Part shown: piece after piece, positions 1-35,154 of the stretch
Numbering within the stretch: position 1 is the first letter of the stretch
Layout: each line of letters opens with the position of its first letter
Source of the DNA: Thermoplasmatota archaeon
GTDB lineage: Archaea; Thermoplasmatota; Penumbrarchaeia; Penumbrarchaeales; Penumbrarchaeaceae
Reading direction: 5' to 3'
Assembly (NCBI GenBank): GCA_029762535.1
Contig: JARVGK010000013.1
Location: 40,984 to 76,137, forward strand
Length of the DNA: 35,154 nucleotides
Notes under the pieces: model-generated
Database searches by the model: none
Told to the model about the DNA's origin: nothing
The model's input: the letters and a program-made list of their open reading frames with translations, nothing else
Program-made: the position numbers and the translations under genes

Positions 1-336
1 AAGGAGCCTGCAGTGAAGGCGGAGAAACCCACGAAGAAGGCTAAGGTGGATCTAAAGGGAAAGGATCTGGGCTATCTCATGAAGGTGAAGGATCCGAAGA
101 ACGATGCCTTCAAGGTCGTTCTGGCAGGGTATCATATCAATAAGAACGAGAGAAAGAGGGAGTTCAGGAGCGTGGATATCGAGGATGTCCTTAAAAAGTT
201 CAATGTAGAAGCCCCGAACAACGTTAGCTATTATCTGAGAAAGCTCTCAGATGACAAGGGCCTCCTGACCCATGGAAGGAAGAGCGGAAGGTATAAGATC
301 TCCGATTCCGGAGTGAAATGGGTCGAGTATAATTGA
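1..336 (+). CDS. Hypothetical protein, C-terminal part (5'-truncated by the window edge); probable winged-helix domain
   Basis: Frame is open from base 1 (KEPAVKAEKP...) to TGA at 334-336. A Lys-rich linker precedes a helical segment ending in a wHTH-like wing (NVSYYLRKLSDDKGLL...GRYKISDSG). Confidence 0.6.
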   Translation, partial: KEPAVKAEKPTKKAKVDLKGKDLGYLMKVKDPKNDAFKVVLAGYHINKNERKREFRSVDIEDVLKKFNVEAPNNVSYYLRKLSDDKGLLTHGRKSGRYKISDSGVKWVEYN

Positions 337-370
337 AGATATAAAAGAATTATAAGCCTTGGACCATGTG

Positions 371-423
371 GGGGGGTCCATCCTAGATGTGACCCCCCAT
401 TTATTTAATATGTTTTTGTATTT
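371..423 (+). terminator. GC-rich hairpin followed by a T-rich tract; possible terminator of the first ORF
   Basis: GGGGGGTC (371-378) pairs with GACCCCCC (391-398) and CATC pairs with GATG inside. It is followed by ATTTATTTAATATGTTTTTG. Confidence 0.35.
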
Positions 424-724
424 GAATAGGTTTTGTTAATGGGATATATGGGTCACTATCCATTTTATATTTATTAGCCCTCTCATGAGTTAGAGGCACA
501 CAATAAGAATGAAAATAGGGTTTTTCCCATCTCCCTTACATCAATGGTGTATGATGCGGGATTTCGAAATCAAAGCCCAAAAGGGCGTCGATCTTACCCC
601 TCCGTTGGAAATGGATATGAAAATAAATTCGCTACATGTTCGTTGATTTTCATACCGGATCCAAGTCGCGATTTTCCATTTCCGGGTTGTCCCACTCTAC
701 AAATGTACGTCAATGAGGATCGAG

Positions 725-798
725 TGGGCCAACCCGGATTCGAACCGGGGACCTTCCGGTTATCAGCCGGATGCTCCACCGTGCTAAGCTACTGGCCC
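725..798 (-). tRNA. tRNA-Ile(GAT), no intron, CCA not encoded
   Basis: The minus strand reads GGGCCAG TA GCTT AGCACGGTG GAGC A TCCGG CTGATAA CCGGA AGGTC CCCGG TTCGAAT CCGGG TTGGCCC A. This is a complete cloverleaf with anticodon GAT and a TTCGAAT T-loop. Confidence 0.97.
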
Positions 799-818
799 GA
801 GAAAGTTCGAGTGGGCCC

Positions 819-862
819 CTAATGACCAATTCGCATTTAAGGTTTATCTAATGACCAATTCG
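819..862 (-). promoter_or_regulatory. Probable tRNA promoter: TATA-like element bracketed by two perfect 15-bp direct repeats
   Basis: CTAATGACCAATTCG occurs at 819-833 and 848-862. The spacer reads ATAAACCTTAAATG on the minus strand, about 36-49 nt upstream of the tRNA. Confidence 0.6.
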
Positions 863-886
863 TTGTCAATAAAATCCGCTTGTCGA

Positions 887-3301
887 TCAAGAAGCCTGTT
901 CGTTTTGGGACGTGCCCTCCTTCTGATTAAGGGGTTTCCTCTTCCTGTTATATAGATACGCCCCTATAACAGCGGCAGCGATCAAAGCGAGGATGATCAG
1001 TAGAAGTGAGAGGGGTACCCCTCCTTTGGTAGGCGGCTCCTCCTCCTCCATATCTGTAACCTCTCCGAGATCGTAGATATACCTCTCATAGAGGATCGAG
1101 GATGTGGTGGATCCGGTCACCAAAGGCTTCCAGCGTGCCACCTGGGCGTAATCGCTCATGATCGATATATTGTGCGCCCCGTCCCCGAGCGTTGCGTTAA
1201 GAGATATCGTGAACTCCGAACGCACTTCCTTGAACTGGGTATCCCTGAGCCTGGTCCCGAAGTCCCAGTCGATCCCCCGACCCTCGACGTTTATGGACCA
1301 TACGGCCCCCCAATCGGATTCAGATACAGTTATGATATCCCTTCGGGATTCGGTGTTCATGGGCCCGGACTGTGTCCAGTCGGGATTGCCGTCGTTGTTC
1401 TTGTCGATCGTCGCATAAAGCGATGCGAAACTGCGTTTATCAGAGCTTATGGAAGTGTATGTGAGCCTCAGCTCGATCTCCCTTGTCCCTTCGGGTATGT
1501 ACACGAGCCTGGATGTGTCGTGGTTCAACGGGATCACGCTGCCGGACTGGTTGGAGAACCTGCTCCATTCCCCGTTCCACGACGTGTAGAGCTGGTTCGT
1601 GTCTATCGGCTTTACCTGTGTCTTCATTGTCCTCTCGTACCTCTCTATCGCATCGAAGACGGTAGCATGGGGATAATCCGGGACCCCATCGCCGTTGAAA
1701 TCTTTCGTCCTGAGCTCTTTTAACGTCAAGGTCAGGCCCAATACCCTGTCCACCTGAACGAGCCCGAAACCCTGGCTCAGATCGAACGGTTCTCCGTTCC
1801 ATCCTATTGAGTAGTTCTGAGGAATGTAGTTGCCAGCGAGAGGGGTCTCCGCATCGGAAGGCGGCGTATATCGGGCTGTCGCTTCCAGGATAAGTTCGAC
1901 CTCGTGAACTCTGTTCCTTGTGTCGTTGTACCATCCCTGCCCGTCATTCCATCCGGTTATCTTCTCGGGTTCGGCCTCCTCATATACATCGGACATACGC
2001 AGGTCCGGGTAGGCGGAGAGCATCAAGGCCACCACCCCGGCCACGTGGGGTGTCGCCATAGATGTCCCAGATATTGCGAAGTAGTAAGGATCGATCTCGG
2101 AGAGGCTCTTGCCCTGTTTTGTCATGGCCGATATCAACGTCCTTCGAGCGGCGGCCGACCAAATGGTCACTCCCGGAGCACCGATGTCGGGATATGTCGT
2201 GAGGATCCCGTCTTGCCCTCTCGAGGAGAAGCTGGCCACGCCGGTCCCGTCCCTGGCGAACGCAGCCACACAAAGATTCGAGGGCACGTTACCGTATGGA
2301 TTGGTCTGTATGTCGGACCCGTCCCCTCCCGAGTTCGATCCGGCGAATACTACGATGACGTTGTTCTCGAAGGTGATCTTCTGAGATATTATCGATATGG
2401 CATCCTGCGGGTTATAATCGTTGGGTCCCGGACCCCAGGAGTTGCTCACGACCCTTATCGGATCCTCCCACTCGTAGGTGTGACCGGGCATCGAATGCTC
2501 GTAGACCCATTCCATGGCCCCCAAAGCGTTGAGGATCGCCACTGCCTCGCCGGTGGAGAGGCCTATCATCTTGGCCTTGGGAGCGACCCCTCTCCTGGCC
2601 CCCCCTGAAGCGTCTCCGTTGCCGGCCACGGTCCCGGCGCAGTGTGTCCCGTGTCCGGATGATGTGTCGGTGTTCTCCATCTCGATCCAGCCGAAGTCCG
2701 TGTCGGATTTGTAGTTCTTTATCACGACCTCTCCGTAATCCAGGTCAGGATGTCCTGCATCTATACCGGAATCCAGGACCACGACGGTCACTCCCGCTCC
2801 TTGTATGTCCGGGTATTCCCTGGAGCGATCATCGACGATGATCGAATTCCAGGTCTTTGTCGCATTGATGATCGTAGTGGTCATCTCCATATTTTGTTCA
2901 AGAGCGTCGTTATGCTCTATCCAGAAAAGTCCGGGATACCTCGACAGCCTCTCAACGGAGTGCAGATCCCCTCTTGCGAAAACGGCGGGGAGCACCCTCA
3001 TCCTGTACATCAGCTCGAACCCCGCTTCCTCTAGAGCCTCGACATCTCGCTCATCGAGCGGGGGGGTGAACTGTATAACGAATTCCAGCCTATCTCCCCT
3101 CTGGGAACCTTCGAAGGCCCGGAGGACCCCCGTATCGATCTGCGTTCCCAGTGAGTTGTCCTTCAATGAGTACCAGTACTCATCCGTAAATCCGAACGGG
3201 GTCTCATCAGGGGATAAGGACGGCCTTGAGACCGAGTTCATTGCGGAGAATGTGAGGAGGATCAACATTCCTGTTACGATCATGATGCGATTGGGGTACA
3301 T
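887..3301 (-). CDS. Secreted, C-terminally membrane-anchored S8 (subtilisin-like) serine protease
   Basis: Signal peptide and propeptide are followed by catalytic-triad motifs VVVLDSG, HGTHCAG and GTSMATPHVAG. The C-terminus has a hydrophobic helix followed by RKRK. Confidence 0.95.
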   Translation of the reverse strand: MYPNRIMIVTGMLILLTFSAMNSVSRPSLSPDETPFGFTDEYWYSLKDNSLGTQIDTGVLRAFEGSQRGDRLEFVIQFTPPLDERDVEALEEAGFELMYRMRVLPAVFARGDLHSVERLSRYPGLFWIEHNDALEQNMEMTTTIINATKTWNSIIVDDRSREYPDIQGAGVTVVVLDSGIDAGHPDLDYGEVVIKNYKSDTDFGWIEMENTDTSSGHGTHCAGTVAGNGDASGGARRGVAPKAKMIGLSTGEAVAILNALGAMEWVYEHSMPGHTYEWEDPIRVVSNSWGPGPNDYNPQDAISIISQKITFENNVIVVFAGSNSGGDGSDIQTNPYGNVPSNLCVAAFARDGTGVASFSSRGQDGILTTYPDIGAPGVTIWSAAARRTLISAMTKQGKSLSEIDPYYFAISGTSMATPHVAGVVALMLSAYPDLRMSDVYEEAEPEKITGWNDGQGWYNDTRNRVHEVELILEATARYTPPSDAETPLAGNYIPQNYSIGWNGEPFDLSQGFGLVQVDRVLGLTLTLKELRTKDFNGDGVPDYPHATVFDAIERYERTMKTQVKPIDTNQLYTSWNGEWSRFSNQSGSVIPLNHDTSRLVYIPEGTREIELRLTYTSISSDKRSFASLYATIDKNNDGNPDWTQSGPMNTESRRDIITVSESDWGAVWSINVEGRGIDWDFGTRLRDTQFKEVRSEFTISLNATLGDGAHNISIMSDYAQVARWKPLVTGSTTSSILYERYIYDLGEVTDMEEEEPPTKGGVPLSLLLIILALIAAAVIGAYLYNRKRKPLNQKEGTSQNEQAS

Positions 3302-3360
3302 GGACTATCGCTCCGGGATAGGTGTAATTTGATAATGCAATTAAACTTTCGCCAGATTAT

Positions 3361-3843
3361 TTACACTTTTCCCATCCTGCGATCATGGATCCTTGAAACG
3401 ATCCTCTTGGCGATCGTGGGGTTGATACCGTTGACGAGCATGAGATCATCCGGGATCGCCTCATTGAAGTCCCCAATCCTCTTGTATCCTGCATCGATAA
3501 GGGATCGCGCTTTGGTCTCATCGATCGAGAACTCGCTCATGAACGTTCGGACCATCGCATCCTCCCGACTTGATGCGTTAAGAGGCTCGTCATCCATCTC
3601 GGGATTGAACCCGAAGGCGGTTCTCCTATCGGCAGCTTCCTTCGCGACCTCTCTGGCCTCGGCATCGATCCTCCTCCTGTCGCGTGAGAAACGCCTTATG
3701 AACCACGGTGCCGAGGCATAGAGCAGGGCGAAGGCTATGAAAGTTGTACCTATCCATGCGGCCCAGTTGGAGGTGATGAGCCCGGCTATCGCACCGGCCA
3801 GAATCGATATGGAGCCTATGAAAAGGACCTGCCTGGTGTTCAT
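3361..3843 (-). CDS. Membrane protein with a C-terminal helix-hairpin-helix (HhH_5-like) domain
   Basis: Two N-terminal hydrophobic helices. The C-terminal ARSLIDAGY..I.D...A.PDDL..VNGINPTIAKRI matches the HhH pattern. Confidence 0.7.
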   Translation of the reverse strand: MNTRQVLFIGSISILAGAIAGLITSNWAAWIGTTFIAFALLYASAPWFIRRFSRDRRRIDAEAREVAKEAADRRTAFGFNPEMDDEPLNASSREDAMVRTFMSEFSIDETKARSLIDAGYKRIGDFNEAIPDDLMLVNGINPTIAKRIVSRIHDRRMGKV

Positions 3844-3942
3844 TTTCGTTCGGCATTGTCATACGTTTTCACCTATATAACACTGCCAAGCCGGTTTCGG
3901 GATCAGGATAATATCGGGATAAGTCCATCACCCCGCGGTGAT

Positions 3943-5055
3943 ATGATGTTCCCTATCATGGATATCAGAACGCGGATCGTTTTCGGCTGGGGTAGCTTCC
4001 AGGAGATCGGAGGGCTCATTCCCATTGGAAGGAGCTTCGTGGTCATGGGATCCCCCTCGCCCAGGCAGGAGGCGCTGCTCGAGAGATTGAGTTCCGATAT
4101 AGGGGGCGATATCGAGGTCTTCAAGGGCGTGGAACCCAACCCGTTAACGGACACCGTGGACAGAGGGGCCGATGAGATGGCACGATATCACCCCGACCAG
4201 GTCATAGCCGTTGGAGGGGGGTCTGTGATGGACGCCGCAAAGGCCATGGCCCTGGTGGCACACAGCGGAGGAAGCGTTCTGGACCATCTGCGAGGCACAA
4301 GGCCGATCGAGGGGATGGGCCTGCCACTTTACACGATCCCAACGACACCCGGCACATCCTCCGAGATAACGCCCTTCTCGGTGATAACAACGAGGGAGGA
4401 TCGGACCAAGCTAGGCCTGAGGGACCCTTCTCTATATCCAACAAGGGCAATTATCGATCCCTCACTGACAGTATCCTTGCCGCCAGATCAAACGGCCGCC
4501 ACCGGTTTCGATATCCTCTCACACGCGTTCGAGAGCTACTGGGCGAGAAGATCTACCCCGGTGACGAAAAGGTTCAGCCTGGAAGCGGTAAGCCTCGTCA
4601 GGGAGAACCTCAAGGGCGCTTTCATGGACGGCAGTGTTCGCATATACAGAGAGGGACTGTCCCTTGCATCGGTTTTCGCGGGTATGGCGTTCTCGAACAC
4701 TGGAACGACGATATGCCATGCGCTCTCGTATCCGGTGACATACGATACGGGACTCCCTCACGGTTTCGCATGTGCGCTGTCACTTCCCGGTGCCTGTGAG
4801 CTTATGGCCGAAAGGGATCCGGAGGTCATAAGATCCCTATCGCATGCTTTCGGCTGCAGCATGGGCTCGCTCCCCGATGAGATAAGGTCGATGATAAGGA
4901 GCTTTGGAATTGATCCCAGGCTCCGTCATGGATCTGTTGACGGGGGCATGGAAAGGGTGATGGGTCCGGAAGTGGCGCCTTTCAGGGACAACCTCTGCGT
5001 ATCTCTCTCGGAAGAGGATGTGAGAGGATTATACTCGAGCATGTTCATCGAATGA
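3943..5055 (+). CDS. Iron-containing alcohol dehydrogenase family protein
   Basis: Motifs GVEPNP, GGGSVMDAAK and PTTPGTSSE, with metal ligands in D...HAFE and HALSY...HG. The start is moved from 3856 to the ATGs at 3943/3946 that follow GGTGAT. Confidence 0.92.
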   Translation: MMFPIMDIRTRIVFGWGSFQEIGGLIPIGRSFVVMGSPSPRQEALLERLSSDIGGDIEVFKGVEPNPLTDTVDRGADEMARYHPDQVIAVGGGSVMDAAKAMALVAHSGGSVLDHLRGTRPIEGMGLPLYTIPTTPGTSSEITPFSVITTREDRTKLGLRDPSLYPTRAIIDPSLTVSLPPDQTAATGFDILSHAFESYWARRSTPVTKRFSLEAVSLVRENLKGAFMDGSVRIYREGLSLASVFAGMAFSNTGTTICHALSYPVTYDTGLPHGFACALSLPGACELMAERDPEVIRSLSHAFGCSMGSLPDEIRSMIRSFGIDPRLRHGSVDGGMERVMGPEVAPFRDNLCVSLSEEDVRGLYSSMFIE

Positions 5056-5059
5056 CCCA

Positions 5060-5797
5060 TCATCCCAGGGCCGATCGGAGTATGAATGCGGCGATTATCG
5101 CGCTGATTATCCCCAAGGCCACGGTCAGCATGTTCAGGATGACGTTACCGATCCATCCGCCCCTGGGCCCCAGAGAGACCGTGTTGGCTGGATTAAGGTC
5201 CTTTAGCTTGAACATCGACAGGTACATCCCCAGGACGCTTGAACTGACTATCACGGGTATTATTATGACCGGATCCGCGCTCCCGGAACCGATAATGAAC
5301 GCCAATATGAAGGTCGAAGCGATGAGGATGACGACAAGCCAGATGAGAAAGAGACCCACAGGGCCGTGCAGTCTGTAACGTTTACCCCCTGTCCCCAACT
5401 TCGAGGTGAAGGTCCTCTTCATCCTCTCGAGCACATCCGATCCTCCTTCCATCACTATCCTGGCGGGTCGATCCGGCTCCAGGTATAGCGAGCATCTAGC
5501 TACGGAGGGCCAAGTGATGCTGTAATGGAAGTATGAAGGTTTGAACATGTGGACCCTGTACCTCTCGAGCAGCTCTTCAAGGCCATCGTAGTGTTCCACA
5601 CCGGATAGACCCGAGTTGACCACGAGCTCCATGGGGGTGCTGTCCAAACCGGAGGCCTTAAGAGCGCTTTCCCTGAAGATCTTCAACTCATCTAGGCCCA
5701 TGTCCATTGAACCGAACTCAAGAACGGTCCTATCGGGTCGCTCCATTGATTTTAAAACCTCCGGGGTCCTATAAAAATCCATTGGACCTCTTATCAT
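5060..5797 (-). CDS. Hypothetical membrane protein (soluble N-domain, about three C-terminal TM helices)
   Basis: 245-aa ORF filling the gap between its neighbours, with three hydrophobic segments in the last ~105 aa. Confidence 0.75.
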   Translation of the reverse strand: MIRGPMDFYRTPEVLKSMERPDRTVLEFGSMDMGLDELKIFRESALKASGLDSTPMELVVNSGLSGVEHYDGLEELLERYRVHMFKPSYFHYSITWPSVARCSLYLEPDRPARIVMEGGSDVLERMKRTFTSKLGTGGKRYRLHGPVGLFLIWLVVILIASTFILAFIIGSGSADPVIIIPVIVSSSVLGMYLSMFKLKDLNPANTVSLGPRGGWIGNVILNMLTVALGIISAIIAAFILRSALG

Positions 5798-5870
5798 GTA
5801 GGGGAAAGGAGAGATCGTTCCCTAATTCTTCAACCCTAAAGTTATTGTAGCCCTAGAGAACTCACCGCCC

Positions 5871-6575
5871 ATGAATCCCTGGGAGGACCGCTTCGACGAG
5901 ATGAGCCGCAAGACCGAAGACGTCAGGAAAAAGATGTTCATAGATGCCCTGAGGGAGAAGAACCCGGCCATCGACCCGAGGCTGGCCATGCTGACGCCTG
6001 CCGAGGTCCTCGAGACCGCCAGAACCGATGGGGAGATGAACGATTTCATGGAACGCATCCATTCCGATTATTCGCCTGAGGAGGGGAAGGTCGCCCTTAT
6101 CTATCCGGATACAGAGAGAAAGCCGTGGACAAGGGGCTCGACCGATGCTTTGAGCTATCGAAATCTATACACGGCCCTAAAGAGCCTCGCCCTCAACGAC
6201 AGGGTCGAGCTCTTCGCCTTATCCCCCTTAGTTGGCCTGATCCCGGAGGCGTACTTCGCTGAGATGCCCATGTACGAGAGCTCCGGCCTGTCGAGCTTCA
6301 TGGTCAAGAGGCGCGGGCTCACCTGGAGCCAGGAGGACTTCAAAGCGGTGATAGACCTCGCATCCGACAGGTGCATAAGGTTCCTGGAGCGGAACCATTC
6401 CGGATTCGGGGCGTGGCATGCGATATACAGGGCCCCGTCGGTCCACGAGAGGATCATACAGGAGATAATGAACAAGCACCCGTTCCCTATATGGACGTAC
6501 ACCAGCAGGAAATCTCTATCGGACACGTATCTGGAGGTGAGGAAGCTGGTGGAGAACATCAAGAGATCGCTGTGA
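5871..6575 (+). CDS. DUF5591-like protein (resembles a domain of archaeosine synthase ArcS)
   Basis: The pattern ALIYPDTERKPW...VELFALSPLVGLIPE...PMYE resembles the ArcS PCxxxKPY...GxVPxE...YD region. Confidence 0.6.
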   Translation: MNPWEDRFDEMSRKTEDVRKKMFIDALREKNPAIDPRLAMLTPAEVLETARTDGEMNDFMERIHSDYSPEEGKVALIYPDTERKPWTRGSTDALSYRNLYTALKSLALNDRVELFALSPLVGLIPEAYFAEMPMYESSGLSSFMVKRRGLTWSQEDFKAVIDLASDRCIRFLERNHSGFGAWHAIYRAPSVHERIIQEIMNKHPFPIWTYTSRKSLSDTYLEVRKLVENIKRSL

Positions 6576-6587
6576 GGTGTCCGGGAG

Positions 6588-8660
6588 ATGAAGAACGGAA
6601 TGGAAGGTGATCTCTCGGGGTATTTCGATCAACCCACGTTCAGGACACCCCTTTCATTGCTTTTCAGGTCCCAGGTACCCAAGCAGGCCCCCAGGACCCC
6701 CGAGCAGGAGAACGAGCTGCTATCCATCCTGAGGAGGATGGTTGGCCGTTACTATCTATTGAAAGGCATCAGGATGGATGCTCACGGCGCCTATGCCTCG
6801 ATACTGCTCGAGCCCGATGAGAACCCGGAGATGTTCGAGAAGCTCAGATTGGACCTGAAGGAGAAGAACCTCTATCCAAAGCTTATGCAGGTCGAAGGCC
6901 AGTGGATCATAGCCATACTCCCACGCCAGGCCCGAAAGCCATCCAAATACACGGTTAACCTGATAATGTTGGCCGCTACCGTATTCACGACCGTATGGGC
7001 CGGGGCCTTGCTCTGGGCGAACAGGTATGGGGAGCTGAGCGGCCTGGAATACTTCACCGTGCTCCTCGACCCGGTCACACTGGGTTTTGGGGCTTTGACC
7101 TTCGCCTTCCCCCTTCTTCTGATACTTGGGTCGCACGAGATGGGTCATTATTTCACTTCGCGGGCATACCGCGTCGATGCCAGCCTTCCCTATTTCATAC
7201 CCGTCCCTCCCCTTTTCTCGCCTTTTGGAACCTTCGGTGCTTTGATATCGATGAAGGAGAACATATCCAACCGCAGGGCTCTAGTGGACATAGGCGTGGC
7301 TGGCCCGATAGCGGGCTTCGTGGTTGCGATCCCCGTGACGATAATAGGGCTGTTCCTCACCGATCTTTTCCCCGCGCCGTTCACGGACATGTTGGAGGGC
7401 AGCACCTACATAACCATCAACCCCCCATTGCTGTTCAATACATTAGCAATGGTCCTCGGTGTGGATTCCGCGGATTCCATATTCCCGACGGCCCTTGCCG
7501 GGTGGATCGGATTCTTCGTTACGGCCTTGAACCTGTTCCCCGTCGGACAGCTGGACGGCGGACATATCGTTAGGGGAATATTCGGGAAGTATGCGGTTTA
7601 CATCTCCTACGTGACGGTCGCGACGATGATCGTTCTAGGTTTCGTGACAGGGTTCACCCCCTACCTGTTCTTCGCCCTGCTCATCCTCTTTATGGGGGCC
7701 AGGCACCCGCCTCCTCTGGATGACGTATCTCTCCCGAAGAAGCGGCAGTACATCGTCTTCGGCCTGGCCGTTCTAATGATGGTCCTCACCTTCCACCCTG
7801 TACCCTTGGAGATCATGGAATATCGAAAGGGTAGCATTTCAATTATCGAGCATCACGGTGACATAATGGTGAACGGGACCGTCCCGACGGTCTATACCAT
7901 CACGGTCCTGAACACAGGTTCCATGGACGAGGATGTGGACCTTGAGGTCCTTTACGACGGATCGCGCCTTGTTCCATCATTGATATTCAAGGATCCTGCT
8001 ACTTTGGAAAAGGTATTGGATAGCGGGGAGAGGCCTCATGCCGCCTACGTTTTGGACAACATAACGCTATACCTTCTGGATCCCATTGGACGTCCGGTGA
8101 TGAAGGGAAGGACGGCCGATTGGCGAATTGTCGCCATAGGAGAGCCGCCCCCTGATACGAACAGGGATGTGGCCGTAGATCTCCGCTTCACGACGGAAGA
8201 CGGCCTCTCCGAAAGTATTTCCACCACCATCGTACCTCTGGTCGAAGGACTATACTTTGACAGGACCTACCTACCCTTGGACGTTGGATCGGCGGTGAAG
8301 GGCAAGGTAGTTGTCCTGAACGCCTCTGTAGAGAAGGTCAATATCTCAATACGATACGATCGGGTCGATCCCGATTTCAGGGTATATTTGAAACCTATCC
8401 CAGGCAACGGGATCTGGGAGGGACCTTCCCAGAACGCCCTGGTGGAGTTATCCCCCGGTCCGGACGGCCAGCTCCCTATGATCGTCCTTGCAAGGGGAAA
8501 CGTGACCGGGGACATACTTGAATGGAATTTCATTCTGGACATTTACTATACCGGGGGATCGAACAGGGCGGAATTGGATGTCGTTTTCGATCCAGAATGG
8601 GAGAACTCGACCCTCGGGTCGATACATTTGAGGATCGGCCAGCTTGGCCCTTCCTCTTGA
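6588..8660 (+). CDS. Site-2 protease (M50 family) with a long C-terminal extension
   Basis: Motifs HEMGH, AGPIAGF and NLFPVGQLDGGHI, with multiple TM helices. An SD-like GAGGTG lies upstream. Confidence 0.93.
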   Translation: MKNGMEGDLSGYFDQPTFRTPLSLLFRSQVPKQAPRTPEQENELLSILRRMVGRYYLLKGIRMDAHGAYASILLEPDENPEMFEKLRLDLKEKNLYPKLMQVEGQWIIAILPRQARKPSKYTVNLIMLAATVFTTVWAGALLWANRYGELSGLEYFTVLLDPVTLGFGALTFAFPLLLILGSHEMGHYFTSRAYRVDASLPYFIPVPPLFSPFGTFGALISMKENISNRRALVDIGVAGPIAGFVVAIPVTIIGLFLTDLFPAPFTDMLEGSTYITINPPLLFNTLAMVLGVDSADSIFPTALAGWIGFFVTALNLFPVGQLDGGHIVRGIFGKYAVYISYVTVATMIVLGFVTGFTPYLFFALLILFMGARHPPPLDDVSLPKKRQYIVFGLAVLMMVLTFHPVPLEIMEYRKGSISIIEHHGDIMVNGTVPTVYTITVLNTGSMDEDVDLEVLYDGSRLVPSLIFKDPATLEKVLDSGERPHAAYVLDNITLYLLDPIGRPVMKGRTADWRIVAIGEPPPDTNRDVAVDLRFTTEDGLSESISTTIVPLVEGLYFDRTYLPLDVGSAVKGKVVVLNASVEKVNISIRYDRVDPDFRVYLKPIPGNGIWEGPSQNALVELSPGPDGQLPMIVLARGNVTGDILEWNFILDIYYTGGSNRAELDVVFDPEWENSTLGSIHLRIGQLGPSS

Positions 8661-8666
8661 AACCTT

Positions 8667-8680
8667 AAAAAGCTTTAAAT
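8667..8680 (+). promoter_or_regulatory. BRE/TATA-like promoter of the FKBP gene
   Basis: AAAAAGCTTTAAAT lies about 56 nt upstream of ATG 8736. It overlaps the ORF-track start at 8679, which is therefore unlikely to be the real start. Confidence 0.5.
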
Positions 8681-8735
8681 GCAACTTCTTTCATCCGCCG
8701 CCATCCGGAACCCAATGTTCAGGCAGGTGCTTTCG

Positions 8736-9566
8736 ATGAAGGAAGGCGATTTCGTCAGGATGGAATACGATGCTTTCGTGAAGGAGACAGGCCAGCTGGT
8801 CGATACGACCCACGAGGAGGTCGCAAAGGAGCATGACCTATACAACGAGAGGGCGAGATACGCCCCGATAACGGTCATCGTTGGCGCGGCCCAGGTCATA
8901 AAAGGCCTCGACCAGGACCTTCTGCAGGCGGAGATAGGTAAGGAGAGGGAGGTCGAGATAGACCAGAAGGACGCCTACGGCGAGAGGGACCCCAAGCTTG
9001 TGGAGGTCCTGCCGATGCAGAAGGTACTTTCCCTGCCCGAGTTCAGAAAGGGTGACAGATATCCTACCGAGGGGATGGAGATACAGCTCAACAACAGGGT
9101 CGGGACCATATCCAGGATATTCGCGGGAAGGGTCCGCGTGGACTTCAACAACCGCTGGGCGGGGAAGACCCTGGTCTACAAGTATACTGTAAACTCCTCC
9201 ATAGACGATGTTGAAGAGAGGATAATGGGTATAATAGAATCCGATTTCGGAAGGTCTGACGAATTCCTTGTCGCCCTCGAAGGCGAGGAGCAGGTGGATA
9301 TCGTGCTTCCGGACATGGTGAAGCTCGATTCTTCCTGGATGATGACCAAGTTCAGGCTGGTCTCGGACATGAGGAAATACCTCGGATTCAAGAAGATCAG
9401 GTTCATAGAGGAATATGTCAAGAAGGACGATGCCGAGCATGATCATGACCACGATCATGATCACGACCACGACCATGATGAGGGGTCAGGTGACGAGGCT
9501 TCCGAAACCGAGGCGAAAAATGAACCCGAAATTTCAGAGCCGCCCGAGAAGGAAGCCCAGAACTGA
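8736..9566 (+). CDS. Long-type archaeal FKBP peptidyl-prolyl isomerase/chaperone (SlyD-like) with a His-Asp tail
   Basis: Motifs MKEGDFVR.EY, DTT, VGAAQVIKGLD, AYGERDP and RVRVDFNN..AGKTL.Y, then the archaeal C-domain and (HD)7. AGGTG lies upstream of ATG 8736. Confidence 0.92.
   Translation: MKEGDFVRMEYDAFVKETGQLVDTTHEEVAKEHDLYNERARYAPITVIVGAAQVIKGLDQDLLQAEIGKEREVEIDQKDAYGERDPKLVEVLPMQKVLSLPEFRKGDRYPTEGMEIQLNNRVGTISRIFAGRVRVDFNNRWAGKTLVYKYTVNSSIDDVEERIMGIIESDFGRSDEFLVALEGEEQVDIVLPDMVKLDSSWMMTKFRLVSDMRKYLGFKKIRFIEEYVKKDDAEHDHDHDHDHDHDHDEGSGDEASETEAKNEPEISEPPEKEAQN
9438..9479 (+). repeat. (CAY GAY)7 coding repeat = (His-Asp)7
   Basis: CAT GAT CAT GAC CAC GAT CAT GAT CAC GAC CAC GAC CAT GAT. 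Confidence 0.95.
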
Positions 9567-9582
9567 ACCGATCCCGTTCGAT

Positions 9583-9621
9583 GCATAGACGCGGCCGCTG
9601 CCGCGCTATCATGCCTCTTTT
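9583..9621 (+). terminator. Hairpin plus T tract after the FKBP gene
   Basis: CGCGGC (9590-9595) pairs with GCCGCG (9600-9605), extended by ATAG/CTAT and followed by CTCTTTT. Confidence 0.4.
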
Positions 9622-9632
9622 ACACAATTCAG

Positions 9633-9646
9633 CGAAAGTATTAAAC
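9633..9646 (+). promoter_or_regulatory. BRE/TATA-like promoter of the large surface-protein gene
   Basis: CGAAAG-TATTAAAC, with an SD-like AGGTGA at 9699-9704 before ATG 9711. Confidence 0.5.
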
Positions 9647-9710
9647 TTGTTATGGGTGCTCTTCAGGAGCCTTGGGACCTTTGGATAGGCCCCGGCCCAG
9701 GTGATACTAA

Positions 9711-12700
9711 ATGGGAGACCCTGAACGCGCGAAGCCGTTATCAATACCCAGGACCGCTTCGGTATTGGTCCTTGCATTATTGATGTCCGTATCGATCCTG
9801 TTCACCGGTGCCGAAGGGGCTGTGACGACGGGAGCGGTATCCTCGCTCACGATAAGCGGCCAGAGGATACACGAGAACTCCACCGCAATGCCCGTTTTCG
9901 GGATCGGGGCCGTGTCATCGACAGGCCTGGACACGATAGATAGGGTGAACGTGACCCTGGTGAACCAGGGGGGCTTCGTCCTTTCGGACCTGGCCCCACC
10001 GTCCGCCAACGCCTCGATATCCGGAGTCGCCATTTACCGCGACGACGGCGATGTCGATGATGATCTCGACCGGGGAGATACTCCGATGCACCTCTCCTCC
10101 ATTGGAAGGGTCGGAAGCACTTACATGCTCAACCTCTCCTCGGAGAGCGTACCTACCTCTCAGACGGGATCGTTCACATGGATAGTGGTCGTTCGGACCT
10201 CCGCCACCATTGGTCCGACCGATGCGTTCCAGGTCAGGATCGAGTCTGCCGGGGTTCTGTACTCGGACGGATCGACCTCGCCCTCCAGCGCCAGGACAAC
10301 AGACACCATCACCTGCTACAGGTCGTACGCCCTTCCGATCGGCGAGGGCAGCCTGATCCCGATCGGTGAGCATGGAGTGGAGATCTCCTCGAGAGCCCTC
10401 ATCGGGTTCTCGATCATTTCACCCACAGGGACCTCGCTTACGCTCGAGGGTCTGGATATGGTCTTGGGGAACATATCCGGATTCGATCCCGATGTGGACC
10501 TTCTCTCCGGCGAAGGCATCAGCGTGTATGCGGACGACGGTCCTGGCTCCAACGATGTCTGGGATCCTCTGAACGATACGAAGCTCACCCAGCTCTCCTC
10601 TAACGTAACGGATATCGGGGGGGGCCTTTACAGGGCCTCCATAATCTTCCACCACAGCGGTGCGAACGCGTACACGCTGCCCTCGTCATCAAGTGCGGGG
10701 ATCGTAGGCTTCATCGTTATCAGCGCGTCGGAGAACATCGGGAACAGGGACAGGTTCAACCTGACCCTGAAGAATTGGGGAATGAACGTCAGGGGCGATG
10801 ATAACGAGACGAGGGGGTGCCTGCCCCAGGATGCGATCTCAAGGACCGTGCAGGCCGATACGCTGCCTCCCGACCTTGAAGGGGCGATTCTCACAGTCAC
10901 ATCTGATTCCATCCATTTTCTGGACAATGATACCGACCTTCAGGGCAGAGATTCCATATTCTTCAACAGCGCCTCTGGAGAGGGTTCAGGGCAAACGATA
11001 CGCGTTCGTTTTCGCGGCTACAACGAGGATTTCCCGGACGAGCTGAGGGGCGAGCCCGCCTTCAATCAGAGGCCGAACGGACCTGTGGACGGGACCGACT
11101 CCACGGACCAGACCGTCGCATACACCATCACATCCGGCAACTACGCGGACAACCCTGTGACCTTCACCTTGAAGGACAAGGTAGGCCACACCACGACCTG
11201 GGATATACATATGATAGAGGACAACGTGAAACCCGTCGTAACGGACCTCGACATCTCCTCCTCTTCGGAATACATCCACGGGGATGCGAGGGGGGAGAAG
11301 GTCTATTTCAGGACGCTCATGTCATCTTTGCAATACTTCCACATCACCGGAAACTCCAGCGACCCGTCGGGAGGATCGGGCCTTCAGAAGGTCGAATTCT
11401 CCATCGAGAACGATCTGTATTCCTCGCCCCCCACCGATCACACACCCGGGTCGTTCAATGGCTCCTACGGGGTCAGCTCTTCCTCGCGGTCCAGCGACGG
11501 CATCCTGCACGTTGACGTCTACGATAAGGTCAACAACAGGGCCCGCACCACTATACAATATATCAGGGTCACAACTTACCCATTCATCTCCGTGCTGCGT
11601 CCGGAGGATCCAGGCGAGAACGTCTCCGGGACATACAGGCTGATAGCCGAAGTATCGGGTCCTGCCCCCTTAAGGGATGTCTCCTTTTCCTCGGACAGCG
11701 GGTCATCCTACAGGGAGATGTCCTATTATGGACCAGGCACTTTCGGCGATATATACATATCCGATTGGAGCACCGTATCCTCCCCGGAGGGTCCGCTGGC
11801 GCTAAGGTTCAGGGCGAGGGACCTCATAGGCGGCGATGAATACAACCTCACCTGGGTGAACGTGGATAACTACCCCCTCACCGGAAGGATAGATCTCCCG
11901 GTGGACGGATCAGCAGTATCCGGGGAGATCGACGTTAGGCTTGCGGTCTCCAGCTTCTGCACCTCGCTGAAGCTTTACCTCGGCAGCTCGCTGATAGCGT
12001 CAAGGACCGGTCCCTTTTCGGGAGGGGTCGTCACCATATCGCTGAATACCGCGCTTTCAAATGATGGGGTGCACCTTCTCAAGGCATACTTCTACGGATT
12101 CGGGGGCGAGGAGATCGAGAGTGTCACACAGGTAACCATAGACAACACCCCGCCCACCCTGTCCTCGTTCGATATAGTCTTCCCCAAGGGGAGATCCGCT
12201 GCCAACGTAGGCGACAGGATAAGGATACGGGCCGAGATCTCCGATGTCGGCAGCGGGCTCATGGACACTTACGCGGTCGCGAACTCGATCGGAGGGTCGG
12301 TCTTCGAGAGGCTTTACGATGATGGCGAGCACGGGGATGGCTCCCACGGCGATGGGCTATTCTCGACGTCCGAGATCGCTGTCGATGCGGCATGGGCCTA
12401 TCACAGGGTCCAGCTCATGGTCAGGGACAGGGCCGGGAACCTGGTCAATAGGACCATGCTCGTTGCCGTTGACCCGAATCCACCACTTATCGAGGATTCC
12501 TGGGTATCGTATCCCGATGGCAACACGGCTTCGAAGACAGGGGATAAGGTACAGGTCTTCGCCCAAGCATCGGATAATACGGCCCCGATCTACGTGACGC
12601 TGGTCCTTGATAATTCCGGATCCATGAGAGGCGAGAAGATGTCTGCCCTCAAGGTGGCCGCTCAGGCTTTCGTGAATCAGACGCGAGACTTCGACTATCT

Positions 12701-15700
12701 CTCCATATACAGGTTCTCCTCAGGGACGATGGGTTTTCCTCCGGGGGAGCCGGTGCGCATACTCAACTTCACACTGATGAACGATACGGGCAAGGAGGAG
12801 GCCAGAAAGCTGGTCAGAGGCCTCATTGCGAACTCCCCCACGCCTATATGGGACACGATCGGAGAGGCGATAAGCTACACCCTGAACGACGGGCGGTCCT
12901 ACCCTGTTGTGGTGGCCTTCACCGACGGAGCGGACGATTACAATTCGGACACGTTGTTCGAGGAGGGGTCCGGCCACTACTGTCCCTGGCATGAATGGGG
13001 GACCAACAAGACCTATGCACGACATCTGGGAAAATACCACTACAACGGCGGAGCCCTGTATCCTGCGGGCAATTATTGGATATACAACGATCTGGACGTG
13101 AACTACAGGACCCGAAAAGGACTTCTCTATTCTCCCATCCCAGTTTACACCATCGGTTTGGGCCTGGAACACCACGATCCCCCCAACAAACCTGAGAGGA
13201 CCGCCGCGCCTTCGAACTTCGCCCAGGATTCGACGGCATACTACCCGGGAGGGGACGAATCCGGTACCACTGAATACAACCTCTGGAGGATAGCGACAAC
13301 GTCCGCCGGGGGTACATACTCCTACGCCCCATCCGAAACCCAGCTGGCGGTCATTTTCAGGAACCTCGCATCATCGATCTTCAATACCGAGAACCCCTCC
13401 CGCATCGACAAGCTGATCGCAACGCTTCCCTTCGGCACCACAATGGAGGTCGAGCTATTCGATGACGGTCTGCACGGGGACGATCTGGCCGGCGACGGAT
13501 TGTATGCGAGCATGCCCCTATCCGTTCCCTACATCAAAGAAGGCCCCTCAACGGTCTTCCTCCAGGTGATAGACTGGGCCGGGAACGTGGGTTTTGGTGA
13601 GGCCACCATGATCGTAGACAACACCCCGCCGATCGTTTTCAACGTCACCCTGTATTACCCGGTGGGAGCTTACTCGGTGGCCGACGGGGAGATCTTCCAT
13701 TTGACCCTTGAGGCGAGAGATCCACTTTCAGGTGTCATGACCGCCTCCGCCGAAGGGACAGACCTCGGCATCCTGAATATCATAAGTTTGAAAGACGACG
13801 GTACCGGGAACGATGCCTTCGCAGGTGACGGCATATACTCATCGGGCAATTTGACGCCTTCGACGGGATCGAACCCTGCCGGATTCAGGTCCCTGGAGAT
13901 CGATGTCAGGGACGGTGCCGGGAATCCCAACAGGATACGTTACCACGTGAGGGTGGTCAACGACAGGGAGGCCCCTCTCGTGGAGATGATCAACCCCTCC
14001 TCCGTCCCGTTCCTGTCGGGATACGATACCATAAAGGCCCTGGTCGTGGACGACGGTGAGATACAGGCCGTCAGGTATTATCTTAAGGATCCCTCTGGCG
14101 TCATGGTGAAGCAGGGCATCATGCGCTCGGCAGGGGGAGATAACTACGAGGCCCCCGTAGACCTGTTCTCGCTGCAGGAAGCGTACCATACCCTTGAGGT
14201 CGTTGCGACCGACACATCAGGGAGACAGGGTTCCACTGGCGAGTTCCCCGTGGGGATCGATAAGTATCCCCCGGAATTCCAGCTGCTGGAGCCCTTCAAC
14301 AGGAGCGCCATCTCGGGCGTGGCATCGTTCAGGTTCACTGCCAGCGATCCCTTCCTGGACGGCGTGTTCTACTCCATTGACGGGGGTCCATCCATCAGGG
14401 TCGAGGACGAACTGGACACACGTTTGTATTCCCAGGGCATACACAACGTCAGGGTATTCGCGAGGGACCTCTCGGGCAAGACCAGATCGTACGATCTCAT
14501 CCTCTATTTCGACAACTCCGATCCGGAGGTGACCCTGATCCAGCCGGTCGCGGACCAGTTCATAGGCGCAGGTCAGCAGTTCGTTGTAAAGGCGTTCGAC
14601 GGCGGGGGATTGGGTTACGCCAGGATATACCTGTATCCATGGGGGCCGAGGAATGGACCTGTACCTCCTCAGGATTACGAGAGTCCGGTCCACTCTCAGT
14701 TCCTGGCCGGGCCGGAACAGGACGGTATCGTCCTCGCATCGGATTTCAAAGGCCTCCTGGGAGAGGACATCGGCCCGGACGGAAGGTATCTCCTTGTGGC
14801 CGAGGTCGTGGACCGCTCGGGAAGGTCCGGTTTCGCATACATCTCGGTATATCTGGACGATTCACCCCCGATAATTGCGGTCCTTGAACCCCGGGAAGGG
14901 CAGAGGCTTGAGGGATCGATAACGCCCAATATCGTCGCGACCGATGGCAACCTCAACGAGGTCCACGTCCTGTTCAGGGGCAGGAGGTACGAGCCGGACC
15001 GGCCTATAGACCTCACCGGGATCCCCGAGGGAGCTTACACGTTCAGCGTCGTGGCCTCGGACATGGCCGGGAGGTCCACCAGGTTGGACAGAGAGGTGTT
15101 CATAGACAGCGTACCTCCCAGGATAAGCGTCATGTCGCCGGGGGGCGGAATGACCTTCAGGGACACGATGAGCGTGGTGGCCCTACTAGAGGACGGTTCC
15201 GGCATAAAGTTGGCGACGCTGATCGTTGACGGCTTCGAGATGGTCACCGGATCCCCTATGGGATACGACGGCCTCTACGTCTTCACGCTCGATCTGGGCC
15301 CCATGAACATGTCCCTGCACCGCTTCCGAGTTCGGGCCGTCGACAGGGCCGGGCTGGTTTCGTATTCGGTGAACACTACATTCTTCAACAGGATGTGGGA
15401 TTCCGACGGCGACGGTGTTCTGGACCCCTACGACGACGAGCCGTTCAACCCTCTCGTGCATGGAGATCTCGACGGCGACGGCTTCGGATCACTCTACGAC
15501 GATGACGATGACGGGGACGGAGTGCCCGACATACTGGAGCCCCCTTACATGTCCTTGTATCCAGACGGCACCCCAAAGGGCGTCCCGTTCTCGTTGGACC
15601 CGACCGAGTGGAAGGACACGGACGGCGACGGGATCGGTGACAATTCCGACCCTGACATAGACGGCGACGGCGTCCCGAACGAGCTCGACGCCTTCCCCTA

Positions 15701-16331
15701 CGACCCAACGGAGTGGAGGGACACGGACGGCGACGGGATCGGTGACAATTCTGACCCTGACATGGACGGCGACGGCATCCCGAACGAGCTCGACACCTTC
15801 CCTTACGACCCAACGGAGTGGAGGGACACGGACGGCGACGGGACCGGTGACAATTCTGACCCTGACATAGACGGCGACGGCGTGATGAACGAGAATGACC
15901 ATTTCCCCTACAACAGGAAGAGGCATTTCTACTGGGAGCCATATATATTCTCCGCGTTCATAGTCCTGATGTGCACGATCGTATTGTTCGTCGGGCTCGT
16001 CTTCAAGACCAGAATATCGGGATCCTTCGATAGGTCATGGGATGAGGGTGCGCTTTACAGGTTGAGGGGGTCGATCAAGGAGCGCATATCGCGGAACAAG
16101 CCCCCCCAAGGTCCGCCAGACGGCCCGAAGAGGCCCGGGGTCGGAAAGCCCCCAAGGGTGGCGGGTCCGGGCACTGAGGAGCGGCCCCCTCCATCCAAAA
16201 GGAAGGGGCCCCCAGTAAGGGAGAGGAAGGCTCCTTCCTCACGAAAGGGCAAAAATGAGGACCTGCAGGAATTCGAGGAATACAAAGAGGAGCAGGTGGG
16301 GTCCCACAGGGTCAGATGGTCCTCCCGGTGA
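9711..16331 (+). CDS. 2206-aa cell-surface adhesin-like protein: Ig-like repeats, three choice-of-anchor-X-like domains, VWA domain, TSP3-like Ca-binding repeats, TM helix and Pro/Lys-rich tail
   Basis: Signal peptide; repeated DNTPP...D.AG Ig units; L.DDG..GD...GDG.Y/F three times; VWA motifs DNSGS...TP...FTDG; DTDGDGIGDNSDPD repeats; TM helix near the C-terminus. The 3' end overlaps the serS 3' end by 20 nt. Confidence 0.92.
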   Translation: MGDPERAKPLSIPRTASVLVLALLMSVSILFTGAEGAVTTGAVSSLTISGQRIHENSTAMPVFGIGAVSSTGLDTIDRVNVTLVNQGGFVLSDLAPPSANASISGVAIYRDDGDVDDDLDRGDTPMHLSSIGRVGSTYMLNLSSESVPTSQTGSFTWIVVVRTSATIGPTDAFQVRIESAGVLYSDGSTSPSSARTTDTITCYRSYALPIGEGSLIPIGEHGVEISSRALIGFSIISPTGTSLTLEGLDMVLGNISGFDPDVDLLSGEGISVYADDGPGSNDVWDPLNDTKLTQLSSNVTDIGGGLYRASIIFHHSGANAYTLPSSSSAGIVGFIVISASENIGNRDRFNLTLKNWGMNVRGDDNETRGCLPQDAISRTVQADTLPPDLEGAILTVTSDSIHFLDNDTDLQGRDSIFFNSASGEGSGQTIRVRFRGYNEDFPDELRGEPAFNQRPNGPVDGTDSTDQTVAYTITSGNYADNPVTFTLKDKVGHTTTWDIHMIEDNVKPVVTDLDISSSSEYIHGDARGEKVYFRTLMSSLQYFHITGNSSDPSGGSGLQKVEFSIENDLYSSPPTDHTPGSFNGSYGVSSSSRSSDGILHVDVYDKVNNRARTTIQYIRVTTYPFISVLRPEDPGENVSGTYRLIAEVSGPAPLRDVSFSSDSGSSYREMSYYGPGTFGDIYISDWSTVSSPEGPLALRFRARDLIGGDEYNLTWVNVDNYPLTGRIDLPVDGSAVSGEIDVRLAVSSFCTSLKLYLGSSLIASRTGPFSGGVVTISLNTALSNDGVHLLKAYFYGFGGEEIESVTQVTIDNTPPTLSSFDIVFPKGRSAANVGDRIRIRAEISDVGSGLMDTYAVANSIGGSVFERLYDDGEHGDGSHGDGLFSTSEIAVDAAWAYHRVQLMVRDRAGNLVNRTMLVAVDPNPPLIEDSWVSYPDGNTASKTGDKVQVFAQASDNTAPIYVTLVLDNSGSMRGEKMSALKVAAQAFVNQTRDFDYLSIYRFSSGTMGFPPGEPVRILNFTLMNDTGKEEARKLVRGLIANSPTPIWDTIGEAISYTLNDGRSYPVVVAFTDGADDYNSDTLFEEGSGHYCPWHEWGTNKTYARHLGKYHYNGGALYPAGNYWIYNDLDVNYRTRKGLLYSPIPVYTIGLGLEHHDPPNKPERTAAPSNFAQDSTAYYPGGDESGTTEYNLWRIATTSAGGTYSYAPSETQLAVIFRNLASSIFNTENPSRIDKLIATLPFGTTMEVELFDDGLHGDDLAGDGLYASMPLSVPYIKEGPSTVFLQVIDWAGNVGFGEATMIVDNTPPIVFNVTLYYPVGAYSVADGEIFHLTLEARDPLSGVMTASAEGTDLGILNIISLKDDGTGNDAFAGDGIYSSGNLTPSTGSNPAGFRSLEIDVRDGAGNPNRIRYHVRVVNDREAPLVEMINPSSVPFLSGYDTIKALVVDDGEIQAVRYYLKDPSGVMVKQGIMRSAGGDNYEAPVDLFSLQEAYHTLEVVATDTSGRQGSTGEFPVGIDKYPPEFQLLEPFNRSAISGVASFRFTASDPFLDGVFYSIDGGPSIRVEDELDTRLYSQGIHNVRVFARDLSGKTRSYDLILYFDNSDPEVTLIQPVADQFIGAGQQFVVKAFDGGGLGYARIYLYPWGPRNGPVPPQDYESPVHSQFLAGPEQDGIVLASDFKGLLGEDIGPDGRYLLVAEVVDRSGRSGFAYISVYLDDSPPIIAVLEPREGQRLEGSITPNIVATDGNLNEVHVLFRGRRYEPDRPIDLTGIPEGAYTFSVVASDMAGRSTRLDREVFIDSVPPRISVMSPGGGMTFRDTMSVVALLEDGSGIKLATLIVDGFEMVTGSPMGYDGLYVFTLDLGPMNMSLHRFRVRAVDRAGLVSYSVNTTFFNRMWDSDGDGVLDPYDDEPFNPLVHGDLDGDGFGSLYDDDDDGDGVPDILEPPYMSLYPDGTPKGVPFSLDPTEWKDTDGDGIGDNSDPDIDGDGVPNELDAFPYDPTEWRDTDGDGIGDNSDPDMDGDGIPNELDTFPYDPTEWRDTDGDGTGDNSDPDIDGDGVMNENDHFPYNRKRHFYWEPYIFSAFIVLMCTIVLFVGLVFKTRISGSFDRSWDEGALYRLRGSIKERISRNKPPQGPPDGPKRPGVGKPPRVAGPGTEERPPPSKRKGPPVRERKAPSSRKGKNEDLQEFEEYKEEQVGSHRVRWSSR
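15597..15911 (+). repeat. Three tandem near-identical 105-bp in-frame repeats (35-aa TSP3-like units)
   Basis: Units start at 15597, 15702 and 15807, each encoding DPTEW(K/R)DTDGDG.GDNSDPD.DGDG..NE.D.FPY. Confidence 0.95.
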
Positions 16332-17595
16332 GAGGTTCGATCCTCTCGGCCCCTCCCATATAGGGCCTCAAGGCCTCCGGAACGGCAAAACCTCCTTCTT
16401 CCGTCTGATAGTTCTCCATGATGGCTACCATTGTCCTTCCGATGGCCAGCCCCGAACCGTTGAGGGTATGGACGAACTCCGAGGGCAGATGCGGCTGCCT
16501 CCTGAACTTAATTGCCGATCTCCTCGCCTGGAAATCTGTGAACAGGGAGCATGAGGACACCTCCATCCATCGGTCGTTATAAGGGCAGTGCACTTCCAGG
16601 TCATAGGTCTTCGCGGATGAGAACGTCATGTCCCCGGTGCATAGCAGGACCTTTCTGTGAGGCAGATCGAGCCTTCTGAGCACCTCGGAGGCGTCATCCG
16701 TCAGTTTTTCAAGCTCCAAGGCGGAGTTTTCCGGGTCTACGATCGACACGAGCTCTACCTTGGAGAACTGATGGACCCTGATCATGCCCTCCTCCCCCGT
16801 ATGCCTTCCCGCCTCCCTCCTGAAGCAGGGGCTGAAGGCCTGGTACCTCAGCGGCATGTCATCGAGGTCGAGTATCTCCTCTCTGTTCATATTCGTGAGT
16901 GTGACCTCCGCTGTTGGGATCATGTAAAGGTCGTCAGATGGGATGCGGTACATGTCGTCCTCGAACTTCGGCAGCTGCCCGGTCCCGAGCATGGATGAGG
17001 AATTGGCCAGTGCCGGGGCCCAGATCTCGGTATAACCCTGGGTCGTATGTATGTCCATCATCAGATTGATGAGGGCCCTCTCCATCCTGGCCAGCTTGTC
17101 CCTCAATATATAGAACCCCGATCCCGTGACCTTGGCGCCCCTCTCCATATCGAGCATCTTCAGGGCGGAACCTATCTCGACATGCCCTTTTGGATGGAAA
17201 GGCGGGGTTCTTTTTTCCCCCCACGTGCTCACGACCTGGTTCGATGATGCGTCCTCCCCGACGGGAACATCGTTCAGGGGCATGTTGGGTATGTAGAGCC
17301 TGATCTCGTTCCTGAGCGAATCAAGCCTGGTCGATTCATCGTCCAGGTCCTTGAGCCTCAGGTTCAGGTCCTTCATCCGGGCGACCAGCTCCGCCTTCTT
17401 ATTGGCATCCTTCTCATTGGGGATCTCCCTTGCCACCAGGTTCTTTCTATGCTTGAGGCCGTTCACTTCCTCGACGATGGACCTGAAAGAGGCATCGGCC
17501 TCCAGGAAGCCGTCGAGGTCCGCCTGCACACATCTGTTCTCCAGCGATCTCCTCACCAGGTCCGGGTTCTCCCTTATGAACTTGATATCGAGCAA
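16312..17595 (-). CDS. serS: Serine--tRNA ligase (standard type)
   Basis: MLDIKFIREN start (TTG), N-terminal coiled coil, and motifs GTGQLPKF, IPTAEV, CFRREAG, RVHQFSKVE, EVSSCS and HTLNGSGLA.GR. Confidence 0.98.
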   Translation of the reverse strand: MLDIKFIRENPDLVRRSLENRCVQADLDGFLEADASFRSIVEEVNGLKHRKNLVAREIPNEKDANKKAELVARMKDLNLRLKDLDDESTRLDSLRNEIRLYIPNMPLNDVPVGEDASSNQVVSTWGEKRTPPFHPKGHVEIGSALKMLDMERGAKVTGSGFYILRDKLARMERALINLMMDIHTTQGYTEIWAPALANSSSMLGTGQLPKFEDDMYRIPSDDLYMIPTAEVTLTNMNREEILDLDDMPLRYQAFSPCFRREAGRHTGEEGMIRVHQFSKVELVSIVDPENSALELEKLTDDASEVLRRLDLPHRKVLLCTGDMTFSSAKTYDLEVHCPYNDRWMEVSSCSLFTDFQARRSAIKFRRQPHLPSEFVHTLNGSGLAIGRTMVAIMENYQTEEGGFAVPEALRPYMGGAERIEPLTGRTI

Positions 17596-17694
17596 GAACT
17601 ATCAGCTCCCGGTAACGCATAATGGATTCATTAGATATAATTTCCCGGATATCCGGAGCAAATCTTTATTAAATCTCCCCCAATGCACCCGGAC

Positions 17695-18606
17695 ATGGAC
17701 GTCATGTCCGCGGTTCAGCGCAGGATAAGGGACCTTGCAATGGAGAAGGACGTACTCATCCTTGCCCATAACTACCAGGTACCCGAGGTCCAGGACATAG
17801 CTGACATCGTGGGAGACTCCCTGGTTCTCGCCCTCAAGGCCAGGGATTCCAAGATGTCGAACATATTGCTCGCTGGGGTGGATTTCATGGCGGAGACGGC
17901 CAAGACCGTCAACCCCCAAAGAAGGGTCATACATCCCGTGCCCGGAGCCACCTGCCCTATGGCCAACATGATAGATGTCGATTCGCTCGCGGACCTTCGA
18001 AAGCGTCATCCGAATGCTCCAGTGGTAGCCTATGTCAACACGACTGCAGAGGTGAAGGCCGTCTCCGACGTCTGCTGTACGTCGGCGAACGCCGTGCAGG
18101 TCGTTTCATCCCTTGACGAGGAAGAAGTCATATTCATCCCCGACTCGAACCTGGGACAGTATGTCCAGTCGATGCTTCCCGGGAAACGCATTGTGATCTG
18201 GCCAGGCCACTGTCATGTCCATACTGGGATCACTGTCGATGACATCAAGCGCCTGAAGGCAGCCCATCCCGGGTCAAGGACCGTCGTGCACCCCGAGTGT
18301 CCCATGGACGTTATAGAGATATCCGACAGGGTCGCTTCCACCGAGGGGATGCTCAAGTATGCCCTCGAGGACGGATCCATCGAGTTCATTGTCGGGACCG
18401 AGGAGGGATTGGTCCACAGGATGAGGAAAGAGATACCTGGCAAGATATTCCATCCGATATCCGGGGCGGTATGTCCGAACATGAAGAAGATCGGCCTGGA
18501 GGACATACTCCGCTCGCTTGAGACCATGTCTCCCACCGTCGAGATGGATGACGAAGTGATAGATGGCAACAGGAGATGCCTGGAGCGAATGTTCGAGGCC
18601 TTATGA
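17695..18606 (+). CDS. nadA: Quinolinate synthase A
   Basis: LAHNYQ, GDSL.L, FMAETAK, YVNTTAEVKA and HPEC, with three Fe-S cysteines (CPMA, CHVH, CPNM). A TATA-like TTTATTAAA at 17665-17673 favours the start at 17695. Confidence 0.97.
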   Translation: MDVMSAVQRRIRDLAMEKDVLILAHNYQVPEVQDIADIVGDSLVLALKARDSKMSNILLAGVDFMAETAKTVNPQRRVIHPVPGATCPMANMIDVDSLADLRKRHPNAPVVAYVNTTAEVKAVSDVCCTSANAVQVVSSLDEEEVIFIPDSNLGQYVQSMLPGKRIVIWPGHCHVHTGITVDDIKRLKAAHPGSRTVVHPECPMDVIEISDRVASTEGMLKYALEDGSIEFIVGTEEGLVHRMRKEIPGKIFHPISGAVCPNMKKIGLEDILRSLETMSPTVEMDDEVIDGNRRCLERMFEAL

Positions 18607-18613
18607 TCCGATA

Positions 18614-19627
18614 TCATACGCCCGGGACCAACGGCCCCTTGTACATGGCCCTGTTGAGAACGAAGAACCACAGGAACGGAAGCAGGATGGCGATGAGGAA
18701 TAACACAGGCCCGATGACCGTCCATAACGCGAGAACGCTCAGTGAGTAAGAGGATATCTCATGGACCGAGAAAAATCTCAATAGTCGAGTTCTGGGTATT
18801 TTGACCTTCCTCCTCAAGAAGGCCATCGATTGGGCGAATACCACTAAGGAAAGGGCTACGGTGAAAGGCATCAAATCGTAGTTGTCGCTCTCCCTTGCTG
18901 TCAGAAGAGCGAGGACCAGCAAACTGATGATGAACACAAAGCGCAGGGACATCCCCATGAGGATAAAGGAGTTGGTCAAGCTGTAGATCCCTCTCTTGCA
19001 TCTCACGCCCGAGACGACGGCGAAGTTACTCACCCCTGAGCGCCTGTCATCCTCCGCGTCCTTCATCCCTCCTTCTATCATGTTATTGAACAGGAGATGG
19101 ATCCCCGAGACCAGGGCGATAAGTGACACGATGGGCAGGTAAGAGGGGGGGATCCCTACCGCCGAAGCCCCGGAGAGGATTAGAAGGCCGAACCAGGCGC
19201 CCACGAACGCGTCAGAGAACGGGATGCGTTTTCCCAGCAGGTTGTATGCCGATCCCGCGATCGTGGAGAGGGTTAGAAGGGCCAGGGCGATCGCGATGTT
19301 CCCTGCCCCCATCAGTGTGGCCCCAGTCATGAGAACGAACGATAGGAACAGAGAAGATAGGGATACGGACCAGGCGAGCTTTGGCGAGATGCGGCCGGAG
19401 ACGAGGGGTTTGTGCGACAGGTATCCGGACCTGCTGTCGATATCCCTGTCGATTATCTCGTTAAGCGAGAAACCCCAGGCGTGATGCCCGAGAGCCGAGG
19501 AGAATACGAGAATGACCTGTATAACGTCGGCCCCGCAGACAACGGCCGCAAGGGTCGGCAAGAAAGCGGTGGCCGCACCCGTGTGCAACCTCGAAAGCCT
19601 CAGGATGTCCAGAAGTCTCCCCGCCAT
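18614..19627 (-). CDS. UbiA-family prenyltransferase
   Basis: Asp-rich motifs NEIIDRDID......KPLVSGRIS and MKDAEDDRRSG, with multiple TM helices. ATG 19627 is preferred over GTG 19660. Confidence 0.88.
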   Translation of the reverse strand: MAGRLLDILRLSRLHTGAATAFLPTLAAVVCGADVIQVILVFSSALGHHAWGFSLNEIIDRDIDSRSGYLSHKPLVSGRISPKLAWSVSLSSLFLSFVLMTGATLMGAGNIAIALALLTLSTIAGSAYNLLGKRIPFSDAFVGAWFGLLILSGASAVGIPPSYLPIVSLIALVSGIHLLFNNMIEGGMKDAEDDRRSGVSNFAVVSGVRCKRGIYSLTNSFILMGMSLRFVFIISLLVLALLTARESDNYDLMPFTVALSLVVFAQSMAFLRRKVKIPRTRLLRFFSVHEISSYSLSVLALWTVIGPVLFLIAILLPFLWFFVLNRAMYKGPLVPGV

Positions 19628-19674
19628 GGGCACACTAATGCACTCGGACGGATAAAACACGTTCGGACCCAGGC

Positions 19675-21018
19675 CTACATCTTCTGCCCGATGCGCCGGA
19701 TCATGAACCTTGCTTTGGAATTGTCGGGATCCTTCTTCAGGACCTCTTCGAAGAGGGACATCGCCTTCTTGAGATCGTCCTCTCCGTAGGCCTCCTTGGC
19801 CTTTTCCAGCAGATCCTCGACAGGGATGAGGGAGATGTCCGGCGACTCATCGGTCTTCTCCGCTCCCTTCTCCTCTTGCCCCGGTTCCAATGCCTCCTCT
19901 TCGACCATCACAGGGCCTCCCTCGGCATCGCCATCCTCAACCGTTTCGAGAGCAGGTGTCCCCTGCTGGACGCCCTCAACCTCCGGTTCAGGAACCTCGC
20001 GAGGTTCATCGATGGCCTGTTTGGCCACCTCGGGTTCCTCCTCGGCATCCTCCTCTACTTCAGATGCGATGTCCTCCGGGACCTCTTTCTCAGGCTCCGG
20101 CTCGGGTGCCATCTCCTGTACGGCCCTGGCCGCATCCTTCCTCTCCCGGTCGATCCTCTCGAGGACCTGAATATCATGCTCGATATCGGTCGCCATGTAA
20201 GTATATGGAAGCTTGATGCGGACCTTCTTGATGCTCTCCTTTAGGCCGGTGGGGTCGATCATGTCAAGCCTCTTTTTGAGCTGTTCTATACGACCCACCT
20301 CCTTTGAGAACCTCTCCAGTTCCTCAGTGGGATCCCCTTCCGAGTTCTGGATAAGCACCCTCAATCGATCGACGAAATAACCTTCCTGCTGCCATTTCAG
20401 TAGCTGTCTCTCGACCTCGTCCGCCTCTACCTCGCTCTCATCGCTGAACTCCGAACCGAGCTGGGCCAGGTCATCCATGAGAGAATCAACGTCCATGCCT
20501 TCCAGGTCGGCGACCTGAGGGGATCCTGATTCGTCTTGTCGTTCCTCATCGGAACCTTTGAGCACCTCGGATGCCGCCTTGAGGCCCTTGAGTATCCTGG
20601 AGCGGGGTGTGACCTTCTGGCCTTTACCGCCCTGGTCCGAAACGGCCCTCTCCTTGAGGATTTCGACCCTTCTCAGAACGTCGTCGGCCTTCTGGGTGTT
20701 CTTGATGTCCTTCATTATGCTATCGATCTCGGTGTTGTAACCGTATCCTTCAAGGGAGCGCAGGGCGGTCAGGGCAGAAGAGAGCTTCTTGACGTTGTCC
20801 CTGAACAGCTCTATGCCATTCTTCATGTCGAGCATTGAGCGCCCTTTCAGGGACCTTAGAGGCTCCACATCGAACTCCTGGGCCGAAAACCTATCGATAT
20901 TGATCTCAAGCTCTTTCTTGACGAGTTCCTCCTCGGAGCCTTCCCCGGTCTGGACGGGTATGCCGACGTTCTTCGGCAGCAGGTCCTTCATTCCTTTTCC
21001 GAGGGCCGGTTTAACCAT
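19675..21018 (-). CDS. Hypothetical ParA partner: ParB-like N-terminal peptide, two helical repeats, acidic linker and C-terminal TPR
   Basis: Begins MVKPALGKGMKDLL and overlaps the parA stop by 8 nt. The C-terminal AKEAY...DLKKAMSLFEEVLKKDPDNSKAR is a TPR motif. Confidence 0.8.
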   Translation of the reverse strand: MVKPALGKGMKDLLPKNVGIPVQTGEGSEEELVKKELEINIDRFSAQEFDVEPLRSLKGRSMLDMKNGIELFRDNVKKLSSALTALRSLEGYGYNTEIDSIMKDIKNTQKADDVLRRVEILKERAVSDQGGKGQKVTPRSRILKGLKAASEVLKGSDEERQDESGSPQVADLEGMDVDSLMDDLAQLGSEFSDESEVEADEVERQLLKWQQEGYFVDRLRVLIQNSEGDPTEELERFSKEVGRIEQLKKRLDMIDPTGLKESIKKVRIKLPYTYMATDIEHDIQVLERIDRERKDAARAVQEMAPEPEPEKEVPEDIASEVEEDAEEEPEVAKQAIDEPREVPEPEVEGVQQGTPALETVEDGDAEGGPVMVEEEALEPGQEEKGAEKTDESPDISLIPVEDLLEKAKEAYGEDDLKKAMSLFEEVLKKDPDNSKARFMIRRIGQKM

Positions 21019-21772
21019 GAGCTATCACTTCTCTACCAAGCTCCATGTAGGATTGCGCCCCGGACGATTCCGGGGAATACAATATGATCGGTTTTCCGAA
21101 GGAAGGTGCCTCACCGAGCTTGACGTTACGGGGTATTATCGTGTTGTAGACCTTGTCGCCGAAATAGTTCTTGACCTCGGAGACGACCTGTTTTGACAGG
21201 TTAGTCCGCCTGTCATACATCGTCATTAGTATACCTTCGATCGTGAGTTCGGGGTTGAGGTTCTTCTGGACGAGGAAGATAGTATCCAAAAGCTCCGACA
21301 TCCCCTCGAGAGCGTAGTATTCGCACTGCAGGGGGATCAGGACGGATTCCGCGGCGGTGAGGTTGTTGAGGGTGATGAGCCCCAGCGCCGGCGGGCAATC
21401 GATGAGTATGTAATCGTATTCATCGGAGATCTGGGCCAGGGCGTTCTTCAATATCCTCTCCCTGTCAGCGACGTTCACGAGTTCGACGGAGGCACCGGCC
21501 AAATTGATATTGGAGCCGATCAGGTCCATCTTCTCGAGCTCTGTATGAATGATCGCATCCCTGATATCGCATTGGCCTGTCAGGACCTCGTATATGGTGA
21601 ATTCCAGCTCGTTCTTGTCGAAACCGAGACCGGAGGTTGTGTTGCCCTGGGTGTCGGTATCGATAATAAGGACCCTTTTGCCAAGGAAGGACAGCGATGC
21701 TGAGAGGTTGATCGTGGTGGTGGTCTTGCCGACCCCGCCTTTCTGGTTCACTATAGTGATTATCTTTGCCAT
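21011..21772 (-). CDS. parA: ParA/Soj family ATPase
   Basis: Deviant Walker A NQKGGVGKTTT plus IDTDTQGN, LIDCPP, PLQCEYYALEG, TMYDRRTNL and IPRNVKLGEAPSFG. The start is moved to ATG 21772 because a TATA-like CTATATAT overlaps the listed start at 21826. Confidence 0.96.
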   Translation of the reverse strand: MAKIITIVNQKGGVGKTTTTINLSASLSFLGKRVLIIDTDTQGNTTSGLGFDKNELEFTIYEVLTGQCDIRDAIIHTELEKMDLIGSNINLAGASVELVNVADRERILKNALAQISDEYDYILIDCPPALGLITLNNLTAAESVLIPLQCEYYALEGMSELLDTIFLVQKNLNPELTIEGILMTMYDRRTNLSKQVVSEVKNYFGDKVYNTIIPRNVKLGEAPSFGKPIILYSPESSGAQSYMELGREVIAHG

Positions 21773-21853
21773 TCTTTTCCCCCGACTTTCTTTACGAGTG
21801 ACCTTAATGGTAGAAAAATACCCCATATATAGAGTTTGGGAGATTATTCTCCG

Positions 21854-23389
21854 TCAGGGAGCGTATCCCCTGCATGTGTCCCCCTTCTTTTTTATGAACT
21901 CGGAATATTCCAACTCGTCCTTTGCCCGCCCACCCGGGGTTGGATAATCCCTGTTGAGACATGCCATGCAGATCTGGTCCTTTTCCATCGAAAGAGCTCT
22001 GAGAAGACCTTCGTGGCTCTGGTACAAGAGGCTGTCGGCACCGATCCTCTCCGCGAGTTCCGTGAGGCTCTTCTCATCGAGCTTTCCATACTCCATATTG
22101 TCCATGTACCTCGATGCCACGAGCTCCTCATAGCATCTCAGGTCTATGCCGTAATAGCATGGGGAGATTATCGGGGGGGTCGCGATCCTCACATGTACCT
22201 CTTTCGCTCCACCGAGCCCCTTGAGCTGGTACCTGATCAGTGTGGCCATGGTGGTGGCCCTGACGATAGAGTCGTCCACGACGATGACCTTCTTCCCCTT
22301 GAGGACGGATGGAATGGGAAGGAACTTGCTCATCACCTTCGCGCTGCGGTCCCCTTCCTCGATGAATGTCCTCCCCTTGGCGACGGCGATCAGCCCCTCG
22401 TCGTATATCTCCGGAAGCCCGGCAGCCCTGGCATATGCGTTCGCGAAGGGCCTTGACGTGTTGGGAACAGGGATGATCACCCAGTCCTTCGGGTTCAACT
22501 GCTCGGTCTCGATGTTCGCGAGCTCCTCCCCGCATCTCTTCCTCACATCGTAGACAGGCCTACCTTCGATGTTCGAGGTGACCGATGCGAAATAGAGGTA
22601 CTCGAAGAAGCAAAGCGCCCTCCTTCTCCCGGGAGCATATCTCTCGTATCTGACGCATCCGTCCTCCAGGATCGCCATCTCCCCCGGTCGAATGTGGTGT
22701 ATATCCCCGTTGCCGAAGCGGTAGAGTGCGGTGGTCTCAGAGGCGACGAAGGCCCCTCTATGGGATGAGGTTCCGGATAGTGGACGGAATCCCCACGGGT
22801 CCCTGATCGCCACCAGCCTTCCATCAGCATCCTGGAAGACTATGTTGTAAGCGCCGTCGAAATCCGATGCGAGGTTGGAGAATACCTCCTTGAGATCCCC
22901 GTCCCTGTTCTCTGAAATGTATCTTGATATCCAGTGCATCATGGTCTCTGTATCGGTGTCGAGCATGAGGTGGAAGCCCAGGTCCCCGATCCTCGTGTCC
23001 AGGTCGTTGCGGTTGGTAATATGCCCGTTGAAACCGAAGGAGAACCACTTGTTCTTGATCCCATGCACCCTCTCGAAGGGCTGGACATGCCTAGATGTCA
23101 GCGATCCGGATGTCCCGTACCTGGTGTGCCCTATGCCCTTTGGCCCTTCGAGCCTGTCCGATATGTCCTTGAACTCTCTTTCGTCGGACGCGCGGAATAC
23201 CTCGGGGACCTTGCCGCCACCCTTGTGCGTCCTTATGATAATCTTTCTCGAGGGGTTGTACGTCGATATCCCCGCCCCTGCCTGCCCTCGATGCTGCAGG
23301 TCGTTCAGCATCTGGTAGAGGGGGCCGAAGACGTTTTCCATTGGCATATCCGCCGCGCAAATCCCGCATTTTTCCCGTTTGTCGTTCAA
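21854..23389 (-). CDS. purF: Amidophosphoribosyltransferase (propeptide and Fe-S type)
   Basis: Short propeptide then CGI, followed by LQHRGQ, GHTRYGT, CFFEYLYF, VVDDSIVRATT, PCYYGID and CMAC. Confidence 0.97.
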   Translation of the reverse strand: MNDKREKCGICAADMPMENVFGPLYQMLNDLQHRGQAGAGISTYNPSRKIIIRTHKGGGKVPEVFRASDEREFKDISDRLEGPKGIGHTRYGTSGSLTSRHVQPFERVHGIKNKWFSFGFNGHITNRNDLDTRIGDLGFHLMLDTDTETMMHWISRYISENRDGDLKEVFSNLASDFDGAYNIVFQDADGRLVAIRDPWGFRPLSGTSSHRGAFVASETTALYRFGNGDIHHIRPGEMAILEDGCVRYERYAPGRRRALCFFEYLYFASVTSNIEGRPVYDVRKRCGEELANIETEQLNPKDWVIIPVPNTSRPFANAYARAAGLPEIYDEGLIAVAKGRTFIEEGDRSAKVMSKFLPIPSVLKGKKVIVVDDSIVRATTMATLIRYQLKGLGGAKEVHVRIATPPIISPCYYGIDLRCYEELVASRYMDNMEYGKLDEKSLTELAERIGADSLLYQSHEGLLRALSMEKDQICMACLNRDYPTPGGRAKDELEYSEFIKKKGDTCRGYAP

Positions 23390-23450
23390 CTAATGCCTCC
23401 TCATATCCTATGATAGGTTCGATCCCTGCATGTCCATTCGTCATTCGAGA

Positions 23451-24125
23451 TCATTTCGAAATTCCCGAGCACAGAGAGATCAGGGCCTTCCCTGGATCGC
23501 TTGCCTTGACCACACCGGAAGCGAGAAGGACCCCCACAGTGCCCAGCTCCAGAGCGACCCTGACGTCCTCGCCCGTCTTCACTCCTGCACCGGTGAGCAC
23601 CTTCACTTCCGGGGAGACCCTGGAGATCCCTACGACGGTGCCCTTGACGATCCCGGGGTCCGCGGAGGTGACGGAGATGTCTCCTCCGATGAGCTCGGGC
23701 GGCTCCATCGCGATGTAATCAGGCCCCGTCAAGGCCGCTGCGAGGGAGGTGCTGACGTTATTGGTGCAGACTATGCTGACGAGCCCCGCCTCCCTGCATC
23801 CTCTGACCAGATCCTCAATATCGGCCAGATTCAGCCTCCTTTCGGAATGGTTTATGAGGGTCCCGACAGCTCCGGTGGCCTTGATGCCCGGTATGGTAAC
23901 GCTCCCCGTTCGGGGGTCGCTCCGGCTGATGTCAGCATGCTGGGATAGGACGGGGATCTCGACCTCTGAGGCGATCCGTGATAGCTCTATCGCGGGCGGG
24001 CAGACCGCGATCGTGATGCCGGTCTCCGAGGCCACCCTCTCGCAGATCCTGGCAAGTTCCATTGCCCGTGCCCCCTCGACCTCTCTGTATGTCTTGAAGT
24101 TCAGGATTATGAGCGGTTCATCCAA
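23451..24125 (-). CDS. tpiA: Triosephosphate isomerase, archaeal short type
   Basis: Motifs LNFKTY, QHAD, LINHSE, AMEPPELIG, GAGV and GVLLASG. The TTG start at 24125 follows GGAGG. Confidence 0.97.
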   Translation of the reverse strand: MDEPLIILNFKTYREVEGARAMELARICERVASETGITIAVCPPAIELSRIASEVEIPVLSQHADISRSDPRTGSVTIPGIKATGAVGTLINHSERRLNLADIEDLVRGCREAGLVSIVCTNNVSTSLAAALTGPDYIAMEPPELIGGDISVTSADPGIVKGTVVGISRVSPEVKVLTGAGVKTGEDVRVALELGTVGVLLASGVVKASDPGKALISLCSGISK

Positions 24126-24136
24126 TTCATTCCCTC

Positions 24137-25276
24137 CTATGCATCCTTCTTGGCATCCCTTACGACGGAGGCGGTCCCGGCACATTCGAACGCCTTGAAG
24201 TATAGTAACGCCTCCGCGTAGGCCCATGCCTCGAGCGCCCTCTCGGCATCCTTATCGAGCGCCATGGTCCTATCCAAGAACGGTTTGAACGCGTTCTTGC
24301 AGTTCTTGTGGAACACGACCTCTTCGGGCTTGCCGGGGTTCTTTGGCACATACCTTTCAAGGGTCCATTCCCTCATCTCGTCGAAGAGTTCGGGATCGTA
24401 TATCCTTATCACGTCGAAGAAAATGTTCTGCCAGTGGGTTCCCACGTTGCCCTTGAGTATGTCGCCTTTGGGGAAATGCCTTGCGATGAGGTCCCTTGGC
24501 GTTCCGGTGATCCCGTGCTGGGCTATGGCCACCTCGAGCCCGGCGTCCCGTATAGCTGCTGCAACGGCCTTGGTCTGAGGGATGTCGACCGAGACCTGCG
24601 GTATTATATTTCCATTATCGTCGAGCGTGTTGCCGTGTGCGGACCCGTTGGCTATCGCCAGCAGGTTCGGCTCTATGCCGTTCTTCTCCAAGGCAGTTAG
24701 GAAGGTCACCGCCTCCTCTGGGGAGGTCCTGACCATCCCTTCGCTGTCCTTTTTGCCTATCTCTCCCACCTCTACCTCCAATCCGAAGTCCCGGCATCCG
24801 TAGGTTTCCTCGATGAAACGCGCCATCTCCGTGGTGCACCTGATGTTCTCGGAGAGCTCCTCCTTGAGGTCCCCACCCTTGAAGTTGAAAAGGTGGGAGG
24901 CGTCGATGGCATAGCTGGTGTAACCCGCCTTGATCTGTTCTCCGATCAGTTTCCTTGTAGCCTCGAGCTCCTCCTCCGTTCCGGTCTTGATCGTTATGTG
25001 GTCGGCATGCAGGACATACATGTCCCAGTCGGCCTCCTCCGCCGCCCTCCGAACCTCCGAAGCATAATCCGCCGGGGTCATCCCCGTATAACCTCCCTCG
25101 AGGTTGGATTCCGATCGTGCTATCTCGAATATGATCACGCTGTCAAGGTCCTTCGCGGCGCGCATTATCCCTTTCGCTATACCCTTCGTCATCCTGACGT
25201 TGGCGGCCATCAGAATGGTCTTGTGGCCCAGGAGCGAGCTGTAAACCTTCTCTCCGGATACCGGTTCGTATTCCAT
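24137..25276 (-). CDS. fba: Class II fructose-bisphosphate aldolase
   Basis: Motifs LHADH, IDASH, EVEVGEIG, NGSAHG, QHGITG and KGNVGT. The gene lies between fbp and tpiA. Confidence 0.93.
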   Translation of the reverse strand: MEYEPVSGEKVYSSLLGHKTILMAANVRMTKGIAKGIMRAAKDLDSVIIFEIARSESNLEGGYTGMTPADYASEVRRAAEEADWDMYVLHADHITIKTGTEEELEATRKLIGEQIKAGYTSYAIDASHLFNFKGGDLKEELSENIRCTTEMARFIEETYGCRDFGLEVEVGEIGKKDSEGMVRTSPEEAVTFLTALEKNGIEPNLLAIANGSAHGNTLDDNGNIIPQVSVDIPQTKAVAAAIRDAGLEVAIAQHGITGTPRDLIARHFPKGDILKGNVGTHWQNIFFDVIRIYDPELFDEMREWTLERYVPKNPGKPEEVVFHKNCKNAFKPFLDRTMALDKDAERALEAWAYAEALLYFKAFECAGTASVVRDAKKDA

Positions 25277-25278
25277 GT

Positions 25279-26178
25279 TCAGTCCTCCTTACCGGATGAT
25301 CCCTCTATCATTTCGATCTCCCCTTTACCACCTATGTAGACCGGGGTCCTCTGATGCAGTTTCTCGGGAGTGATATCGAGGATATCCGTCTTTCCATCGC
25401 TCGAGCGTCCGCCGGCGTTCTTCATGATAAAGCCCATGGGGGCGGCCTCGAACAGCAGCCTGAGCTTTCCGTTCGGCCTCCCTTTGGAAGCGGGATATGT
25501 GAATACGCCCCCTTTGTGGATGATCTGATGGACATCGGAAACGAAGGCGCCGCAGAAGCGCAGCTTGTAACCGAGCTCCTCGAGACTCTCGATCCAGCTC
25601 CTGTGATGTGGGAGGTAATCCTTCCTGAGGCCACCGGGTGAGTATATCCTCCCGTCGCCGATCACCAGATTCTCCTTCTGGAGTACGAAATCGCCATCCG
25701 CGTTCATCGCGAACTCATGGGTCCCCGCACCGATGGAGTAGACCAGGATCGTCAGGGGGCCGTATAGGACATAGGCAGCTGCGGATAACTGCCTTCCAGG
25801 GTTCAATGGGGACCGCGATCTGTATATTCCGATGATCGTCCCGACCGTCAGGTCGACCCCCATGAGTGAGGATCCGTCCAGAGGGTCCATGGTGACGCAG
25901 AAGCGGCCCTGGTCGTTGAGCTTGACCAGGTCCTCCTGCTCTTCCGATGCCAGGGAGAAGACCACCCCCGTCGTCTTGAACTCTTCGATGAATACCTTGT
26001 CGGCCCACTTGTCCATCTCGAGCTGCGTCTCTCCATAAACGTTCGTTGTCTCTGTACTTCCCTGTCTGTCGATGAATCCCGATGCGACCTTCTTTGCTCC
26101 GCTGGCCAACGCGGACAGTATAGATCCAAGCTCAGGGTCCATCCCTTTAAGATGGTCCTTCAGAAGCATGTTTACCAT
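25279..26178 (-). CDS. fbp: Class I fructose-1,6-bisphosphatase
   Basis: Motifs NVYGETQ..MD, ASEEQ, DPLDGSS, GTIIGIY, YVLYGP and GKLRLLFEAAP. The start is 26178 or 26169. Confidence 0.96.
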   Translation of the reverse strand: MVNMLLKDHLKGMDPELGSILSALASGAKKVASGFIDRQGSTETTNVYGETQLEMDKWADKVFIEEFKTTGVVFSLASEEQEDLVKLNDQGRFCVTMDPLDGSSLMGVDLTVGTIIGIYRSRSPLNPGRQLSAAAYVLYGPLTILVYSIGAGTHEFAMNADGDFVLQKENLVIGDGRIYSPGGLRKDYLPHHRSWIESLEELGYKLRFCGAFVSDVHQIIHKGGVFTYPASKGRPNGKLRLLFEAAPMGFIMKNAGGRSSDGKTDILDITPEKLHQRTPVYIGGKGEIEMIEGSSGKED

Positions 26179-26263
26179 TCCCTTGAGGATGATAGGTCAT
26201 TGTCATATAACCGATTTTCTAGAGCGAGGTGAATATATACGAAATCACCGGTATGGTGTGTGT

Positions 26264-26908
26264 ATGGAGTTAGAGGTCGATAAAGAGGCCTTGGATATGG
26301 GGATCCGGGTCGCATCCAGGTCATTTCAGGATATCAAGATAAGGGAGAGCCCCCTGCCCGTACTAGATGCTCTTGTCATGGAGTTGAAGGCGGAGCTCAG
26401 AGGCCGCTACCGGGAAGCCGATTCGCTCCTATCCGATCCCGTGTTCCGGGCTTTGAGGGATTTTTACTGGAGGATAGGGATCGATCCCACGAAGACCAGG
26501 CCCGCGTCCGAAGCCATTGTAAGGCGGCTGATGAAGAAGGACATACCCTCCATCAATTCCCTCGTGGATGCTGGCAACCTCGCCTCGGCATGGACGAGGA
26601 TCCCGATAGGGATCTACGATCTGGATAGGATGAAAGGGCGGCCAGTCATTGCCCTGACCAGGGGCGGGGAGGCATTCGATCCCATTGGCAGCCCACGGGC
26701 CGCTCTGGGGTCGGGAACACCAGTGATGATGGACGATAAGGGGGTGGTCCATCTCTATCCATACAGGGACAGCATGAGGACGCGCATCACCCTGTCATGT
26801 CAGAACGCCCTGATCGTATCCTGCGGTGTCAGAGGGATAGGACAGGACCAGCTCGATGAGGCCATCAAGAAGGTGGGAAGGTATTTCAGCGACCTCTCCA
26901 CTGGCTGA
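26264..26908 (+). CDS. Stand-alone B3/4 domain protein (PheRS-beta editing-domain homologue)
   Basis: RDFYWRIGIDPTKTRPASEA..RR, INSLVDAGNLAS, PIGIYDLD and RDS.RT. The start is moved to ATG 26264 because the listed 26072 start overlaps fbp. Confidence 0.9.
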   Translation: MELEVDKEALDMGIRVASRSFQDIKIRESPLPVLDALVMELKAELRGRYREADSLLSDPVFRALRDFYWRIGIDPTKTRPASEAIVRRLMKKDIPSINSLVDAGNLASAWTRIPIGIYDLDRMKGRPVIALTRGGEAFDPIGSPRAALGSGTPVMMDDKGVVHLYPYRDSMRTRITLSCQNALIVSCGVRGIGQDQLDEAIKKVGRYFSDLSTG

Positions 26909-27233
26909 GGGCGAGAATCATCCCAGAGTCTGGTCGATCCCCTCCGAGTTACCTTCTTCCACTTGCTCCCCTCTCCTGGCCTTCTGGAGAAGTATTATAA
27001 TATGGAATATGTATCCTTGATCTGGCGTTATTATAAAAGGGAGGGGGTGTGGCGTCATCCTTTCCAAGGATTGTTATGGGGGGTAGAATCGAGGATATGG
27101 CCGGTAGTAAAAGTGAAGGTGGTAATGATGAATGCAAAGGATGGAACTCATGTCTCATTTCCTCTTAATGATTCTTTACTAGATATAGTACATAAAGCTG
27201 AGGCTCCATCCGAAAGAAGAGGAGAGGGGGTCC

Positions 27234-28559
27234 ATGACAGGGACTATTCTGGATATGCTGATCTTCATATTCGGTTACTTCAGTGACCGCCAGTATGTCG
27301 ATGAGAAGGTGATGTGTGACGGTCTTGAAATCAATAGAAGAACGTTATACCAGAGACTGGGTGAATTGCGTCGTAGGGGTTTATTGATCAAATGCAAGAG
27401 AGAGGGCATCTGCGGGAATTGTCTCACTGAAGCCGGGGTGGTGGAGTATGTTAAGATCATCGATCTTGTCAACAACCTGTACCTCAGGCCGGAGCTCCAC
27501 GGTGTACACAAGATGTTCAAGCTCGAAGCTGTTCTTCCCATTATCAAGAATCCAGAAACGGTAATTAAGGTTGTATGTATTGCGGTAAGGAAGAATTCGG
27601 TCGATGTTATCGATATGGTGAGAAAGGACATTCCTTCCGAGTTTTCTTCCAGGAATCTGGCGTTATTCAAGGAGTTGACGCATCAAGATAGCGAGATCTC
27701 ACCGTCTCTCGATAAATACATAAGAGCCCTTACCATGGTCGGAAGTAATCCCGTCAGAGGGATTGTCGATCCTTCCAGGGATTCGGTTTTTGCCATCGTG
27801 ATAGAGGCCGAACTTCTTCGGAGGCAGGGAAAGATCAGAGAATCATGCGACCTATACAGGAACGTCCTTGAGACGAGCGATATTTTTCCGGAATGTTGGA
27901 TATGCAGCGTCGTCGGTTTTATAAATTGCACGAAAGCCATGAACAGTCCAGAGGAGGCAATGGAGCTATGCGACACATTGCTTCGGGATCACGTTATCGC
28001 ACCCTCTTACAAAGCCTGCATTCTTAAAGCCAAGTCGGACATCTTATCGGACATTATGAGAAACGAAGAAGCACACTCGACCTATGAGACCGCCCTGAGG
28101 ATTGCCAGGGCTGAGAAATTACCGAGTCTTCAAGGTATGATCATGAACAACATAGGCGTGAACTATTTCAGGTGGAAGAGAATGGATGAGGCCAAGGATG
28201 CATGGAATTCCGCGCGCAGGCATTGCAAAGCCCACGATCTCTTATGGATCAAGACACTGTGCGAGATCAACCTGTCCGATGTGGAGAGCAAGAGTGGCAA
28301 CATTCTCAAGGTAAAGAAATACCTGAGATCCGCCCGTAAATTCATGATCAAGATCGGAGATCTGGAGGGTGTCTCGGAGGTTGACTTCAACCTTGCCTTG
28401 GCCAGTGTTACCGAGGGAAAGAAGGATCGGGCGCTTTACCATTTCCGAAAGTGCGAGGAGTTCCCGATGATGTACAAGACGAAGCAAGAGGAGAGGAGAA
28501 TGGTCATGAGAGAGAGGTTCGATGAGAAGGGGTGGGAGTTGAACTTACCATTTGCTTAA
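27234..28559 (+). CDS. Winged-helix + tetratricopeptide-repeat protein, putative regulator
   Basis: N-terminal HTH (LEINRRTLYQRLGELRRRGLL...LTEAG). The C-terminal half has about six TPR-like units, e.g. NNIGVNYFR...DEA and FNLALA....G....A..HF. Confidence 0.85.
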   Translation: MTGTILDMLIFIFGYFSDRQYVDEKVMCDGLEINRRTLYQRLGELRRRGLLIKCKREGICGNCLTEAGVVEYVKIIDLVNNLYLRPELHGVHKMFKLEAVLPIIKNPETVIKVVCIAVRKNSVDVIDMVRKDIPSEFSSRNLALFKELTHQDSEISPSLDKYIRALTMVGSNPVRGIVDPSRDSVFAIVIEAELLRRQGKIRESCDLYRNVLETSDIFPECWICSVVGFINCTKAMNSPEEAMELCDTLLRDHVIAPSYKACILKAKSDILSDIMRNEEAHSTYETALRIARAEKLPSLQGMIMNNIGVNYFRWKRMDEAKDAWNSARRHCKAHDLLWIKTLCEINLSDVESKSGNILKVKKYLRSARKFMIKIGDLEGVSEVDFNLALASVTEGKKDRALYHFRKCEEFPMMYKTKQEERRMVMRERFDEKGWELNLPFA

Positions 28560-28630
28560 ATACTGCCCCTGCCTCCAAATCGAAAAAATGCGAAATTATT
28601 ATATCCCTGAACCAGATAATTAGGTTACTG

Positions 28631-29050
28631 ATGTTGTCGAACAAAAACGGCTTCCTCGGCTCCTTTCTCCTACTCTCGTCCCTCATGGCCTTCCTGATCA
28701 TAATTCAGGACGAGGCGAATGCCACTTCCGATCCTGACGTCAAGTGCCTGATCATAGTCTCGGGCTCAGGTGGTTATTCTCCCCATGAGCTGGGTAAGGC
28801 TTCATCCTTTTACAGTTACATGGAAGAACGCTCCTCTCCTGATGATATCGTATATCTTACGGACCTTTCTCAAGCAGGATCCGACGGTAACGCAAACGTT
28901 GCAAACATCCAAAATGCTTTCTTATGGCTATCCCGAATCTCAACTTCGGAGACAGAGGTCACGGTCTATATCTCCGACCATGCTCAGATTTTGAAGAAGG
29001 TTGAATGGCTTCAAGGATTAGAACAAATACCGTTATTGTATCAGGTATGA
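28631..29050 (+). pseudogene. Secreted caspase/legumain-fold (clan CD)-like protein, apparently truncated just after the His motif
   Basis: Signal peptide, then CLIIVSG, IVYLTD, NANVANIQNAFLWL and EVTVYISDH. The ORF ends ~22 codons later with no Cys motif, where G+C falls from 30/60 (28921-28980) to 17/60 (29041-29100). Confidence 0.55.
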
Positions 29051-29093
29051 TAACATAATAAGTAGAAAAAGAGTAAAATGGAGGTTGGAAAAA

Positions 29094-30275
29094 ATGATGA
29101 AGAAAAATTTGATAATGGCGTTGGCCATCATATGGGCTTTATTATTTGTAATACCAAATGTAAATGCAGTAAATAGCTTTGGTACTACCTGCCCAACAAA
29201 TAAAGATGGGTATAAAACAATGAGATCTGGTATTAATAAATATAATGATGCATTAAATGATTATTATAATGATTATGGCCAACAACATTTAAAGGATACA
29301 AATGGTAAAGATGCAGCAGATCTGATAGCATATATTCAGAAATATCAGTTTCAGAATTTAGCCATTATTACTCACGGTTATACTGCCTCATCAAGGGAAG
29401 GGAAGGAAATAGATATGGGAGATGGAACAACTAATGAAATTTTAGATGTTGTTCAATTAACAGGGTCTCAAGGTATACAAAGAGCGGGAAAAACTGGCTA
29501 TCAGTATTCAGCGTTACCTTTTGGGGCAATTAATATATTAGCATGTGAATCAGGAAAAACTACAAACACACCAAATTGGTTAACCACTTTCCAAACTTCT
29601 TTAGGTGCATGGATTGTAATAACTACTCCAAATATAGAATGGGCTTCGCAACATAAAAATTTTATTGAAACCTTTGCAGATAAAATTACCGATGGGAAGA
29701 AATCTTACAAAACAGCCATTGAAGATGGTGTAAAAAATGCAGCATTAAGAAGCATTTTTAGATCTTATACTATCCGTTATTATTATCGAACTGGATTAGA
29801 TCATGATACAAGGCTAGATAAATATAGATACATTGATCGCCATGAAGGTGGGGAAACATGTTGGTTGAATGAAGGAAGTAGTGTTGAATGGTCTTTTACG
29901 AGGTCCTATTCGAAAAATTCAAATGGGGGATACATAGTATTTCATGGAATAATTGACAATGATGAAGATTCATTAACTAAAGATGCAAATGTTAAAATAA
30001 GATATTTCGTAAAGGAAAATGGAATTTTTAATGAAAAAACCCCTCAAACGACAGCAACTACATTTAATGATATAAAAAATCGTGAGCACAGATTGTTTCA
30101 AAAATCTTATTATGGGGGTACGGATATTTGCTCATATTACCTGACTGCTTCGTTTATGAAAAGCACTGTTGGATCAAAAGAATTTAAAATACGAATAGAT
30201 AATATTAACGACAATGATGGAGTGACAGATAATATATATATTGATAGATTCGAATTTATGGAAATCGGCAATTAG
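29094..30275 (+). CDS. Secreted protein with a putative clan CD His/Cys dyad and a C-terminal beta-rich domain
   Basis: SD GGAGGT lies 8 nt before ATG 29094. Signal peptide, then LAIITHG ... INILACESG. Confidence 0.7.
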   Translation: MMKKNLIMALAIIWALLFVIPNVNAVNSFGTTCPTNKDGYKTMRSGINKYNDALNDYYNDYGQQHLKDTNGKDAADLIAYIQKYQFQNLAIITHGYTASSREGKEIDMGDGTTNEILDVVQLTGSQGIQRAGKTGYQYSALPFGAINILACESGKTTNTPNWLTTFQTSLGAWIVITTPNIEWASQHKNFIETFADKITDGKKSYKTAIEDGVKNAALRSIFRSYTIRYYYRTGLDHDTRLDKYRYIDRHEGGETCWLNEGSSVEWSFTRSYSKNSNGGYIVFHGIIDNDEDSLTKDANVKIRYFVKENGIFNEKTPQTTATTFNDIKNREHRLFQKSYYGGTDICSYYLTASFMKSTVGSKEFKIRIDNINDNDGVTDNIYIDRFEFMEIGN

Positions 30276-30286
30276 GAGGACATAAT

Positions 30287-31246
30287 ATGGATAAAAAACT
30301 ACTAATAAATGGGATATTGGCAACAGCAATTTCCATAATAGTATTAACTACTATTATTTATATAAATAAAAATAACAACGATAATAGTTATAGTGTATTA
30401 GGCCAAACAATTAAAAGAATAGAAGATAATCCTGATAACTATTCAGGTCTTCAATTACCTACCGGTAATGATGCTTTAGCAAGTGCGAATAGTCAAATAA
30501 ATAATATGACATATGGTAATATTTTACCGATAAACAGTCAAGATGAAGATTATCAAGCAAAATTTTATCATGATTATTCTTTTGGAGATATCCAATATTG
30601 GGAAATAGTGGATTCAACATCAACAGTTTATATATTGGCTGATACAGCAGAAATTATCTATTATTCCCAAAATGGTATGGTCCAGGGAAGTTTAACTGAA
30701 CAACAGATTCTCTATCAAGCTGATCTAATAGTCAGGCAATTTGCTACTTTACCTGGAGATTTAGACTTAGTACCTTATGTTGATTGGAGAGAAAATGTAA
30801 TAACATCTGTTGGGATTAACGATGACACACAACAACAAACAATCAATTCTGATCTATCTTTTTGGATTGTTTGTTACAATAGAACGAAGAATAATATTAA
30901 ATCAGAAGATCATATTCAGGTCTTATTGTTGCCCAATGGAGATTGTTCCTTATATAGGAAGATATGTAATATGGATTTAAAGTCCGTTAATACCAACTAT
31001 GCAATAACTAAGCAACAAGCTGAAAATAGTGCATGTAATTTTATTGGAGATAATCCAACTGTAATAAATTGTTATAAAAAAATAAGCCGACCAAATGACT
31101 TTTATGGGGATGAGGGAATACAATATGGAACTTTACCAAAAAGTGTCTGGGAAGTAGTAGTTTCAAATTCCGATGGAACCTATATTGTAGATGTTGATAA
31201 GGATAATATGAATTTAATATTGGGTGGTGACTATCTACAAGAATAA
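30287..31246 (+). CDS. N-terminally anchored extracellular protein with PepSY/YcdB-YcdC-like repeats
   Basis: SD AGGAGG and an N-terminal TM helix. Motifs VYILADTAEIIYY, LTEQQIL..A, DHIQVLL.PNG, ITKQQAENSA and VWEV...IVDVD. Confidence 0.65.
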   Translation: MDKKLLINGILATAISIIVLTTIIYINKNNNDNSYSVLGQTIKRIEDNPDNYSGLQLPTGNDALASANSQINNMTYGNILPINSQDEDYQAKFYHDYSFGDIQYWEIVDSTSTVYILADTAEIIYYSQNGMVQGSLTEQQILYQADLIVRQFATLPGDLDLVPYVDWRENVITSVGINDDTQQQTINSDLSFWIVCYNRTKNNIKSEDHIQVLLLPNGDCSLYRKICNMDLKSVNTNYAITKQQAENSACNFIGDNPTVINCYKKISRPNDFYGDEGIQYGTLPKSVWEVVVSNSDGTYIVDVDKDNMNLILGGDYLQE

Positions 31247-31529
31247 TATAAATGTAATCTTAGTTGAGGAAACCAAAAACATGTGTCACTCTTTTGCGTT
31301 AGGATCAAGGTAAGATAATTCCAAATCTAAAAGGTAACGACATATAATAGTATCCAAGAGAGAGATTTCCTTTGAAAGAGAGCAGACCGAACCTATTTCC
31401 GAACAAGGCTTCCGAGAAGGAAAGGAAGGTGATCATACAGGTGAAGGACGCATCCGGTTTCGGACCGGATGGAATCCCATCCATCGAGGATAAGATAACC
31501 ATATATATTAGAAATTACATTACTTCATT

Positions 31530-32435
31530 ATGTTGAAACTAAATAAAAAGATTATGGCTGCCACAATTCTTTTGTTCAGTTTGATTCTTGCATTATCGTT
31601 GTCAAATCATGGAATTGGTGATAGCGAAATAGATACTGATCAAGTATCATTTATTATTGGAGGTGAAAAAGGTAATATCATAACAGATCATTTTTATGTT
31701 AATGAATTAAATTCGTTAGGTTTGTTAATCCATTTCGCTAATGATTGCATTTTTTATCGTATAAAAATCGAGGGGCCCAATATATTTCATTTTAATGAGG
31801 ACAGTTCTTATGAAAATATTTCAAAAGGTACAAGTTGTATTAAAATATTATTTATAGATTATAAAAACACCTCTATTAAAAATGATTTTTTAATATATCT
31901 AAATTATACCTTAAACAATAATATTAATATAACAAAAACATTTAATTTAGTATTATTTATTTATGATTCATTTTATATCGAAGAAATTACTTATCCTTCA
32001 GAAAATAATCCAATCTTCAGTTTAGATGTTAAATTCAATATAAGTTTTGATGAAGTAATGGTATTATTTGGATCTGATGGAAACATAAGAATTAAAAATG
32101 AATTAATTAAGTTAAATAATGTATCCATTGGTAATTATACTTTCTCCACAGAAATATTCATAGATACAAATCATTCTAATAATGATAATCAAGAATTATC
32201 ATATGATATCATTAGTCGAATTGGGAATCGTTCAATTCAAATCTTGAAATATAATATTCCTATAAAGTATTCATATTATGATAATAATAAAAATACAGAC
32301 AATGATCATGGTGATAATAATTATATCATTTATCTAATATTATTACTTATTCTTATATTATCAATAGTCATAGTTTTATTTGTTTATAAAAGAAGAAAAA
32401 TAATAAAACCTTTTTTTATCTATAAAGAAAGATGA
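31530..32435 (+). CDS. Hypothetical secreted, C-terminally anchored Asn/Ile-rich protein
   Basis: 301-aa ORF in very AT-rich DNA with a signal peptide, a beta-strand-like body and a C-terminal TM helix followed by KRRK. Confidence 0.8.
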   Translation: MLKLNKKIMAATILLFSLILALSLSNHGIGDSEIDTDQVSFIIGGEKGNIITDHFYVNELNSLGLLIHFANDCIFYRIKIEGPNIFHFNEDSSYENISKGTSCIKILFIDYKNTSIKNDFLIYLNYTLNNNINITKTFNLVLFIYDSFYIEEITYPSENNPIFSLDVKFNISFDEVMVLFGSDGNIRIKNELIKLNNVSIGNYTFSTEIFIDTNHSNNDNQELSYDIISRIGNRSIQILKYNIPIKYSYYDNNKNTDNDHGDNNYIIYLILLLILILSIVIVLFVYKRRKIIKPFFIYKER

Positions 32436-32547
32436 ATTAATTGAGGTTGACCGACTTTTTTCAAGTCAAGAATATGAAAGATAAAATACCATCGAAATGA
32501 CATGGATAAATCGTATAATAGGAATTAAGGAAGGTTGTACAATATCT

Positions 32548-32618
32548 TATTATCATGATAATACATAAAGGACCTCAAAGGGGTATGGTATGAAATTCTG
32601 ACTGGAGTGCACTCCAGT
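32548..32618. promoter_or_regulatory. Two perfect palindromes (16 bp and 18 bp), candidate operators
   Basis: TATTATCATGATAATA (32548-32563) and ACTGGAGTGCACTCCAGT (32601-32618) are each their own reverse complement. Confidence 0.5.
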
Positions 32619-32752
32619 GCGTGATAACATACTTAACCCCGATCATATTAGAAGTTAATGTCAACGGCGACTGAAAAATCCATTCGAAAGTTATGAGCAT
32701 GTAGTGATAAACTATTTATTCAACCTGATGGTTATGGTCTTAGGGTGAATAA

Positions 32753-35154
32753 ATGAAATCGGCACCGAAATTGGGTGTGACCTTATGTATGGTAATATTA
32801 GTCCCTATAATGTTTTCATTTTTGGCTCTGGGTGATGAAGAGAGAAATGTCAATTTTCTTCATAGATTCCATTCAAAGACGATAATTGTTGATGCTACTG
32901 GTTCGGGAGATTATATATCTTTGATAGACGCAGTTAAGAATGCAGATTCAGGAGATGTTATTAGGGTTTATGACGGTTTTTATGAAGGTGAGATTAAAAT
33001 AGGAAGTTCTATATCAATTATAGGAAATGGTAGTCAAACAATCATTGGCGGAAAGTACGGTTATTTCGAAATAAGGTCTGATAATGTGACGATTAGCAAT
33101 CTCACAATAACGGATCATATCGATGAAAAAGTAAGGGTATGTTGGGGAGAACATGTAAAACTCGATACTTTAATTATCCAATCTGGCAAACTGGGGATCT
33201 CTTTGCATGAGAATTGTAATGTGCTGATAAGTAACTGTACATTCTCGAATATAAGTAACAATCATATAAGCTACTACAAAAGTAAAGAGGTCAATTTGCT
33301 GAACAATACATTCATCGATGGACCAAAGGTGAGTATGAATATCTCAGGAAGAAAGATAGTACTTAATGGAAATAAATTTATAAATAATTCTCTCGGTTTT
33401 GACTTTAACTCCATTGAAGATTTCGATTCGATACATATCGATGAAACCAATAGAAGAAATAACAACCCTCTTGTCTTTTTAAAAAGAGAAGAGAACAGAA
33501 TTATAAATTGTGAAAATAACACTCAATATTTTTTCATCAATTGTAATAATATCACATTTCGAAGCGGGAAGATAAAGAATGTTCATAATCCATTATTGAT
33601 CTATAATTCATCTTTCTTATCTTTAAGTCAATTGGATATAGAGAATTCTTCTGATATTTTTTGTTCGAAGTCCAACAATATTTATTTCGATAATATGAAA
33701 TTTTATAAATCTGGAATGCTGATCAACAAAACTTATGGAATGTGGGTGAACAATAGTATTGTAAATATCAATGGATTTATGATTGAGGATTCAGGATATA
33801 TTTCCATAATGAAATCCCACTTCTTAAATATTACTATTTCCAATTACTTCAATTATGTTTCTCTATCTGCATTATATACATTATCTAGTAATAATATATC
33901 TATTCAGGATAATAAATTTAGGGATAATATTCAATCTATTCGAAAGGGAGATAATGCTCAATCTAATGGAATAATAATCAATAATAATACTTTTGAAAAC
34001 TGCAATGTATCAGTTGCCCTGGATCGAGTTAAAGAAACTATCATCTCTAACAATATGATAATAAGTAGTGAATACGGATTAGAATATTATGATTGCGAAG
34101 AATCATCCATATTTAACAATATATTTAATCAACAAGGGAACAAATTCTATTCAGTAACGATATCAATGTCAGATAAAATTAAGATTTATAATAATACAAT
34201 CAGAACTTCTATGATTGGTTTAAAGATAACTGGATCAAATCAATGCGATGTATATAACAATACACTATCCAACAACGTTCATGGATTGAATATCTTTTAT
34301 TCAAAGGAAGGTAATATTTACAATAATAAAATTATTAATAATAATTACGGAGCAGAATTAGTTAATTCAAATGACATTAAGATATGGAAGAATATTTTTA
34401 TCGATAATTTAAACCAAGCAAGCGACAATACAAATGCGAACAAATGGTATAACTCTTATCCTATTGGAGGTAATTATTGGTCAGATTATCATGGAGAAGA
34501 TAAGAAAAAAGGTGTGCACCAGAGTGAAAGTGGCTCAGATGGTTTCGGAGATCTTCCAAAGTCGTTAATATCAACATCCGATCGTTATCCGATATTCATC
34601 GATACAATAAAACCTACAGCGAATGCAAAAGGAGATAAAATTGTTGATGAAGGATCAGTTATACATTTTCAATCAGCATCAACAGATGATCAAATGGTCA
34701 TGGAAACAATTTGGAAATTTGTTTACGACGGAGTAAATATAATTATTTCCTACCCAGAATTTGATTTTATTTTTCACATCCCCGGAACATATAAGATTTT
34801 ATTAACAGTGTTTGATTTTGCTGGAAACAATGACACAGATGATATTATAATTACGGTAAAAGACATTAACGTTCCTATTTCAAAATCACAAGGGAACATT
34901 ATAAAAAATCAAGGATCGATCCTTTACTTCAACGGATCGCTCTCCTATGACACCGGTGGGATCGCCATGTATGAATGGTTGTTCGATTACTACGGCACAT
35001 CCCATGTACTCGAAGGCGTCAACGTCTCATTCTTCTTCGATAGACCGGGGAGGATCCCCGTGACTCTCAGGGTCACCGATAATGCAGGTCACGTTGGAGA
35101 GAGCATTTTCAACGTGACCATCGTGGATCTGACCGATCCGATCGCAGATGCTGG
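32753..35154 (+). CDS. Secreted right-handed beta-helix (NosD/pectin-lyase-like) + PKD-domain surface protein; 3'-truncated by the window and absent from the ORF track
   Basis: Hand translation from ATG 32753 (after GGGTGA) has no stop to the window end. It gives a signal peptide, IIVDATGSGDY...GDVIRVYDGFY, many I.NN repeats, GGNYWSDY...DGFGD.P...DRYP and then PKD units (PGTYKILLTVFDFAGN; PGRIPVTLRVTDNAG). Confidence 0.93.
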   Translation, partial: MKSAPKLGVTLCMVILVPIMFSFLALGDEERNVNFLHRFHSKTIIVDATGSGDYISLIDAVKNADSGDVIRVYDGFYEGEIKIGSSISIIGNGSQTIIGGKYGYFEIRSDNVTISNLTITDHIDEKVRVCWGEHVKLDTLIIQSGKLGISLHENCNVLISNCTFSNISNNHISYYKSKEVNLLNNTFIDGPKVSMNISGRKIVLNGNKFINNSLGFDFNSIEDFDSIHIDETNRRNNNPLVFLKREENRIINCENNTQYFFINCNNITFRSGKIKNVHNPLLIYNSSFLSLSQLDIENSSDIFCSKSNNIYFDNMKFYKSGMLINKTYGMWVNNSIVNINGFMIEDSGYISIMKSHFLNITISNYFNYVSLSALYTLSSNNISIQDNKFRDNIQSIRKGDNAQSNGIIINNNTFENCNVSVALDRVKETIISNNMIISSEYGLEYYDCEESSIFNNIFNQQGNKFYSVTISMSDKIKIYNNTIRTSMIGLKITGSNQCDVYNNTLSNNVHGLNIFYSKEGNIYNNKIINNNYGAELVNSNDIKIWKNIFIDNLNQASDNTNANKWYNSYPIGGNYWSDYHGEDKKKGVHQSESGSDGFGDLPKSLISTSDRYPIFIDTIKPTANAKGDKIVDEGSVIHFQSASTDDQMVMETIWKFVYDGVNIIISYPEFDFIFHIPGTYKILLTVFDFAGNNDTDDIIITVKDINVPISKSQGNIIKNQGSILYFNGSLSYDTGGIAMYEWLFDYYGTSHVLEGVNVSFFFDRPGRIPVTLRVTDNAGHVGESIFNVTIVDLTDPIADA

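Follow-up and report, generated by a model that had tools for sequence, protein, structure and literature searches.

Here, we report a two-gene operon of a Thermoplasmatota archaeon in which the gene of a Soj-type ParA is followed by that of a large acidic protein carrying a ParB-type peptide at its N-terminus. The operon probably encodes a ParB-less ParA system, i.e., a nucleoid-bound ParA that is worked by several peptide-bearing adaptors, and it suggests that a family of uncultured sediment archaea has a ParB-less positioning system not described before. Archaea are generally considered to lack chromosomal ParABS, and where chromosomal ParAB turns up in them, a recent survey takes it for probable contamination (PMC12704722). 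The locus bears on the open question of how most archaea arrange and partition the contents of their cells. The interpretation proposed in a first-pass annotation of the same DNA, that of a ParA coupled to a non-ParB cargo adaptor, is supported by the present analysis, and it is strengthened because ParA keeps the mapped ParB-peptide pocket and because natural fusions of ParA with the helical modules of the partner exist.

Organization of the operon

The window, i.e., the whole stretch of 35,154 nucleotides that was analysed, belongs to a source genome of 2.96 Mb that is 93% complete; the features of the operon are collected in Table 1. The first-pass annotation had described a Soj gene whose stop codon lies 8 nt into the start of the next gene, which is borne out, and this overlap suggests translational coupling of parA and the partner gene. 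Upstream of parA, there is a TATA-like TATATAT (21825-21831) and a GGGGG run (21779-21783) that ends 7 nt ahead of the parA ATG at 21772. A longer parA reading frame of 271 aa would begin at 21826; its use is unlikely because all orthologues begin with MA(K/R)IIT and because the TATATAT box overlaps that ATG.

Table 1. Features of the parA-partner operon (positions in the window)
Feature	Position	Strand	Description
parA	21011..21772	(-)	253-aa Soj-type ParA ATPase
Partner gene	19675..21018	(-)	447-aa acidic protein with ParB-type peptide, two helical modules, acidic linker and TPR-like tail
Overlap of parA stop and partner start, ATGGTTAA	21011..21018	(-)	8 nt; read directly from the sequence
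Putative parA promoter and leader	21779..21831	(-)	TATA-like TATATAT and GGGGG run, read from the sequence
Candidate ParA-binding, ATPase-activating motif L-G-K-G-M-K-D-L-L	20977..21003	(-)	codons 6-14; register of M. xanthus ParB
Helical module R1	20623..20937	(-)	residues 28-132; pLDDT above 90; holds the invariant SLEGYGY block
Helical module R2	20104..20433	(-)	residues 196-305; motif W-x-x-E-G-Y-F-V-D-R-L
Acidic Pro/Glu-rich disordered linker	19834..20103	(-)	residues 306-395; pLDDT 32-39, net charge -30
TPR-like three-helix unit	19678..19833	(-)	residues 396-447; profile and fold match to TPR

The neighbours of the operon are housekeeping genes (purF, TIM, aldolase, and UbiA). Synteny of ParA with housekeeping genes is kept in >20 genomes, and the Soj-type ParA is clearly resident. 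No centromere-like repeats, iterons or inverted repeats were found near the operon, and the Orc1/Cdc6 genes sit on contigs other than that of the operon.

ParA keeps the peptide pocket and a basic DNA patch

The sequence of ParA is that of a Soj-type ATPase with a bacterial origin, the only strong Soj-type ParA in the source genome. It matches PF13614 (Pfam, E 1.4e-70; cut-off 27 bits), among solved structures it comes closest to M. xanthus ParA (8RAY; 291 bits, with no gap over residues 2-250), and it is ~60-65% identical to the bacterial Soj of a gidA-gidB-noc-soj-spo0J locus. The motifs that define a chromosomal-type ParA/Soj are all found, i.e., the deviant Walker A KGGVGKTT (residues 11-18), Motif 2 (D38/D40/N44), and the Walker B aspartate (D125).

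M. xanthus ParA-ParB (PMC12462528) and H. pylori Soj (PMC6393308) served as the reference chromosomal ParABS. The six hydrophobic residues of the M. xanthus peptide pocket that were probed by mutation (V116, L150, L152, L155, L187, and L192) correspond to V96, L130, L132, L135, L167, and L172 here, and the Lys/Arg site Y81/E82/D110/E117 corresponds to Y61/E62/N90/E97, with three of the four residues kept and Asp replaced by Asn. Altogether, nine of the ten positions of the ParB-peptide pocket are identical, the exception being D110, and most of the pocket and Lys/Arg-site residues are conserved across 18 archaeal ParAs. The DNA patch was located by reference to K199/K227/K230/K247 of the H. 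pylori protein and R189 of the B. subtilis protein. That the basic DNA-binding positions of Soj are retained, with one K for R, had been read earlier and is confirmed: R189, K194, R215, and K218 are present, K218 standing for R238 of M. xanthus and K230 of H. pylori. At the fourth patch position stands E235, where the T. thermophilus and Caulobacter proteins have Thr. At the residue level, a basic patch for non-specific DNA binding is found; the protein as a whole is acidic (pI 4.7), and therefore nucleoid binding is not certain. Please note that N90, the Asn for Asp in the Lys/Arg site, and Glu235 in the DNA patch count against the reading of the operon as a ParB-less adaptor system.

Architecture of the partner protein

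The first-pass annotation had divided the partner into an N-terminal peptide, helical repeats, an acidic linker, and one TPR; all of these are present, the TPR amounting to ~1.5 repeats. The AlphaFold2 model is all-helical, without a beta strand, with confident blocks at residues 29-130, 200-303, and 400-447 and disordered regions at 1-25, 158-171, and 307-394. The whole protein has a net charge of -43 and a pI of 4.5, which speaks for a protein cargo rather than direct binding to DNA. Module R1 was found in 26/26 homologues, short forms included. Module R2, modelled alone, is predicted as five helices with pLDDT 92. Pairwise BLASTP between R1 and R2 is weak (E 0.069), and their kinship is concluded from a shared pattern and from profile matches to rod proteins. 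The length of the acidic linker differs between homologues.

The most conserved block of the partner, DP(D/E)(N/S)SKA(R/K)F, lies in the C-terminal TPR-like unit. The tail scores below the cut-off of Pfam TPR_19 (19.9 bits vs 25), the profile of the partner family matches the consensus TPR (E 3.5e-18), and the tail fits MamA in VIA with Z 9.3 and an rmsd of 1.0 Å over 51 residues. Residues 400-447 form three helices, which is ~1.5 TPR repeats only. Fold searches with the whole partner (Foldseek PDB, VIA wide, and ESM atlas) returned TPR matches for the tail only. With the helical module alone, the best VIA match had Z 6.9 (Embp; EzrA, 6.1) and Foldseek gave nothing at E<=0.001; we name no fold for the module because these Z values are below the noise level for helical bundles. 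The module profile found nothing significant among the PDB sequences, and a feature search in the ESM Atlas returned unnamed Thermoplasmatota clusters only, with scores under 0.9.

The N-terminal peptide

The N-terminus of the partner reads MVKPALGKGMKDLLPK, with the basic peptide ALGKGMKDLL in a region that is disordered in the AlphaFold2 model. Its residues L6-G7-K8-G9-M10-x-x-L13-L14 are in register with the determinants L11, R13, L15, L18, and I19 of M. xanthus ParB, and Lys occupies the central motif position in about half of the chromosomal ParBs (PMC12462528). The Spo0J of the closest bacterial Soj locus that we found starts MKKGLGKGLDALF. The peptide is near-invariant among 26 partner homologues; in 23 sequences, L6, G7, G9, and L13 never vary and K8 hardly does, and the orthologues of families f2 and f9 have LGRGLKELL and LGKGLKELG, respectively, at the corresponding place. 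The LG(R/K)G(L/I/F) motif of ParB is found as LGKGM in the window, LGRGL in f2, and LGKGL in f9. The window peptide has Met where the published definition, (L/F/I)G[KR]G(L/F/I), demands L, F or I, and this counts against it. Looked for in residues 1-24, a broader pattern, LG[KR]G[LMIV]xx[LIVM][LIVMF], heads three proteins of the source genome, against 0.12 expected by chance among its 5120 six-frame ORFs.

Prediction of a complex of two ParA, two ATP, and residues 1-40 of the partner gave ipSAE values of 0.01 and 0.03, the fold of the peptide itself being uncertain. A phmmer search with residues 1-24 had no match, this query being too short.

Other peptide-bearing proteins and rod proteins

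New here are TPR-A and TPR-B, two further proteins of the source genome with LGRGLGAL-type N-terminal peptides and C-terminal TPR arrays, which are not linked to the operon. Their N-termini read MESKLGRGLGALIS and MAEKNNKALGRGISALF, respectively, and the peptide is kept in the orthologues. Among relatives, L090 has a TPR-B-like gene directly behind parA with an 8-nt overlap, and at the second locus of genome G162 a TPR-B-like gene is second in line behind parA. A single-sequence search with the N-terminal region of TPR-B, which is of low sensitivity, found it in f1 only, plus four close relatives in a large database. With the linked partner, this lineage has at least three families of peptide-bearing, TPR-ended proteins, and hence the design is one with several adaptors and not one pair.

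The helical module of the partner is also repeated in two rod proteins. P0028 is an 861-aa rod with a TPR-like unit at the end of the repeats, followed by a zinc-finger tail; P0029 is a 1246-aa rod protein with a Bac_DnaA ATPase domain (E 2.2e-34).

No ParB or parS detected

The first-pass annotation saw neither a ParB CTPase motif nor an HTH in the partner. This holds: ParB_N (PF02195, with the GxxR box) and HTH_ParB had no match in it, even at E<=1 (Pfam and NCBIfam), and there is no beta strand in the model, so neither the CTPase fold nor the HTH of ParB/Spo0J is found. A divergent ParB or SegB fold had been named as what could overturn the reading; the partner has 447 aa, a net charge of -43, no predicted strand and no family match to these or to ribbon-helix-helix (RHH) proteins, and no such chain came up in the fold searches, which returned TPR only and cannot exclude a cryptic HTH or SegB/RHH-like fold. 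The canonical parS reported as missing from the window was indeed not found, and the search for TGTTNCACGTGAAACA with up to two mismatches was also empty in the whole 2.96-Mb genome. The suggested genome search for a true parB found no PF02195 anywhere in the 93%-complete source genome. ParB_N is found in 0/23 genomes of f1, 0/2 of f2, 0/1 of f9, and 0/2 of f12; the same search finds it in 70/401 of the genomes surveyed.

Conservation of the gene pair and fusions of ParA

A survey of parA neighbours had been proposed as a check, and the pairing proved general: parA is followed by the overlapping partner gene in 17/17 complete loci from three Thermoplasmatota families (f1, f2, and f9), with an overlap of 8 nt in 15 loci and of 14 nt in both f2 loci, and also in 5/5 metagenome contigs. 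The full-length partner family occurs in f1 only; f2 and f9 have shorter forms. A single protein that joins ParA, a Pro/Glu linker, and these helical modules, and has no peptide, is found in families f12 and f22. The pattern LG[KR]GLxAL was looked for in the fusion genomes G003, G015, and G026, with DNA-pattern matches at background level, and the eight candidates fetched were all spurious. The fusions, together with fusion genomes in which no peptide was detected, indicate that the two links, by module and by peptide, may be alternatives, a point against the adaptor reading. No ParB and no partner-like gene were recognised among the genes downstream of two more distant ParAs (L043 and L046).

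Discussion

As in bacterial ParABS, the ParA described here has the Walker motifs, the ParB-peptide pocket, and the basic DNA patch, and the partner, encoded directly downstream of parA, has a disordered N-terminus with a ParA-binding motif of the LG(K/R)G type. Unlike in ParABS, no ParB CTPase fold, HTH or dimerisation domain can be detected in the partner, and no parS was found; the partner is strongly acidic, with a new helical module and a TPR unit, and at least three proteins bear the peptide. The orphan ParA/MinD systems McdAB, PomXYZ, and ParC/PpfA-TlpT, in which several cargos are possible per cell (PMC11407121, PMC10241942), share the logic proposed here, i.e., a nucleoid-bound ParA and a partner whose N-terminus stimulates the ATPase and links a protein cargo. 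However, their adaptors have basic N-terminal peptides of their own and dedicated ParA paralogues, whereas here the motif is that of canonical chromosomal ParB, the ParA is a canonical Soj, and several adaptors seemingly have this one ParA in common; the fold of the partner is also unrelated to those adaptors. SegAB, the AspA-ParB-ParA of pNOB8, and HpaAB of Haloferax resemble our operon in being archaeal parA-partner operons with overlapping genes, and in such systems the partner N-terminus is thought to contact the ATPase (PMC8682754, PMC13722703). SegB and HpaB are, however, small site-specific DNA-binding proteins (HpaB with a ribbon-helix-helix), in contrast to the large acidic partner with no DNA-binding fold detected, and SegA and the MipZ-like HpaA are divergent ParAs, whereas the ParA here is Soj-like.

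The analysis shows the gene anatomy, its conservation, the retained pocket and motif, the lack of a detectable ParB or parS, and the natural fusions; that the peptide binds ParA and activates its ATPase, that ParA binds the nucleoid, and what kind of cargo is moved are inferred. In its ATP-dimer form, ParA most likely attaches non-specifically to the nucleoid. The adaptor role would fall to the partner, whose disordered A-L-G-K-G-M-K-D-L-L docks, as that of ParB does, into the hydrophobic cleft at the ParA dimer's edge, with K8 resting on the other subunit's Tyr/Glu site; the docked peptide and DNA would then bring about ATP hydrolysis and release of ParA. The adaptor, with its two lineage-specific five-helix modules, acidic spacer, and TPR unit, seems too acidic to bind DNA on its own, and its most likely task is to hold or form a protein cargo or scaffold, which would be spaced or carried over the nucleoid through the usual ParA diffusion-ratchet. 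One ParA probably serves several adaptors (the partner, TPR-A, and TPR-B). A wider scenario is possible, and we rate it somewhat below an even chance: the lineage gained a bacterial soj, lost or never kept ParB, and transferred the docking peptide to three or more TPR-ended proteins of its own, such that one nucleoid-bound ParA positions several protein structures, with ParA perhaps wired to a cytoskeleton-like scaffold and to cell-cycle control. Since the adaptor module is common to giant rod proteins, one of which has a DnaA core, ParA could be wired to such an archaeal scaffold. If the peptide works as in bacteria, LG(K/R)G would be a portable module that rewires ParA to new cargos, the operon would offer an archaeal positioning system that is tractable and has several adaptors, and there would be a first functional handle on the unnamed rod-repeat proteins of Thermoplasmatota.

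We consider it unlikely that the operon segregates the chromosome or another replicon. The partner would then be a functional analogue of ParB and mark a centromere indirectly, via a DNA-binding protein or a replisome/origin complex held by the TPR unit or the helical modules, and ParA would pull sister chromosomes apart. ParA is indeed of the chromosomal Soj type, its nearest bacterial kin lie in soj-spo0J loci, the operon is single-copy, vertically inherited, and set in a housekeeping neighbourhood, and the known archaeal ParA systems SegAB and HpaAB segregate DNA; with ParB undetected, something else would have to replace it. On the other hand, a partner in which no DNA-binding domain was detected and whose net charge is -43, a genome in which no parS was found, an operon with no iterons or inverted repeats nearby, and Orc1/Cdc6 genes on other contigs do not suit this role, and three different peptide-bearing proteins suit the positioning of several cargos better than a single centromere.

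HubP/FimV hubs recruit ParA-family ATPases, and Soj of B. subtilis acts on DnaA domain III. The acidic TPR-ended proteins might likewise be landmarks or sinks for ParA, by which it is recruited, sequestered or switched off much as by HubP/FimV, PopZ or TipN, or as Soj is by Spo0J, and the output of ParA would be the control of another process, one candidate being the DnaA-core rod protein P0029; we regard this as quite improbable. A long acidic region with a short C-terminal TPR-like unit does recall HubP/FimV (PMC12918733), a likeness at the level of architecture only, and the helical module is common to P0028, with the same TPR tail, and to P0029 with its Bac_DnaA domain. However, LysM, transmembrane, and FimV C-terminal families are absent from the Pfam and NCBIfam matches of the partner, HubP has no ParB-type N-terminal peptide, the DnaA link consists of the shared repeat module, and in the known ParA/MinD systems it is the cargo-side partners that are marked by an ATPase-activating peptide. 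Finally, conservation of the peptide for an unrelated reason (stability, another partner or membrane contact), in genes that are merely co-operonic, is very improbable: the motif is just nine residues long, but it stands in exact register, N-terminal and disordered as in ParB, heads three proteins where 0.12 are expected per genome, faces a conserved ParA pocket, and two of the three peptide families (the partner and the TPR-B-like proteins) are independently linked to parA in genomes, as are the modules by their fusion to ParA.

The ParA protein and its start

The ParA of the window, P0002, matches PF13614 at an E of 1.4e-70, and its closest solved structure is M. xanthus ParA (8RAY, 291 bits, ungapped), followed by the Soj proteins of H. 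pylori and T. thermophilus. In a large protein database, the relatives of P0002 down to ~70% identity are Thermoplasmatota MAG proteins, and from ~65% down they are bacterial ParAs, one of which (64% identical) sits in a textbook gidA-gidB-noc-soj-spo0J locus. Judged by sequence, P0002 is a Soj of the bacterial type, as the first-pass annotation had stated. Its named relatives all come from Thermoplasmatota or Thermoplasmatales MAGs, and contigs of different samples and genomes share the gene order FBPase, aldolase, TIM, purF, parA, partner, UbiA; both facts identify the gene as resident in the archaeal chromosome. It is the only strong AAA_31-type ParA in the genome (G000). Across 401 surveyed genomes of the phylum, 19 of the 23 in the window's family, f1, gave a ParA of this type at E<=1e-40, as did f2 (same order) and f9 (same class). 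Use of a longer parA ORF from 21826 is unlikely, since all orthologues (253-255 residues) begin with MA(K/R)IIT and a TATATAT lies over its ATG.

Positions and layout of the features discussed (window nucleotides, partner residues, or locus coordinates)
Feature	Position	Strand	Description
parA (P0002)	21011-21772	-	253 aa
Partner gene (P0001)	19675-21018	-	447 aa
parA stop/partner start overlap, ATGGTTAA	21011-21018	-	8 nt, read from sequence
TATA-like TATATAT	21825-21831		overlaps upstream ATG of longer parA ORF
GGGGG run	7 nt ahead of parA ATG at 21772
UbiA-family prenyltransferase gene	18614-19660	-
DUF7557/ParE-toxin pair of a relative	L004:4604-5079, L005:4490-4965
Partner N-terminus	residues 1-25		disordered; sole basic part, pI 10
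Partner module R1	residues ~29-130		confident helical block
Partner module R2	residues ~200-303		confident helical block
Partner Pro/Glu stretch	residues 307-394		disordered, acidic, net charge -30
Partner tail	residues 400-447		three helices, confident
TPR-A	G000:C33:26466-27668 = L056:4967-6172	+	401 aa, N-terminus MESKLGRGLGALIS
TPR-B	G000:C91:78613-79878 = L057:5014-6279	-	422 aa, N-terminus MAEKNNKALGRGISALF
Metagenome parA locus L090	2352-6073
Second parA copy of G162 (L095)	G162:C59:45900-50200
P0028	G000:C36 = L018:2988-5573	-	861-aa rod protein
P0029	G000:C14 = L019:2577-6317	-	1246 aa

The partner and its pairing with parA

The partner, P0001, was modelled by AlphaFold2 on a 26-sequence family alignment and is predicted to be all-helical, strands being absent; the whole protein is very acidic (net charge -43, pI 4.5). 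The helical repeats, acidic linker and TPR proposed earlier are recovered in this model as the five-helix modules R1 and R2, the Pro/Glu stretch and the tail. Pfam and NCBIfam scans gave nothing beyond sub-threshold TPR matches at residues 403-439, and the proposal that the partner has neither a ParB domain nor an HTH holds in these sequence searches. The partner family profile matches the consensus TPR at an E of 3.5e-18, and the tail matches MamA (VIA Z 9.3, rmsd 1.0 Å over 51 residues); in the model, the tail is a TPR unit of 1.5 repeats. R2 modelled alone gives five helices with a pLDDT of 92, with no structural match above helical-protein noise (best Z 6.9) and no sequence match among PDB sequences.

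Every named one of the 26 homologues is from Thermoplasmatota. The best-conserved blocks in their alignment are the N-terminal M-(G/V)-K-P-A-L-G-K-G-M-K-D-L-L, SLEGYGY in R1, and DP(D/E)(N/S)SKA(R/K)F in the tail. R2 is absent from four short forms, and therefore the minimal architecture is peptide, R1, acidic linker and TPR tail. Among the 401 genomes surveyed, those with the full-length partner belong to f1, and 23/23 f1 genomes gave at least a partial match. The overlap of the Soj stop with the next start, read from the window itself, belongs to a kept arrangement: in all 17 loci of f1, f2 and f9 with both genes complete, the two genes overlap by 8 nt in f1 and f9 and by 14 nt in f2, and the partner is headed by the ParB-like putative activation peptide, which has LGKG in the window, the f2 variants being LALGRGLKELLP or LALGKGLKELLP and that of f9 RALGKGLKELG.

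The peptide pocket and the DNA patch of ParA

The ParA-ParB interface of M. xanthus has been mapped by mutation and NMR, with L11, R13, L15, L18 and I19 as the ParB motif residues, V116, L150, L152, L155, L187 and L192 lining a hydrophobic cleft in ParA, and Y81, E82, D110 and E117 forming the site for the central Arg/Lys (PMC12462528). Transferred through the ungapped P0002-8RAY alignment (Mx number = query + 20), the cleft corresponds to V96, L130, L132, L135, L167 and L172 and the Arg/Lys site to Y61, E62, N90 and E97. These residues are largely conserved across the clade (18 archaeal ParAs), E97 and L132 being invariant. The retention of the basic DNA-binding positions, also noted in the first pass, is borne out: of the patch described for H. 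pylori and B. subtilis Soj (PMC6393308), P0002 keeps K194, R215, K218 and R189, while the fourth position is E235 and is variable among bacteria too.

No detectable ParB or parS

The lack of parS noted in the window extends to the whole 93%-complete genome, in which neither a ParB_N domain nor a parS consensus with <=2 mismatches was found. ParB_N was likewise found in none of the f1, f2, f9 and f12 genomes; the same survey found it in 70 other genomes. Three f3 genomes of the same class (G071, G142, G170) encode a ParB_N protein of 326-331 aa (E ~1e-27) and no Soj-type ParA at E<=1e-40, the reverse of f1.

Further peptide-bearing proteins

A scan of 2.4 million six-frame residues of the genome with LG[KR]G[LMIV]xx[LIVM][LIVMF] gave seven matches. 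There is a start Met at most 10 residues from the match in only three cases, namely the linked partner, TPR-A and TPR-B. The chance expectation of such N-terminal motifs is ~0.12 per genome, the figure against which coincidence, the weakest rival explanation, has to be set. A bona fide TPR array forms the C-terminal end of both TPR-A (TPR_11, 1.7e-16) and TPR-B (TPR_1, 1.4e-25); between peptide and array, TPR-A has a coiled coil followed by a disordered region, and TPR-B has an acidic middle region. Neither gene adjoins a ParA gene in G000. Orthologues are present in 20/23 (TPR-A) and 23/23 (TPR-B) f1 genomes with the peptide kept, e.g., MTKPLGRGLGALLTD and MAKKRPSTALGRGLGALIKDK, and both families also occur in f2 (L097, L099).

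Two relatives show linkage of TPR-B-like genes with parA. In the metagenome contig L090, which encodes a ParA 69% identical, the gene for an 810-aa MRRKSLGKGLRALIP...TPR protein overlaps the end of parA by 8 nt, and parA is closely preceded by a 107-aa ORF whose N-terminus is MEKKQVGKGIKALIP. In G162, the genes behind the second parA copy encode first a 240-aa MAKKAMGRGLKALIR protein and next a 767-aa MVKPKRKSLGKGLGALIR...TPR protein. Some parA loci (L095 and L090) thus hold two peptide-bearing genes. By eye, the single TPR units of the 810-aa and 767-aa proteins look like the partner tail; if they match it, the three families would be relatives on one plan of peptide, spacer and TPR.

ParA-module fusions and rod proteins

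In f12 and f22, a ParA 55-58% identical to P0002 is fused via a Pro/Glu-rich linker to 2-3 copies of the partner's helical module (open frames of 633, 682 and >764 aa; L042 of G015, L044 of G003 and L045 of G026), an arrangement that speaks for ParA and the module being directly linked in function. The fusions have no LGKG peptide, and no peptide-bearing proteins were found in their genomes with the patterns used. The partner family profile also matches many large proteins of the phylum with tandem module copies, two of them in G000. P0028 has ~seven modules, a TPR-like unit as in the partner tail (BLASTP E 2e-5) and a CxxCxGxG (DnaJ-like) zinc-finger tail, and matches no Pfam family. In P0029, ~eight modules precede zinc ribbons and a bacterial DnaA ATPase domain (Bac_DnaA, PF00308, E 2.2e-34); it is connected with the ParA partner through the common module.

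Discussion

The most economical reading of our analysis is that ParA-ATP dimers would coat the nucleoid, that the N-terminal peptide of the adaptor would fold helically into the cleft at the dimer edge, as a short helix that places K8 at the Tyr/Glu site, that ATP hydrolysis would release ParA, and that the resulting ParA gradient would move or space whatever the adaptor holds; here we infer peptide binding, ATPase activation and cargo. Two juxtaposed peptides are needed for full activation in M. xanthus (PMC12462528), and therefore the partner probably oligomerises, possibly through its half-complete TPR tail or its rod modules. The strong acidity of the partner and the lack of any visible DNA-binding feature make a protein cargo or scaffold likelier than DNA. 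Indirect centromere marking is one rival explanation; another would give the partner a hub or regulator role.

The system would use the ParA-ParB interface of ParABS, but its partner is not ParB: CTPase fold and HTH (sequence searches) and parS were not found. Nor does it resemble SegAB and HpaAB, in which the partner is a small DNA binder with site specificity (PMC8682754, PMC13722703), in agreement with the earlier proposal of a design different from ParABS and SegAB. The working logic is that of ParA-adaptor systems; however, McdAB, PomXYZ and ParC each have their own ParA paralogue and their own peptide (PMC11407121, PMC10241942). According to a 2025 survey, archaea are generally without chromosomal ParABS (PMC12704722). 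We found no paper on a ParB-type peptide heading TPR or rod proteins, or on a resident Soj-type ParA system in Thermoplasmatota. The first-pass observation is confirmed, and its reading is supported, and extended by the additional peptide-bearing proteins.

A UbiA-family prenyltransferase gene follows ~14-50 nt beyond the partner, as it does in 5/5 relatives' contigs examined; the parA-partner transcript may include it, and a functional link is not evident. In one relative, a DUF7557/ParE-toxin pair is inserted a short way downstream of the parA operon, with UbiA on one side and NadA on the other.
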